This document shows positions 1 to 64,000 of a stretch of 64,000 nt of DNA, one piece after another. Source of the DNA: Piedraia hortae CBS 480.64 (lineage: Eukaryota); NCBI GenBank assembly GCA_010093745.1, contig MU005967.1:248001-312000 (forward strand). The letters run 5' to 3'. A program made the position numbers and the translations under genes. The notes beneath the pieces are model-generated. The model saw only the letters and a program-made list of their open reading frames with translations. It made no database searches and had not been told where the DNA came from. The stretch's first letter is position 1. Each line of letters opens with the position of its first letter.

Positions 1-20
1 TTACGCCGCGCTCAGATATA

Positions 21-527
21 ATGCTTCATGACTCTCCCCTTCAGGACGCAGTCGATGCCACCAATTCATTCAAAGCTTATCAGAAACAGCCGCCTCTTCC
101 GCCTCCGTCTAGAAAGATCCAGTCTGCGGCTTTGGCCACGAAGCCCCTGCCCGAAGCGCCAACCTTTGCTCTAGAATCTCCCGGAATCCAAGCTCGTCCG
201 AACGTTTCCCACATTGTGCCTACTTCTGGCGTATACACCCACAACACTGCCGTTATCGCACCTCTGGCCCCGCCCCGTCGACGCGGCGCATCCAAGAGCC
301 ACGGCGAAGCATTCCCGAATCTCATGGACGAAAAGGAGTCCAACCGTGCCGATACCCTTTCCTTTGGCAGCCTTCAGCAAGCCGACCCTGAACCCCAATC
401 TTCTGCGACGCAGTCTGAATCTACATTCAAAGGCATGCCTAACCTTACCAACAAGGACATCCTAGCCGACATGTACGCCTTGCAAGCCGAAATTGATGAC
501 CTAAGATCAAAGGAGGCACATGGATAG
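21..527 (+). CDS. 3' part of a protein-coding gene that probably begins upstream of the window; Pro/Ser-rich with a C-terminal coiled coil
   Basis: Open frame from near the window edge, ending in heptad-like ILADMYALQAEIDDLR, followed by a more AT-rich intergenic stretch. Family not recognised. Confidence 0.6.
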   Translation: MLHDSPLQDAVDATNSFKAYQKQPPLPPPSRKIQSAALATKPLPEAPTFALESPGIQARPNVSHIVPTSGVYTHNTAVIAPLAPPRRRGASKSHGEAFPNLMDEKESNRADTLSFGSLQQADPEPQSSATQSESTFKGMPNLTNKDILADMYALQAEIDDLRSKEAHG

Positions 528-1082
528 TCGCATGTACACACGATGAAAGTGTCTCGCGTTCGTAGCGTCTAGATGAAGCCATGCAGTACTCGATGATTAT
601 GACCGTGACGTCTCCCCAAAAATGCTATGTGATACATCTCCAGAATCGAACTCATACCTTTCAAAACGAAAACCGCCTCAAAGTGAAGGGAAAATAGATA
701 AAAAAAGGCTTAAAAGGTGGGTAATTTCCAAAGATTTAAATTGCGGCATAGTGCGGTGAGCCATGGGCACATCTGGTAAAAGGCAAGAAATGCGTTCTGT
801 TAGCCCAACCGCGCCGTCAGAACTAATCTAGGGAAGGGGGGTATTTATATTTTATTGTGGATATGCCGAAGATTTGCCGGACTGAATCGAACGGATGGGG
901 ACGACACAGACCTTTCCATCTATCGATGGAGTTCGTGTTGAGCCATGTCTAATTTTTAGAGCATGGGATGACGTGTGTGGACGGCTTGGTGGGTGGATCT
1001 CTATCCAAGCCCGATGCTCTCCACAGTGACATCACTCTATCGATCTTTTGCCTGGACTCACGAATACAGTACAGAGACTACA

Positions 1083-1774
1083 ATGACTGCGAATGAAAGA
1101 CCCAAGACGTCAGGTCCGGCCTCTGGCCCAGAATCGCCTTTTCCGATCAGGCTGAGTGGGAAGGTTGTCAATGGGTTTGGAAGGGGAAGTAAAGAGGTGA
1201 GTTTTTAACAGGTTTGTGGGAAGGTAAGAGACTGATGATGGGTCGATAGCTTGGCGTTCCTACGGCTAATATCCCACTATCTGGACTTTCAGTGGGTGGG
1301 CATGAGAATATCCAATCTGGTGTCTTCTTCGGCTGGGCGGGTCTCACGCCTTGTCAGGCTACGAAACAATCTCCACCCGAATCGGTGGGCAAGTACCAGC
1401 TCATGAGCGCAGATGTCAGTAAAGCGCTATATAAAGCTATACAGGATGAAAAAGGTACAGGTCAGTCTTCCGGGGCGGTATATCCTATGGTGATGAGCAT
1501 CGGTTGGAATCCCTTCTACAAGAACGAAGTGAGGAGTGTGGAAGTGCATATCATGCATGATTTTGAGACGGATTTTTATGGTGAACACATGAATCTTTGC
1601 ATCCTGGCTTTCATAAGGCCGGAGCTAGATTATGTTAGCAAGGAAAAATTGATCGAGGATATTCGGACGGATATCGATGTCGCCGGACGGAGTCTGGCTA
1701 GATCGGCCTACTTGCGGTTCAGAAAGGACGAGTATCTGGTAGAGTTCAGGGATAAAGCTGACGTCGCTGATTGA
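1083..1774 (+). CDS. FMN1: Riboflavin kinase, 2 exons (intron 1197-1249)
   Basis: Splicing GTGAGT...TAG joins GFGRGSKE to LGVPTAN, the riboflavin kinase signature. Also [14 protein letters not shown] and FIRPE motifs. Confidence 0.93.
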
Positions 1775-1841
1775 GTTGCGACGTCAAATATCATGTCCCT
1801 TTGTGCTCTCACTGTACTTTTCTCGGGAACTGATTCGGAGT

Positions 1842-1859
1842 GGGGGGGGGGGGGGGGGG
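1842..1859. repeat. Poly-G homopolymer in a G-rich tract
   Basis: Run of about 18 G downstream of FMN1. Confidence 0.9.
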
Positions 1860-2513
1860 AGCGGGGAGGGGGTATTAACTGGTTGAGTGCTGCTGGTACT
1901 GGTTATAGAGGGACGTGGTGTCCAAAATGCTGATCGGATCAAAGACGCGAAGCAAGCTTGATCATATTCATCGCCATGGCGATTTCATTCCTAAAGCATG
2001 ACTCCTGGCATACCACTATACAGGGACCATGCTGCCTAGCCAACTGCCGAAGCACATCTAGCCGTCTGGGAAAGGCTCTTCTCCAATAGCATTCGGATGA
2101 GCAGCCCAATAGTGGCTTCGTGTTACTGGTCTGGAGCCTTTGCACAATCCCATGCGGATGATCAATCTCCACGTGCAGACATTGGCGCCGCGGCTTTCAC
2201 GATAGGATCGCTGTCATAATGAGCGCGTTGTACGCACAATGGAGGCAACTCCTTTTGCCTACTTGGCGAAGCAGCCTTATCTATCAAGTTGGCGTAATAG
2301 CCTTGCACGTTGACATCTAACAGCCTTGCATTCCTCAGACACAAGCCTCTATAAAACGGATATATAAGCCTACATTCCTCGGGCTGAATTCGTTGATGGA
2401 GACCCTGGAACCCCTTTACCCAGAGGTCTGATTATTGGAAGCTATACAACACTCTTGTTGACAGCATATTTCGGCATCGTCAGTCACTAACCTCCCAGCA
2501 GCATTACCAGAAA

Positions 2514-3818
2514 ATGAAGGCCGGCCTTCTTTTACTAGCATGCTTATCTGCAGCAACCGCTCAACAGGCGAATCGTGGCCCATACCAGGTTGTAGGTCAT
2601 GCGTCCTCGAGCGAAGATACCACCACGGTGATTGTTGAAGCCACTGGCGTGCCGTGCATGATCTATGTGAATAAACAAGGTTCCACTTTGCTAGATTCTT
2701 GCAAATCCAGCTTCCCTATAGGGCCGCCTGCTAGCAAGACCTCGACATCGGCAACGTCGACATCAAGTCTCAGTGGCTATGCTTCATCTTCACCGAGTAC
2801 ATTCTCCACTTCCACTTCATCCGGCAGTTCTTCTTCGTCTTCGCCGAGCATATCCTCTACTGTCACTTCATTGAGCAGCTCTTCTTCTGCAGTGTCCACC
2901 TCCTCAATGACAACTTCATCCGGAGTCTCGTCCATAGTGACAAATTCCTCGACATCCTCGTCATCTTCCTCGGCCGCACCGTCTCCATCAACTTCCAGCC
3001 CATCTTCCGCTGGACCCAGCTTGTCGGGCTATGCGTCTGGGTTCAAAGGCTACAGCATCTCCTACTCGCCATTTCACAGCACGCGAGCCTGCAAAGACCA
3101 AGATGCAGTGAACAAAGACATGGAAGCGCTTTCCGGCTACGGCATGGTTCGCATATACGGCACAGACTGCAACCAGACCGCAACAGTAGTCCACGCGGCG
3201 AAAGCCAAAGGCATGAAAGTCTTCGCTGGCGTTTACGACATCAATTCCCTCGCCCAAGAACTCCACACCCTAATCGACAGCGTAAACGGCGACTGGGACC
3301 CCATTGAAATCATTAGCATCGGTAACGAAGGCGTCAACGACGGCAGGTACAGCGTCGCTCAAGTGGTGAGCGCAATCGAAGATGCACGTCTCACGTTGAA
3401 ATCAGCTGGCTACCAGGGTAAGGTAGTGACAGTAGACACGTTTGTTGCTACGATTGCCCACCCGGAGCTGTGCAAGGCTTCGGATTTTGCGGCTGTTAAC
3501 TGCCACCCGTTCTTTGACGGCCATGTCGCTGCTGACGACGCTGGCAAGTGGGTCCTGCAGCAGACAGAACGGGTTTCTCAGGCATGTGGTGGAAAGAGCG
3601 TGATGGTTACGGAAACAGGCTGGCCGTGGAAGGGGAATCCCAACGGTGTGGCCGTGCCCAGTGTGGAGAATCAGGCTGCGGCGCTGAAGTCGTTGAGGTC
3701 GAGTTTCACAGACATGATTGTGTTCTTCTCGGCGTACAATGATCTGTGGAAACAGAACAATGCAGGGACGTATGGGGCAGAGAATTACTGGGGAATTTAT
3801 GGCAATGCGCCTTCTTAG
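2514..3818 (+). CDS. Secreted GH17 cell-wall beta-1,3-glucanase/glucanosyltransferase (Scw4/Scw10/BtgE-like)
   Basis: Signal peptide, Ser/Thr-rich linker, then ISYSPF, VRIYGTDCNQ, ISIGNE and VTETGWP (the two catalytic Glu motifs). Confidence 0.9.
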   Translation: MKAGLLLLACLSAATAQQANRGPYQVVGHASSSEDTTTVIVEATGVPCMIYVNKQGSTLLDSCKSSFPIGPPASKTSTSATSTSSLSGYASSSPSTFSTSTSSGSSSSSSPSISSTVTSLSSSSSAVSTSSMTTSSGVSSIVTNSSTSSSSSSAAPSPSTSSPSSAGPSLSGYASGFKGYSISYSPFHSTRACKDQDAVNKDMEALSGYGMVRIYGTDCNQTATVVHAAKAKGMKVFAGVYDINSLAQELHTLIDSVNGDWDPIEIISIGNEGVNDGRYSVAQVVSAIEDARLTLKSAGYQGKVVTVDTFVATIAHPELCKASDFAAVNCHPFFDGHVAADDAGKWVLQQTERVSQACGGKSVMVTETGWPWKGNPNGVAVPSVENQAAALKSLRSSFTDMIVFFSAYNDLWKQNNAGTYGAENYWGIYGNAPS

Positions 3819-3916
3819 ATTTTTTTTTTTTTGTCTTGTATTCTAGAGGTTTTGTCTTGAGGTTTCGATTCCAGCCTTCCATCTTCCCGCCAGATACCCC
3901 GCCCCCGCCAACGGTC

Positions 3917-3924
3917 TGACGTCA
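3917..3924. promoter_or_regulatory. CRE-like palindrome TGACGTCA upstream of PCM1
   Basis: Perfect ATF/CREB consensus about 75 nt before the ATG. Function not demonstrated. Confidence 0.3.
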
Positions 3925-3998
3925 CATTGATGTCTTCCGTCCACCCCCATCACCAAGATATTAGCACCGCACAGAACAAACAAACCTCGATAATACCG

Positions 3999-4787
3999 AT
4001 GGCCTGGCGCTGCGGAGGTAGCACCAACACAGCGCTAATCAACAACCTCGCCCAACATGGCCTCATAACATCTCCAAAAGTCAAATCCGCCATGCTGGCC
4101 GTAGACCGAGCCCACTACGCGCCCATAGCGCCATACGAGGATAGTCCGCAGTCCATCGGCCACGCTGCCACAATTTCCGCTCCACATATGCATGCTTCAG
4201 CGTGTGAATCCCTCTTACCTTTTCTCCACCCTTCAGCTAGAGTCTTAGATATCGGCTCCGGGTCGGGGTATCTTACTCATGTCCTCGCTGAGTTGGTGAA
4301 GCCGGGTGGTAAGGTTGTGGGGGTGGAGCATATCCAGGCTCTGGCTGACCTTGGGAGGGGTAATGCCATGAAGAGCGAGGAGGGGAGGGAGTTGTTGGAG
4401 AGTGGCACGATGAGGTTCGTTAAGGCCGATGGACGGTTTGGATGGAAGGAAGATGGTCCATATGATGCCATTCATGTTGGTGCCGCTGCGAGTGAGTTTC
4501 ATCAGGAGTTGATCGATCAGCTTAAGGCGCCAGGGCGGTAAGTTACGTTTTTTTTTTTTTTTTTTTTTGGATTGGTTTTTGGGGCTGAGGCTTGGCATTG
4601 GAGATTGTTCATGCCGGTTGCTGAGGAAACTTTGCTGATGAAGTTGTCAAGATTATTCATGCCCGTGGAGGAGAATAGCTGGCAGCACATCTATGTCATT
4701 GACAAGGAGGCTGACGGTTCGGTGACCAAGACAAAGGACATGGCCGTGTGGTATGTTCCTCTTAAAGGTCCGCCTGAGGGAGAGTAG
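3999..4787 (+). CDS. PCM1: Protein-L-isoaspartate O-methyltransferase, 2 exons (donor 4538; acceptor 4651 or 4603)
   Basis: MAWRC start, ATISAPHMHA, VLDIGSGSGYL (SAM motif I), PYDAIHVGAAA, LIDQLKAPGR|LFMPV and YVPL. Confidence 0.93.
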
Positions 4788-4802
4788 GTAGCTCAAAATT
4801 GT

Positions 4803-5567
4803 TTACGAAGCGACGGCCTTTTCCTTTTCTTTTTCCTTTGCCTTTGCCTTTGGAAGTTTAATCATATCCTCGTCTTCGTCTCCTTCGTCTTCCTCCCACT
4901 GATACTCATCCTCTGCTTCCTTTTCATCGACCTTCCCCTCCTCTCCGTCCTTGTCGACACCCAATATCCTCCGTCTTGCCTTCAACTTCTCCCGATACGC
5001 CGCTTCCAGTCGAGCAAACTCAATCAGCAACTCCTTCCGCTGATTACAGAACCTCAACCCCCTCCTCAAGTAACTCCTCGCAGAAGACATATCCCCCTGT
5101 TCCTCCGCATACCACCTCGCCGCCAGCGCCCAAAGCTCGTGTTCCGTAGGCTTCAACCTCAGCACAGCAGTAAACGCCTTTGCAAGTTTCTGATGTGCCT
5201 TTTCCCTCTTACAGTACTCAATATACTGCATCCACAACGCCAGATCGCCGGGGAACTTTCTCGTCCCGCGATCAAAAATGTGGAAAATGATCTTCTGCCC
5301 GTTATATTTTGCCTTTCTAGACTCCTTGATTCCCATCCGTTCGCACCTCTTGCGGCAGAGAACATGGAGGTTATTCTCGTAGTCAATGTATCTTGCATAG
5401 TCCTCCGGTTTGGAGCCCCGTGCGTTCAGCTTATGCTCAAAGTCGCTCCGCTTCGACGTAATCGCTGTGATCTCCTCCCGGGAGAAGACGCCTTTTTTCT
5501 CCCACCCTTGGAGCTCGGGAACGGACTGTTCGAGGTAGAAGCGCGCTTTATCCGATGCTCCTGCCAT
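4803..5567 (-). CDS. UTP6: U3 snoRNP protein Utp6 (HAT repeats), apparently lacking the C-terminal part
   Basis: MAGASDKARFYLEQSVPEL...KRSDFEHKL N-terminus and HAT repeats (KFPGDLALWMQYIEY, ARSYLRRGLRF). About 254 aa. Confidence 0.85.
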   Translation of the reverse strand: MAGASDKARFYLEQSVPELQGWEKKGVFSREEITAITSKRSDFEHKLNARGSKPEDYARYIDYENNLHVLCRKRCERMGIKESRKAKYNGQKIIFHIFDRGTRKFPGDLALWMQYIEYCKREKAHQKLAKAFTAVLRLKPTEHELWALAARWYAEEQGDMSSARSYLRRGLRFCNQRKELLIEFARLEAAYREKLKARRRILGVDKDGEEGKVDEKEAEDEYQWEEDEGDEDEDMIKLPKAKAKEKEKEKAVAS

Positions 5568-5695
5568 GGTATATCTATTCTGGGATTTCCAACGCAAAAA
5601 ATCAAAGTGGCCTACGGTTCGGCCCGCAGCTCAAGGCTCGGCACGCGCCGACAGCTGACATTAGCCTCGAGCTTCTACTGAACATCAGCAACGCA

Positions 5696-8600
5696 ATGCC
5701 ACCGAAGCATCGCGATGGCGATGTCGTCGCGACTGTCTGTCCCTACATCCTTTGACGATGTTGTTTTTACTGATAATTTCATAGATTCCAGGTCAATGGA
5801 TCACCTACGCACATACGTTTTCTGCTTACCTTGCCTTCCTCGGCGCCCTCATCGTCGGCACGTCCCTGCATTACCATAAGATTGTCGAGAACGAGCATTT
5901 CGGCTATCCAGTCGAATGGTTCCCGTCCGTGTCTGCCACAATTGGAGATCGATACCCCGAACGATCCGTCTTTCAGATCTTCATTGCGTTGACGTCTGGT
6001 CCGAGATTTTTGTTGATCTTCTTGTTTTATTGTCTTGTTAATCGGCCGGAGCAGAAGCTGCCAAAGGCTATTGCGATTGTTGGGATCATCAGGACGGTTA
6101 CGTGTGGTGGGTGGACGTATGTTACGTCAACGGATGACCATGACTGGCACGATGTGTTCATGATCGGGTACCTTGTTGCGACTTTACCATGGACCCTGGG
6201 GTGTCTCTTCCTCAGCCCGCCGAATCCAGTGACGATCAAGTATAGGAAGTGGCTTGCTGGTTCGTTTTTTGGGACGCTCGTACCGCTTATCTACTTTTTT
6301 ATTCAGCATAAGGTTAACCGCGTGCCGGGTGGTGAGTTTTGTGCGCAAGAAGGATGGGTTTTTGTTGACGAGAATAGCTTACACGATTTATGCGTTTTTT
6401 GAATGGAGTCTTGTACTCCTCGACGTCGCATTTGATGCGGTCACGGCCTATGATTTTTCCACCTTTGAGATCGTCGTCAGGGATGTCAAGGGCTTGAGTA
6501 AAGGGTACGTCTCGTTGCTCCCAAAATGGCAGACGGTAGGCCCTATTCTGTGGTAGAATGCACAACTGACAGCTGACGAATCTAGGCATAATAAACGCGT
6601 GCAAGACGCTGTGCTGGAGAAGCAAAAGGATAAGCCTGTGGGTATGGTGTTCGGCCCCAAGTTCAATGCCGATGACATGCTCGATGCCTTAGCCGATACG
6701 TATGTTGGCTTTGTGTTCTGGTCCATCTTGACCTCGCTCGGAGTCGTTGTGTGGTATTTCCCATTGTGGTATATGGGAATATCCGGCTTCGAGGTGGCTG
6801 TTATGTCGACCATTTCGCCTTTCCTGCTGGAGGTTCCACCCTTTCGACGCTTGGTCTTGAAATATTGGCCCGTGTCGCACTTGCTAATGGGCGTTGCCGG
6901 TCTGTTGGCTTATCTGGTGCAGACACCAAAGTACCGTCTTGGTGTGGTAAGTCTTGCCGTCTGGGAGGGCTGTTTGGGCTATGCTACGACATGGTATCGA
7001 GACCGTCGTGATCCGACCAAGCTGGAGTCGAGGATAAATGCCTGGGTTATTGGTCTCATTGCGAGTTCCATTGCAAAGTTTGCACTGTGGACCAACAACC
7101 CCATCTGGCCAGTCATGCATGCCGAAAACGGTGGATGGAATAGGACTGGACTTGCTCTGTTTGCATTGGCAATTGTGCGGCTCTATATGCGTAGGCCGAC
7201 CATGGCTGCTGATGCTTCGGTGCAAGGCACGCTTGGGGACAAGCCAAAAGGCCTCTGTGTCTTTGCGGCGCTTGGCTTGGGCGGACTGTTCTTCGGCCTG
7301 CACTCTTTGCTCAGTGATTCAAGTACGATGATTCTCTGGGTGTGGGAAGGATATCCCGTTCGTGGTCCTTTGGCTGTTCCACATGGAGCGGTGACCATCC
7401 TTGCTATGGGTGTCGGACTGGTGTTTGGTCTTTTCTACCCAAATCTCACTCGCAGCTGGACAGCATTCGGCATGGGCTCAGTTGGAGCCGCGTTGTTGAC
7501 CGGTTTCAGTCACTGGACCGGATATTATGGCGCCATTGCCTTGTCAGTGTACCTCTGCGCCATGGCCCCCGTGTTGATCAGCAATGCAGTACGTTATCCG
7601 CCTGGCCGGACGTTCTTGATGGCCTTCCTCATCTACAACTTCATGGTCCTCTTCCATGTCTGGGTCGTTGCCTACGCTTTTGTACCAGGAGGTCCTCTCG
7701 TACGAGAACACACTGACTGGATCATGGCACTCATGATGATCTTGATTGGCTGCGGCGTTTACTCCACCTTGGAGAACCACGGCTTGGTTTCCGGTCCAAC
7801 CATCAAAGGCAAAACGTTCCAGCCTCCGTCGAATCCGGCAGCGAAGAAGCAGAGGAGTTATTACATTTACATCCTCTTCGCGTTGCAGTTGCTCTCAGCC
7901 AGCATCGCCTATCTTCGCTTTCCCACTTACAATTACGAGCCGTACCACAAGAACAGCAAACTCATCACTGCGGGAATCTGGACAATTCATTTTAGCATCG
8001 ACAACGACATGTGGTCATCGGAGCGCCGAATGGAGGCCTTATTACGCGAAGCAGAAGTCGATGTGGTGGGATTGTTAGAGAGCGACCTCCAACGAATCAT
8101 CATGGGCAACCGCGACACAACACAATACCTCGCAGATTCTCTAGGCATGTGGGTAGATTACGGTCCAGGGCCAAACAAGCACACTTGGGGCGCAGCATTG
8201 CTGTCCAAGTTCCCGATTGTAAACTCGACCCACCACTTACTCCCCTCGCCAGTCGGCGAACTTGCGCCAGCCATCCACGCAACTATTGACGCCTACGGTG
8301 AGCTAGTCGACGTCTTCGTCTTCCACTCAGGCCAGGAAGAAGACCCTGAAGACCGACGTCTCCAAACTGCCTACATGACGGAACTCATGGGTCGCTCAAC
8401 CCGTCCCAGTATCTTGCTAAGCTACCTCGTCACGAAACCCAAAGAGGGGAATTACAACACCTGGGTCAGTCAAAGAAGCGGAATGAAAGACATTGACCCC
8501 ACGGACTGGGACCGCTGGTGTGAGTACATTCTCTACAAGAACCTGCGGAAAACGGGCTATGCCCGTCTCTCTCGCGGGACGATTACAGATACGGAACTGC

Positions 8601-8758
8601 AGGTGGCCAAGTTTGCAGTCGGACCGCCTGAGGGCAAAGGGGAGTTTATCGATGAGAATCAAGTCCCCGATGATATGAGATTTCCGAATCTCTTCAAGGG
8701 TGAGGGTGTCAGGGGACACAGGTATCATGTCTTTGATGCGCCGAGGTATTTCAATTAG
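5696..8758 (+). CDS. CWH43: GPI-anchor lipid remodelase Cwh43 (Frag1/PGAP2-like N-terminus plus C-terminal phosphodiesterase-like domain), multi-exon
   Basis: HYHKIVENEHFGYPVEWFPSVSATIGDRYPERS, GLLESDLQRIIMGNRD, HSGQEEDPEDRRLQ and GVRGHRYHVF motifs. Introns near 5735-5784, 6332-6377 and 6506-6585. Confidence 0.93.
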
Positions 8759-9152
8759 TGTAGAATATTCAGGAAGGTTGTCTCTGGAGAATTTTTCCTC
8801 GCCTTGCTGGACGATCTTATCAACAATTATGCCTCTGGATATACAATACAAGTGGCTGATGCTGGTGGAACAATACAGCCAACGTGCTTGTATCACATCC
8901 AAAAGTCCACTCTCTTAGAAATCCTAATACAGGCACAGGCCGGCAGAATAATCCCTTCCCTTCAACGCTATAGGTCAAACGAATACCATATTCCAGTTCC
9001 AATCGCCCCCCAAGGCGCCGCCACTCATCCTTCCATACGCACACCCTCACCATCTCAAACAGCCATCTCAGCCCTGTGAAAGGCCTAACAACAACAACCG
9101 AGCCCCCACCCAGAATCTTTCACACACTACTCCCCCTCTCACACATGGCCCC

Positions 9153-9634
9153 ATGAAAACCCCCCTCATCCTCCTCCTCCTCCTCCTCTGCTCACCCACC
9201 ATCTCCAAAATTGGCGACCCATGCAAAGGCTTCAACTTCCCCGGGACCTGCCAACACATCTCCCAATGCGAATCGGTATTTGCACCCTCCCCCATCAATC
9301 CAATTTCCCCCCTTTCTCAAAAACTGTTTCGTCAACCTCACCTCCCCTAGCCCTCCTCAAAACTACCCACCCCTCTCTCAACATAGATAGTAGCCTTGTA
9401 GGATTCACATCAAACAATTCCTGTCCCCACGATCCGGAGTATGTGAAATGCCGTCTCGCAGCGAATTGTCATTCGGGCGAAGTGCAAGGACGGTGTAAGT
9501 TTCTGGAGAGAGGTTGTCCTATGGAGTTTCAGACTGGACTTTTTCCGGGTCCGGAGAATGTGATGTGTTGTTTACATACGAGGTTTGAAATTGATTGGGA
9601 GAGGGAGAGTGGAAATGGGGAAAATATATCTTAA
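9153..9634 (+). CDS. Small secreted cysteine-rich protein (two-exon model or decaying gene)
   Basis: Signal peptide plus GDPC..GTCQ..SQC in one frame, and CPHDP..VKC..C..GRC..C..PGP..VMCC in another. A clean in-phase splice could not be identified. Confidence 0.5.
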
Positions 9635-9713
9635 TTTCGATCAGAAAGGGGCCGATATCGTGCTCCACTCCATCTCTCAACAATCTTTTTTTTTTTTTTT
9701 TCAGATCTTCAAA

Positions 9714-11021
9714 TCATTCCACATTTCCTCGCAAATACTGCACCACCACCCTCCCCTCCCACCCCTTCCCTCTCTTCCTATACCTCCTAACCCCCTCAAT
9801 CGTATCCACCTCCTTTTCCTCCATCTCAAAAAACGTAAAATCCCCCCTCGCCCTCCCAACCAACCCCTCCGAAACCTCCTCCCCCGTAACCGAATCCCGC
9901 GAAGCGACAACTTCCAAAACCAGTTCCCGCAACCCACTCCCCCTCGCTCCCTCCAAGAAATCGCAAAGCATCCCTACCACCTCCCCCGAAAGAGTCCTTG
10001 AGGGGATGGAGGTAAGGACCAACCTCCCCACCCCGCGAAGCGTCCCTACTCGAGAGCGATAGCCGATGCGGAGGGTGTTTACCCCCGTCCCGTCAAGGAA
10101 TATAGCAAGGGACCCCAGATCCAGGGCCTGCAGTGCTGACGAGGATATGAGATGCTCCGCGAATTGGGGGGTTATGAGTGTCGAGGCGAGGGAGAGGTGT
10201 GTTATTCCTACTGAGGGGGAGGTTTCTATTTCTAAGGGGGGGAGGGGGGAGGTTGTGAGCGCGTGGGAGAGGGTTTCTTCGAATGAGGAGGGGAGGGGGA
10301 TGGTATTATATCTTGTGGTGAGGCTGTGGGTTAGGAGGAGGGATGCTCCGCGGTCGGTTATGTGGTTGTTGTTCAGGTTGAGGCTGCGAAGGCGGTGGCC
10401 GATGGATTGGCAGAGGGGGGGAATGGAGTTGTCGGTTAGACCGGTGGAGGAGAGATTCAGGATTTGGAGGTGGTGCAGGTGGGCGAGGATGGGAGGGATG
10501 CTTCGCGCTGTGGGTGTGTGAGGGAGGTTTAGGTATAAAAGGTCCGAGCAGAGGGGTAGGAAGGTGGCGAGACTTTGCTCGGTGAGGTTTTGGTTTTGGG
10601 GTAGTGATAGGTAGCGCAGTCGGTTGGGGATTGAGCCTAGAACGAGGACAGTATGGTCTAGATGCGGACTGTCGGGTGGTAGGAGGAGCGATTGTAAATT
10701 GGGGAGATATGTCAAGACTGATTTGAGCCATAATTTAAATAAGTTTTCTTCAAGGCTGTACGGGTCCGCTGCAGGTAGATACAGAGTGTGCGTTTTTTCG
10801 CGAACTACTTGACGCACGGTCGGGAGAATTTGAAGAAATATATTTAGTTTCTCAATGTTTGGGATCAACGGTCGTCCCCAAAGGTGTCGAGTCAACACAT
10901 CATGGAGCCGGCGATTGACGAGGATAGCATGGAGAAGTGTTGGCTGTAAAAGATAAGGCGCAATAAGGCTCCATGGATCGGGATGAACAAGTCTTGCATA
11001 GGACGGTGGCGCAACTTCCAT
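9714..11021 (-). CDS. Leucine-rich repeat protein, possibly F-box/RNI-like
   Basis: N-terminal PWSLIAPYL..LLHAILVNRRLH..LW (F-box-like) and repeated LxxLxL units (LQILNLSSTGLTD, LRSLNLNNNHITD). Confidence 0.75.
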   Translation of the reverse strand: MEVAPPSYARLVHPDPWSLIAPYLLQPTLLHAILVNRRLHDVLTRHLWGRPLIPNIEKLNIFLQILPTVRQVVREKTHTLYLPAADPYSLEENLFKLWLKSVLTYLPNLQSLLLPPDSPHLDHTVLVLGSIPNRLRYLSLPQNQNLTEQSLATFLPLCSDLLYLNLPHTPTARSIPPILAHLHHLQILNLSSTGLTDNSIPPLCQSIGHRLRSLNLNNNHITDRGASLLLTHSLTTRYNTIPLPSSFEETLSHALTTSPLPPLEIETSPSVGITHLSLASTLITPQFAEHLISSSALQALDLGSLAIFLDGTGVNTLRIGYRSRVGTLRGVGRLVLTSIPSRTLSGEVVGMLCDFLEGARGSGLRELVLEVVASRDSVTGEEVSEGLVGRARGDFTFFEMEEKEVDTIEGVRRYRKRGKGWEGRVVVQYLRGNVE

Positions 11022-11101
11022 TGGTGTAATTGAAGACGCACGGACTGTCCGTGCGCGCGATACTCGCACAAATTAAGATCACGTTATTTTACACTGCTGT
11101 A

Positions 11102-12666
11102 TCAGATGCCTTCAAAGCCTCCCTCGTCGCCATCTTCTGCGTCGGCTTCCCCTTCCTGAATCTCCTTTGCCAGCTCCTTCTCTCGCTCTCTTGCTTTTGC
11201 GGCTTCGGCGATTTCTTGGCGGTGCTTATTCATGGGATAGCGCATGGCCATTACACACTCGTCACGCATGCCGAGCAATGCCTGGATGCGGGCATGGAAT
11301 GCTTCGCTGGGCTCAGTTGTGCCATATGTGTCACGCTGAGATCTTGTCACCAGATGACCCCGCTCGTGATCCAGCCGGGCCTCAATGACTCCGTCCCGGA
11401 TGGCCTTTGCAGTAATGTACTCTGCACTCTCTTCACTATCCACCCCGAGACGTGTGCAAATGTCACGCAACGAGATGCGAGAGTACGACAGGGACAGCAT
11501 TCTGATCCCCGTCTTGATGACGTTCTGCCGAAGACGCAGAATAAGAGTGTAGGTGCCGTCGACCTTAAATTGAGCCTCGTTGACCGAGACGCACTTCAAA
11601 AACGACTGAAGATCACCAACGCGCACGGCTTGCACAAGCTTGAAGTATGGAAAGAGCGCAATTTCCAAGTTTGGCTGGCGGAAGATGGCGCGTTGAGGGA
11701 TATCGCCCATCAGTAGCTCCACGACCACGAGAAGTTTCATTGCCTGCCTGTAGAAGCCCACAGCCGATCCGGCGGTGGGAGACTTGCGTGTTGCCGATTC
11801 TAGCGTCTCATGGGCGTCAGAGTAGTTGAGCTGCACAGCGCGGATGCGGCCAAGATAGTACAGATAGCGGCACACTTGGCTATTGGAGGCGGTGCTGGGA
11901 AAATCTGTCTGGCGTACCAGTAGATCGGCAAGCGTGATATCGGCTGTGCTAATGTAGTTGCGCAGGAGCAGTACTGTCACGGCCGCCTGTGTGTCTGCAT
12001 CCTTGCGCAGAACGGCAGAGCGGAGTGCAGCGAGCAACTTTGGTCGCAGCTCCGTCGCGCGCGCGTGCTTTACCGGCGGCTTCGGGTCCAGTTGCTCGAA
12101 GAACAAGGCCAGGTAGAAGTATGCCTTGGCGCCCATGGCGTCCAGGCTGCGGCGGTTGAGACTGCGGATCTGGTCTACAAAGTCGCTGCTAAACTGCGCG
12201 CCTTTCTCAAACTGCTGGCTGTCGTACAGATAGACTTGCACCAACAGTCCCAGGTACGCCCACACCTCGACCATCTCTGCCACATCGGGTACGGATTGCG
12301 TAGGTGTACTCGCACCCGACTGGTCGCCCACCGCATCGGCCGGTAGCATCTCTTCTAGCTTCTGTCGTGCGGCGCTCCGGGGCTTAGGAAAGGCGATGCG
12401 GATACCGGCGGCGAGAGCATTGGGAAAATCGGGCGCCTTCCGTACCGTTGATATGCTCCGCAGGGCGCGCAGGGTAAAGCGGGGATCGAACGAGTTAATG
12501 GCGGCGTGTATCAGGCCAAAGCTGTTCAAAATGACTGCCCATTGTTAGCTGCGTCTGGGCGCCGCGCACTCAACTTACTGTGACTGGCCGTTACATCGGG
12601 CGCCGGGGCAACGGCCTCCTCATCCTTTTCCGTCTTGACCATATCTACCTCCATTTTGGTGGCCAT
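11102..12666 (-). CDS. RPN3: 26S proteasome lid subunit Rpn3 (PCI domain), intron 12535-12578
   Basis: RYLYYLGRIRAVQLNYS, LILRLRQNVIKTGIRMLSLSYSRISL, KAIRDGVIEA and YGTTEP..FHARI. Confidence 0.95.
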
Positions 12667-12715
12667 GACGTTGGTAGACGAACAGCCGTAAATATGGACG
12701 TTGCGGAGATAATGA

Positions 12716-12725
12716 ATCACGTGAT
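12716..12725. promoter_or_regulatory. E-box palindrome ATCACGTGAT in the 122-nt divergent RPN3/SPC34 promoter
   Basis: 10-bp palindrome with a CACGTG core, near the middle between two divergent ATGs. Confidence 0.35.
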
Positions 12726-12788
12726 GTGACGTTTGATTCATGTCACACGGCTGTGCAACCTTCTCTACGCAGTTGGAAACACGCAAAG

Positions 12789-13528
12789 ATGCCTTCAATA
12801 GAGTCTCATTTGGAGCAAATAGCCCGGTGTTCAGCATCGATAGCCGAACTGGACTTTTCCAACCCCAAGCCCTTTACCAATGCTCTACTAGCTCGTCACG
12901 ACATCACAGCTTTGATACGTGATACAGATGCCCATGAGCGAGCCCTGTTCCACCTCGCACCACCGGCTATCCGAACAACTGCCTCTGAATACCATAGCTC
13001 AGCCCCCGGACAACGGAGGGCAACAGTGTATCAAGCTCGTCAGCCCAAGAATAGAGCTGTGGCTGCTGTATTAGGAGGCGATCTCTATGCAAGAACACGG
13101 CGTATAACGAGCACGCAGCAAAAGAGCGGCGAGTGGGATGTGGAAGCCCTCCTGACCGGGGCGGAGAAGCTGGCTGCTGTTTAGTGAGTGTAATCTGTAC
13201 TGGGGAATAGTCGTTGCTAATCGCCAGCCCCACGCCAGGCTCATTTGAGAAGATCTCTTCTCTGCGGCAAAGGCACAAAACATTAGCCAAGAATATCGCA
13301 TACTACGAAGACCGCGTTGCCCGCAATCAAAACGAACTGCAGCTGATGAGTCGAAGTCAGGGCGAAGATGAAGGGGACACGGAAGACAATCCGTCAGACG
13401 AGCTCCAATTCACACAAGAAGACCTGATAGTAGAAGAAGAGAGTGTTAAGCAGTTGGAGCAGAGGAAGAAGGATTTGGAGCAGAGGATTGCGGAAATGTC
13501 CCGCGACCTCCAGGGGCTAGAGACATGA
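12789..13528 (+). CDS. SPC34: DASH/Dam1 complex subunit Spc34, intron 13184-13227
   Basis: HLEQI..SI..L.F..PKPFTNALL..HDITALIRDT..HERALF, LLTGAEKL..VYP and a C-terminal coiled coil. Confidence 0.85.
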
Positions 13529-13753
13529 CATAGAATCGGTACATCTTCTCTGCATCTGGAAGGTTTTCGAAGGCAATTTCTGAGATCTTGTGCATCTTCT
13601 TTGCATCTGGAACGTTGGCGAAAGCAAAAAGCCAAGCTCTGGCTGTGAGTTTGGCGGGGGCTAGGCGGGGTTCGGGTTTGGGTGAAGCGGAATGTGCCAT
13701 TCGGGGCTAGCGGCACTCCACTTCATCCCGACACCACGATCAACATACATACC

Positions 13754-15499
13754 ATGGCGCAACAAGGCTCGAAAATGACACAGCCGCCTCTCATCAAACC
13801 CCACATGATTGATCAGCTGCCCCATATAGATGCTGGCCAAAAGGTTGCGTACAAAACTGCTCTGACTCAGGCGTGGGAACAGGAGGCCAATTCTGCAAAT
13901 GGCAGCCCAGAGTGGACGGAAGCACACAACAAAATCAAACAACTTACACAGAAGATCATGTATGATATCACGCAATTCAAGAATAAGCCGCGGCCGGGCT
14001 CCGGTGCTGGGCCACAGCAAACGCCGCAGTCACGACCGCCGAGTTCGGGGACCATGGCTGGTCCATCCACCGCCGCTCCGGCCGGCGGCGTGCAGGCTCA
14101 GGCTGTGCCTCCGCCGCAGAAACAGACACCAGCTGCCCAGCTGTCGGCGCAGGGCCAGGGTCAGCTCTCCCAGATCCAAATACCTCCCCATCTGCCGAGC
14201 GGGAAAAAGCAGAGGATCCAGTTAATGGCCGTCCAGGCCCTTTTAAAGATTGAGAACAGCAAGCGTGCACTGCAGCAGCTTCAGAGCACCGGCCAGGCGG
14301 CCAACCCGAATATTGCCATGCAGGTAGAAGCCACGAAGAAGTCAAAGGCCGAGGGGGAGGCAACGTGGAAGCAGCTTATGAGCGAATACGGACGTCCGCA
14401 AACGGGACAGCCACAACCGATGCAACGTCAAGCCAGCGGTGAAAGAAACGCGTCGGCCTCGCCACTACAGCAGGCGGCGTTTGTTCAGCAAGCTAGAGGT
14501 CTTCCACAGCAACAGGCACAACAACAACAACAGCAACAGCAACAACAACAACAACAACAGCAACAGCAACAACAACAACAGCAACAGCAACAGCAACAGC
14601 AACAACAACAACAACAACAACAACAGCAACAGCCGCAACACGCGTCACATCCGCCACACATGGGACAGATGCAACAGAACTTTGCACACGTCAACCAACA
14701 ACGACCACCGTCGTCACAACCGCCGCAGCAGGCCACAATGGCCTCGAACAACGTGCAGTCGGGGCAGCCTTTGCAGCGCCCACAGTCTCTAACTCAGCAG
14801 GCAGCCATGGCCCAGGCCGCCTCGGCCCATGTCCACCAGGGCCAGCAGCAGAAGGTTGGCCAGTTCGCGGGCCAGCAGCCTGGACAGCTGCCCATGTCGA
14901 ATGTGACTTTCAATCAGCCAGCCTCTGCCGTGCAGCCGCAGAGCGCGTTCCCACCCTCGTCTTTACCGGCCGGCGGTGCTTCTAATGCGCGTGCTCCGCT
15001 CACCAAGTCGATCATGATTGACCCTCGGCTGCAGCAGCCGGCTCCAGGTCCGGCGCCGCGTCCTTCCCTCGGCGTTACGGGCATGATGCATCAGCCGGGC
15101 CACGTGCGCCCGCCTCCCTTCAACCTTGAGGGCGAGGGCGATCGAGTGCTGAGCAAGCGCAAACTGGACGATCTGGTGCGCCAGGTTACCGGGGCCCAGG
15201 AAGGCGCTGGCCTCACGCCCGAAGTCGAGGATCTGGTTCTCCAGTACGCCGACGACTTTGTCGACGACGTCATCACCCAGGCCTGTCGCCTTGCTAAGCT
15301 CAAACCGAATCCGGTCCTCGATATCAAAGACGTGCAGCTCGTGCTCGAGCGCAACTACGGGATCCGTATCCCCGGCTACACCCTCGATGAAGTTCGTACC
15401 GTTAAGCGTTTCCAGCCTGCTCCTGGCTGGCAGAACAAGATGCAGGCTATTCAAACGGCAAAGACTCTGGGTGGAATCGCCAAGCAGGATAGTCAGTAG
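13754..15499 (+). CDS. TAF12: TFIID/SAGA subunit Taf12 (C-terminal histone fold)
   Basis: VLSKRKLDDLVRQV...ADDFVDDVITQACRLAKL...DVQLVLERNYGIRIPGY, with a Q-rich N-terminus. Confidence 0.93.
   Translation: MAQQGSKMTQPPLIKPHMIDQLPHIDAGQKVAYKTALTQAWEQEANSANGSPEWTEAHNKIKQLTQKIMYDITQFKNKPRPGSGAGPQQTPQSRPPSSGTMAGPSTAAPAGGVQAQAVPPPQKQTPAAQLSAQGQGQLSQIQIPPHLPSGKKQRIQLMAVQALLKIENSKRALQQLQSTGQAANPNIAMQVEATKKSKAEGEATWKQLMSEYGRPQTGQPQPMQRQASGERNASASPLQQAAFVQQARGLPQQQAQQQQQQQQQQQQQQQQQQQQQQQQQQQQQQQQQQQQQQPQHASHPPHMGQMQQNFAHVNQQRPPSSQPPQQATMASNNVQSGQPLQRPQSLTQQAAMAQAASAHVHQGQQQKVGQFAGQQPGQLPMSNVTFNQPASAVQPQSAFPPSSLPAGGASNARAPLTKSIMIDPRLQQPAPGPAPRPSLGVTGMMHQPGHVRPPPFNLEGEGDRVLSKRKLDDLVRQVTGAQEGAGLTPEVEDLVLQYADDFVDDVITQACRLAKLKPNPVLDIKDVQLVLERNYGIRIPGYTLDEVRTVKRFQPAPGWQNKMQAIQTAKTLGGIAKQDSQ
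14519..14632 (+). repeat. CAA/CAG trinucleotide repeat encoding 38 consecutive Gln in Taf12
   Basis: 114 nt of mixed CAA/CAG codons. Confidence 0.95.
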
Positions 15500-15624
15500 A
15501 GACTGTGTAATACTACGACATCCTACCATGTATCTGTATCATACAATTCTCTCGCGAGCAGAATAATCGATAATGTACGATTCTACCATCCTAATCCCTG
15601 TACCCTCTCCTCGCGAAGTTGTAT

Positions 15625-16737
15625 CTAAAGCCTAACGATCGGCCACCTCCCAACAACATCCCTCTTGACCATTCCCTTCCCCGGCCCATCAACCGTCCCC
15701 ACCTCTGTCTGAAATACCTTGACACCCCCAATTTCCCAATACGCCTCCTTGAGCAAATCGGGCCTTTTCTTCACAAACTCCTCACACGTCGCGAAGCCCG
15801 TCTGCGTCGCACACGAAGTCTGATTCCACACGTTCCCGGCCCACTCGCCACACAGATCGGTGTTAATCGTGATCGCCTGCGCGGAGAATTTCTTCGCGTA
15901 ATCGCAGTCGTTCCCCGCGAAGCGAGCCAATGGCTGAGCCGTCCAGGAGCTTGGGTCAGGCGAGCCGGAAGCGAGGTCATTTGGAACGAGATTGTGAGGG
16001 AAGAGATAGATGTTAATCCCCTTTGCGGTCCAGTGCATCGCGTAAACACCTCCGCCTGCGGCGTTGAATGCTGATCCCGCGGTTGGGTGGGAGACGCCTC
16101 CAGCGAGGTTGGCCTGCTCGGGCGCAGAGATTCCGCAGCCGGCGTTGTTGTTTTTCAGGCCGTCGCAGTCGGAGATGGAGCCGAGACGACCTAGCATGGG
16201 AGTTGATGTTTCGTTGGAGACACTGCAGCCCGCACTGGTGTGAAGCGTCATGCTGTTGAATTGGTTGTCGTTTACGCCCTCGATGATGTCGATTTCGCCG
16301 CTGTGGGGCCAGTTGTCTCCGGTCATCCAGAGCGCGCCCCAGGTGCCGCATACGCCGAGCGGCATGTGGCGGATGTCGGCGACGACGAGGGCGCCGTTGG
16401 AGTACTTGTTGTAGCTTGTTATGCGGGTGCTTTTGCGACCTGAGGAGGTGAGGTTTGTGCTCGAGTGGTCGACACCAAGGTAAGCGGTTGAGGCGGAGTT
16501 GGTGGAGTTAAAGATATAGCCTGCCAGCTTCTCATGTTGTGCCACGCTGGTGTTCACATATCGTACATAGCCCTGGGTCGGGTCCGTGATGCTCTCGAAT
16601 TTGAATCCGGAGAAGAAATCCGTACCGGAATGATCGGATACTAGAGTGTAGACGCCTTCGGAAGAGGACGAGGTCGGTGTAGGCGCTGCAACGACCTTCT
16701 GCAGTAACAGAACAGTGACCAGCGCTGTAGTGAACAT
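15625..16737 (-). CDS. Secreted GH16 endo-1,3(4)-beta-glucanase (Lam16A-like)
   Basis: Signal peptide, DPTQGYVRYV, CGTWGALW, WPHSGEIDIIEG (ExDxxE catalytic motif) and INTDLCGEWAG. Confidence 0.92.
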   Translation of the reverse strand: MFTTALVTVLLLQKVVAAPTPTSSSSEGVYTLVSDHSGTDFFSGFKFESITDPTQGYVRYVNTSVAQHEKLAGYIFNSTNSASTAYLGVDHSSTNLTSSGRKSTRITSYNKYSNGALVVADIRHMPLGVCGTWGALWMTGDNWPHSGEIDIIEGVNDNQFNSMTLHTSAGCSVSNETSTPMLGRLGSISDCDGLKNNNAGCGISAPEQANLAGGVSHPTAGSAFNAAGGGVYAMHWTAKGINIYLFPHNLVPNDLASGSPDPSSWTAQPLARFAGNDCDYAKKFSAQAITINTDLCGEWAGNVWNQTSCATQTGFATCEEFVKKRPDLLKEAYWEIGGVKVFQTEVGTVDGPGKGMVKRDVVGRWPIVRL

Positions 16738-17068
16738 GATGAAGAGTTGCCGAACGAATGCTGATGGCAATGAGAGTTGCTGATTGAAAAAAGAGTAGAG
16801 CTTGGGCAGAGAAGAATCTTGCTGTGCAAAGAAGTGTCGCTGAAAAACAATGGTCAGTTGGTGGAAATGAATGAAATTCCCTTGAGTAAAGGACAGTCTT
16901 CTCCTGGAAGTCAACGGTGAATGGGAGAGGGAAGATTAAGAGCACAAGCTCCATTTCATATTCACCCTGCTCCAAGCGCCACAGTCAATCTTACACTACC
17001 TAGACCATGTGTCTGTATGTGCCATGGTATGTCTGAGACTGAACCGCTGGCATTATTAATAGCTTGCC

Positions 17069-18957
17069 TCACAAGCGACCCTCCTGTTGGGCTTCTTTCA
17101 CCTGCTCAAACACCTAACCGCCCACCGTTAGTTAAGCGCCAAGAAAATCACGTGACTCACCTTCAGCAATTTCGTGCGCGCGCCTTTGGCCGCCACTCCG
17201 CGCTTCTCCAGTCCCGCGTCATCCAGTTGAATCAGGTCTTTCCAGTCCATATCCTTGAGGTTATCTGTGTACTTGTGTAATCTCAGGCTCCGGAGCCAGT
17301 TAGGAATGTCCTTCAGTAGCTGGGGGTCTGTTGGATCATCTGGGGGTTTAGATCCGCCACGACGGCCTCTTGGAGAGCGGCCTCGCTGGATCTCGGACGG
17401 GTCGGAAATGTAGCCCTCACCCATGCCGTTGAGGCCAAAGCCGGCAGCTGCTAAAGGCATCGCGGGCGTGAGACATCCCATCTGGTCGTAAGTAGAAAGA
17501 AAGCCATTGTTCTGCTGCATGGGCAGACCATAGCCGGGCACAGCACCGGTGGGTCCCGTAATGGCAATGCCCGGGGAATTAGGTCGCGAGCGTTGGCTCT
17601 GCATTGAGGCCATCTGCTGCTGCTGCAGGACCGCCGTCTGCTGTGGAGTGAGGAGCTGACCGAATTCGTTGGTCATCATGATATTAGAAGGCACATTCTG
17701 CTGACCGAGCTGGGCCTCTGTAGAACGAGGACGGCGGAACTTGCGCACATCGTCCAGCTGGATGCGGTTATTCACCGTGGACATTGCCGCAAGCTTCATA
17801 GCCGTTGCGTTGGCCACCATATCGGCCTGCGATGCGCCCTGGTTGATGGCAAAATTAGGTACCATGGGCGTGTTCATGGCCGAAGCCCAGCTGCCGCCAA
17901 GGTTAGGAGAAAGGATGTTGCTGCCCAACGGCCGACTGTCATTAGCAGTAATAGTCGTGTGTTGAATATTATTATCGCTGGAGAGCGAAAATGGTCTGGC
18001 CGACCGCAGGCCGGCTGAGAGCGGCGGCTGATGGCCGAATTGGCCCATGGGTGTAGGCGGAGCCTGCTGACTTGAAGACGATTTTGGACGGGAAATGGGT
18101 GGCTGCATATCAGTCCCAGCGCGCCATGGCCCTTCAGGTATGCTGGCATTGCCCTTCTTCTGCGCATCGTCGAGCGCGGACACACCGAGAGCGAGCCGGT
18201 CGCCCACGGCCCCGTTGCGGCCCGATAGCGGAGCAGAGCCCGTAGTCTTCTCAAACTCGGCCTTCTGGTCCTCAATGGCGTTGGCCGCATCGGGAAACAT
18301 AGTCTTGATGGTGTTGGGATCCAGCCCAGAGTTGCGTTTGGCGCCGGGCGATGGCGGCGGTTTGCTGAAGCCGAACGAGCCGCGCGATCCCTCGACACTC
18401 AGCTTATTCATGGCATCCGTCAACCGGGCCGACATGGGTTCGCGTTCGCTGAACACGGCCGGCGACAGTACACCAGCCATCGGGTGGTTCTTGGCCATTT
18501 GCTGAAGCACCTGAATGAAGAAGCGAATCTGAACCTGCGTCGTCTGTTGGAGCAGTGCGTACAAGGCGGCGGTGCGCTCTGGTTCGCTCAGCACGCGGAA
18601 CCACTGCTCAATAGCGCTTAGCTCGTCTTTGAAGTCCTGATCCAGCGTTGCTGCTGCCATTTCCTCCAGTGTTGTTTGGTACTGCTCAATGTCGGCGATC
18701 CACTGCTGCGCCATCTTCTCACCCGCATCGTCGACATGGCCTAGCGACGCACCCTGTTGCAGGTGGTTTAGGTAGATCTCCGACGCCGGCCGGATGCCAC
18801 GGTTAGCGAGCGAAGACGAGGCGCTGAATGCACCCATATCGGCCGACGCCCGCAACTGGTGGCCGGACCCCAGCCCAGAGCGCGGCGGCCGTAGCGTCGA
18901 CGTCGAGCCAGACGCGGCCGAGATACTGTTGCGGTCGCCCATGTCGGACGTTACCAT
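17069..18957 (-). CDS. VTS1: SAM-domain RNA-binding protein Vts1/Smaug, terminal intron 17114-17160
   Basis: [28 protein letters not shown] and SAM domain [17 protein letters not shown]. Last exon [14 protein letters not shown]. Confidence 0.92.
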
Positions 18958-19225
18958 TAATGAAGTCAGTGTGGAGCCAACCAGCAGCTGGGAGCAAAAA
19001 TTGCCGTAAGCGGCACACGAGGAACTGTTACGGCGCCAAAAAAGATGCGCCCAACGTCTTGGAGGCGGAAACAGTGAAAAAAAAGGACAAAAAGGGGACT
19101 TGTTGTGCGACTCGTGTGGATCTCGTTGAATTCGGTAGTCACGTGTTGGCCTGTGCGAGGGTCAAACGTGTGACGAAGTTTCTATTCTGGGTGATTCACT
19201 GCGGGGCATCGCCCCATTCATCGAC

Positions 19226-20032
19226 ATGATTCGTTTGCTGACCATACCGGCGTCGGCTTTACCCGCTCACCATGACCTTGCCTCGTCGAGTCAGCAGCCT
19301 GACGCCTTCGCTGAGTTGCTGTTGCATGAGGCAGAAGAGTTTATGAAGGATTTTGTTTCGAGCAAATTCCGCCTTGTGGGCAGTAGACAGTCACCGCCAG
19401 CTGATGCAACTGTCGAGCTGGGAACATACGAAAGGGGCGGAGATGGTGTTCCGCGTGAAATCTGGTTTGCTTGTACCAGTGTGCACGTAAATTCTGCTGC
19501 GTCAGGGACTGCCAGTTGGGATGAGTTCAACGCCGGCCTGCGTGAGAACCATAGTCGGCACGAGATGCAGTACACCCCCAATGTCACAGATGCCCACGAA
19601 GTGCTTGTCTGGGACTCCCAGCTGCTAAGTCAGAGCATTGGTGACTGGGATCAGATTGACATGCGTATCATGGAGATGATGCATCGCCTTCCACCTCCTC
19701 TCTCACGCCGTGTGTTTCCTGTGCTTGTGCTAACTGCCACACGTCGGGAGGGGAACGCTTTTCTGGTTGTCCAAATACCGGTAGACGTGAAGCATTTGCC
19801 ACAAGCCAAGCACACCAAGAGCCCAAACACTGTGACGGCCATGTATACATCTGTTGAACGAGGCGAGTTGATTGACAACGGTGCCCGCGTACGATGGCAG
19901 ATGGCCACGGCTAGTGATGCCAAAGGCAACTTGCCCATGAGCATTCAGAAAATGGGTGTTCCGGGTGCCATTGTAAAAGACGTAGGCCTATTCATTGACT
20001 GGGTTTCCAAGCAGAGGCATCAGATGCATTAG
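19226..20032 (+). CDS. Fungal START-like/DUF3074-type protein
   Basis: WFA..SVH...GTASWDEF..GLRENHS.HEMQYTP, YTSVE and WQMATASDAKGNLP..IQK.GVPGAIVKDV..FIDW. Confidence 0.75.
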   Translation: MIRLLTIPASALPAHHDLASSSQQPDAFAELLLHEAEEFMKDFVSSKFRLVGSRQSPPADATVELGTYERGGDGVPREIWFACTSVHVNSAASGTASWDEFNAGLRENHSRHEMQYTPNVTDAHEVLVWDSQLLSQSIGDWDQIDMRIMEMMHRLPPPLSRRVFPVLVLTATRREGNAFLVVQIPVDVKHLPQAKHTKSPNTVTAMYTSVERGELIDNGARVRWQMATASDAKGNLPMSIQKMGVPGAIVKDVGLFIDWVSKQRHQMH

Positions 20033-20048
20033 ATACGTGTTTTACATC

Positions 20049-23000
20049 CTAAGGCTCAACCTCGAATCTTAGTCGAACCCCCATGGCTGAGAGCTCAACG
20101 TCGAGATATCTCAGCACACCGGGGACAGCAACAAGCCTAACATCATCTCCCCCAGCCCTCTTTTCACCCTGTCGGTCCATCCAGCAATGGCTCGTTGAAT
20201 CTGTTATACTTGCCGAACGGCTGCACCGTCGACACCTCACATGACCTCCTTCCCGCCGCCGGTTAAACGGGCCCATGCTAGGCTGTACTGACAGAAAACT
20301 GCCACAGCTCCGGCACAGCCAGGCCTTGGTATAGTCGCTACAATTCATCAAGCGGTCCTGTAGCAAGAAAGCTGTGCCGTGAGCCAGTAGCGAGTCACGC
20401 TCCATCTCACCCACACGAATACCGCCTCCCTTTGATCTCCCCTTGATTGGCTGGCCGGTGAGAGGTGTCACAGGCCCAGTTGTGCGCACTTGGAATTTGT
20501 CGTTGACCATGTGCCTCAAACGTTGGTAGTACACCACGCCGATGAACACATCCGCTGCCAACTCTTCGCCCGTAATCCCCGAGTACATCGGCTCATTGCC
20601 GTAGTAGTTGTATCCCGCCGCTCTGAGCTGATGTCCAAAGTACTCAGCCGCCGTCTCCCCTGCCTTATCCTTGAATTTGAAAGGCGTGCAATCCTGAGCC
20701 AAGCCATGCAACGCTCCGGATTTGCCTGCCATCGACTCGATGAACATGCCGATCGTCATACGTGATGGAAACGCATGTGGGTTGATGATTATATCTGGCT
20801 GCATTCCACTCTCCGTGAACGGCATATCAATCGCTGGCCACTTTTGCGAACAAACTCCCTTTTGGCCGTGCCGAGATGAAAATTTGTCGCCAATGACAGG
20901 TTGACGGGGTATTCTGAAGCGAATGATGATTGTCTGACATGGCTCCTTGGTGCCGGTATCATTGCCCACAAGTCTGATATCGTCAATGTATGCCTCTTCA
21001 GAATCCTTGTACTGGTGAAGACGCGTCACACCATCGAGGTTCTCGTAGCCTGCTTGTGGAGTCCACGTTACTGAGTGCGATACGGCAATGATATCGCCCT
21101 CCTTCACTTTGGCACCTACTCGTGCCAGTCCATCATTGTCTATCATCTCCCTCCACCTGTCCTTGATTATGCCCCGAGGGGCAAAGCCGAATACTTGCGA
21201 GATTCCACCCCTTTTTCCTCCACGTCCCTTCTTCTCCTCGAACAAATCAATTTTCTTGGTCTTGTAGATCGTTCCATGGCCGAACCCTCGCTCATGTGAC
21301 GACTTGTTAATGATCATGGCGTCGTCCATGTCGTAGCCCGTATACGCCAACACAGCAACGACGGCATTTGTGCCATTGGGGAAATTATCCAAGCCATACT
21401 CATTGTAAAGAGGCGGTCGAACCACCGGTGTTTGTCCACATTGCAGCTTGTACAACTTGTTGTCTGTACGATACTGCAGTGCAGTGCCAGGCGTGCCCAT
21501 TGTTTGCTTTCCCATCTGACAGTTGCCGGTGTAAAATGGCTTCTGTGCTGCGTCTAGGATCTCGCCATTTATACCGTACTGGATTGTCCTTCGAGCCAAA
21601 AAATTGCCATTGGGTACTGTCAGGCAGTAGACAAAACCATCGTGGCGAGGGTTCTCGTATAGCTCTGGCTTTGGGGTACTCACAGCGAGTCCGCCATTAG
21701 CCAACGTAAATGATACAATCCATCCCGTAGATTTGGCTACGCCGTCCCCTTTGCTGTGTTTGACAGCAATCTTGACTCTCATGTCGGCCAGGTGTCCTAG
21801 CACAGACAAGTCGTGCACCAGTGGGATGGAGTTATCAATCACCCGGATAACTCCACCCGTAATGAGAGGAGTGGCCTGTTTCCCAGAATGCACGCCCTCC
21901 TTGAACAACTTGATCCTCTTCGCGCCCTTAGGTTCAGCAGTGTCCGATCGAACCTTGAAAGACACGTTTGACATGTTATCAGTAATTGCCTTCCCCGCGA
22001 TAATCGCTCGGGCTTGGCTTTGGGATAGTGAATACAGCCAAGGGTAATACATCCAGCGCCGAAGCTTCCACCAGTCGCTGGTTTCCCAGTCAGATGGCGC
22101 GGCCACAGCCGGCTCGTTCTCCGACTTTGTTAGTGCTTGGTAATGAGATGCTCGATAAGTACGGCGCATTGTATCATTTAGAGGATCAAAAGACTGCGGA
22201 CCACGCATCATGGGTAGGAAAAAGTTGTAGATGTCGCGGTTATTGATGGTCCAGGTCTGCTTCTCCCCGGGCCCTGACACGCACGCAGTTTCGACAACAA
22301 AATTGGAAATTCTCGCAGCCAAGCGCTTCAGAATGTCACCAATGCACGCCTGTACGGCGAGCAATCCAGCACATTGGATTATGATGTGCCAAGATTCTTG
22401 TCCCTGGGCATTAGTGGTGTGATTGATCCCGCCTTCACCCATTACCAGACCAACGAATCGACACCAGTCGAGATTGCACGCTTCGTCCTTGATAAAATCT
22501 GCGGGTAGCCAGGGGCAGTCTGTCCACAGGTACATGGCATTGCCGTTGTGTCCGACAGTAGGTATTTTGTGATTGATATGAGTGGTTGCCCCAGACTTAT
22601 GGCTCCATTGGTCTTGGTTCTTGCCAGCATAATTATTGGGTGCGACCAGCTGATTATCCAACATTTGCTGGGTTGTATACGCCCTATAAATCGTTGGTTG
22701 ATCTTTTGTGTTCAGATACCATCGATGGTTCTCGTCACAAACAGCATCCATACTGCCACTCTTGAGCCTGTACAGAGGTCCGTCATGTGGAAAGCGAGTT
22801 GTTCCTTCCACGACATTCCATTGCTGAGTGCCTGTTTGAAGGTTCATTGTCATCACCTGGTCTGTTGTACGTATCTTCGAGAGAGCTTTCCATCCAGTGT
22901 TGGTGAGCACCTCATGATCGACAGACAGGCATTGATACATGTTACGAGGTGACTGGTTGAAGTCCGGAAAAGGCGTCTGATTAGCAACGATTGACAGGAT

Positions 23001-25100
23001 ATTCGTAGGTGCGTATTCGACATGAGTGGTGTCGCCGGATGTAATTTCAGGATCTGTGCATGCAATCGACATGAATGGTTGTTCGAATGGACCCACGAGA
23101 TCTGTCTTGTCCAAGGGAAGATACTTTGCGGGCCTGATCATCCGCGCCGGCGACGAGAACATGTACACACCTGGATATTGGCCACCGTTTGATTCTGGAA
23201 TGTGACCAATCTCGAGGTCCAGCGGCACGCCATGCGTACCTTCTACCTTCCAGTAGCGCAGAGTGTCCGCAATCGTTTTTGCCATTAGCGGCCTGCAGAA
23301 TCCGAGGACTCTGCCATTAAGCTGCACTACCATGTTCTGATCCAACGTATTGGCAGACGTGCTGTCGACACCAAGTTGGGCAACTAGCTGAGGTATGGCG
23401 GATACATCCGATGATTCAGTTACAATCTTGCACTTGTGTGCCAGGTGGTTTAGCAAGCCACATGGTGAGCCGTCCGGCGTATGAACCGGACACAGAAAGC
23501 CCCAGCTTTCGGGCAAAAGCTTACGCACCGTAGTCGTCTTCAGCTGAGCAAAAAAGCTTCCTCGATGGACCATGCGAAAGTGACTGATGAAACGATAAAA
23601 GTTGATCTTCTCTGCCACAACAGTGAAGCCAGTCGTCTGCTGCAAGTCAAGACCACTAGGGCTCACCAGATTACCAGTGGCCAAGAAGTACTCCAAAGCT
23701 TGCCCAAGGTTCTCGTTCACTTTCGGCAGGACTCTGGACAGAAACGCCTTCTCAAACTGTGGGTGCGTCATCGGGACATAGTTGTTTGTTCGTTTCCAAT
23801 CGCGAAGGCTGCCGCCGATTGAGATGAGCCATTCTTCAAGCCGCTCCTTCATAATCATACCGTAGAGTGTACCTGGGAGGAGGATTTCCTGGCTTGAGAC
23901 TGCATCGGGGTTGTCGGTGGCACACTCGCCTTCCACCAAGGCATAAAGCTTCCGGATCATGAAGAGCAACATCTGATATTTGTCATTATCCTTCTTTTCC
24001 GTAATTTCATGATTCCCAAGGTGTGGAAGCACGACTTTTCGCAAGAACTCGGTTCCGGAATCATAATCGCTCATGTCTTCTGGCACGCCCAGCACAATGC
24101 GAAACTTCTCGCCAAGAAATGTGCGGGTTGCGGAGCGGGAATGAAGCTGGTAGTTCTTATACGTCCGCAATAGCAACTCCATTCGATCAGTTACAAATTG
24201 CTTGCGTTCAAGCCCTTCGCCGGTGGTGGATCCCATGATGCCTTCGTAGATCTCACGATCATTCGTGTCCCGCAGGGCCTTGATTATCATCAAAACAGGG
24301 ACGAGGTACTCGTTCTTCCTCCAAGAAAACCTGAAAGTGACGTTCCCATCGCTGAGGTAATGCAGCACGTTCGTTTGAGAAGTTTGGTCAGGACGCACCG
24401 ATCGTATCTGAACACCATACTTTGTGTAAGTTTTCCCACGCTTCTCAAACGAATTCCGCTCAATAGCCATGGGGAAGTTTCGTCGGTTGACTATCAGCAT
24501 TCGGATGAGCTTCTCTACGCCATTGACCACAAAGTAGCCCCCTAACTCTTCAGTCTCTTCTTTCCGGACCACAAGCTGCCTAGGCGACAGGCCCTGAAGA
24601 TGACATTTATTTGACCGGAGCATGATGGGCACATTACCCAACTCACGCTCAATCGTTTTCCAGGCCCCACCATTGACACTGTATTCAAGCCGGCATCTCC
24701 ACCGGCCTCGATAAGTCACAGCCCTCTCTCTGCACTCAGCAGGATAGACATTTCGGTTGTTTGATTCGACCATGTTGGAAGACGGAAGTACACTCTTTCC
24801 AAGCGAGACTTCTTTTATTCGCACCTGCAACCTGTTGTGTCGCCAATCCGCGTTCTCCTTGTATGGGTCGCCATCCAGAAAAGTCTTAGTTCCAATATCT
24901 TTGATTGAGTGCTCGATCTGGCCACCGGGTGCGAATATTGCATTGAACGAGTCTACATGTGGGCCAATGGCTTCCAATAATGCTGGATATGCGCTTTCAT
25001 TTGGGGGATTTCGGAAAAGTTTTTGACGGCGAGTAGTATCATATTCTGCCGTCCATTTGGGGTGATGAGGCGCTGAATTTTGCGGCCTAGATTGCACCAT
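20049..25100 (-). CDS. RPA135: RNA polymerase I second-largest subunit (Rpa135) precursor containing an intein; intronless
   Basis: Pol I-type motifs YPAECRER, TFRFSWRKNEYLVP, VRKLLPESWGFLCPVHTPDGSPCGLLNHL, YTGYDMDDAMIINKS, GDKFSSRHGQKG and GGIRVGEMERD. About 1680 aa, or about 1210 aa without the insert. Confidence 0.97.
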   Translation of the reverse strand: MVQSRPQNSAPHHPKWTAEYDTTRRQKLFRNPPNESAYPALLEAIGPHVDSFNAIFAPGGQIEHSIKDIGTKTFLDGDPYKENADWRHNRLQVRIKEVSLGKSVLPSSNMVESNNRNVYPAECRERAVTYRGRWRCRLEYSVNGGAWKTIERELGNVPIMLRSNKCHLQGLSPRQLVVRKEETEELGGYFVVNGVEKLIRMLIVNRRNFPMAIERNSFEKRGKTYTKYGVQIRSVRPDQTSQTNVLHYLSDGNVTFRFSWRKNEYLVPVLMIIKALRDTNDREIYEGIMGSTTGEGLERKQFVTDRMELLLRTYKNYQLHSRSATRTFLGEKFRIVLGVPEDMSDYDSGTEFLRKVVLPHLGNHEITEKKDNDKYQMLLFMIRKLYALVEGECATDNPDAVSSQEILLPGTLYGMIMKERLEEWLISIGGSLRDWKRTNNYVPMTHPQFEKAFLSRVLPKVNENLGQALEYFLATGNLVSPSGLDLQQTTGFTVVAEKINFYRFISHFRMVHRGSFFAQLKTTTVRKLLPESWGFLCPVHTPDGSPCGLLNHLAHKCKIVTESSDVSAIPQLVAQLGVDSTSANTLDQNMVVQLNGRVLGFCRPLMAKTIADTLRYWKVEGTHGVPLDLEIGHIPESNGGQYPGVYMFSSPARMIRPAKYLPLDKTDLVGPFEQPFMSIACTDPEITSGDTTHVEYAPTNILSIVANQTPFPDFNQSPRNMYQCLSVDHEVLTNTGWKALSKIRTTDQVMTMNLQTGTQQWNVVEGTTRFPHDGPLYRLKSGSMDAVCDENHRWYLNTKDQPTIYRAYTTQQMLDNQLVAPNNYAGKNQDQWSHKSGATTHINHKIPTVGHNGNAMYLWTDCPWLPADFIKDEACNLDWCRFVGLVMGEGGINHTTNAQGQESWHIIIQCAGLLAVQACIGDILKRLAARISNFVVETACVSGPGEKQTWTINNRDIYNFFLPMMRGPQSFDPLNDTMRRTYRASHYQALTKSENEPAVAAPSDWETSDWWKLRRWMYYPWLYSLSQSQARAIIAGKAITDNMSNVSFKVRSDTAEPKGAKRIKLFKEGVHSGKQATPLITGGVIRVIDNSIPLVHDLSVLGHLADMRVKIAVKHSKGDGVAKSTGWIVSFTLANGGLAVSTPKPELYENPRHDGFVYCLTVPNGNFLARRTIQYGINGEILDAAQKPFYTGNCQMGKQTMGTPGTALQYRTDNKLYKLQCGQTPVVRPPLYNEYGLDNFPNGTNAVVAVLAYTGYDMDDAMIINKSSHERGFGHGTIYKTKKIDLFEEKKGRGGKRGGISQVFGFAPRGIIKDRWREMIDNDGLARVGAKVKEGDIIAVSHSVTWTPQAGYENLDGVTRLHQYKDSEEAYIDDIRLVGNDTGTKEPCQTIIIRFRIPRQPVIGDKFSSRHGQKGVCSQKWPAIDMPFTESGMQPDIIINPHAFPSRMTIGMFIESMAGKSGALHGLAQDCTPFKFKDKAGETAAEYFGHQLRAAGYNYYGNEPMYSGITGEELAADVFIGVVYYQRLRHMVNDKFQVRTTGPVTPLTGQPIKGRSKGGGIRVGEMERDSLLAHGTAFLLQDRLMNCSDYTKAWLCRSCGSFLSVQPSMGPFNRRREGGHVRCRRCSRSASITDSTSHCWMDRQGEKRAGGDDVRLVAVPGVLRYLDVELSAMGVRLRFEVEP
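21522..22931 (-). mobile_element. Intein, 470 aa, with a LAGLIDADG-type homing endonuclease region
   Basis: In-frame 1410-nt insert splitting NQSPRNMYQ|CQMGKQ. Begins CLSVDHEVLTNTGWK (block A), has CDENHRW (block B), FVGLVMGEG (block C) and VYCLTVPNGNFLAR (block F), and ends YTGN before extein Cys+1. Confidence 0.95.
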
Positions 25101-25245
25101 GTTGTGCAAGAATAACTATCGTTATTCTGGTCCGGACAGAATTTTGGGGGAAAAAGTTGAGTGACAGCGGGACAACCCGACACTAGCCAGAACAAGAAGT
25201 GGGCAACATCCATCTGATGACCTTGATGGTCTTCACTCCAACACA

Positions 25246-26051
25246 ATGGGTATCTTTCAGCGTTTCTATGACTGGCTACTCAACTTGTTCTGGTTTGTAG
25301 AAAGAAATACAGCCAACGAATTGACTAATATGCATGGCAACAGGGCGACCGAGCTGGACGTAACTATTATCGGATTACAAAATGCCGGAAAGACATCGCT
25401 CGTCAGAGTTCTTGCGGTATGCAAGTCGGGAAATGTTGGTCATGGCTCATTTCTTTGTACTGACATGTTTTTGTAGGGAGGCGAGTTCACAATTGAGTAT
25501 ACAAGGCCTTGAGGTTGCTAGTACACCTCGCACTGACGATTCCACAGCTCCACGCCAACAGTGGGATTCAACATGAAGCGGGTGCACAAAGGCCATGTGA
25601 CGTTGAAATGGTAAGTCGAGTGATTCCATGATAATCAATTGCTTAGCGAACGGAAGCTGGGACCTTGGTGGACAGCCTCGATTTCGGCCAATGTGGGATC
25701 GATATTGTCGTGGAGCAAGCGCAATTGTGTATGTTGGAATCGGTTGGCCGGATTCCATTGCTTACCGCCATGGTCAGATTCGTCGTCGACTCAACAGATC
25801 AACCCGCATTGCCGGTAGCAAAGGAAGAGTTACACATGCTTGTGAATAAGCCTGCTGTCGAAAGAATACCGTTGCTTGTGTTGGGCAACAAATCAGATCT
25901 ACCGAACCACTTAACGGTAGATGAACTGATAGAGGAGCTGGATCTCAAAGCCGTGACCAACCGCGAACTGAGCTGCTACGGTATTAGTGCAAAGGAAGAA
26001 ACGAATCTGGATGCCGTGATGCAGTGGCTGATTGCACGGGGGCAAAAGTAG
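25246..26051 (+). CDS. ARL8: Arf-like GTPase Arl8, 6 exons
   Basis: Spliced product contains [47 protein letters not shown] and [15 protein letters not shown]. Five short GT-AG introns. Confidence 0.92.
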
Positions 26052-26149
26052 GGGCAGTTTTCTAATCTCAGTTTTACGATCCGTTCGTGCATCCATCTGG
26101 CATGTGAGTGTGACGTCGGCTTGGCATCGGTTAAGGCTAATGCGTCACA

Positions 26150-26159
26150 GTGACGTCAC
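26150..26159. promoter_or_regulatory. CRE-like palindrome GTGACGTCAC
   Basis: Perfect 10-bp palindrome about 105 nt upstream of the ATG at 26264, with a second TGACGTC at 26111. Confidence 0.35.
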
Positions 26160-26263
26160 CCCGCGTTTCCTTGTTTGCGCAACGCCACGGACTTAAACCG
26201 CAGCAGCTTCTACTTTTCCTCGCCACTCGTCAACCGGCATCACAAAATACCTAGTTCGACAGA

Positions 26264-26745
26264 ATGACTCGCTGCTCCTACGTAAATGGTCAGCAGTATT
26301 GTACTCGCTCAAGCACTTGGGTTCGTGACTCAAAGCGCGCCCCACTTGCAACCAACTGATGGTAAACAGAGCCGTTGGGCCCGCTGGCTTGTCACGGGCC
26401 TCATCATCTTGGCGTTTCTGGTCTTCTGGTTCCTCTGCCTGTAGGTTCCAGCGCTTGCAACTTGTATGTTCGGTACTAATCAATACGACTAGCTGCATGA
26501 CGGCGCGCCGTCGAAGAAAGGCGGGTCAGAAAGCGTACTACGGCACTAACTGGATGGCCGGCAACCAGCAGCAGCAGCCACAGTTTCAACAAAGCCAGCC
26601 ATATTACAACAACTCGGCCCCGCCGCCCAACTACAACCAGACCCAGGGCTACTATGCTGGCAACGCCGGTAACACTGGCGGAATGCAACCACCTCAGGCT
26701 ACCTATCAGCCTCCTGCCGGCCCGCCACCCGGCCACCAAGTCTAA
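26264..26745 (+). CDS. Small single-pass membrane protein of the RCR (Rcr1/Rcr2-like) type with a PPxY motif, 3 exons
   Basis: Spliced product MTRCSYVNGQQYCTRSSTWSRWARWLVTGLIILAFLVFWFLCLCMTARRRRKAGQKAYYGTNW...APPPNY...YQPPAGPPP. One TM helix, a basic stop-transfer segment and a PY motif. Confidence 0.75.
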
Positions 26746-26897
26746 TCAATGACGGGAGGAGTCTTTAATGAGTCGGGAGTCCCTGTACTGTAATAGTGTA
26801 TGCGATTCAATGTTGTTTATAACCATCCCCCGGAATGCATTCGTCAAACATGCCAACGGCTGTAAGTCCACCAGAGAACGGTATTTCATAAATTCTT

Positions 26898-29104
26898 CTA
26901 GAACAACCCCAAGAGATCATCCTTTTGTGAATTGTTCACGGTAGATGTCTGCGCCGGGGGCTGTGACGTCAAGCTCAATCCTGCCAAACCGCCCATCAAA
27001 TCTCCGCCAGACTCGGCCGGTGGCGGTCCACTGGGTCCATCGCCAAACACACCCATTAGATCCTCCATTCCGCCGCCTGGATGTCCTATCATGCCCGGCG
27101 ACGTCGGCAGCGGCGCGTCACCCGTTCCCGCAGCAGATGCGGGCGCAGCTCCGTCGAAATCAATGTCTAGAAGGTTCTCATCCGTAATCGCGCCACCGGC
27201 TTTCGTCACCACAGCAGTAGCAGCAATGGGATTTTCCCTTGCATTTTCCCGCGCTTCCTCAATCGCCGCCGCTTGTAGCGCTGTGCTGCGCGCTTGGCCC
27301 ACCAGAAACGCCGCGGGCGGCTTCTGGTAAACCGATGCCAGAGTGGAGAGCTCGGGTAGGAGGTTGTCTAGTAGAGGTGCTGGTAATACGGGGATCGTGC
27401 TGTTTATCTGGGGACGGGTGGCTAGAATCACGTTCTTGGCGACCTGCGGATCGGCGGAGAGCAATCGCCAGTATACGTATGCTCGGTCGCGTATGTCGGG
27501 ATTGTCGTTCTCAGCTGTGGCGGCTTGAAGAACCTTTTGGACCAGTCCTTGGCTCTGGTCAGGCTTCTTGAGGAAAAGCTTTACCACTGCCGTGAGAATC
27601 TGGAGCTGGGTCTATTTTGATGTCGCGTTAGTGGCTGCCAAGAACGTAAAGACATGATGCCCACCTGTGTGAATTCCTCATTGAATCCGTCGACGAAGCT
27701 CGCCAGAATCTCGCCCGCGTTGGAGATTTTCTCGGCATACTCGCCTACAATCCATATCAGACTCCCCCGAGCGTTGGGCTCGTCGAGATCGTCAATGCAC
27801 TGGCATAATGTGGGAATTATTCCTTCGTAGCCCGAGTATCGCCGGAAGATGTCCTTGATTACCACGATGACTTCTTGCACAACGTAGCCGACCTTGGTGT
27901 TGATCAACTCTAGAAGCACATTAACAGCTTTTTCAGCACACTCTTCGATCTTGATCGCCACCTGGCCAATGGCTCGGATCGCTTTTCGCACAAAGTCCAT
28001 GTCCACTTCCATGGCGTATTCTTTGAGCTCCGCGAGTAGTTGGTCGACATTTGAAGAGTTTGCTATGCGCACCATGATTTCCAGCTTGGTGCCCTTGAGG
28101 TAGGGCGGGTCGTTGTATTTGCAGAAAAAGACGCGAATTTCCTTTTCCAGAATATCGGGTTGCTTTTGTAGTAGGAGGTCTATATTTCTAAGCGCCACGT
28201 ACTGCACTTCTGGCTGAGATGAAACGAGAGTAACGAGAGGAGGAGACATTTTCTTCAAGTATGTCGCCCTTAGTTGTGAGCTCCCAATGTGCTGCATGTG
28301 CAGAAAGACGACCTTAACGGCTGCAAGCACCACAGCAGGATTGACATGCTGAAATTGCGGACTGACACGTTCGCATATGTGCTCCGACTCCTTTGGATCC
28401 TGCGACTGGTAGTCGGCTAGAGTGGTGAGAATAGTGATCCGCCCCCACTCGGTGCACTCGTTGAGCGCAAGAAGAAGTTTCTTAAGCGTCGGTGGGGTCA
28501 CCACGAGCGCATTGGTCTCTGGCGCTGCATCGTTGATCTCAGCCAAAGCCTGAACAGAGTTGGCCACTACCATTGGATTAGAGTCCCCTATCATCTCCTG
28601 CAGCATCTCCAGAAAGCCATCCTCGATGCACAAGGTCGGGTTCAGGTCGAAGAGCTTCGCCACGCAAAGGGCGGCCGTCTTGCGCACGTACGGCGACTCA
28701 TCCTTGAGTGTCTTTCGAAGCGGCTCGCCAATGTAGTCGACCATCTTGTCGACGCGAATGCAGCCCATGGTGCGAATTGCAAGAGCCCTTACCAGCGGAT
28801 TGGGGTCCTCTGAATCCTGGACAAAGGTGTTGACAGCCAAAATGCAGAGATCAGGATGTGATTTGGCGTAGTTCATGAGATAGAGGTAAACCAGTTTCTT
28901 CTGATCCAGGTCGGGCGTGGCAATGTTCTTCAGTACGTCTGGGAAGAGCATCGACACGTCTTTGCCCAGCGTCATAGACATTATAGTCTTCTGGATAGAT
29001 TCTTTGCGTTCCCATGCGTACTGGGATACCAGTCCTGCCCGCAACTCATACGTTTCCCCCTTTCGAGGCGTCGCCAAAAAGTTCCTCAGTCTGTAGGCCG
29101 CCAT
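26898..29104 (-). CDS. APL2: AP-1 adaptor complex beta subunit, intron 27612-27664
   Basis: [59 protein letters not shown] and clathrin-box-like LLDIDFD. Confidence 0.92.
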
Positions 29105-29336
29105 CTCTGCGCCTTGACCTTCTGTGTCTTTAGTTTGTCATCAGCTAGTAGAATAGCTCCTGTTCTATTCGTCCTCGAGATTTTCTCAGCAGTTATTCTG
29201 GCCGTTGTGCTGTAGAACCCACGGCAAGTGACACAATGAGCTGTCGTGGTTGTTATGGAGTCGTCGGCAAAACTCGTGGGTGGGGCTACACGTTTTGGCC
29301 GCACCTAGAACTTTTCCACGCCCACAGCAGACAAAA

Positions 29337-29595
29337 ATGGTACTTTGAGTGGAGCTAGGAAACCAGGACTGACAGTGACAGCCTTCAAATCTACCTAATC
29401 TGCGACGACTCTTTGTTGAGGCACGTACAGAGGAAGAGGAAAGCGCTTACTCACGCACGGCGGTATGGGCGATGGAAGGTGTTCTTTGTCATGTGCGCTA
29501 ATCCGCTGCAGTTCTACAATCTGGCTCTCTTCATGTCATCCGTGGCAGCGTTTAGCTTGTTAGCCCAGAAGATGAGCGGGCAGGCAGCTTTGTAG
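29337..29595 (+). CDS. 55-aa single-TM microprotein, 3 exons (29337-29339, 29382-29462, 29512-29595)
   Basis: Two GT-AG introns with CTGAC/CTAAT branch sites give MPSNLPNLRRLFVEARTEEEESAYSRTAFYNLALFMSSVAAFSLLAQKMSGQAAL*. Start context AAAAATG. Confidence 0.75.
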
Positions 29596-29879
29596 CCTGG
29601 CGGACGTGAACCTCAAATAGTAGTTGAGCAGTGGTATTCTCGAATTCTTACTACGTCCATCTCGCTAGATTCTATCTCATTCCTCGTCCGCCACGTTCCT
29701 CGTGGCAACGTGTGGATGGGAAGCTGTCACGAACGGAACGTTTCCGCCTAAGCATCGCAAACCCAAAAGGGTCCTGCAATTAAGACTCAAAAGTCAGACA
29801 AAACTAACATTTTCGGCGTTTTTCATGTTCATTCTTTTCCGGAGGATACTACAGCCTACAACATCCACTCTTTTGCATC

Positions 29880-32171
29880 ATGAAATTCGAGATTGATGGT
29901 CTCCCGGTTCTCTTCCCTTATCCCAGGATTTACCCAGAACAATACGCCTACATGTGCGATCTTAAACGCACGTTGGATGCGGGCGGGCATTGTGTGTTGG
30001 AAATGCCGTCAGGGACCGGCAAGACTGTGTCGTTGTTGTCTCTCATCGTGGCCTATCAGCAATTCTACCCGGATCATCGAAAGCTGATTTACTGTTCTCG
30101 CACAATGTCAGAAATCGAAAAGGCCCTGCTGGAATTGAAAGCGTTGATGAAGTACCGAGCTGACCAGCTCAGTTATGAAGAAGATTTCCGCGGACTGGGA
30201 CTGACATCGCGAAAGAATCTGTGCTTACATCCTTCGGTCAAGCGAGAGAAGAGCGGTGCTGTCGTTGATGCTCGTTGTCGAAGCCTTACAGCCGGTTTTG
30301 TCAAGGAGAAGAAGGAAAGAGGCGAAGATGTTCCTGTGTGTATCTACCACGACAACCTCGATCTACTTGAACCTCATAATCTCATCCCACCCGGCGTTTG
30401 GACGCTCGATGGCATGCTTCAGTACGGTGAGCAGCAAAAGCAATGTCCCTACTTCACCGCTCGACGCATGATGCCATTTTGCAATGTCATCATCTACTCT
30501 TATCACTATTTGCTTGACCCCAAGATTGCTGAGCGCGTGTCAAAAGAGCTATCAAAAGACTGCATCGTAGTCTTCGATGAGGCGCATAACATTGACAACG
30601 TTTGCATCGAATCACTGAGCATAGATTTGACCGAAGACTCCCTGCGTAAGGCGGCCCGAGGTGCGAGTAATTTGGAGCATAAAGTTGCGCAACTCAAGGA
30701 AACAGATGCAGAAAAACTACAAAACGAGTATGCTAAGCTTGTGGAGGGACTGCGACAGGCCGACGAAGCGAGAGAGGAAGACGCCTTCATGTCCAACCCG
30801 GTGCTACCAGGAGATTTGCTGAAAGAGGCAGTCCCAGGCAACATCCGTCGAGCAGAGCATTTTGTTTCTTTTCTAAAGCGGTTCGTAGAATACCTTAAGA
30901 CGAGAATGAAGGTTCTGCACGTCATATCTGAGACACCACCATCGTTTCTGCAGCACTTGAAGGAGCTCACTCTGATCGAGCGAAAGCCACTACGCTTCTG
31001 TGCTGAGAGGCTTACCTGGCTCGTACGAACGTTAGAACTGACCAATGTGGAAGACTTTCAATCCTTGCAAGAAGTAGCAAGCTTCGCTACCCTCGTTGCC
31101 ACATACGATACGGGCTTCATCTTGATCCTAGAGCCCTACGAATCTGACACAGCAACCGTTCCTAATCCAATCCTGCGTTTTGCATGTCTAGATGCCGCAA
31201 TAGCCATAAGACCAGTGTTTGAGCGCTTCAGCTCCGTCATCATCACCTCGGGCACCATCTCTCCTTTGGAGATGTATCCCAAAATCCTCGGGTTCGACGC
31301 GGTCGTGCAAGAATCATACAGCATGACGCTCGCCCGTCGATCCTTTTTACCCATGATCGTCACGCGAGGCTCAGACCAGGCTCAGATATCCTCTGGCTTC
31401 CAAACCCGTGACGATCCCCAGGTTGTCCGTAACTACGGAAACTTGCTCATTGAATTCTCCAAACTCACACCAGACGGCGTAGTCGTCTTCTTCCCCTCGT
31501 ACCTATACATGGAGCGCGTCATCTCAGCCTGGCAACGCATGGAGATCCTCGACGGCATCTGGCAAAACAAGCTCATACTGGTCGAAACACCAGATAGCCA
31601 GGAGACGTCTCTCGCGCTGGAGACGTACCGAACGGCATGTAGCAACGGGCGCGGAGCGGTCCTACTCTGCGTCGCTCGTGGCAAAGTATCAGAGGGAATA
31701 GATTTCGACCACCACTACGGCCGCACGGTGATCTGCATCGGTGTGCCTTTTCAGTATACCGAGTCGCGTGTGCTAAAGGCAAGGCTGGAGTTCCTCCGTG
31801 AAAACTATCGCATCAGGGAGAATGACTTTCTCTCGTTCGACGCCATGCGGCATTGTGCCCAGTGTCTTGGGCGCGTGTTGAGGGGAAAGGACGACTACGG
31901 GATAATGGTTATGGCGGATAAACGCTTCGCGAGAAAGAGAAATCAGCTTCCAAAGTGGATTGCGGCTGCGTTGTTGGACGCGGATTCGCAACTCTCGGTC
32001 GATCAGAGTGTGGCGAGCGCGAAGAAATTTTTGAAGACTATGAGTAAACCTTTCCCTGCAAAATTGCAGGAGGGTACATCTACTTGGTCGTATAGGGATT
32101 TGGTGGAGCATCAGAGGAAGAATTTGGCTGCTACTGGGGGTATGGTGACTGAAGCGATGGAATTGGATTAA
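29880..32171 (+). CDS. RAD3: TFIIH/NER helicase XPD (Rad3/Rad15); intronless
   Basis: LEMPSGTGKT, Fe-S cysteines (RKNLC, ARC, C, CPYF), VVFDEAHNIDNVC, VARGKVSEGIDF and QCLGRVLRGK. Confidence 0.97.
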   Translation: MKFEIDGLPVLFPYPRIYPEQYAYMCDLKRTLDAGGHCVLEMPSGTGKTVSLLSLIVAYQQFYPDHRKLIYCSRTMSEIEKALLELKALMKYRADQLSYEEDFRGLGLTSRKNLCLHPSVKREKSGAVVDARCRSLTAGFVKEKKERGEDVPVCIYHDNLDLLEPHNLIPPGVWTLDGMLQYGEQQKQCPYFTARRMMPFCNVIIYSYHYLLDPKIAERVSKELSKDCIVVFDEAHNIDNVCIESLSIDLTEDSLRKAARGASNLEHKVAQLKETDAEKLQNEYAKLVEGLRQADEAREEDAFMSNPVLPGDLLKEAVPGNIRRAEHFVSFLKRFVEYLKTRMKVLHVISETPPSFLQHLKELTLIERKPLRFCAERLTWLVRTLELTNVEDFQSLQEVASFATLVATYDTGFILILEPYESDTATVPNPILRFACLDAAIAIRPVFERFSSVIITSGTISPLEMYPKILGFDAVVQESYSMTLARRSFLPMIVTRGSDQAQISSGFQTRDDPQVVRNYGNLLIEFSKLTPDGVVVFFPSYLYMERVISAWQRMEILDGIWQNKLILVETPDSQETSLALETYRTACSNGRGAVLLCVARGKVSEGIDFDHHYGRTVICIGVPFQYTESRVLKARLEFLRENYRIRENDFLSFDAMRHCAQCLGRVLRGKDDYGIMVMADKRFARKRNQLPKWIAAALLDADSQLSVDQSVASAKKFLKTMSKPFPAKLQEGTSTWSYRDLVEHQRKNLAATGGMVTEAMELD

Positions 32172-32206
32172 TGCTGCATTCGTACGTAGCTGCTAATGTA
32201 TTATTC

Positions 32207-33591
32207 TCATTCGGATTTTGAGATCATTATGCCGAATGGATCGCGGTCCACTTCGCTTACTGAGATGTTAATGTCTGCGCCATCTGCTTCGGCTGACTCT
32301 TGTCGAATGCGTGCCCACTGGTACGGTGTTAGCAAACAAAACTTCAGGAAAAAGCCAGCATAACTCACCTCTTTCCCAACTGCATCTTCCAGTTGCCCCT
32401 TGAGAACACTATGAAGAAATCCTCGCTCGGTATTCGAATGAAAGAGGCAAATAACACATTTTCCCTTCTCAATCGCCGCGAGAGCCTCATGATGGGATAG
32501 CTCACCAGTGAAGAGCAAATCCACGTCCTCTCCGGCCTTTTTCATCTCTGAGAATAAGTGTCCGCCGCTGCCGGCGCAGATGCCTATGCTGCGAATCGTC
32601 ATCTCGTTGGGCTGTTTGCCCTGCGGAACTGCGACCGGGAACCCCTTGGGATTACCCAGTCCGAGACCTATTCGGTCGATGATGTCTGTCAAGGGCATGG
32701 CTTCTGAGAAGCGGACTATGCGGCCCATGCCAGCTCCAGGGTAGCCTTCAACTTTTGCTGCTTGGATGGGATACCGTTTGTGCCTGTCTCCACCTAGTGT
32801 AAGCGCTGAACGATTGAGGGTTAGCTGGGATGGATGGTGCTGGAGCATGTATGTTGGGCGCGGAGGGTTTCCAACTTGAGATGTTGGGGCTTTAGAAGAC
32901 GCTTGTTCAACTGACTCCTTTTCTCCTTTGGAGTTGCTTGGAGTGCCAGTAACAATGTCGGCTAGCCAGTCGGCTAGACCGCCCTGCACTGAATCTACCG
33001 CCGTATGAGGGCAATATACCTATAGAGTTTTGAGTGCCATTCTACCTGCTGGCAGGAAAGGCAATACGTACGCTGATACCTGCTGCAGCTAGGCGTAAAA
33101 GACTTTGTTGCTGTGTGTCGCCAAATGTCAAGCTTTTAAGCCCTCGAAATATTATGGGATCTACACAGTTCATGGGTCAGTTTTTTGCTTACGGTACCTC
33201 AAAAGCATCACTCACGGTACGCAACTATGATGGAGTCTTTACGATTGATGGCTTCATCTGCCACAGCTTTGGTAAGGTCAATAGTGAGGAGAACGGAATT
33301 GCGCAATCGTCGAGATGGATCGAAGGGAGCTTCGAGGAGTACTAAGAACTCTATAAGCGGGTGAACGGAGTCATAATATATCGACGTACAACCAGTATTA
33401 TCAAAACTCTTGTCAGCAAGCCGTTCGGGATAACTTAGTCGAATATCAGCTTCGTTCTTCAATTCGCACCTCGAGTTGTCAAAATGCACTCACAGTCGGC
33501 GCATAGCATTGACTACGGCCCTCGAAAACGGTGCCAAGCCCATTGGCGAGCTCATCATGCCAAGAAAACGTCTTGCCGTGATCGAGTGCAT
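32207..33591 (-). CDS. NIF3: NIF3/Ngg1-interacting factor family protein, several introns; start at 33591 or 33558
   Basis: YPERLADKSFDNTG, VLLTIDLTKAVADEA, IVAY|HPIIFRGLK, YCPHTAVD, GICAGSG, LFTGELSHH and HSNTERGFL. Confidence 0.88.
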
Positions 33592-33954
33592 GCACTGTCA
33601 ACGCTCCCATTCCATTCCGAACTTTGATTGCACGAAATGCGTCGCGTCAATGGCTTAGTAAGCCTGTGGCACGGTCCAAGAAAACACCATGAAACATGAG
33701 CGGGGGTATCTCGGCTTTGGAAACTTTGTCTATAGACTGGTTGGAGTTGTGCGCAGTCAGATGCAGTTATCTGGTTTGGAGGAATCAGTTACGTTACCGA
33801 TCCAGTAAAGCATTCTTGGGTGAGACAGAGACATCACAATGCGGCGAGCTAGGGCTATACCGACCATGAGAATGATTTTATCGTGAACGATTGACATGGG
33901 CAAATGACTTGTATCAGCTATTTCCGCCCACCATTACACTAAAGCATAACAGCT

Positions 33955-34433
33955 TCATGCATTGTGCTTGGCGAAAGTCCTGCTCAATGCCTCGATGCTA
34001 TCCGACACCCTCTTGAAGTCATCCTTTTGCTCTCTGGCAAGTTCATGGATTGAATCCGCCGATGGATCGACATCCGCGTTGCTCCACTGACCCTTGAAGG
34101 TGTTGAACTGCACCTTGGTGTCATGGCCGTAGATGTCCTTCGACTGGTTTGACGGGAGGCCGGTCATGGTCGAAACGAGCTCCAGTAGCTCATGCACGTC
34201 ATCCTTGGGTACCTCGCCAGTTTTCTCAGAGAATTTGGTCTCGCTGTTGTAATGGGTTACACGGACCGTGGCTGGACGATTGGGCTCGCCAATGATTTCA
34301 ATCGTGTGCTTGGGATGGCCTGGCTCACGTTAGTGGCGGTGGCTTGATATTGGCCATCATGCATACCGGAAAACGGCTTGGTGAGATGGATATCGAATTC
34401 ATCCGATGGCGGTGGTGCTGTTTGACGAGGCAT
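33955..34433 (-). CDS. Hypothetical protein of about 140 aa, 2 exons
   Basis: ATG at 34433 (MPRQTAPPPSDEFDIHLTKPFS), intron GTATGC...CTAAC...CAG, continuing in frame into the 33955..34197 ORF (LPSNQSKDIYGHDTKV). Confidence 0.7.
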
Positions 34434-35267
34434 TCTGAAGTGCAGAGTTGATTGAAGGATGTGGTTGTTGGAGAAGATGGCGTGTGTTTGTCGTGCAAGA
34501 GAGCTACAACATGAACAATTGTTCGCTGTGACGCAATAGTGTCGTCATGGAGGGGCATTTGGTGGAGCATGGATCTTCATTTTGCAGAATCCACTTTGCA
34601 TCTTTGGAATGTAGACTGTGTAACTGAGTTCGTCTCTCGGAAAGGGGAAAGTTGTTCCATAAAATGGACAAACTGAATTAACATCCTGGATGCAAGATAC
34701 TTGAAGAGTTTCGGACACCAGCAGAGAACCCATAAGTATTCATTGATCAATTGTGCACAGGTATTCAAATACAACATAGCCAAACCTCCCATGCCAACCC
34801 CGCAGTGCACAGCAGCAGCAGTCAAACTATTCCACGTTGTGTTACACCTAATTTCTCACAGAACCATAACATCACATCGCAAGCCGCAAGGCCAACAACA
34901 CCCATATAGCCCATATTGCTCCCCAGATCCTGGCCTAGATCTCGCAAGTTATATCAAGTTCCCTTCATTGACGAATAGGCTTGGCTGTTTATGAATGTGG
35001 GACTTTACCACAGTGCTCACCAAAGCTTGCTTTAATACGTGAAAGGAGGACGCACAGCTTGGCGTTCACATGCACAAAGTAGGATTTCAGCTTCGGCTAT
35101 GAACCACACGAAAGGTACATACCTATGACTTTGACCAAGATGTCCGGACTCGTTCACAAAGTTAAAGTATATGCACATAGAGACAGAGAGCATGGAGAAA
35201 ACTGAAAACAGTATGATAAGTTCGATATCACGAACCTTCGCGTGCCAATGAAAAAGAGAGTACGCAT

Positions 35268-36800
35268 TTACCTAAACTCAGCATCCACGCTCTCATATTC
35301 GGTCAAGAAGCCCTTGAAGCACTTGACACCCAGACCTGGGTCTAAACTGCCGGTTGTGGCTCTGATAGAATGCATGCTCAACTGCGGGATGCCCGCATCA
35401 ACGGCACGCACGCCAAGAGCGGAGCTCAGCATTGGGCCAACGGTACCGCCGGAACGGGAGTCATTCCTGATCTGGAAGATTTGCAGCTTCGAGCCTACAC
35501 GCTCGGCACAGCGCTGGAGGATGGCCGTGGAGATGGCGTCGGTTGTCATGTGGCCGTTGCTGTCGGCAGTGATTGAAACCCCGACGTTGAGTCGTGGGCT
35601 GTGATTGCGAAGGTAGACTTCTTCAAAGTTTGGGTTCACGGCATGGATAACGTCAGAGGAAACCATGAACGAATTGGCGTACGTGCGGCCCATGAGATCC
35701 GGGGTGGCATCCCCATAAGCAATGTCGTGCACGACTCGCTCCAGTACGGATGACAAGAGATTGCCCCGTGCGCCTTGGCGCAAGTATGAGCCAATTTCTT
35801 CATCATCGAAGAGTCCGACGACGCGAATGACGCTGCTACTCTGCTGATTCTCGCGCGTGGCTTCAATGAGGGCTTGAATGGCTGCCCAGGAGCACAGTTT
35901 GTCATCGATGCGGCCGGCAAAGATAAATTCCTTGTCTAAGCCGCCGACAGTGGCTGGCTGGTGGTCGTACAATTCAAGTTCCCAGTTTATAATGTCGTCG
36001 TAGTTTCCCTTTTTCAAGCCAAGCTCTTTGGCAATCGCCTTTACCAACCTCGGAGGTTGGGTGCTGACGAAGGAACCGGAGCTGGCTGATTCATCTTCCG
36101 TCCCCTCGAGTCCGATGATGGGGACCATTTGGGTTTCTTTGTTGAAGGGGCCATTGGATGGAGTGCCAAAATGAGGTGCCAATGTGGGAATGCGAGCAAT
36201 GGGCCAATTGAGCTTCACGAGCTTCGTGACTATCTTCTTGCCTTCCTTAACCAAGACACGTCCACCAATGGCCAGATCGCGGTCCCACCAGGTATCACTG
36301 AGAGCACCGGCATAGGGAGCAACACCCAGCTGGACGAAGCCCGACTTGTTGGGGATTTTGGAGACGGGCTTGAGTTTGGCGGTGAGAGCGTCAATGTGGC
36401 CAGCTAAAATAGCAGCACCATTGCCGGGTTCATACATATTCCCGATGGAGAAGGCTATAAGAGAGGACCCATTGCGCTCGACAAAGTAAGAGCGGCCAGG
36501 TCGGATATCCCACTCATCTCGCTCTTTCAATTCTTGGAACTCATTTTCCGCTAGCTGAGCCTTCACGGCCTCTACAGCATGGAAGACTGTGGGATTGTTG
36601 GTCAGAAAGTCACAGAACGGCTGAGTATAGCGCGCTGCATCATTGGGGATCTCTTCCTCTGCTTCGACCACCTCGCCGAGCTCAAGACTGGCCAGTCGAT
36701 CCAGTTCCTTTACTTGTTCCTTCATCCTCGAGACTTGCTCGGCCAGCATGTTACGTTTGGACATTGTTACTCCTACAGAGGGGATGAGCCTGCGGACCAT
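35268..36800 (-). CDS. M18-family aminopeptidase (vacuolar aminopeptidase I/Lap4-like); start may be 36800, 36764 or 36749
   Basis: AGHIDAL, WWDRDL, IARIPTLAPH, RIDDKLCSW, FDDEEIGS, SSDVIHAVNPNF and QLSMHSIRA. Confidence 0.9.
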   Translation of the reverse strand: MVRRLIPSVGVTMSKRNMLAEQVSRMKEQVKELDRLASLELGEVVEAEEEIPNDAARYTQPFCDFLTNNPTVFHAVEAVKAQLAENEFQELKERDEWDIRPGRSYFVERNGSSLIAFSIGNMYEPGNGAAILAGHIDALTAKLKPVSKIPNKSGFVQLGVAPYAGALSDTWWDRDLAIGGRVLVKEGKKIVTKLVKLNWPIARIPTLAPHFGTPSNGPFNKETQMVPIIGLEGTEDESASSGSFVSTQPPRLVKAIAKELGLKKGNYDDIINWELELYDHQPATVGGLDKEFIFAGRIDDKLCSWAAIQALIEATRENQQSSSVIRVVGLFDDEEIGSYLRQGARGNLLSSVLERVVHDIAYGDATPDLMGRTYANSFMVSSDVIHAVNPNFEEVYLRNHSPRLNVGVSITADSNGHMTTDAISTAILQRCAERVGSKLQIFQIRNDSRSGGTVGPMLSSALGVRAVDAGIPQLSMHSIRATTGSLDPGLGVKCFKGFLTEYESVDAEFR

Positions 36801-36807
36801 TGGAGCG

Positions 36808-38439
36808 TCAAGCTCGACGCGTCGCGTGAGGCCCCTGGGTCACGTGGGCGCCTTTTACGCCGACAACCACCAGATTCCGGGGGCTCAGTGCGTAGTCGAA
36901 CACCGGCTCGACCCAGGCCTCGGCAACTTCTTTCTGTTCCTTGAGCCACAGCCAGCGGTCCGTCACAATTACCGCCTCAATGACGCCGGCCGAGAATGCC
37001 ATCAGACTCCAGACGATGCTGAGATCCTTCTTTCGGCCTTGATATTGTGCTTCGTAGCGTGCAATTTCCTCGTCCGTTATGCTTTCTGGAGCCAGTTTCT
37101 CGCGGAAAACTGCACCCATTGTGACATGATCATAAAGCTTGGCGAGGGCGCCACGAACATAGCTGACAAAATCCTTATAACAGGATTTCCTCAAACCACC
37201 GATAACAATTGGTGTTCCACTGGAATGGCCCGCTGGACTGCCACCTTCAAAATCTGGATGGGGAGGTCCAATGACTTCGCGATCTAGCAGAACTCGTTGC
37301 AGCAGGGCACGGTAGAAGTGCCTAACAAAAAAGCTCTCACTGTCTTCCGGGCCCCAGTTCTGTGGGGCCTGTACAGCCATCATGCGTGAAGTTATGTTTA
37401 GACGCAGCTTGGCATCGCAGAGCCGCTGTGACATGGGGAAGCCGTGCGGGTCACCTCGTGACCATCTGAAGGCGTTTGCTGCCGGACGCGTGTCTGCTTC
37501 TGGCATTGCTGATGAATTTCCCAGTCCCGGAAGCTTGTACGTCGGAGGGCCTAGACGCTCAGTAAGGAGGTTGTAGCAACATCCAACCATGGCCACCGCG
37601 TGGACTGCCGGATTCATGAGCAGACTGCGAAGTCCGTGATGTACGAGATTGCCACAGGAATGCAACGACATGACCATTAAATTTGGCGAGCTGTGGTCGA
37701 CTTTCGCCACGATATCTGCCAGGTCACCGTCTTGGATGCTGTGCTCTATATATCGTATCCGGTTGAGAGGAGGTTCATCCTGTACCGTTAGAGCCGGATC
37801 GGTGGTATCCAAACCAGCTCGGAAAGTCTTTTTGTTTCTCATTAGCCTCTGCTTGGTGGCCAGTTTGGCTTTAACGTCAAAGTCCTTTGCTCGCTCAGAG
37901 TTGTGGCTTTTGCTTTCAATGGCTATGATGTTCCTGTAGAACGGCTCGCTGGCAAGAGCCCGACCAAGGTAGTTCTGTCCAGAGCCGAAATCCACCAAAT
38001 GAGTAATCCCGGGTATGCCTTGGGCGAGACTGTCGATGTAGTGAGCAAACTGGCCGACTTCGTGGACTTTTTTGACGTTCATCCCAACAACCACATGGCG
38101 GGCAAGTTGTGACTTGCGTAGTTGTCTGGGCTGTCGACAGAGCAGATGGTTCCGCACGACACTGATGTAGTCTAGAAGGCTTTGCGGGATGTCTTGAGTC
38201 TCCAGTCTCTCTCTCATCAGCAGATCTAGCACTCGGAGCGGCTCTTTGGTGGAGAAGTATAGCCTCCATTCCTCTGGCAGAATGCGTGAGTAGAGGTCGG
38301 GGTTTTCTGTCGTGAAGAAATCTAGGATGTGCACTCGGCCGCAAAGAGTGCGCAGTAGAGAATTTGAGGCGACAAAATTCAGCAGTGAGTTAACATATTC
38401 GTCGACGGAGTCAAAGGCAGCATCGTGTGGCAGGCTCAT
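36808..38439 (-). CDS. SAM-dependent methyltransferase, METTL25/RRNAD1-like
   Basis: GMNVKKVHEV, LVDFGSGQNYLGR, SLHSCGNL, VGCCYNL, GFPMS and VFDYALSPRN. Confidence 0.85.
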   Translation of the reverse strand: MSLPHDAAFDSVDEYVNSLLNFVASNSLLRTLCGRVHILDFFTTENPDLYSRILPEEWRLYFSTKEPLRVLDLLMRERLETQDIPQSLLDYISVVRNHLLCRQPRQLRKSQLARHVVVGMNVKKVHEVGQFAHYIDSLAQGIPGITHLVDFGSGQNYLGRALASEPFYRNIIAIESKSHNSERAKDFDVKAKLATKQRLMRNKKTFRAGLDTTDPALTVQDEPPLNRIRYIEHSIQDGDLADIVAKVDHSSPNLMVMSLHSCGNLVHHGLRSLLMNPAVHAVAMVGCCYNLLTERLGPPTYKLPGLGNSSAMPEADTRPAANAFRWSRGDPHGFPMSQRLCDAKLRLNITSRMMAVQAPQNWGPEDSESFFVRHFYRALLQRVLLDREVIGPPHPDFEGGSPAGHSSGTPIVIGGLRKSCYKDFVSYVRGALAKLYDHVTMGAVFREKLAPESITDEEIARYEAQYQGRKKDLSIVWSLMAFSAGVIEAVIVTDRWLWLKEQKEVAEAWVEPVFDYALSPRNLVVVGVKGAHVTQGPHATRRA

Positions 38440-41223
38440 TTTGTTTGTGTCTCCAACAAAGTGACAGAGCGCGAAAAAGATCGAGCCAAGCCGTGGAGTG
38501 CAGCCACTGTCTTGCCCACGCATTTACTCGTAGGTCATAACCTTGTGCGGGTTGGTCGAAGGCTTCAGGGAGGGGCAAACGAACTGTCGCAGTGTGGACT
38601 GAAGTGGAGCGGCAGCGTAATCTTGCCGTATGATATGTACTAAATGCTGGACGCAATAAACCAAGGTAGATACTGATGGGGCATTTGTATGGATGCTTGA
38701 ACTCTGCAGACAGAACACAAGGACTATTGTTTGGGGGCGAGAGGCGGAGCCCTGGAACCCACGCTTGACGTTTTCAACAGCCTCGAATTGTATATCGAAA
38801 TTATCATACTTGAACACGTGATCATAAGCTACATATCGAAGCCACCGCTAATCTCTAGAATTTTTCACCTCCTTCCCGCTTTGGCGTCAATACAGTCTGA
38901 ACAAGGCTTGTTCCTAAGGAGAAAGAAACAATGATTAACAACCTGCCTTATCATACAACGACATCAGAGTACCCCTCTTCCGTGTAATATACAGTGTAGG
39001 ATAGAAGTTCTCCCCCATCCTGAACGAGTGAGTACCCGACTTCCTGCCTCTTGGAACTATGATCTTCTTCCAGCTGGTCGAACTTTCGTTTCCGTTTCTC
39101 CCGTTCTCGCCGGCGTACTTCCATGGCTTGTTTGTATATGTCACGCAAGTTTTGGGCATATTCATTCCTGACCGGCGTAGCAAACGACAGGCGATGGAGA
39201 TGCGTATCAATCGTTTCCAGTGACCCACATTCGCCATTGCACGGTTGACAAGGGCCCCATGCATGGTTACTGGAAAAATCTTCTCGTCGCTCTATTAACC
39301 CGTTTACTTTGAATGATTCTGGTGCGTTGGTGTTCTCTGGTATGTCCAGGGTTGGTTCAGTTGGTCGGCAGTGGGTTTGGTCTCCCGTCGACATCGCACT
39401 GTGGTTGATAGTACATCGTGGTTGGTATGAAGCGAGTAATGAAGGGGCCATGCTGTTGAAGTCCTGGCTGCAAGTATGGTAGGATTTGTTCTAATGTTGT
39501 GTGTTGCCGGCAGATCGCAGTGGGATGTTGTGGTATAATTAGGAGCGGCCCGATCCAATACGGGCCCGACCCGTGCGGCACACGACGCCTTATGATAGAA
39601 CCTTGTGCCTTTTCCTTCATACCTAACTATCATCTTCATGCATTGTTCTGTCCTATTCTCTAGCCGATAGCCCTCCACAATACCTCTCATCCGGTCGTCC
39701 CGCTCTCACGGCCCCACGGAATACTAGAGAGCCTATCTGGCACGAATATCTGTCCGCTAGCATATCAAGGCATTTGCTGTGTCCAAGTGCCTTTGGGTGT
39801 ATGGAGACCCGATTGGGGGTGCTGGCAGTCTGCTAGGAAGAGAGTTCGATATATGCACCGCCATATTCAGGTTTGACTTCCCTTCCAAATCTTCTAGCAC
39901 AGATCAGCCGAACAACAACACGCATCACTTCAGCACAAGACGTCACTCTTGCTGAATTAAGATGCCTTTATCCGGGGGAAGAAATCTCGCTTCCCCCCCC
40001 CCCCCCCCGCCCCACCACCCCCCTTGGTAGGAATTCCTTCCCATGGATAGAACATGAAAAAATCAGTCAACACCACAGTGCAAAAGGCCCCCATCCTTTG
40101 ACCAGTCAGCACCACGAAATCTATCACAATGGCGGAAGAACAAGAACTCATACACCTCGTTCAATTCCTCCAAGACGTTGAACGCCTTAGTGATGGCTGT
40201 TCGCGTTGCCTCAATCTGGGCGGGGCGTTCAACCATTCGCCCAGCATCTGCCCACGCCAGCCAAATCTCAACCTGATCCGGCGCCTGGTCCACTTCAGGG
40301 GCCCACCCGGCCGTCTGCTTTGTGTCCGGCCGACCCAGGTATGCATAGGCGCCTTTTTCAATGGAGATATGTCATGCTCAGGGTATGTGTCGGTGAGGTG
40401 GAAAGGGCCCTGACGACCACCAATGACTAATATGCCGTGGCCAACATAGTGGCCAACTGGGATAGTGAGATCACCATCCAGGGCCCACATGGCCGTCTCG
40501 CCGCGTGCATCAGATTGCAGCCGCGGCCATATCGGACGCCTTCGAGAAGAGGGATTGCTGGAAAAGCTCTTCCGTCGATGGTAAAGCCCTTGCAGCATAT
40601 AAGGATACTGTAATGCACCATTCAGTGTTGCAATCGACGCACCAGAATATTGTTATTGATGGCCCCTCGTGGAGTCTGCCGTAATCACCCCGGTACTCGA
40701 TTTGGCCGCCATCTCGGCCTTGCGTCCTGTACACAACCATGCATGCCTGGATGGCAACAATCCTACGGCGTTGGTGCCTGCAAATATGTTTCTCCAGCTG
40801 AACTGGTACAATTTCAAGGACAATGTCCTGAAGAGCAAGAATTTGGCGAAGTTCCATGTTAGGCTTGCACACCACCAGGTAACCGAGGAGGATCTGGCTG
40901 AAGAATACTTACCCCACACTGAGCAGCACGCTGAGAACGCTGACAGGCATGCAACGGGGGACCTTGGTCTGACGTTTCAGCGCATGGAAAATGGACGCAA
41001 ATGAACGATGCACAATGTCCCATGAAGCTACACAGTTACTAACTGTCACGCCCATCGCATGTCCTCTTGAATTGGTTTTATACATTAATTTTACAATCTC
41101 ATATTACCTAGCTACTGCCAGAGGTTGGGCTTGGGAGCGTTATGCAAGCTATGTATGCCAATATTACAGTCACTTGATTTACTCCCATAACTACCCTTCC
41201 TAGCCGATGTGCGGCGCTGCCAT

Positions 41224-43716
41224 TCAGTCATCTGATGAGTCGGAGTCGTCATCAGACGAACTATCCGAAGAGCCATCACTAGATGAGGTGTCGCTCGAAG
41301 ACTCATCCGAACTCTTGGCCCACGATGTGGATTTGTCTTCTCCTATACGGGCCCTGGCGACGTCCCTGGTTGAGGAGCTGCTACTTGAGGAACTAGAGTC
41401 AGAGGAATAATCTTCCTGCTTGACTTGAGAGAGGCCAGAGCCTTTGCTCGTTGAAGCCTCACTGGTAGTTTTGACTGAGTCGGCTTGAGAACCGTTCGTA
41501 TCTTCGGAAGTAGAACCTTTAGAAGACGTGGTGCTGGTATTGCTGCTCATGGATGCTTCTTTGCGTTGAATCGTAGATAACTTGACAGCGCCGCTCTCTG
41601 AGGGATTAAGCTCGCTTTTGCTCGAAGATGCAGAAGAGTCGCTTTCGTCAGAGCTCGAGCTTTCGTCAGAACTGGTAGCACTATGGATCTGCGACACTTT
41701 GTGGGTTTGTGGCATGGGGGCAGCTGATTTTTGCTTGGACAAGGCGGCATGGAGGGCACCATCATTTTTGGGAGCATTCCCACCCTTAGATGCCGCATCT
41801 AGATTGCATTCGTCCTCGTCCTCGCTGTCGACAACGCGCGAAGCGCTTTTGGACTCAGATCCTTTACTGTAACCTCGCGGCAATTGTTCGGCTTCTAGCC
41901 CTTGCTCTTGGGATTCTAGTTCGATTAAAGATGCGAGCAACATAGCTTTTCCGGGAATGGTTTTGATCGAACGGGGTAGCTTGTCCTGTGACTTTTCCAA
42001 TTCCTCATAAAATACCCTGCGTCGTAGCCTGCTATCGAAGCGACTTTGGGAGGTACGTTGACTCACAATAGACCACACGGTGCTTTCATTTCGATACGTC
42101 TTGTTGCTATCGACAGCCGTGTGGATTTCTGTCAAGATGTCAAAGATGTCACCGAGCTGGAGGCTAGGCAGAATTGCAGTAAGTGGCCTTTGCTTCTTGG
42201 ATGGCACAACTGGCGTTGTAGGTTCGCTCACGCTCAAGCCGCTTTGGCTATGCACCTTCTTCAGCAATACATACTTGTCTCGACAATGCTTTGCGTTGCG
42301 TTTGCCGTTCATTTTGGCCGACACCGTTTTCCAGTCGATTGACTTCTCAAGGTCTTTATTACGCGCACCGGCTTCAGAGCGGACTTTTTTAAGAGTATCG
42401 TCGACGGCTTCGAGAAGTTCGTTCTCTTCATCCACACTCCACGGACCTGTCTCCGCATTTTCGCCTTTCCCAGAAATGTGACGCCATCTATCACGACAGG
42501 ACTGCGGATCGCGCTCAACAACTTCGGCGATCTTGGCCCAGGAATTGGGGTATAAGGCAAAATTCTTTTTCAGCTGCTCGTCCATCTCTGGGGTCCAAGG
42601 GCCCTTGATATAAAGACTATATCTTCGATGACAGAACTTGCGCAAACTGTCTCGGGTCCGATTAGGAAGGACCTTTGCAATCGAGTCTTTGAACTCTCCC
42701 GCGTTACGCCAGTCAGCGATCAGCCTTCGAAGGCTATTATCGTTATATTCGGGGTTATGGTTGAGGAACCAGGCAAATACCTGATCGCAAATTTCTTTTT
42801 CATTGTCCCTAAAGGATCCTGAGCTCGGTCCGTCTCTGACGGGTGGTGGTAGGTTGGCAGCCTGGGTACGCTTGAGACTCACTTTATTGGTATTGCCGTC
42901 TTCTTCATCGACAAGAGGAAATATGGATGGGTCGATATCGTCTCCGCCAGAGCTGTCGTGCTGACCACGACTCAAGGCTGGAGTTGCAGGCTTCTCCTTG
43001 CTTTTCTTCTTGGGCTTCTTGGCCTTGGGGGGTGACGATTGCTCCGGAGTTGCGTCTTTTTGACGACCTACGCTTTCTACGCGCGGAGTGGTTTGTGGCT
43101 TTGCTGCCGATCCATCTCCAACTGGCATCAAACCTTTGGATTTGCCAGCAGAAATTACTTCTGGCAAATCCAGCCCTTTTGCCTGGGATGATTCCTTTGT
43201 CGTGCCTTTGCGATCCTGTTCTGTGAGGTGTGGTTCGTTGGTGGCAGCGGACTTCGATTTCTTGTGTGATTCTTGTGGCTTATCACTCGAAACAGGTGGG
43301 GGTGCAAGTGACTTCTTTCCATCTTGCTCTTTAAGCTGTGGTTTATGGGCGTTGGTGGGCTTCGACTTTTTGCGCGATTTGTCTGGTTTGTCGCTCGAAA
43401 TAGGTAGAGATGCAGATGACTTTTTGCCCTCCTGCCCTGCAGGCTGTGATGCATGGGTTGTAGTAGGCTTCAATACCTTGCGCGCTTCCTGCGATTTATA
43501 ACTCGGAACAGGCTGAGATGCACATGACCTGAGCGAATCACCGGAAGTTTTGTGAGCAGCATCGGCCTTTGAAGCTGGAGCAGCATTGCCGTCATTTCGC
43601 TTAGAGCGCTTCTTGGGTTTGCGTATAGCCTCGGTATCGCTAGAGTTTACTGCAGAACGCTTCTTACGTTTGCTCGGCGCCGTTGCATCCTTACTACTCA
43701 AGGTTTGCGCAGACAT
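41224..43716 (-). CDS. Myb/SANT-repeat DNA-binding protein (Reb1/Nsi1/TTF1-like)
   Basis: LPNRTRDSLRKFC.RRY, GPWTPEMDEQL..WAKIA..ERDPQSCRDRWR and GPWSVDEENEL..IDWKTVS..RNAKHCRDKY, with K/S-rich low-complexity ends. Confidence 0.82.
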   Translation of the reverse strand: MSAQTLSSKDATAPSKRKKRSAVNSSDTEAIRKPKKRSKRNDGNAAPASKADAAHKTSGDSLRSCASQPVPSYKSQEARKVLKPTTTHASQPAGQEGKKSSASLPISSDKPDKSRKKSKPTNAHKPQLKEQDGKKSLAPPPVSSDKPQESHKKSKSAATNEPHLTEQDRKGTTKESSQAKGLDLPEVISAGKSKGLMPVGDGSAAKPQTTPRVESVGRQKDATPEQSSPPKAKKPKKKSKEKPATPALSRGQHDSSGGDDIDPSIFPLVDEEDGNTNKVSLKRTQAANLPPPVRDGPSSGSFRDNEKEICDQVFAWFLNHNPEYNDNSLRRLIADWRNAGEFKDSIAKVLPNRTRDSLRKFCHRRYSLYIKGPWTPEMDEQLKKNFALYPNSWAKIAEVVERDPQSCRDRWRHISGKGENAETGPWSVDEENELLEAVDDTLKKVRSEAGARNKDLEKSIDWKTVSAKMNGKRNAKHCRDKYVLLKKVHSQSGLSVSEPTTPVVPSKKQRPLTAILPSLQLGDIFDILTEIHTAVDSNKTYRNESTVWSIVSQRTSQSRFDSRLRRRVFYEELEKSQDKLPRSIKTIPGKAMLLASLIELESQEQGLEAEQLPRGYSKGSESKSASRVVDSEDEDECNLDAASKGGNAPKNDGALHAALSKQKSAAPMPQTHKVSQIHSATSSDESSSSDESDSSASSSKSELNPSESGAVKLSTIQRKEASMSSNTSTTSSKGSTSEDTNGSQADSVKTTSEASTSKGSGLSQVKQEDYSSDSSSSSSSSSTRDVARARIGEDKSTSWAKSSDESSSDTSSSDGSSDSSSDDDSDSSDD

Positions 43717-43842
43717 GGCAACGCAAGGGGAGGCAGCGCAACGGCTTGAACGCCTTGGCAACGGTCGAGATTGGCTCCAATCGGCTACGAAGCAGTCACT
43801 GGAAGCTTTGCGCAGGTTAACTACGTTCGACTAATGTTCAAG

Positions 43843-43950
43843 TCACGCGTCACAACGGTGTATGTATATGGCGTTGTTGTGCGCGCGGAACTGGCTGCGG
43901 AAGAAAATTCCGCCTCTTGGCACATTTGAACAGCCAATCACGCGTCACGT
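43843..43950. promoter_or_regulatory. Two copies of TCACGCGTCAC (ACGCGT, MCB-like core) in a divergent promoter
   Basis: Identical 11-mers near 43843 and 43938, between the Myb gene and the membrane-protein gene. Confidence 0.35.
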
Positions 43951-44023
43951 TAGCGCACGTCCTAGCGTTCATGTTGGAGGTTTTGACTGACCAGCCCTGG
44001 GTCGCAAACTGCGCAGCCCAATC

Positions 44024-44808
44024 ATGGACGGCTCCAGTCATTCCATGGCCCACACTACCCGCAATGTCCGCAACAAAGAAAGCCTACCACCTCCCCAGCG
44101 AACTCATTCTCCTCCAGAATCTACCCGTCGCCTTTCAGCTTCGCTTCCCCATGCCCTAGGCGAAACGCCAGAGATGCATGCTGAGCATGACCAAGTCAAG
44201 CCGAAGACCCATACGGGACTCGGAGTTGTTTCGGAAACCAAACTGTTCTATTGCGTGCTCATTCCGTCCTGGATTCTGGAGATCGTGTCAGCAGCAGTGG
44301 GATCCATCTACCACACATGGCACCCGGCATTTATAGCCTGTTTCACTTTGTTTATGGTCTTACATTGGTGGGCTTGGCTGCAAACCACAGTGGGGATGCT
44401 GCAACGAGCAAGCTGGGTTCGGGACGAGAGCGACCTCGTTGATAGACGCCAGTTCCTCTACTTCGCTGTGCGCCTAAACCGACTTCAGGTCGTATGTGAT
44501 CTGCTACTGTTTAACCTGTATCCGTGCTAACGTTTAACAAGCCCACGGCATTCATTGCCTTTATCGCCTTTATTCAGGCCTACCCGCGGCGGGGTAAACT
44601 TGATGACCTAGCGTTCTGGCTGTTGTTTCTATTGATTTTCATCTGGAACACGGTTTTCAGTGTGATGAACGCCTACAACAACATTACATGGGAAACGGAG
44701 CGTCTACAGTACGAAGAGGGCGAGATGCCGTTTGGCAACACGTTCCTTGCGATCTTAGGCATTCCAACGACGGCCAAGGAGTTGCCGCCTAATCCCAAAG
44801 GGGACTAG
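44024..44808 (+). CDS. Hypothetical multi-pass membrane protein, intron 44492-44541
   Basis: About four hydrophobic segments. A GTATGT...GCTAAC...AAG intron joins the two ORFs in frame. Confidence 0.7.
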
Positions 44809-44946
44809 ACAGCCGCTGTAATTACGTAATACAATGATGTCATTATTGAGCGCTAGCCATTCAGGGCTAGCGCCAGTGACGTCGCGCTCTGTCGCGTCGC
44901 GCGTCTTTTGCCATCCATCTGCAGCATCGTTAGGCTCCTTGAAGTC

Positions 44947-47400
44947 ATGACAGCCGTTACGCCCAACACCAAAGAGAATTTTGCCCCGTCTTTGCAACGA
45001 TCGAACAAACCCCGAGCGCGAATCTATGGTGGAACCCCCCAATCGGCCGATCGCCTGATCAAGCCCTTTAAATGTCCCGGAGCCAAAACCACAACTCGTG
45101 CTTCAGATAAACCGGCGAGGAAGAGACGGAAGGTTGACTATTCTGGTGCTGGTGGTGAAGATATCGAAGACGGCGACAAGCCGTACACCAATGAAGACCG
45201 ATTGGCTCTTGCCACTCGTGATATCAATCGCTTCCCTGTATACAAGCCCAAAGATTCACAGACTGCATTCCGAGCTCGATTCTCAGTGCCGCTGAAGAAC
45301 AAAGATGCGGGCGGATACAATCCTGCTCGACCGCCACCCCTCCTGGGCCTGAGACAGGGCGCAGTATTCGTGGCACGACCGCTGCACGATCCAAGTGGCG
45401 AGTTTGCCATTGTGCTATTTGACCCTACAGTTGACGGCAAGCCAGAGGAAAAGGCGGCAGAGGAGGCGCTCAAGGAACAGGCGACGTCATCACAGGGGAA
45501 GGATGTCAGCGGGAGGGCTAAGGGACGAACTCTGGCGGAGATTCTCGGAATCCAGAAGAAAGACGAGGCGGAGTGGCCCAAGGTGCCGGTGGTGATTGAC
45601 CCGCGGCTGGCGAAAGTACTGCGGCCGCATCAGGTAGAGGGAGTGCGGTTCCTGTACCGCTGCACTACAGGGTTGATTGACGAGAACGCCGAAGGGTGCA
45701 TCATGGCGGACGAAATGGGCTTGGGCAAGACGTTGCAGTGCATCACCCTCATGTGGACGTTGCTGAAGCAGTCACCCGAAGCCGGCCGCAGCACCATCCA
45801 GAAGTGCGTCATTGCGTGTCCGTCCAGTCTGGTGCGTAATTGGGCCAATGAATTGGTGAAGTGGCTGGGCCCAGACGCCATAAACCCGTTCGCAGTGGAC
45901 GGTAAAGCATCCAAAGAAGAGCTGACGCTACAGATGCGACAGTGGGCGGCGGCTTCTGGTCGGGCAGTGGTGCGGCCGGTGCTCATTGTGTCGTACGAGA
46001 CACTCCGGCTGTATGTGCAGGAGCTACGTGGCACTTCAATCGGCCTAATGCTCTGTGATGAGGGTCACCGCCTGAAAAATGGCGAATCGCAGACGTTCGA
46101 GGCCCTCAATGGCCTAAATGTGAAGAAGCGCGTCATTCTCTCTGGAACGCCCATCCAAAACGACTTATCAGAATATTTTGCCCTGCTCAACTTTGCCAAC
46201 CCAGGCTATCTCGGCACCAGACAAGAGTTCCGGAAGCAGTTCGAACTCCCAATTCTGCGCGGCAGAGACGCTTCCGCTTCCGATGTCGATGTGCAACGGG
46301 GCAACGAGAGGCTGGCCGAGTTGCTGACGCTCGTCAACAAGTTCATTATCCGGCGCACCAACGATATCCTGTCGAAGTATTTGCCCGTCAAGTACGAACA
46401 TGTTGTGTTCTGCAACTTGGCACCATTCCAGCTCGACTTGTACAACTACTTCATCAGTTCACCTGACATCCAAAGTCTGCTCCGTGGCAAGGGCAGTCAG
46501 CCTTTGAAGGCCATTGGTATGCTGAAGAAGCTGTGCAATCACCCCGACTTGCTCAACCTACCAGACGACCTTCCGGGCTGTGACAAGCACTTTCCTGCCG
46601 ATTTCGTGCCCAAAGACCTTCGTGGCCGTGATCGGGAGGTGAAGCCATGGTATTCGGGCAAACTGCAGGTGCTCGACCGCATGCTCGCACGCATTCGTCA
46701 AGAAACAAACGACAAGATTGTCCTCATCTCCAACTATACTCAAACCCTAGATGTTTTTGAGCAGCTCTGCCGTGCACGCAAATACGGCTCTCTTCGGCTG
46801 GACGGCACCATGAACGTCAACAAGCGTCAGAAGCTGGTGGACAAGTTCAACAACCCCGAAGGGTCCGAGTTTGTCTTTCTGCTCTCTTCCAAAGCTGGCG
46901 GCTGCGGTCTGAACCTCATTGGAGCCAACCGCCTGGTCCTCTTTGACCCAGATTGGAACCCAGCCGCCGACCAACAAGCCCTGGCCCGCGTTTGGCGCGA
47001 TGGACAGCGGAAAGACTGTTTCGTCTACCGCTTCATCGCCACTGGCACAATCGAAGAGAAAATCTTCCAGCGCCAATCGCACAAACAATCCCTATCATCG
47101 TGCGTCGTAGATTCGGCCGAGGACGTCGAACGCCATTTCTCGCTCGACTCTCTACGTGAGCTATTCCAATATCGACCCGATACTACCAGTGATACCCACG
47201 ACACTTTTAAGTGTAAACGCTGCAAGAACGGGAAGCAAACCATAAAGGCTCCTGCCATGCTCTATGGTGATACGTCGACTTGGAACCACTTTGTCAATAC
47301 CGGTTCAGATGGCCCGATGGGCAAGATTCAGGACCTCCTCCTTCGGCAAGAGGCTGAGTGTCAAGATGTGAGTGCCGTGTTCCAGTACATTAGCCATTAG
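44947..47400 (+). CDS. RAD54: SNF2-family recombination translocase Rad54; intronless
   Basis: Rad54 N-terminus (KPFKCP, ARPLHDPSGEFAIVL), LRPHQVEGV, ADEMGLGKT, CDEGHRLKN, QALARVWRDGQ and DTHDTFKCKRC. Confidence 0.96.
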   Translation: MTAVTPNTKENFAPSLQRSNKPRARIYGGTPQSADRLIKPFKCPGAKTTTRASDKPARKRRKVDYSGAGGEDIEDGDKPYTNEDRLALATRDINRFPVYKPKDSQTAFRARFSVPLKNKDAGGYNPARPPPLLGLRQGAVFVARPLHDPSGEFAIVLFDPTVDGKPEEKAAEEALKEQATSSQGKDVSGRAKGRTLAEILGIQKKDEAEWPKVPVVIDPRLAKVLRPHQVEGVRFLYRCTTGLIDENAEGCIMADEMGLGKTLQCITLMWTLLKQSPEAGRSTIQKCVIACPSSLVRNWANELVKWLGPDAINPFAVDGKASKEELTLQMRQWAAASGRAVVRPVLIVSYETLRLYVQELRGTSIGLMLCDEGHRLKNGESQTFEALNGLNVKKRVILSGTPIQNDLSEYFALLNFANPGYLGTRQEFRKQFELPILRGRDASASDVDVQRGNERLAELLTLVNKFIIRRTNDILSKYLPVKYEHVVFCNLAPFQLDLYNYFISSPDIQSLLRGKGSQPLKAIGMLKKLCNHPDLLNLPDDLPGCDKHFPADFVPKDLRGRDREVKPWYSGKLQVLDRMLARIRQETNDKIVLISNYTQTLDVFEQLCRARKYGSLRLDGTMNVNKRQKLVDKFNNPEGSEFVFLLSSKAGGCGLNLIGANRLVLFDPDWNPAADQQALARVWRDGQRKDCFVYRFIATGTIEEKIFQRQSHKQSLSSCVVDSAEDVERHFSLDSLRELFQYRPDTTSDTHDTFKCKRCKNGKQTIKAPAMLYGDTSTWNHFVNTGSDGPMGKIQDLLLRQEAECQDVSAVFQYISH

Positions 47401-47643
47401 CGGTTCTTTGGAGGGGGGTATGTTTTTACTGTTTGCATGCTTTATCTCAGCGTTTGGCGGTGTTTGTAGATAAATGGAAGTTAATGATATGAAGATGATT
47501 GATGGGTGTCTGCTGCTCTATACAGTGGTGCTCTGCCGTATGTACCAAGAACTTTGATCCCTGGCAAATCAGGTAGGGTTCAGAAAGACATTGCTATGGG
47601 AAAAGGACAATTCAAGAAGAAAGGCCTAGGTCTAATGACACAA

Positions 47644-49645
47644 CTACCCTTTCTTCATCACCTGATCAACCATATCATGCGAAGCGACGGTCAACCCCAT
47701 CCTCATCCGCGATAGGGCCGCAGCAATCTCTATCGACCTAGCCGCAACCAATTTCCCATCGGTGATGTTGGTCGGCAACGGACGGGTAGTGTCTCTAAAG
47801 ACACCTTCCAATGCCATGTTCATTGGCATGGGACCCTGGTCGCATGTCAGCCGCTCGATTGTATCGATGGCCTCGCTGATCATTCGCGATTGACCAGTTT
47901 CTACAAGCTGGTCAAAAGTGCGAAGGTCTATGCCTGATTCTTCCTCTGCAGGATTCTCTACAGGATTCCTGCTGATTGGTTTGATAGTAATGAAGTTCTT
48001 GCGCGTCGGATATGGATTACTCCAGCCGGTGAGATCGGCTTTGATGTTGCGTTGGAAAATGGGTCCATATACAGACGACTCTGTCACTGTCACGGGATAT
48101 TTGGCATTAAGAGACTTGGTGGCGGAATTCAGGCACTTGGGCACGTATGATTCCATTGCGATGACGTTGTCGGCAACATTGAGCCAGTCTCCGAGGCCAC
48201 CGATGACAATCACCGTGCTGACGCCATGTTCATTGTATAAAGCCCTGACTTTCTCAATCAGAGGCGTGATTGGCTCGTGCTGGAGCAAATGACGCATACG
48301 CTGGTCACGCACCAGCAGATTCGTGGCCGATGAATCCTCATCGATAAGTAGTGTTCGACTTACCACTTCAAGGGCTTCCTGAATGCTGGCAGCCATCGAA
48401 GTAGAGCCGCTAGCATCGTCAGTGAAGAACTTTTTAGTATCCTTGCTACCGGGAAGATTGTTGATATAAGGGCTGATGTCGACTCCGCGAACACTCCGCC
48501 CGTCCTCAACTCGGATCTTAGCTGCGGTTGGATCAGTAACGATCAACTCACGCCCATCTCCTGGTACATGGTTGTAAACACCCAATTCGATTGCCTGCAA
48601 CAGTGTCGATTTACCATGGAAGCCCCCGCCCGTCAACATGGTAACGCCTCGAGGGATGCCCATGCCAGTGATTTTGGTACCGTCATCCATGACGAAAGAG
48701 ATTTCCAGCTCTTCGGGAGAGACGAACGGCACAACATGCTTGGACTTCATTGGCGCAGCATTTGCCCCAGACGCTCTGGGCAAGATTGATCCATTAGCAA
48801 TGAACGTCACGAACCCAGCATCAACAACACGCTGGCGCAAAGCCGACTGTGTTTCCATGGACGCAACATGTTCATGAAGCTTGACAGGGTTGATATTCTC
48901 ATGAACAACCGAACGCTGGACCAGGTCTACCAGGTCGACGGCGAGAATTTGTTTCGCCACGCCCCCCAATATACGACGCCCCGCAGCTGGTAGAGCGATG
49001 GTGAATCGTATCTCCAGGTCGCCGTCATCGTTGACAATAACGCTCGAGCGTGGCAAGATCTCTTGACCTGGCGCATTGATGTTGAATGCACCCCCTTTGG
49101 GACCACCCCAGCCGTGCCCACCATGCCCACCTTTGACGCCCTTATCCATGTGCTTGGACCTAATTATTTCGGCACATTTACGGGTGATGTAGTCACACAA
49201 TGCTATCTGACTAATGGGCGATTGCTTGTAATGCTCCGACAGTTTGGTATTGGCCCATGGGATGAAGATCCGAGCCCTTGAAGGGGCGGCGTACGGATCT
49301 GTCTGAATGTAATCAAAACACAGAGCAAACCCCGGGGGACCCTCATTCTCAAAGCGTTTCTTTAGTCGCTTATACTCGGGGTACTGTCCATTGTCGATGT
49401 TGTCTAGAGTCTTTTCAAGGACACTCCACGACTGCGGTTGCTTCTTTTTAGGACTGGTGTCCTCCTCTTCGGGACTTCCAATAGTAATATCATGAGCCGG
49501 CCTATATGGTCTATGACCACCGCGGCCCCGAGCCCCACCACGACCCCCACCGCGACCTGTGGGGTACGGATACCCAGCTTTTCGATCTAGCCAACTCATT
49601 CAGCAATGCGACGTAACTTTGCAGAGGCTGAAACTTACCCGGCAT
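47644..49645 (-). CDS. Stand-alone ABC-class P-loop ATPase (bacterial 'predicted ATPase of the ABC class'/MRB1590-like) with an RGG N-terminus; micro-exon 49639-49645, intron 49587-49638
   Basis: IQTDPYAAPSR, FIANGSILPRASG, Walker A TGGGFHGKSTLL, GDGRE, EDGR, ASGSTSMAA, Walker B LLIDEDSSATN and EPITP. Confidence 0.82.
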
Positions 49646-50333
49646 GATTTAGCTTTTTGACACCCGTCTGTATGCCTATCAAAGGTTTGTGTTTGTGTGG
49701 AGCTGTCGAAATCTGAGCAAGAGACGGTGGAGTGGGGCTGTCACGCTAAAACGCGACGTCATGTGCCTGCTTTCTGCCTCTTTTTTTCCCATCTATTGCG
49801 GTGGTTCTACCAGCTGTGTTGGTTTGCTAACGAGGTCGACGGAGTCCTGCATTGCAGCTATTTCACGAATGAACTGAAAATGAGTAGTATGGTACCGTCT
49901 CAATATTGTATCCTTGACTTGGCAGTGAGCGTAGCTGCTGGTGTGTTCAACCCAATGGATGAATGCATTGTGTTGGATCTTATGTATGCTACTCGTTCGC
50001 AAACATTGAGGCAATGGCGAGGTTCTACGATCTGCGCTAAGTTATCTGATCTCTGTAAGCTAGCTCGTGCACCAAAAAGGAGCAAGTTGATTGGCTGTGA
50101 GCATGGTTCGAAAACGTTTCAACAACAGGACACATTGCCGAGCACTGGGCTTGTAAAGTGCATTTAGTTACTCTTTCACGTCAAAGTTTTACGAGTGGAA
50201 GTGAGATGGTGAGAGGAACGTCATTGGCTGAACTATTCCGCTTTTGACAGCTGACGTCCACTTTAAATACTGAAGCAGCAACACGCCCAACTCCCCTCCA
50301 GTGGACAGCTCATCGTGCGCAGATCAGACAAAA

Positions 50334-53156
50334 ATGGCTGCCCCATACGTGCAGAATCCAGACGGCGTGGGATCCGAGGCCGATGCGGGCAACCAGTATG
50401 GACAACAGCCGCCCGCACCGGCTGCGGGCAAGAAGAAGCGAGCGTATGCCGGCCAAGCATACGACTTCGGGGCTGGAGCAAATGCGGCTGTGGGAGGAGC
50501 GTATTCGGGAGCCCCATCAGTTGCCGCGGGTTACGGCTACCAGGCCCAACCAGCGGTAGGTTATGGCGCTCAGCAGCCCCAGTATGGCGATGCGAACATG
50601 CAGCCCCCCGAGATGCAGCCAGTGTACGGACAGAGCGGTTATGTTCCTCCATCGGCGGGCTATATGCCGCCTTCTGCCGCGTATCCTGCCCCCGGAGCTC
50701 CGCAGAGCGTGGCGGGTCTGACACAACAGTTTGGCCAGATGGACATGGGAGGCACGGCGCAGCAAATGCGTCTGAACACGCTCCAGCCTGTTGACATTAG
50801 CAATCTCAGCATTCAGGGCCAGCCCTTCCACGTCAGCGATCTGGACCAGCCGCCGCCGCCGATTGTGCTGCCACCAGACGCTTCGATAACGCGGTCTCCA
50901 AACGCCAATTGCCCCCCAAAGTACATACGGTCGACATTGAATGCCATGCCGGTCTCGTCATCTCTGCTGAAAAAGTCCAAACTACCCTTTGCGCTCGTGG
51001 TCCAGCCATATGCCTCGCTTCACGATGCCGAGGATGATGTACCGGTGCAATACGACCAGGTGATCGTCCGCTGCCGGAGGTGCCGCACTTATATCAACCC
51101 TTTTGCAAGCTTTTTGGACAATGAACGCAGGTGGCGGTGCAACATGTGCCTATTGCCCAACGAGGTGCCTCAGGCTTTCGACTACGATGCCATGAAACAG
51201 GAATCGATCAACCGGTGGCAGCGGCCGGAGATCAACTATGCTGTCACCGAGTTTGTGGCACCGCAAGAATACATGGTGCGACCGCCGCAGCCTTTGATAT
51301 ATCTCTTTTTATTCGACGTAAGTCAGGCCGGAATTGCTAGCGGTCTTTTGGCAACGGCAGCGAGGTGCATCCTGGAGAGCCTTCACCGCATACCAAATCT
51401 TGACCGCCGCACTCGATTGGGTTTCATGGCCGTGGACGGCTCGCTGCACTATTTCAGCATTCCCCAGGACGGGAGCGAAAGCAACGAGGCTCGTATGCTG
51501 GCTGTCAGTGATCTGGACGAGCCGTTCTTGCCCACGCCCGAGGATCTGTTGGTCAACCTGACCGAGTGCAGAGCCAACATTGAAACGTTTTTGGGGAAAT
51601 TGCACACCATGTTTGCGCACAGCACCAGCATGAGTTCGGCCATGGGTAGTGCTCTACGTGCCGGCCACAAGCTTATTAGTCATGTAGGCGGAAAAATTTG
51701 CGTGCTTTCGGCCAGTCTGCCCAATGTGGGTCACGGGAAGCTGGAGCCGCGCGAAGACAAGAAGCTCCTGGGCACGAGCAAGGAAAATGCTCTACTCCAG
51801 ACCCAGTCCAGCTTTTACAAGAGCTTTGCCGTGGAATGCAGCAAGACACAGGTATCCGTCGACATGTTTCTGTTCAGCGCCTTGTATCAAGACGTGGCGA
51901 GTTTGAGCAACTTGCCCCGATACACTGGTGGTCAGACATACTTTTACCCGGCCTGGAGCGCGGCGAGGTCCGAGGACGCAATGCGGTTCGCGACCGAATT
52001 CAGTGATTACCTTTCATCAGAGATTGGTTTGGAAGCCGTGTTGCGAGTGCGAACCACAAGCGGTCTGCGTCCCAGCGCTTTCTACGGGAACTTCTTCAAC
52101 CGTTCCAGCGACTTGTGTGCCTTTCCTGCCATGCCTCGCGACCAGGCGTACGTGGTGGAGATTAGTATTGATGAAACGGTGAACCGGCCTTGTGCTTGCT
52201 TGCAAGTTGGAGTTTTGCATACGACGTGCAACGGCGAGCGAAGGATCAGGGTCATGACGCTCTGCATCCCAACGACGCAGAACCTGCCAGATGTGTATGC
52301 GTCGGCAGACCAGCAAGCAATGGCCGTCTACTTTTCACACAAAGCCGTTGAGCGTGCACTTTCCTCTGGTCTGGATGCGGCGCGGGACGCAATACAAGCA
52401 AAGATGGTTGAGCTACTGCAGACATACAAGAAGGAATTGGGAGGCGGCAACATGGGTGGCGGAGGGCTGCAGTTCCCAGCAAACCTGAGGGCTCTGCCGA
52501 TGCTCTTCCTCGGCTTGATGAAGAACGTAAGTTTGTCCTACTTTCCTGAGTATCAAGCAGTGCTAACCATCTAGATTGGATTGAGAAAATCTCCGCAGAT
52601 TCCCACAGACTTGCGTTCGGCCGCGCTCTGTCTGCTGTCGACGCTGCCCCTGCCGCTGCTAATTCAGTACATTTACCCGCATCTCTATTCGCTGCACGAC
52701 ATGCCCGACGATGCCGGCTTGCCGCATGCTGAGACCGGGGGCATTGTGATGCCGCCGAAGATGCATCTCACCTCGGCCAACCTGGTGCCTCATGGCCTGT
52801 ACCTCATTGACGATGGACAAAACCAATTCCTCTGGCTAGGTCGTGATGCCGTCCCGGCGCTTGTGGCAGATGTGTTTGGAGTAGAGGACAAAACGCTCGT
52901 GAGGGAAGGCAAGACTACATTGCCGCCTGTCGACACGGACATGAACGAGCGAGTAAGGGCGGTGCTGGAGAAATCGCGCGACCGCAAGAGCAAAGGCTGC
53001 GGTGGCATCACGATGCCGTCGCTATATCTCATCCGGGAAGACGGAGACCAGAGCCTCCGCATGTGGGCACAGTCGCTATTGGTAGAGGATCGCGCGGAAC
53101 AGGGAGTCAGCGGAGCACAGTTTGTTGGCGTACTGCGGGAAAAGGTCCTCTCGTAG
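50334..53156 (+). CDS. SEC24: COPII coat subunit Sec24, intron 52527-52574
   Basis: Zn finger [50 protein letters not shown] and gelsolin-like GLYLIDDGQ. Confidence 0.96.
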
Positions 53157-53508
53157 ACATTGTTGCTTGTCATGGGTGTTTGTCTTACTTTCCATTGTCC
53201 CTTGGAGTCGACGTCGACGGATTGCGCGTTTCCGGAAAGGCGCGTTGTGTCAGACTCCTAAATGGGAAATGGCGCGACCAGCACGCGAAGTCACATGACG
53301 AGGGCCCCGCGTCATATAAACGACGTCCGCTCCCCCGTTCACGAAACAACTCTTGAAGTGGAGCTTGACGCGGGGCTTGGCTGTGGGGCTTGACGCGTGA
53401 CTTGACGCGCTGGTTGACCTATCAAAGGGAGGGGGTGCAGATTCACTTGCGTGGACATGTTCTGGGGCTCGTAGCCATTATAGCTTTCAACACCTTTGAC
53501 CACTTCCA

Positions 53509-55914
53509 ATGCGTCTGCACACGCCCAATTCGCTTGCCTATCCGATCACGGTGACGACGGTGCGATGCCGGCCGCACGATCAGGTTGCCCCGGGCTACGC
53601 CATGTTTGTTTACAAGTACCGGACGACTCAAACAGTACACAATGAAGACGGCGAGGAGAAGCCGCAGGAGTTGTTCGCCGAGTTCCAGAGCGAGGCCGAG
53701 GGCAAAGTGATGGAGCTGGCCGTAAGGGTTGGCCAGACGCTGACGAAGCCCACCTTTGTGGCCGACATTCAAGAGCCCTGCAAGCATGACATTCAGTTTG
53801 GCGGTATGTGCGCCGACTGCGGCAGAGACATGACGCACGTCAGCTACAACCAGTCGCGCCCAGATACCGAACGCGCCACCATCAGCTCCGCCCACGAACA
53901 CACAGCGCTCAAGGTCAGCCACGACGAGGCCACGCGTGCCGAAGATGACGCCAAGCGCCGGCTGCTGAACGCGCGCAAGTTGTCGCTGGTCGTCGACCTG
54001 GATCAGACCATCATCCACGCAACGTTTGACCCCACCGTCGCCGACTGGCAGGCCGACCCGGAGAATCCGAATCACGATGCCGTGCGCAATGTACGCAGGT
54101 TCCAGCTCAAGGACCACGGACCCGGGTCTCGGGGGACGTGGTATTACATCAAGCTACGGCCGGGCTTGCGCCAATTCCTGCAGCACATGTCGCGCCTCTA
54201 CGAAATGCACATCTACACCATGGCCACGCAGGCATATGCACACCAAGTGGCCGAGCTCGTCGACCCAGACCACAAGCTGTTCGCCAGCCGCATCTTATCT
54301 CGCGACACGAGCGGCAGCATGAGCTGCAAAAATCTCAGCCGTCTGTTCCCGGTCGACACCAACATGGTTGTTGTCATTGACGACAGAGGCGATGTCTGGG
54401 ACTGGACCCCCAACCTCATCAAAGTTGTGCCTTACGAATTCTTTGTCGGCATAGGCGATATCAACAGCAGCTTCTTGCCTAAGCGGCAGGAGACTGCAGG
54501 AAAAAAGGAGAACAAAGACGAGTCCGAGGCCAAGGACGAGGCGGAGAGAGTACAGGCCGAGGCCATTGCAGAGCAGGTCGCCGACCGGCCGCTGCTGAAG
54601 AAGCAAAAACGGCTGGAGTCGGAACAGGCTGAGCAGGAAGAGACGCAGCCGCAGGCCCCCGAGAGAAAGCGACATCTGCTCCAAGACCACGACACGGAGC
54701 TGCAGACGTTGGGCGAGGCCTTGCAAAGGGTCCATGACGGCTTCTTTGCCGAATACGACCGACTAAATGCAGCGCGCAGCCAAGGTGCCCAAGTCGCAGA
54801 GGTTAGAAGATCAAAAAGTCCAAAGCCTGAACAAATCCCGCACGCAGCCGACATCGTCGTCGGCCTCAAACATCAGGTTCTTGCCGACGTTCGACTGATC
54901 TTCTCGGGCGTCATCCCTCTTGACGTGGAACTCGAGAAACAAGAGATCTACATCCTAGCCACCTCCTTTGGCGCCGAAGTCGACACCCAATTAAGCAGCA
55001 AGACAACTCACGTCATCGCCATACCCGAGCGCAAAACGTCCAAAGTAAGACAAGCGGCGCGGAAGGGTATAGAAATCGTCGGCCCCCGCTGGCTACTAGA
55101 CTGCATCAGCGCGTGGAAGAAGCTCGACGAAGCCCCCTACCGAATCCACGAGGATATCAAAGCTGAAGAAGTCGACGGTCTTGAAGCCGCAACCCCCAAC
55201 CCGGGTCCGGACTCTCCTCCCGAAAAAGATGAGGCTCTTCCTCAATCTGAGTCGCCGCCCGTGGTTGAGAACCAGGAGGATTGGAGTGATATTGATGGCG
55301 ATCTGGCCGAATTTCTGGGCAGTGAAGATGGCAGTGACAGCGACAGTGAAGATAACGCTGGCGATGATGACGAGGTCGGTGACGGTGACGAGGACGGTGA
55401 CAGCAGTCCGCCCAAGGATGGTAGCAAAGCGAGTCCTATCCCGAACAACGTCGCTGAAACCACCAGCCCCAGCCCCAGCCCCAGCGCGAAGAGGAAACGG
55501 AGTGACGAGGAAACCGAGGAGCCAACAGAACCCCTCCACCCCAAAAAGCGTGATTCCGAGACGACTCGAGCAGGAAAGAGGATCAAATCCGAAAGTCCCA
55601 GCACAGGAATCGGCGAGAAGAGGAAACGCAGCGCCGACGAGGAAGATGCAGAGTCGTTAGAGATGCTTCGCCCGGAAAAGAGGGATGAGAAGCCTCGAGC
55701 GGGGAAGAGGGTCAAACCCGTGGCAATCCCAAAGGTTGAGGTGACTGATGATGCGGAAGAGGGAGCTACTACCGTTCTTAATGGGAACCATGAAGCGGCA
55801 TCGTCGCAACGGGATAAAACCGATGAGGAGGAAGATGACTGGACGGAGACGTTGAGAAAGGAGTTGGAGAAGGATCTTGAGAAAAATGAAAGAAAGGGGG
55901 ATGATGGTGGGTGA
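53509..55914 (+). CDS. FCP1: RNA polymerase II CTD phosphatase Fcp1
   Basis: CKHDIQFGGMCADCG, catalytic LVVDLDQTIIHAT, YYIKLRPGL, VIDDRGDVW and a BRCT domain (FSGVIP..TTHVIA..WLLDC..W). Confidence 0.95.
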   Translation: MRLHTPNSLAYPITVTTVRCRPHDQVAPGYAMFVYKYRTTQTVHNEDGEEKPQELFAEFQSEAEGKVMELAVRVGQTLTKPTFVADIQEPCKHDIQFGGMCADCGRDMTHVSYNQSRPDTERATISSAHEHTALKVSHDEATRAEDDAKRRLLNARKLSLVVDLDQTIIHATFDPTVADWQADPENPNHDAVRNVRRFQLKDHGPGSRGTWYYIKLRPGLRQFLQHMSRLYEMHIYTMATQAYAHQVAELVDPDHKLFASRILSRDTSGSMSCKNLSRLFPVDTNMVVVIDDRGDVWDWTPNLIKVVPYEFFVGIGDINSSFLPKRQETAGKKENKDESEAKDEAERVQAEAIAEQVADRPLLKKQKRLESEQAEQEETQPQAPERKRHLLQDHDTELQTLGEALQRVHDGFFAEYDRLNAARSQGAQVAEVRRSKSPKPEQIPHAADIVVGLKHQVLADVRLIFSGVIPLDVELEKQEIYILATSFGAEVDTQLSSKTTHVIAIPERKTSKVRQAARKGIEIVGPRWLLDCISAWKKLDEAPYRIHEDIKAEEVDGLEAATPNPGPDSPPEKDEALPQSESPPVVENQEDWSDIDGDLAEFLGSEDGSDSDSEDNAGDDDEVGDGDEDGDSSPPKDGSKASPIPNNVAETTSPSPSPSAKRKRSDEETEEPTEPLHPKKRDSETTRAGKRIKSESPSTGIGEKRKRSADEEDAESLEMLRPEKRDEKPRAGKRVKPVAIPKVEVTDDAEEGATTVLNGNHEAASSQRDKTDEEEDDWTETLRKELEKDLEKNERKGDDGG

Positions 55915-56003
55915 GTGTAGAATTCCAGCTTGTAATGTTTCATTTCGTGTGTTTGTAGGATCGTTGGTGCGTGGTTTTGTGAACTTCATACTGTGTGTCC
56001 TAA

Positions 56004-59000
56004 CTACTCATCCTCATCGTCGGCGTACTTGTTCGAGAACTTAACCAGTGATGTGAACCCTTGTTCGCACTCGCCGTCAACCCAGCTCCTAGGCACAAGG
56101 CTAAACTTCCCATCTCGAGCCCGAATGAGCCTCGTCCGTTCTCCCGCTCCGTCACCGGTAGTACCCTCTTCGGATATAGAACTACCCCTCCTCTCCCTCT
56201 GCTCCAGCACGTCCACGTCAATCGTATGCAGCGCCACGATTCTGTAAACTTTAATGGTCTTCTTCTGCCCGTGTCGTCTTACCCGGCCAATCGTTTGCGC
56301 CATGGCCGCCTTGTAGTGATACGCCGTTGGCTTGAGCAAGGGCGAGAGGAAGATTACGTGGTTCGCATTCTGCAGGTTCAGGCCCGCTGCTGTTTCGCTG
56401 CTTGCGTTGAGTATCAAAACTGTTGTTTGGGGGTTGCGGTAGAAGGTCTGCACCGCCGTGTCAACGTTTGTGGTGTCAGTGATTGATACTGCGCCTATGC
56501 CGTGAGATTGGAGTGTGGTGGTGAGGTGGTGAAGGAGGGCTTTGCCTTGTTTGGACTTGGGATCGTATTGGAGGAATAAGATTGCTTGTTCGTCTACTGA
56601 ACGTATTTGGCGAAGAAGAGTTACCACTGCCTCGGTCTTTGCGTTGGTTGGGCTTGGAGATGGCGGTAGTGTGCGGCCGAAGAGGAGGTTGTAGTGATGC
56701 ATGGTGCTGCTGCATTGACGGGCTGGACATTTGTAGCCGCGCCCTGCATCAATCTTTTTCCAGCATGTTTCGCAGACGACGTGGCCACACACTGCTGATA
56801 TGGCCATATCGCCCCTCTTAGCAGGGCAGTGTTCCTTATCACATTGGAGCCTGGACTGGAACTCTTGCAATCTCGCAAAGAACCGCAAAGACCGCTGGGC
56901 AGTTACCAATTGACTTGCAAGGCTAGTCACCACTGTGGTGGGGAGATGCAGGGCAGAGCGTCCTGTCCGGGCTTCTTCGTTCCCGTCAGAGTCCATGTTG
57001 ATGTCCTTGTCGTCTAATAAATCTCGCACCTTGCCAATCACTTGCTCATCGCCGAGGGCAAGGCCATTAACAGCTGTCCTCTCCCAAGCCAACAATCTGG
57101 AATGATCGTCAGAATTACGTGCTCGGCTAATGGCAGCGCGCAGGTTCTGAGTTAGTCGATCAACGTCTCTCTGTCGAAGGGATACCTGAGAATCCAGCAC
57201 CCCTTCAGTGAACGATGCTGCATTCAGTAAAGCTTCTTCTGCCGATGCGAGTTTATCCAATGCTTCATTGACGAGCTTCTCACGTTCGAGGTTGGTCGCC
57301 CTTTTACCCTTCCTCAGCTGCATCTCATGGGATATGAGGTGTTGAGATAGCTCCATGTACAATGCACGGTGAGCCAGGCTGAGATGGATTGGAAAAAGCC
57401 TGTCTTCCACGCTGAGCTCTTCAAAATCCATGGCATTCTGCCGAGCAAAAGTATCCAGGAACTGCTGGCAGAGCTGGTACATCCGGCAATGCAGCTTCGT
57501 TGATGGCATCTTCTGCCGGTTAAAATCAAATTTTTCAAAGTCGGTCATGTCCTTCATATGCTGACGTCGATTGGAGACTCGCATGCCACCCCTCATATCG
57601 CGACTGAATCGAAGAGGAAGGCCAATAAGACCAGCCATTTGCGAGACGTTGTACATGTCGCTGAGCGCAGGCGTACCGCAGAGACCCCATCGTTTGTCTG
57701 CGTGGAGACTTTTGATAGCTGCGTATTCTTTGGCATTGTATTCGTGGAACTCGTCCACGACCAGACGATTGAAATGGAACATCTCAAACAACGCACAATC
57801 CGCCCTTGTTGTATTGGACGCCTTGGGCTTGGACTTGTTCGTGCGCTTTTCGTTCTTTTTCGTATCTGCTTGGCTCCCACGGTAGCGTTTGGATGGAACA
57901 AAGGCTTTAAAGATGTCGTTAGCCACCTGCTGCTGGTATTTGTTCTCAAGGAACTTTTGGAACTCCTTGGTACCCTTCTGTTCCAGCATCTCTAGATGTT
58001 CTGGAATGCGCAAAGTAGCATGATTTAGCCATTCTGAATACGCCCGTCCACTGACAGTTGCAGGACCAGGCATAGCTGCAAACACTGCCAAGCGTTCTGC
58101 ATATGGCGGCGACGAGAAGATGGCTCGGTTCACGACAATCACTTTCGCTTCTGCAAAATCTTGAATTCTGTACTTGTGCAGGTCTGGGACTCTATTGACG
58201 GAGATGACTCCATCATTCCAGCCAAGCTTGTCCCTGATCTCACCTAGCCATTGCTCGATAAGTGATGCAGGACACACAACCAGAGTCGCGGCAGATGTCA
58301 TCAGTCCTCCCTGCTTGCTTCCCATAGAAATCGACTCATGCTGTTGCAGGGAGATTAGTGCTAGAGTTGTAACTGTCTTACCAAAGCCAGGATGATCAGC
58401 ACAGATGCCGCCTTTAGTCGACTTCAGGCCACTGGCTCGAACTTCTGCGCGCCAGCCAAGAGCAGGTAGACTTGCCTCTTCTGACTCTTCCATGGGGAAC
58501 TGAACGCCCGCACCCGACTCTTGCTTCACCATCCAGTTCAAGCATCGAAGCTGACAGGGAAACAAGTTCACTTTCAGGGGCGAGGGGCCAGTGTATTTCA
58601 TCTCCGTAGTTGGAAGCAGATGAAAAACTTTTAACGAAGGTATGGGCACCACCGGACTTGTATCGATCATCCATTTGACCGTCACGTCTTGAGCGGACGT
58701 GAGACGAGCAATTGCCCGGTGGGCGAGAGATGTTACGTTGATTCCAAGCTCCAGCAACTTCAAACCCTCTCCGTAATCACTGGTCTTCACGATGAACGGA
58801 GGAGGAAGCGACTTCATCGCTCTTTCGTAAGTTGCTGCTTGGCTCGATTCTTCGTAAGGGGAGATGGACAATCCGTCTTCACCAAACGACCACCGCAACG
58901 TCGGTCTCTGTGGTGCACAATTTGGACATATCACTTCCGAGTCAGCCACGGTCAGAGTCTCCCACTTCTCACTCGATATCTGCGTCCGCATAGCCTCAAA

Positions 59001-62000
59001 TGCCCACACATGTTCACGGAGAAAACGAGCATTGCTGGCCTGGTTTCTTTGTTGGTTGAGAGCCGGTGACATTGGCCCGCTAAAACCACTGAGGAGATGA
59101 TTGGTGTTGCATGATGAGAAGTGCGGTGCAACAAGAGGAGTATGCAACTGAACTTCCTCCTTGGTTGCCTCGAGTGTGATACCTTGGAATACCCCAGTCA
59201 AAAAATGATCAACTTGCAAGGTAGTGGAGGGAGATTCGGGCTTGTGCCAAGGCCTCCAAGATGGGTTAACGCGCGCAATGATGGGACGCACCTCATCATA
59301 CTCGACATAATCTTTGCAGTGTGTAAATACGAATGCGTCTTCTTTGACCGGCCCTGTCGACGTTGGATCCAAGAAAAGATAGATCGGTAGCCCACCTTCC
59401 TCGTCGGACTCCCTCACATACAAACTATTGCAGGCCATACTACAATCCGGCAAATGACGATAGAGTCCATCGATCCGGCCCTCGAGCAGGTGGCCATGGG
59501 CCCCCGTAACCTCAACTTCCAAGCGACCCGGTTGTGAAGGATATTTGGGGTCTGGGATTTCCATACGAGCCCACCACGATGGAACTTCTGGCCCGTTGGA
59601 TCTGATTCTGGCTTCAATGACACTGGCCGGCACAATCCTCCACATCCACTTCACACGGAGGAGAGAGTCAGTCACCTTGGCTTTTGCAATAGGCTCTCTC
59701 AGCCACTCTCGCAGTAAGCTGTTGGCTGGGAGTTTTGCATTCGGCAGCGCGTAGAGCCTCCATTCAGTGCCATTCTTTTCGAAAACGCACTCCAAGCGAG
59801 CATGATGCGAAAGGAATACCGCCGTCCAGCAATGCATCCGACGGATGCCAGAAAACGAATAGATGCCACCCAACGCCTGCTGCACCGCACTGGAATAGTC
59901 ATCAACCTGAACACATTTCGTCTTTGACTCAGGAGCAAGCTCACCCACGTCCCAACGCCCACAAAATACGAGGCGAAGCGGTAGACTGGACTTCAACTGC
60001 TCTTCGAAAATATGCGGTAGAAGACGACCGTTTTCTATCTCGTAAGGAGAATACGCATGATCCGGATTGCCACCGCAGGCTACATGAGTAGTGTGCTGGC
60101 AATGAATGCATATCTGAACTGGCCTTATATCAAACCCCCTGCCGCCCTCGCAATGGCAAACTCGTAAAGTGCGACGAGCCGTCTCAAGCAACTTGGCGTG
60201 ATTGTAGTCAATATCGCCCAGTATTTGTGTTACCGAATGAGTATCGCATTGCTCCATTTCTGATTTCTCGATCATTGAAACGTCCATGGCAACAGACGAA
60301 GCGACTGGATCGATAAGAGCATGTCCTGTAATCAAAGCCGACAAGATCGCACAGCCAACTACAGTTGTGGACATGGCATTCCCAGCCAGGTCCTGCTGCT
60401 CTCGCTCAGTCTCAGTGGTGAAAGAGATCTTGTCCAAAGGAATACCCTGCAACATAAGCGCTTCTTCAGCCGTTAGGGCTCTAGTAAGACCGGATACGAA
60501 TGGTTGTCCATCAGGCGTTATGCAGCCACTGATGCCAAACTCACCGCCGTCGACAAAACGATCCACATTTTGTGAGAGATCCCAGATGCGGTGCTTGTAA
60601 CGCACATCATACCCATCCTCGCCTTTCTTGCCACCACCTTTGGCCTTTCGCAGCACACTGATATCGAGCATATCCAAGACCCGCTCTGGCTGCTTGCGAA
60701 ACCACGCGGCGCAGCCTGTATCGGGAGGCGTTATCGTACCGGATTCAGACCACCTTGTAAAAGGTCGACCTTCCCCAAGTCTACCATCGGCCCGTTGCTT
60801 AAGATGCCGCTGGGCAGACTGCGTCCAGTCGACCTCACGAAGGGGCTCGTCTTCACGCAGTTGGTTACGTACCGTAATCTGGTCACTTGGAATGAGAAAA
60901 GACGACACAGGGCTGCTAGCAAATCGTCGAAATTCAGCCATGAGGTTCTGGAATTTCTTGCCAAGAGTTCCGTTTGCTTCGTTCTCCTTGTCCCGGGATA
61001 CGTCAAAGCAGGCTAGATAGCCCCGCTGGCGCGTCTGTGGGATGTAGTAGTCTTTTGTAGTTACCAGCACGCCTCCGCATTTGTAGCCGATTTTCTCGTA
61101 GCAATCTATCATGGCACTCCAGTTGGCCTTTTCGACATTTTCAAACAGTATGATGGCGGGACGAAACTTACGGCAGTACGCAAAAGCGCCATACCACGTT
61201 TGCCCCGACTCGCCGCCATCCTGTATGCCCTTGCGCTTGTTGTTGAGCGCTGAATAATCCACACAAGAAGTTCCGGCGATGAGGATGTCCACATCAGTTG
61301 GGATGTCGGCCTTTGATCCATACGCAGTGGTGGCCATCGGACAGGTATCTTCAACGACTCTTGGGAACTCTGTGATATCACGGAATATCACCGGCGGTGC
61401 AAAGTTGCGTTCAATGTATGCCTGCTTGTATGGTTCAATTTCTGCCGAGAAAACGTGTTGGACCTCGATTGTCCCAAAGCCAAGCTCTTTCAGAGATTCA
61501 CTGATCATTTGCAGCGCCAGAAGAGGACTCTCAGTACCAGAGCACATGGTGGCCGCCCTCAGTTTGCTTCCACGGAAACGGGTCGTCACGTCCAAGATGC
61601 CCTTGTTGACAGCCTTTTGCGTTATGTCCATGAATATCTCATTGATGTCAGAAAGGGGAGGTAAGCTCATATCGATCCCCTTTGGCTGGTCTTTTGTGCG
61701 TGTCAACAGCCTCTTCAAAGCATTATCTGCAGCTATCTTCCTGCGTGGAGCACGCTTTTGTGGTGTTTCGTTTTCAGACTGGTAAATATCGAATGCTAAA
61801 GCTGGTGCTGGAGCTACAAGCGGCTCAATGGCAGTGCCATGCGAGGGCGATGAGGAGCTCAGTTCATACTTACCCCCGTCATTCACGACTACTTGTTTCC
61901 TGAGAGCCACGCGCGCAGGAACATGACTAGGCTTTTCTTTCTGAAGCTCGGTGGCATCATTCTCAGGAGGGACATTCTCGTCGCCAGGAGCTTCAGAAGA

Positions 62001-62105
62001 GTTGTCGGTTGTATCTTGTTGATCATAACGAGCTTGCTTTGGATAGGGGGCGTCCGTCTGTCCACTCTCTCGTTGGCGTTTTTGAGTATTGTACCCAGAA
62101 AACAT
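56004..62105 (-). CDS. DNMT5: DNMT5-type C5 cytosine methyltransferase fused to a RING-containing SNF2 ATPase; intronless, 2033 aa
   Basis: MTase motifs ATMCSGTESP, FSAEI, AGTSCVDYS, FENV, PQTRQRGY and DLAGNAM. SNF2 motifs GGICADHPGFGKT, TLVVCP, VVDEFH, GTP, AAGLNL and QTIGRVRRHGQ, with a Cys/His RING-like insert. Confidence 0.9.
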   Translation of the reverse strand: MFSGYNTQKRQRESGQTDAPYPKQARYDQQDTTDNSSEAPGDENVPPENDATELQKEKPSHVPARVALRKQVVVNDGGKYELSSSSPSHGTAIEPLVAPAPALAFDIYQSENETPQKRAPRRKIAADNALKRLLTRTKDQPKGIDMSLPPLSDINEIFMDITQKAVNKGILDVTTRFRGSKLRAATMCSGTESPLLALQMISESLKELGFGTIEVQHVFSAEIEPYKQAYIERNFAPPVIFRDITEFPRVVEDTCPMATTAYGSKADIPTDVDILIAGTSCVDYSALNNKRKGIQDGGESGQTWYGAFAYCRKFRPAIILFENVEKANWSAMIDCYEKIGYKCGGVLVTTKDYYIPQTRQRGYLACFDVSRDKENEANGTLGKKFQNLMAEFRRFASSPVSSFLIPSDQITVRNQLREDEPLREVDWTQSAQRHLKQRADGRLGEGRPFTRWSESGTITPPDTGCAAWFRKQPERVLDMLDISVLRKAKGGGKKGEDGYDVRYKHRIWDLSQNVDRFVDGGEFGISGCITPDGQPFVSGLTRALTAEEALMLQGIPLDKISFTTETEREQQDLAGNAMSTTVVGCAILSALITGHALIDPVASSVAMDVSMIEKSEMEQCDTHSVTQILGDIDYNHAKLLETARRTLRVCHCEGGRGFDIRPVQICIHCQHTTHVACGGNPDHAYSPYEIENGRLLPHIFEEQLKSSLPLRLVFCGRWDVGELAPESKTKCVQVDDYSSAVQQALGGIYSFSGIRRMHCWTAVFLSHHARLECVFEKNGTEWRLYALPNAKLPANSLLREWLREPIAKAKVTDSLLRVKWMWRIVPASVIEARIRSNGPEVPSWWARMEIPDPKYPSQPGRLEVEVTGAHGHLLEGRIDGLYRHLPDCSMACNSLYVRESDEEGGLPIYLFLDPTSTGPVKEDAFVFTHCKDYVEYDEVRPIIARVNPSWRPWHKPESPSTTLQVDHFLTGVFQGITLEATKEEVQLHTPLVAPHFSSCNTNHLLSGFSGPMSPALNQQRNQASNARFLREHVWAFEAMRTQISSEKWETLTVADSEVICPNCAPQRPTLRWSFGEDGLSISPYEESSQAATYERAMKSLPPPFIVKTSDYGEGLKLLELGINVTSLAHRAIARLTSAQDVTVKWMIDTSPVVPIPSLKVFHLLPTTEMKYTGPSPLKVNLFPCQLRCLNWMVKQESGAGVQFPMEESEEASLPALGWRAEVRASGLKSTKGGICADHPGFGKTVTTLALISLQQHESISMGSKQGGLMTSAATLVVCPASLIEQWLGEIRDKLGWNDGVISVNRVPDLHKYRIQDFAEAKVIVVNRAIFSSPPYAERLAVFAAMPGPATVSGRAYSEWLNHATLRIPEHLEMLEQKGTKEFQKFLENKYQQQVANDIFKAFVPSKRYRGSQADTKKNEKRTNKSKPKASNTTRADCALFEMFHFNRLVVDEFHEYNAKEYAAIKSLHADKRWGLCGTPALSDMYNVSQMAGLIGLPLRFSRDMRGGMRVSNRRQHMKDMTDFEKFDFNRQKMPSTKLHCRMYQLCQQFLDTFARQNAMDFEELSVEDRLFPIHLSLAHRALYMELSQHLISHEMQLRKGKRATNLEREKLVNEALDKLASAEEALLNAASFTEGVLDSQVSLRQRDVDRLTQNLRAAISRARNSDDHSRLLAWERTAVNGLALGDEQVIGKVRDLLDDKDINMDSDGNEEARTGRSALHLPTTVVTSLASQLVTAQRSLRFFARLQEFQSRLQCDKEHCPAKRGDMAISAVCGHVVCETCWKKIDAGRGYKCPARQCSSTMHHYNLLFGRTLPPSPSPTNAKTEAVVTLLRQIRSVDEQAILFLQYDPKSKQGKALLHHLTTTLQSHGIGAVSITDTTNVDTAVQTFYRNPQTTVLILNASSETAAGLNLQNANHVIFLSPLLKPTAYHYKAAMAQTIGRVRRHGQKKTIKVYRIVALHTIDVDVLEQRERRGSSISEEGTTGDGAGERTRLIRARDGKFSLVPRSWVDGECEQGFTSLVKFSNKYADDEDE

Positions 62106-64000
62106 TGGAAAAGAACGCTAGTCGTGAGATTGGAGGGAGGAAGGTTAGACAAGGTAAGGTAAAGAGTAGAAGGGATGTGCGAATGATTTGCGGGTAGAGT
62201 GCAAGGTATGGTATATAGTTCGGTGCAATGCGTTGTTGGGTTCTCCTAAGGCGAGTAACACGGGGTGACAACAAGAGCTCCATTGAGCACACGTGTTGTT
62301 TATTCACTTCGCGGGCCCTGTGCACTGTTTTGTGAATGTCCTGATAGTGTTGCCATTGCAACGATCCATAGCTTCCCCTTGGAGTTCACCCAGTGGTCCA
62401 AAGACAAAACATTGATGTGAACAATGCCCTGCAGTCCAGTTAATTTGGAATTGGGACCAACAATCGGTTCGCGTAAAAGTATAAACTGTCAGCATCTACA
62501 CCCTCCCGAGCGCTTCCTAGGGAGCAAGAGAAGATGCTGTCAGTAAGAGAGTTCTATGTGCTCCTTCACGTCATGTGTAAAGTTGTCTTGGATTATCGTC
62601 CTATATGCTCTCACGTCAATGGTCAAACAAAGATTCCAGGGCTTTGGCGCCGATCTAATTGAAGCCTTATCATGTTCACTCGTCTTTACCGGAGGAAGTA
62701 ACAATGATTGGGATATAGAGTCGAACATGAATCTAGCGGACACTGAATACAGCGGATTACCCTTTGCAGCAGACTGTCAGCACCTCTAATCTGGTCTTCA
62801 CGCACCTGTAAGCACCTAGCATCGGCATACCCGCCTGATGTATTCAGATTCGACCGTACATTCTTTAGCTTATGGTATTAAGCTTGTCACAAACTTCAAC
62901 TCCAACAGAGGATGATCTCGATTGAAATCACTACATAGTTCACGTCATGTCCATAGTGGACGCCGTAGCCATTATCCTGATGCTTATTGCGGTTTCATGA
63001 CATTAACAGCCTGAAGATGGCGTGCAAAGGCCGCCCGTTGCTCTGCCAGGATTGTTTGGTTGTTGAACAATCATTGCGGGTTAATTTTCCGACGTGAAGT
63101 CGGAGAAATGACGTCACGGCACAGGCTGTGACTCGTGAAGCACCAAAATGTTCGTAAAATTCAGGCGGGAACATGGCAGGTTGTGATCCGAACGAAAAAC
63201 GATCGCTCCCCTGTGTGTTTCACTCAGCTCCCTTGGTACTCAAATACAATCTTGCCACTATTTGATCTTTTCCAACATTGCCAATACGAGGTAAGAAACG
63301 AGGCTGGAACAAGACTCTCATTGCCTCAATAATGCTGCAGCTTCTGATGCTATAGATTCCTGGTATTAGCGACAGGAATATTAGGTAGTATTTTGAGCAG
63401 CAGAAATTGGTACCGGCCAATGTATCGACGACTACCATCATTAGCATTACCTAATATAGATTCTTTCAGTCCTCGCCAACTCCCCCCTTTAGTTGGGATG
63501 AATCAGTAGAAATCTTCCCCACTGCGTGCACATCCCTGCACAGTTTTGATCACCACTTCAAACGCAAATAGCACCACACACAACCACTCTACATAGATAT
63601 GTACTATATTTTTCGAAAGCGCTTGCTCTAAGGTTTCATGTGGTACCATTGTTAACGGTTAGCGATTCCATCGGAAGCGGGAATGTTGCGATTTAATTTT
63701 GTAGAACACTCGCGGTAAAGGGAATTGAATACAGTCTTCTAAAAAGTACAAGAGTATTGGGAGCCAGCCCATACTTACTACGACGCCCGAAATCCAGAAA
63801 ACCTGTTTCTGGGAGACTTAAGCTTGTTTGTGTGCGACGCATGCATGACGTCATTCATCAACAAACAATTTATGCCAAAATGCGGTCTCGCACACATGAC
63901 GGCCGTACGCCCATCTCTGGGCCAAGGAGTATGAGGCACCGACCGTTACAATCTTGAAGATCTTGGACTTCCTGTTCACCTTATTTGAGGTGCGCGCGAC

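Follow-up and report, generated by a model that had tools for sequence, protein, structure and literature searches.

How does an intein splice when it carries both the N-terminal cysteine of class 1 inteins and the Trp-Cys-Thr (WCT) triplet of class 3 inteins? The question is raised by a minus-strand frame in the window, by which we mean the whole stretch of Piedraia hortae CBS 480.64 DNA that was analysed, 64,000 nucleotides in length. The frame was identified as RPA2 by the Pfam domains RNA_pol_Rpb2_6 (E 6.3e-122) and RNA_pol_Rpa2_4 (E 1.1e-25), and an in-frame insert between NQSPRNMYQ and CQMGKQTMG splits the Rpb2_6 domain. The features of the gene and of the insert are as follows.

20049..25100, minus strand: RPA2 gene (Pol I subunit), first ATG at 25100, in one open frame 20049..25109
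22932..25100, minus strand: N-extein, ending ...NQSPRNMYQ
21522..22931, minus strand: intein, 470 residues, Cys1 to Asn470
20049..21521, minus strand: C-extein CQMGKQTMG..., first residue Cys+1 (21519-21521)
22893..22931, minus strand: block A, CLSVDHEVLTNTG, with Cys1 at 22929-22931; His6 is invariant in the family
22713..22754, minus strand: block B, SMDAVCDENHRWYL, with Asp66 (B:7), His69 (B:10) and Trp71 (B:12)
21747..22514, minus strand: LAGLIDADG homing-endonuclease domain, residues 140-395, approximate limits from model secondary structure, structure matches and motif alignment
22428-22460, minus strand: LAGLIDADG motif 1, RFVGLVMGEGG, from the family alignment
21975-22013, minus strand: LAGLIDADG motif 2, ARAIIAGKAITDN, from the family alignment
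21876..21953, minus strand: 78 nt, intein residues 327-352, low-confidence loop in the AlphaFold2 model
21588..21635, minus strand: block F, FVYCLTVPNGNFLARR, with Cys436 (F:4) at 21624-21626; Arg447-Arg448 are invariant
21534..21593, minus strand: extended F-G spacer, RRTIQYGINGEILDAAQKPF, residues 447-466
21522..21542, minus strand: block G, KPFYTGN, with Thr468 (G:5), Gly469 (G:6) and Asn470 (G:7)

Judged by its sequence, the insert is the RPA2-a intein, an already known allele that Goodwin, Butler & Poulter reported in 2006 under the name Pno RPA2 from Phaeosphaeria/Parastagonospora nodorum (PMC1635734), where it occupies the same insertion site of the same host gene. The two inteins share Cys1, Cys+1, the Gly-Asn end and a LAGLIDADG domain, and differ in length, with 470 residues in P. 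hortae and 455/456 reported for Pno RPA2 (PMC1635734). P. nodorum P0009, which has the same RPA2 insertion point, is 61% identical to the window intein (E 2.9e-192). We found no mention of Trp B:12, Cys F:4 or Thr G:5 of Pno RPA2 in the available portion of PMC1635734. The Gly-Asn terminus is also present in the Ceu ClpP chloroplast and Candida ThrRS inteins, which form a 99%-supported cluster with Pno RPA2 according to the 2006 description (PMC1635734). An earlier note on this DNA had placed the intein at 21522..22736; its 21522 edge is correct, but 22736 falls at block B and the intein starts at 22931. We infer that the intein is removed by protein splicing because its catalytic residues are conserved within an essential gene. 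An intron and a plain domain insertion were both considered for the insert, and were ruled out by the exact intein junctions, by the HINT and LAGLIDADG fold, and by the filling of the same site in paralogous genes. The public P. hortae CBS 480.64 protein (P0003) equals the RPA2 of the window except for one 26-residue stretch. The public gene model takes out 78 nt at 21876..21953 (minus strand) as a GT..AG ‘intron’. One sequencing run, a set of contigs, spans 21300-23200 in a single stretch that is colinear with the window and identical to it; as it may be the source of this DNA, it carries no weight for transcription or for removal of the 78 nt.

The AlphaFold2 prediction (mean pLDDT 85.2, pTM 0.88) shows the RPA2 intein as a HINT splicing domain into which a LAGLIDADG endonuclease has been inserted. 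The top Foldseek matches of the model were LAGLIDADG-bearing inteins, with the TliVMA intein (7qsu, E 2.4e-9), PI-SceI, PI-PfuI and I-DmoI in the list. The Pfam Intein_splicing profile scored 15.2 bits on the intein, under its cut-off of 35.8. When the whole intein was searched by sequence against solved structures, only weak matches came up, pairing residues 4-42 with the Mtu RecA intein (E 0.0075); they fall on the block B region of Mtu RecA, making them useless for block assignment.

Cys1, His69, Asn470 and Cys+1 provide the complete set of intein block nucleophiles and helpers. The motifs CDENHRW (residues 65-71), VYCLTV (434-439) and YTGN (467-470), on which the earlier note had built its case, match the translation exactly. 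We aligned 211 splicing domains with MAFFT, and His69, Trp71, Cys436, Thr468, Gly469 and Asn470 share columns with His65, Trp67, Cys320, Thr339, His340 and Asn341 of the Bethlehem “DnaB” class 3 prototype, whose B:10, B:12, F:4 and G:5-G:7 numbering was taken from PMC2807308. Trp71, Cys436 and Thr468 all lie in the class 3 prototype columns and not elsewhere, as had been proposed, and Cys1 does occur together with the full Trp-Cys-Thr, with Asp at B:7 and with Gly at G:6. The extended F-G spacer is likewise real: F:4 and G:7 are 34 residues apart in the RPA2 intein, compared to 21 in the class 3 prototype and in 94 of 107 relatives, leaving the spacer about 13 residues longer than in most of the latter.

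We compared the intein with the rules by which the two classes are recognized. It has the class 3 triplet of Trp B:12, Cys F:4 and Thr G:5. Class 3 inteins are defined by having no Cys, Ser or Thr at residue 1 (PMC2807308), and PMC7891396 selects them by ‘no cysteine at the N-end and Cys at C2:4’; the window intein and every member of its family begin with Cys1. Class 3 inteins also carry Ser or Thr at +1, with Bvi IcmO as the single known exception, and the window intein has Cys+1. They are called monophyletic in PMC3196547 and PMC4031507. Among the class 3 relatives that we collected (n=149), residue 1 is Pro (104) or unaligned, G:6 is His in 142, +1 is Thr or Ser, and B:7 is Ser, Asp, Cys, Thr or Gly. 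For class 1, the defining Cys, Ser or Thr at residue 1 is present as Cys1. The TxxH motif, Asp F:4 and a penultimate His are typical class 1 helpers, not strict requirements; the window intein has DxxH, Cys F:4 and Gly G:6 instead. Class 1 inteins with Cys F:4 are on record (PMC3196547), as are class 1 inteins with a residue other than His at G:6 (PMC5050341). Since Cys1 is invariant, the first step would presumably be a linear thioester at residue 1.

The same insertion site is filled in 35 fungal proteins, comprising RPA2 (21), RPB2 (8) and RPC2 (6). Cys1, His B:10, Trp B:12, Cys F:4, Thr G:5, Gly G:6 and Asn G:7 are invariant in 35/35 of these inteins, and the invariance persists down to about 28% identity, showing that the signature is more than chance and that Cys1 and the Trp-Cys-Thr residues matter. 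The earlier note had treated the window intein as a special case, but the combination turns out to be a trait of the whole family of this known allele. Other positions vary: B:7 is Asn in 21, Asp in nine and Thr in five of the 35, and +1 is Cys in 27 and Ser in eight, as set by the host paralogue.

Beyond the same-site family, we sampled 107 paired inteins out of the best 150 of 867 phmmer matches, and coined the working name ‘Cys1 / Cys-F:4 / Gly-G:6 clade’ for the group. In this sample F:4 is Cys in 106/107 and G:6 is Gly in 100/107. Residue 1 is Cys in 92/107 and unaligned in the other 15, with no aligned residue other than Cys; by projection, Cys also stands at the start of 227 of 241 N-domain matches. 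B:7 is Thr in 90/90 clade relatives. The window intein bears the clade signature of Cys1, Cys F:4, Gly G:6 and Asn G:7. The WCT triplet is present in 18 of the 107, and 16 of those 18 have an aligned Cys1; the triplet by itself therefore does not identify class 3, which matters given that sequence signatures are the routine basis for placing an intein in a class.

The clade includes an intein with a splicing record, the Bethlehem gp51 RDF intein (Kelley et al. 2016, PMC5050341; AY500153 locus tag 52), which we located in P0189 residues 95-411 as Cys1, VWC and LTGN followed by S. It falls in the same clade as the window intein by HMM (37.5 bits) and by tree, and shares Cys1, Cys F:4, Thr G:5, Gly G:6 and Asn G:7. 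It differs in having Thr B:7, Val B:12, Ser at +1, a phage host protein and 21 residues from F:4 to G:7 where the window intein has 34. Kelley et al. treat it as class 1, a label derived from sequence; its splicing is complete and is slowed by G316H, and a Gly-Asn end is thus compatible with fast splicing and even preferred (PMC5050341). We found neither a C1A nor an F:4 mutant of the RDF intein in the available text of PMC5050341.

We evaluated the affinity of the intein with profiles from which the nine diagnostic columns had been taken out before scoring. The window intein scored 123.6 bits with the clade profile, 24.8 with the class 3 profile, which was built from relatives of one prototype only, and 47.4 with the ‘standard’ group of six inteins; the corresponding medians over 37/37 family members were 112, 24.8 and 49.9 bits. 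The family is nested in the clade in a quick IQ-TREE tree of 121 rows (starred sets 98* and 95*), and the split of clade plus family from standard plus class 3 received 97* with 44 rows and 0.95 in FastTree. An AU test in which the family was joined with class 3 (44 rows, 123 columns) did not reject the union (delta lnL 12.6, p-AU 0.3), so the tree evidence is suggestive, not final. Taken by overall sequence, these results suggest that the family belongs to the Cys1 / Cys-F:4 / Gly-G:6 clade rather than to class 3. The proposal that the window intein links the classes is therefore not supported by the masked scores or by the free trees. Grouping with ordinary class 1 inteins had been named as the phylogenetic half of an observation that would refute it, and that half was observed: in both profiles and trees the intein groups with the Cys1 clade, subject to the AU value of 0.3.

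We consider it probable, on the residue patterns, that the RPA2-a intein splices in the usual order from Cys1 and carries a convergent class-3-like triad. Cys1 would form the linear thioester, the acyl group would move on to Cys+1, and Asn470 would cyclise without the help of a penultimate His. Cys436 would be a conserved active-site residue at the position that Asp F:4 takes in ordinary inteins, and the Trp-Cys-Thr match to class 3 would go back to convergence or to a habit of the clade rather than to common descent. Against this reading stand the AU result, the invariance of Cys F:4, the sequence-based origin of the class 1 label of the RDF intein, the narrow make-up of the class 3 and standard profiles, and a shift of the family toward class 3 beyond the triplet: its B:7 is mostly not Thr, the class 3 intein Msm DnaBi1 likewise having DxxH (PMC6195587). 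As to which cysteine attacks first, we infer from the conservation pattern that it would be Cys1.

The strongest alternative, which we nonetheless consider unlikely, is a relay through two essential cysteines, in which Cys436 would take over the acyl group from the Cys1 thioester, forming a branched intermediate at block F, before handing it on to Cys+1 or Ser+1. Such hybrid class 1/class 3 chemistry would, with the same low probability, extend over the whole clade. Both cysteines are near-invariant in the family and the clade, and the invariance of Cys F:4, equal to that of Cys1, fits an essential chemical role. The class 3 triad of His B:10, Cys F:4 and Thr G:5 is complete in the window intein; in structures of class 3 inteins, Cys S-gamma and His N-delta are about 5.5 A apart (PMC7664689). 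In solved inteins F:4 lies between the two scissile bonds (PMC7891396, PMC6195587), and in class 1 structures the N-scissile bond is 8-9 A from the +1 nucleophile, a gap that a central thiol could bridge (PMC7664689). The Hedgehog HINT domain, also eukaryotic, requires both C1 and C143 and passes a thioester from C1 to that internal cysteine, but C143 is the equivalent of +1 and not of F:4, the product is a cholesterol transfer, and the domain has no close sequence kinship with the window intein (PMC12054796). On the other side, two clade members (P0144 and P0163) combine Cys1 with Asp F:4, the ordinary class 1 residue; provided that these two are active, some inteins of the clade can do without the thiol. 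In addition, a class 1 intein into which WCT had been grafted cleaved but did not splice (PMC7664689), and the triplet alone is therefore insufficient for class 3 chemistry.

A true class 3 mechanism, in which Cys436 would attack the N-terminal peptide bond directly and Cys1 would be a dispensable relic, appears very unlikely. It draws on the occurrence of the WCT triplet together with a B:7 other than Thr. The Deinococcus radiodurans Snf2 intein reportedly begins with Ser and follows a class 3 route with a dispensable residue 1. Dra Snf2 is counted among the efficient class 3 inteins (PMC3196547), and three of 37 WCT inteins start with Ser or Cys, which were then under test (PMC2807308). The established members, MP-Be ‘DnaB’ (TerL1-c, PMC2807308), Msm DnaBi1 (PMC6195587) and MchDnaB1 (PMC7664689), resemble the window intein in the columns of His B:10, Trp B:12, Cys F:4 and Thr G:5 and in their non-Thr B:7; they differ in the lack of an N-terminal nucleophile, in His G:6, in Thr or Ser at +1 and in their distant sequence. 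A dispensable residue should drift, yet Cys1 is kept throughout the family and in all aligned clade cases, where class 3 has Pro. The Gly at G:6 and the predominance of Cys at +1, against the His and Thr of class 3, also argue against this mechanism, as do the masked scores and the position of class 3 elsewhere in the free trees.

We regard as more doubtful still the proposal, made by analogy and compatible with any of the splicing mechanisms above, that oxidative stress locks the precursor through a disulfide of Cys1 with Cys436 or with Cys+1 and thereby couples Pol I assembly to the state of the cell: homology places three cysteines in one active site, H2O2 induces an intramolecular disulfide between F:4 Cys118 and Cys48 of Msm DnaBi1 that reversibly inhibits splicing (PMC6195587), a Cys1 disulfide traps the Pab MoaA intein (PMC10663303) and the C1-C143 disulfide of Hedgehog needs reduction ahead of processing (PMC12054796), but the precursor folds in a reducing cytosol or nucleus, and sequence cannot tell a regulatory from a catalytic cysteine.

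With Cys1-initiated splicing as the preferred reading, the wider meaning lies in the type of intein involved. Many Dothideomycetes, Tilletia, Coemansia and other fungi rely on inteins of this type for three of their essential polymerases, and at B:7, F:4 and the penultimate position these inteins lack the customary Thr, Asp and His. We found no mechanism assigned to the type in the papers covered, and earlier work on class 3 inteins may already have recorded the combination. If Cys F:4 is not a nucleophile, the window intein simply adds one more ordinary member to an allele already described. There is some chance, which we rate as small, that the whole clade, including the same-site inteins of Pol I, II and III, splices through successive thioesters from Cys1 to Cys F:4 to +1; by analogy, the two thiols could also act as a redox brake on RNA polymerase maturation. 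Should the relay be true, it would be a fourth, hybrid splicing route that gives eukaryotic nuclear inteins their first branched intermediate at block F, and its origin would be independent of the phage class 3 lineage. With Cys F:4 as a nucleophile, a hybrid class would have to be added to the three-class scheme, and the fungal inteins would provide a compact active site with two thiols that protein engineering or antifungal targeting could exploit.

We located the intein in the minus-strand RPA2 (Pol I subunit) gene, with the following features.

20049..25109, minus strand: one long open frame, first ATG at 25100
21522..22931, minus strand: intein of 470 in-frame residues, interrupting the conserved NQSPRNMYQ/CQMGKQTMG

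The coordinates in the earlier note begin at block B; the intein proper starts at 22931. Outside one stretch of 26 residues within the intein, the frame matches the public Piedraia hortae CBS 480.64 RPA2 protein (P0003) residue for residue, which assigns the window to this fungus or to a strain almost identical to it. The 26 residues are absent from the P0003 gene model and encoded by 78 nt at window 21876-21953 (minus strand), which are in frame, with GT at the start and AG at the end. Relatives retain homologous residues, e.g. AKRIKL, and an AlphaFold2 model gives the encoded loop a pLDDT <50. The 78-nt 'intron' of the public model is probably an annotation artefact.

The residues named by the earlier note (Cys1, Asp66, His69, Trp71, Cys436, Thr468, Gly469, Asn470 and Cys+1) were all found at the intein positions it had given them. 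For block numbering we used the class 3 prototype, the 'MP-Be DnaB' intein (GenBank AY500153 gene 11, residues 141-481 of its protein P0190), which has Pro1, Ser62, His65, Trp67, Cys320, Thr339, His340, Asn341 and Thr+1, the same residue numbers as in PMC2807308. With 211 splicing domains aligned together, His69, Trp71, Cys436, Thr468, Gly469 and Asn470 fall in the prototype's columns, and because these coincide, the B:12, F:4 and G:5 positions proposed for the WCT signature of class 3 (Trp, Cys and Thr, respectively) hold. The extended F-G spacer was likewise confirmed, with 34 residues from F:4 to G:7 compared to 21 in 94 of 107 relatives. Neither at the penultimate position (G:6) nor in block F is there the His that usually assists Asn cyclisation; His6 (block A) and Arg447-Arg448 (directly after block F) are invariant in 37/37 aligned sequences (positions 11, 452 and 453 of alignment A1).

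The AlphaFold2 model (37 sequences; mean pLDDT 85.2, pTM 0.88) best matched the LAGLIDADG-bearing inteins TliVMA, PI-SceI and PI-PfuI, plus I-DmoI, in the PDB. LAGLIDADG motif 1 (22428-22460, minus strand) carries Glu (GEGG) in the window intein and Asp (GDGG) in close relatives, and motif 2 (21975-22013, minus strand) reads AITDN compared to A(V/A)ADG; Tilletia RPB2 copies have wholly lost the acidic residues. The window intein's endonuclease may be weakened.

The allele was already described by Goodwin, Butler and Poulter (2006; PMC1635734), who reported that the RPA2 of Phaeosphaeria nodorum has an intein at the same site, one that begins with Cys1, ends in Gly-Asn, is followed by Cys+1 and contains a LAGLIDADG domain that may be degenerate. 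When the search was limited to the intein part, 36 of 3465 candidate proteins passed E <= 0.001, giving a fungal family of 37 with the window's own, 35 of them with both junctions (the N-terminus is missing from P0010 and the C-terminus from P0025). All 35 inteins lie at the same motif, NQSPRNxYQ / C/S-x-MGKQ, in 21 RPA2, 6 RPC2 and 8 RPB2 proteins, from hosts including Dothideomycetes, Coemansia, Tilletia and Sorochytrium. A single intein family is found at the homologous site of all three nuclear RNA polymerases (P0004-P0038), in several fungal phyla. All 35 carry Cys1, His B:10, Trp B:12, Cys F:4, Thr G:5, Gly G:6 and Asn G:7; B:7 varies (21 Asn, 9 Asp, 5 Thr), and the +1 residue (27 Cys, 8 Ser) tracks the host paralogue. 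One RPB2 protein, P0038, carries a second, standard intein (Cys1...THN/C) near its C-terminus, at residues 1559-2066.

We further analyzed the wider relatives with phmmer against 1.84 billion representatives, obtaining 867 matches at E <= 0.001. From the best 150 of these, 107 inteins could be paired, their N- and C-terminal parts located by family-built HMMs.

Residues at diagnostic positions in the 107 paired inteins
F:4 Cys: 106 (the other one Asp)
G:6 Gly: 100
Residue 1 Cys: 92 (15 unaligned; no non-Cys residue aligned)
G:5 Thr: 52
B:12 Met: 51
B:12 Trp: 22
Full WCT triplet: 18
WCT with aligned Cys1: 16

A further Asp at F:4 occurs in P0163, a protein whose intein end could not be paired. 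By projection, Cys came first in 227 of 241 N-domain matches; 4 were truncated and 10 were not Cys-first, three of the latter having Cys one or two residues upstream. Another of the ten, at residue 319 of P0118, is Pro-first and class-3-looking, with DHW in block B, and shares its protein with a neighbouring Cys1 intein that belongs to the Cys1/Cys-F:4/Gly-G:6 clade. Non-fungal WCT inteins with Cys1 occur in phage proteins, SPP1-type portal proteins among them, and the closest relatives outside the family in eukaryote-like hosts (Rpb2, SNF2, UCH, PUF and mevalonate diphosphate decarboxylase). Thr G:5 accompanies Trp B:12 in 18/22 clade inteins, compared to 34/85 of the others (Fisher p 6e-4, ignoring relatedness), which suggests that the two residues are structurally coupled whatever residue 1 is.

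Our class 3 set comprised 149 intein instances in 121 proteins, all related to the one prototype. Residue 1 was Pro in 104/149 and unaligned in 45/149; Trp B:12 was present in 147/149, Cys F:4 in 149/149, Thr G:5 in 148/149 and His G:6 in 142/149, and +1 was Thr in 118 and unaligned in 31. The window intein, with Cys1, Gly G:6 and Cys+1, differs from these relatives in their Pro1 (where aligned), His G:6 and Thr+1. Six standard inteins (Asp F:4, His-Asn end) came from multi-intein proteins among those collected. Profiles were scored over 123 columns after removing nine diagnostic ones.

Profile scores in bits
Fungal family (37/37 scored, median): clade 112, class 3 24.8, six standard inteins 49.9
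Window intein: clade 123.6, class 3 24.8, six standard inteins 47.4

The class 3 set itself had a median of 46.8 against the standard inteins, above its 16.2 against the clade. FastTree nested the family within the clade and split clade plus family from class 3 plus standard inteins (support 0.95). A quick IQ-TREE run (LG+C20, PMSF; 121 rows) gave starred sets of 25 rows (family 23, clade 2) at 98 (starred) and of 52 rows at 95 (starred), with class 3 falling to one side of a branch supported at 89; the main split of a 44-row tree had 97 (starred). Profiles and free trees put the family in the Cys1 clade, but an AU test, of low power over 123 columns, did not reject family and class 3 as one clade (delta lnL 12.6, p 0.3), and the argument on descent therefore leans mainly on profile scores and free trees. 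Convergence is the most probable source of the likeness to class 3.

Published work bears on this likeness. Class 3 is held to be monophyletic and class 1 inteins with Cys F:4 polyphyletic (PMC3196547, citing Tori & Perler 2011), B:12 of class 1 inteins is a large hydrophobic residue, Trp included (PMC7891396), and 3/37 WCT inteins, then under test, start with Ser or Cys (PMC2807308). Class 3 inteins were described from bacteria and phages only, until Anaeramoeba (PMC10710043). Term look-ups did not find RPA2 in PMC2807308, PMC5222942, PMC4031507, PMC7664689, PMC10710043 or PMC5784728. Searching RPA2, intein and Phaeosphaeria returned the 2006 paper only, and RPA2, intein and fungi otherwise unrelated work; we found no open text on WCT in fungal polymerase inteins, which Tori & Perler (2011) or the table of PMC2807308 that names its three Ser- or Cys-first cases may cover.

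One clade member is known to splice. The second intein of phage Bethlehem (AY500153 locus tag 52; P0189 residues 95-411, 317 residues) begins with Cys1, reads T-x-x-H-x-V in block B and VWC in block F, and finishes with LTGN/S; in length and in its penultimate residue, Gly316, it agrees with the 'Bethlehem gp51 RDF intein' studied by Kelley et al. (2016; PMC5050341), who put it in class 1 and reported complete splicing in an MBP-intein-GFP reporter, strongly slowed by G316H. It shares Cys1, Cys F:4 and the Thr-Gly-Asn end with the window intein, which differs by Asp66 and Trp71 in block B. The family N-terminal HMM scored it 37.5 bits, compared to 9.3 bits for the same phage's class 3 prototype, and the C-terminal HMM 11.1 bits, with no match in the prototype. 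Bethlehem carries both kinds of intein in one genome (AY500153 stretches L001 7578-9296, minus, and L002 7260-9971, plus). The record annotates gene 11 (904 codons) as 'hypothetical protein' and locus tag 52 as 'phosphoesterase', and its gene numbers differ by one from those of the papers (gp10, gp51).

We consider the window element probably a Cys1-initiated intein, because Cys1 is constant where aligned in the clade and lost in true class 3 relatives, because two Cys1 members have Asp in place of Cys at F:4, and because the one tested member splices well with the Gly-Asn end that it naturally has. Splicing would start at Cys1, with Cys436 standing in for Asp F:4, a residue that touches the Cys1 and +1 thiols in the Mtu RecA intein (PMC4031507); Asn470 cyclisation might be aided by Arg447-Arg448 and His6, candidates by guess. 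Against this, the active site is nearer class 3 than those of its relatives, the family mostly lacking Thr B:7 and having Trp and Thr fixed, and Cys F:4 varies no more than Cys1, so that a relay from Cys1 to Cys436 to +1 keeps some standing, though it is unlikely, as does a true class 3 start, which we regard as quite improbable. A redox trap, acting on top of any splicing mechanism, has precedents in Msm DnaBi1, Pab MoaA and Hedgehog (PMC6195587, PMC10663303, PMC12054796), an analogy that makes it conceivable here but very doubtful. The window element adds a member to an intein allele already described, in a large, little-studied Cys1/Cys-F:4/Gly-G:6 clade, and this intein family looks to have spread between paralogous polymerase genes.

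Follow-up and report, generated by a model that had tools for sequence, protein, structure and literature searches.

An RPA2-a intein with a probably decayed endonuclease domain in Piedraia hortae, and the apparent mobility of its family among RNA polymerase genes

Results

The RPA2 gene and its surroundings

We analyzed a 64,000-nt stretch of the Piedraia hortae CBS 480.64 genome, referred to below as the window. The RPA2 (Rpa135) gene occupies positions 20049..25100 on the minus strand and forms a single uninterrupted ORF of 1683 aa, with its ATG at 25100 and its stop codon at 20049-20051. The precursor contains the Rpa2-specific Pfam domain PF06883 (E 1e-25), aligns with other Rpa2 proteins, and corresponds to the public P. 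hortae CBS 480.64 gene model P0003, to which it is identical over 1049 + 608 residues, that is, everywhere except for a 26-aa gap in the model.

The conserved Rpa2 motif composed of NQSPRNMYQ and CQMGKQ is interrupted between these two halves by a 1410-nt in-frame insert, window:21522-22931 on the minus strand. The insert encodes 470 stop-free residues (CLSVDHEV…KPFYTGN) running from Cys1 to Gly-Asn470, and is followed by Cys+1; a plus-strand reading of the same interval contains many stops and was rejected. It separates an N-extein of 723 aa ending in …NQSPRNMYQ (22932..25100, minus strand) from a C-extein of 490 aa starting with the Cys+1 of CQMGKQ (20052..21521, minus strand). The Rpa2 proteins of S. 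pombe and S. cerevisiae with solved structures align with the precursor as two pieces joined exactly at the Cys of CQMGKQ (query 20-724 + 1194-1681 versus 7aoc_B 3-704 + 704-1173). Once the insert is removed, the protein has 1213 aa, compared to ~1200-1240 aa in full-length intein-free relatives. The preliminary description of this DNA, made from its letters, had placed an insert of this length, with these ends and within this motif, at 21522..22931 and had expected a normal-length Rpa135 with Cys+1 after its removal; translation and the alignment to solved Rpa2 agree with it on every point, the coordinates being exact and the strand minus.

Most orthologs lack the insert, as 101 of the 120 best Rpa2 matches possess an empty site with CQM[GS]KQ. 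The insertion site lies in the hybrid-binding region, close to the active centre of Pol I, and corresponds in the alignment to solved Rpa2 chains to the junction between residues 770 and 771 of yeast Rpb2; the residues just upstream contact the incoming NTP. Given this position, the function of Pol I probably depends on splicing of the insert.

The gene is tightly packed between its neighbors. Only 16 nt separate the end of a DUF3074 gene (19229-20032, plus strand) from the RPA2 stop. On the other side, a gene for a small GTPase, presumably ARL8-like, starts ∼146 nt from the RPA2 start (from ∼25247 onward, plus strand; intron 25293-25343). Other features of the window include a U5 snRNA (707-818, minus strand, 52.7 bits), a TAF12-like ORF with a run of ∼40 glutamines (13649-15499, plus strand), an ABC-class ATPase with an MRB1590-type C-terminal domain (47644-49599, minus strand), and a 2037-aa ORF that joins a C-5 DNA methylase to a SNF2 helicase (56004-62117, minus strand), which we take to be DNMT5-like.

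Identification of the insert as an intein

The residues expected of an intein are present in the 470-aa insert (21522..22931, minus strand): Cys1, the block B His69 at position B10, the terminal Asn470, and Cys+1. In all 33 of 33 relatives C1, H69, W71, C436, T468, G469 and N470 are invariant. The long matches of the insert (37 of 37) are all second-largest RNA polymerase subunits that carry it at the homologous site, three of them being partial. The N-terminal Hint part (∼aa 1-135, 22527..22931, minus strand; boundary approximate) contains Cys1 and the block B residues His69 and Trp71, with Asp in place of the usual Thr at B7, and the C-terminal Hint part (aa 417-470, 21522..21683, minus strand) contains Cys436 of block F and Thr468-Gly469-Asn470 of block G; positions B12, F4 and G5 were set by motif spacing.

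Profile searches of the precursor gave Pfam hits that fell short of the cut-off (Intein_splicing, E 0.019; PT-HINT, E 0.13) and no match to any intein model in NCBIfam, thus the intein call rests on motifs, homology and fold. An AlphaFold model of the insert, built with a 40-row alignment, has a pLDDT of 86 and is predicted to combine a Hint domain with a LAGLIDADG domain. In structure comparisons this model matches known inteins at Z 13-22. The highest-scoring ones contain an endonuclease and match along the full length of the model: TliVMA (Z 22.5, rmsd 4.7, 317 aligned residues) and, at Z 18.5-18.8, PI-SceI. When solved structures were searched by profile, all of the 60 matches listed were polymerases. 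No RIP-like or GC anomaly was found in the insert (GC 0.50, TpA/ApT 0.61).

Taken with the retention of the insert in RNA (see below) and its placement in a highly conserved motif, the Hint and LAGLIDADG fold upholds the proposal that an essential gene is interrupted by an intein, with splicing as a prediction. The profile side of this proposal did not hold at cut-off and the structural side did, the predicted Hint fold matching inteins. The 1683-aa precursor would thus be spliced to a 1213-aa Rpa2. Our main reading, to which we assign a probability of roughly 0.85, is that the insert is an intein that splices in cis and carries a homing-endonuclease domain, at site RPA2-a; this figure includes the proposed splicing mechanism and history.

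Known alleles and related systems

The Rpa2 of Parastagonospora nodorum (P0009) carries a 455-aa intein at an identical junction (NQSPRNMYQ, then CLSADHEV…FTGN, then CQMGKQ), and the Piedraia intein is 61% identical to it by BLAST and 66% over aligned columns. Judged by sequence, the Piedraia Rpa2 intein is an allele of Pno RPA2 at site RPA2-a, and a new copy of an element known at this site since 2006. In the portion of the original paper available, Pno RPA2 is described as having 455 aa, Cys1, Cys+1, a Gly-Asn end, and a degenerate LAGLIDADG endonuclease (Goodwin, Butler, Poulter 2006, PMC1635734). The two inteins thus share the host subunit, the junction, these terminal residues and a degenerate LAGLIDADG (PMC1635734, same portion), but differ in length (470 aa versus 455 aa), in a basic loop that Piedraia retains and Pno is without, in their motif 2 lesions, and in the order of the host. 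The statement that an RPA2 intein was already reported in P. nodorum is therefore correct, with the same junction and a Gly-Asn end, whereas the suggestion of a possibly unreported allele holds in part: no Piedraia allele was found in print, but a close allele was known at the same site.

Rpa2 inteins of Baudoinia and Pyrenochaeta, as well as inteins of the same family or site in Rpb2 of Pseudocercospora musae and Tilletia and in Rpc2 of Melanopsichium, were tabulated by Green, Novikova, Belfort 2018 (PMC5784728, available in part). In the accessible parts of that work, Piedraia is absent from the intein supplements, and the main text contains neither RPA2, RPB2 nor RPC2 and does not discuss movement among them (PMC5784728). 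Piedraia and 'intein' were not found together in the literature searched, a search to which InBase and most subscription journals were external. Inteins that pass between paralogs were reportedly studied in Anaeramoeba by Gallot-Lavallée et al. Such interparalogue transfer was first described in 2023, in this protist with dozens of inteins, and the fungal case is not covered in the text available (PMC10710043). Fungal paralog homing was not found in papers since 2019 within the same search, again with InBase and most subscription journals outside its scope. The concept of interparalogue transfer and some of the sequences are thus already known, and a fungal analysis was not found in the literature searched, part of which was available only in excerpt.

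Like the Piedraia intein, the fungal VMA1/PI-SceI and PRP8 inteins combine a Hint with a LAGLIDADG domain in an essential gene. However, identity to PI-SceI in the structural alignment is only ∼10-12%, and the RPA2-a family differs from the euascomycete PRP8 inteins, for which the partial sources give saturated silent sites and no horizontal transfer.

Splicing route

We consider a class 1 route likely for this intein. In this mechanism Cys1 would make the N-S shift with the help of His69, Cys+1 would take over the N-extein, and Asn470 would cyclize without a penultimate His, with Cys436 assisting in place of the usual F4 Asp. The competing possibility, which we hold to be distinctly less probable though a real contender, is that splicing follows the class 3 route or both routes, with Cys436 (F4) as the residue that attacks at the N-terminal junction and with no need for Cys1. 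Class 3 (WCT) inteins include MP-Be DnaB and AceL NrdHF, and in the parts of these sources available they share Trp B12, Cys F4, Thr G5 and a close Hint fold with the Piedraia intein (PMC2807308, PMC7891396, PMC5222942). All 33 of 33 relatives have the full signature (W71, C436, T468), most of them have a residue other than Thr at B7 (N 21, D 7, T 5), and the best structural match to the Hint part taken by itself is the class 3 AceL NrdHF intein (Z 19.2, rmsd 2.1, 147 aligned residues), other mini-inteins reaching Z 15.7 or less.

The Catera Gp206 intein starts with Ser1. According to the excerpts available, Catera Gp206 is a class 3 intein, and the mechanism of WCT inteins retaining Cys1 or Ser1 was left open by Tori 2010. 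Nevertheless, Cys1 is just as invariant as the WCT residues (33 of 33), therefore the 2010 definition of class 3, in which the N-terminal Cys/Ser nucleophile is absent, does not describe the present intein. In the same partial sources, Cys+1 is rare among class 3 inteins, and Cys F4 is also found in some class 1 inteins, which are polyphyletic. By a crude parse of distant matches, 178 of the 181 N-terminal ones start with Cys and 41 of these also have Trp B12, so that the family looks like a broad Cys1 lineage; by the same parse, many distant relatives combine Cys1 with Cys F4, which likewise favors class 1. The Piedraia intein is further unlike class 3 inteins in being eukaryotic and nuclear, as well as in retaining Cys1 and having Cys+1. 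It can be speculated, tentatively, that a splicing domain equipped with both class 1 and class 3 nucleophiles is a natural intermediate between the two mechanisms.

The distant relatives P0050-P0189 are Cys1 inteins that end in Thr-Gly-Asn and often have Cys F4; their hosts include phage portal proteins among others. Together they seem to make up a broad lineage, one that Pfam recognizes poorly.

The endonuclease domain

The LAGLIDADG homing-endonuclease domain (aa 149-416, 21684..22487, minus strand) is probably decayed. Its two-motif fold sits within the Hint domain, as delimited by I-DmoI, which aligns over model residues 149-416 (Z 12.8, rmsd 3.5, 167 aligned residues). Both catalytic motifs depart from the family consensus. 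Motif 1, FVGLVMGEG (22431..22457, minus strand), has Glu166 where 18 of 19 relatives have Asp, and motif 2, IAGKAITDN versus IKG[IM]A[AV]ADG (21975..22001, minus strand), has Lys314 at a position that is hydrophobic in 19 of 19 relatives and Asn319 at a position that is Gly in 19 of 19.

By counting changes at near-invariant columns among 19 Dothideomycete-clade relatives, we found 28 of 117 endonuclease columns (24%) changed in the Piedraia intein, compared to 1-15 in the relatives; the counts for the Piedraia Hint domain and C-extein were 8 of 103 and 15 of 266. The endonuclease thus differs from the Hint domain (p 0.002) and from the C-extein (p 7e-7), and the latter two do not differ from each other (p 0.47). 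The long branch of the intein (0.39-0.48) was rejected as a sign of decay in favor of these per-domain counts, since the Piedraia extein branch is likewise long (0.27) and the effect is in part one of lineage.

An endonuclease that is still active in Piedraia appears improbable. Its frame and fold are intact, acidic residues occupy both catalytic positions (Glu166, Asp318), and dN/dS in the domain is ∼0.3 versus L002 and L003, two of the Rpa2 alleles compared below. However, a pairwise dN/dS averages over the time that preceded decay, Lys314 and Asn319 disrupt positions that are hydrophobic or Gly in all 19 relatives, and a 6-aa deletion near residue 397 adds to the loss of 24% of conserved positions. 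Under the decay scenario, an ancestor with an active endonuclease would have entered the Piedraia lineage by horizontal transfer and homing, and the endonuclease would have decayed afterwards, whereas selection would have kept the splicing domain intact, as Pol I is indispensable.

A separate lesion was seen in the intein of the L001 allele, in which a 16-nt deletion relative to L002, ∼610 nt from the start, shifts the frame within the intein of an essential gene. This deletion is probably an assembly error.

Distribution and divergence across hosts

The 120 best of 617 Rpa2 matches include 13 intein carriers, 101 empty sites and 6 irregular rows; the rows are 90% clusters rather than species, and the irregular ones were left out of the presence count. 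On the host tree of these 120 matches, the 13 carriers are scattered and need 13 changes, no fewer than shuffled labels do (mean 12.5).

For DNA comparisons we used three further alleles (L001-L003), which are all Rpa2 alleles with Pleosporales-type exteins and include no close relatives of Piedraia; L004-L006 were left out, as their intein protein is the same as that of L003. In all 6 of 6 pairs formed by the window and L001-L003, fourfold sites have diverged less in the intein than in the exteins. In the pairs that involve the window, this divergence amounts to 0.48-0.56 for the intein versus 0.74-0.75 for the host gene (e.g. 68 of 143 sites versus 225 of 302 against L002), and among L001-L003 it is 0.12-0.20 versus 0.57-0.60 (e.g. 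22 of 187 versus 213 of 364 for L001 and L002). The inteins closest to each other are those of L001 and L002, and the closest hosts are those of L001 and L003. The first 15 codons on either side of the junction show no drop in silent-site divergence relative to the other silent sites (11 of 12 in L001 versus L002, small counts), thus any co-conversion of the flanks is very short.

These data suggest that the RPA2-a intein family moves horizontally between Dothideomycete species, as it appears to do. A Pleosporales donor was considered for the Piedraia allele and did not receive firm support, as the intein pairs with that of P. nodorum at only 72/97. Nor did we find a viral vector: none of 253 pattern matches in viral contigs encodes a relative, in that collection and at that sensitivity. 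Under the label Elasticomyces elasticus, both a full (P0017) and several empty (P0194, P0317-P0324) Rpa2 sequences with near-identical exteins are present.

Movement between Pol I, II and III paralogs

By host protein, the 37 long matches comprise 22 Rpa2, 9 Rpb2 and 6 Rpc2, all with the insert at the homologous site; three partial ones (P0010, P0024 and P0026) were left out of the trees. The comparison of intein and extein phylogenies that had been proposed earlier gave discordant trees. The extein tree consists of three clean clades, one per paralog, and no such clades are found in the intein tree, where a single Dothideomycete clade with 99/99 support unites 15 Rpa2, 4 Rpc2 and 2 Rpb2 inteins, and the Rpb2 intein of Recurvomyces groups with Rpc2 inteins at 100/99. 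One clade per paralog is rejected for the inteins by the AU test (p 0.0009, 0.0015 and 0.00007, under LG+G4, a simpler model, with some long branches). In line with the tree, the window intein is 57% identical to an Rpc2 intein and 52% to an Rpb2 intein, compared to 44% and 36% for the Rpa2 inteins of Coemansia and Tilletia. The occurrence of Rpa2, Rpb2 and Rpc2 inteins in one clade and at a homologous site points to jumps between paralogs, and the family may sometimes move between the homologous sites of Rpa2, Rpb2 and Rpc2, in which NQSPRNxYQ precedes C or S.

In Tilletia spp. (P0029, P0032-P0035, P0037, P0038) the site is occupied in both Rpa2 and Rpb2, by two groups of inteins that are distantly related.

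A purely vertical history, with an ancient intein in Dothideomycetes, many losses, and no recent horizontal or inter-paralog movement, is strongly disfavored. Inteins at the same site in distant fungi and amoebozoa (Coemansia, Tilletia, Dictyostelium) do indicate that the occupation of this site is old, and the euascomycete PRP8 inteins have been judged vertical in the sources available in part. Such a history is nonetheless at odds with the 5-9-fold lower silent-site divergence of the inteins relative to the host gene among L001-L003, and with inteins from different host clades that are 87% alike when their C-exteins are 76% alike. Conversely, between the sister hosts P0008 and P0017 the exteins are 94% alike and the inteins 64%. 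Finally, identity in Rpa2/Rpc2 and Rpc2/Rpb2 pairs reaches 72-76% for the inteins, compared to 39-45% for their exteins.

Transcripts and the annotated intron

The earlier proposal would have been overturned by removal of the insert from RNA, and the transcript evidence shows the insert kept. A single 4572-nt contig of run X2 (20537-25102) spans the whole intein with 0 differences and 0 joints; X2, a single run listed only as 'RNA?', is represented by contigs, which drop rare isoforms. It holds spliced RNA, since an X2 contig skips a 51-nt GT-AG intron of the neighboring gene. With the insert retained in RNA, we infer that its removal must occur by protein splicing.

The 26 aa missing from the public model P0003 correspond to a 78-nt GT…AG stretch (21876..21953, minus strand) that was treated as an intron. 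Protein alignment, RNA contigs and the structural model identify it as coding, and the loop that it encodes (aa 327-352) is disordered and bears a basic KRIK motif; the annotated intron is unsupported, being kept in the RNA contigs, in which a rare isoform would be hidden. That RNA processing takes out the insert or some portion of it, or that the locus is an assembly artefact, has next to no probability: P0003 does take 78 nt within the intein as a GT-AG intron, but the sequence is unchanged and without joints in two runs from two studies (one of which may be the source of the window itself), the translated 78-nt stretch can be aligned to the proteins of relatives, and the insert ends are TGC…AAC rather than GT…AG.

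The KRIK motif in the loop is possibly a nuclear localization signal. Similar basic motifs recur in many relatives of the intein and may serve to bring the endonuclease into the nucleus after excision. In the predicted proteins P0040 and P0043 a 'VS…' run directly follows the final Gly-Asn of the intein, and in P0026 it occurs in mid-intein; judged from these protein sequences, it is what a spliceosomal intron starting there would give.

Discussion

Taken alone, the Piedraia locus extends a site that has been known since 2006 to one more species and sets right a public gene model; the mobility of the family matters more than this single locus. On balance, we lean slightly towards a broader interpretation in which a nuclear intein family continues to spread, crossing between Dothideomycete orders and between the genes of Pol I, II and III via sites where NQSPRNxYQ precedes C or S, with almost no co-conversion of the flanks. 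The Piedraia copy would then be an endpoint of this family that has decayed, with a splicing domain that is perhaps an intermediate between class 1 and class 3.

Homing is thought to need allelic flanks. If the broader interpretation is true, one endonuclease would read three anciently diverged paralogs, and homing repair would proceed with very little flanking homology. Inteins of filamentous ascomycetes such as PRP8 have been judged vertically inherited in the partly available literature; for the present family, the silent-site and tree evidence points to horizontal passage from one fungal order to another and to transfers between the paralogs of Pol I, II and III. Natural test material is at hand in the alleles with intact motifs (L002/P0004), in the full and empty alleles under the Elasticomyces elasticus label, and in the decayed Piedraia copy, and the combination of Cys1 with WCT chemistry makes the question of class 1 versus class 3 splicing testable.
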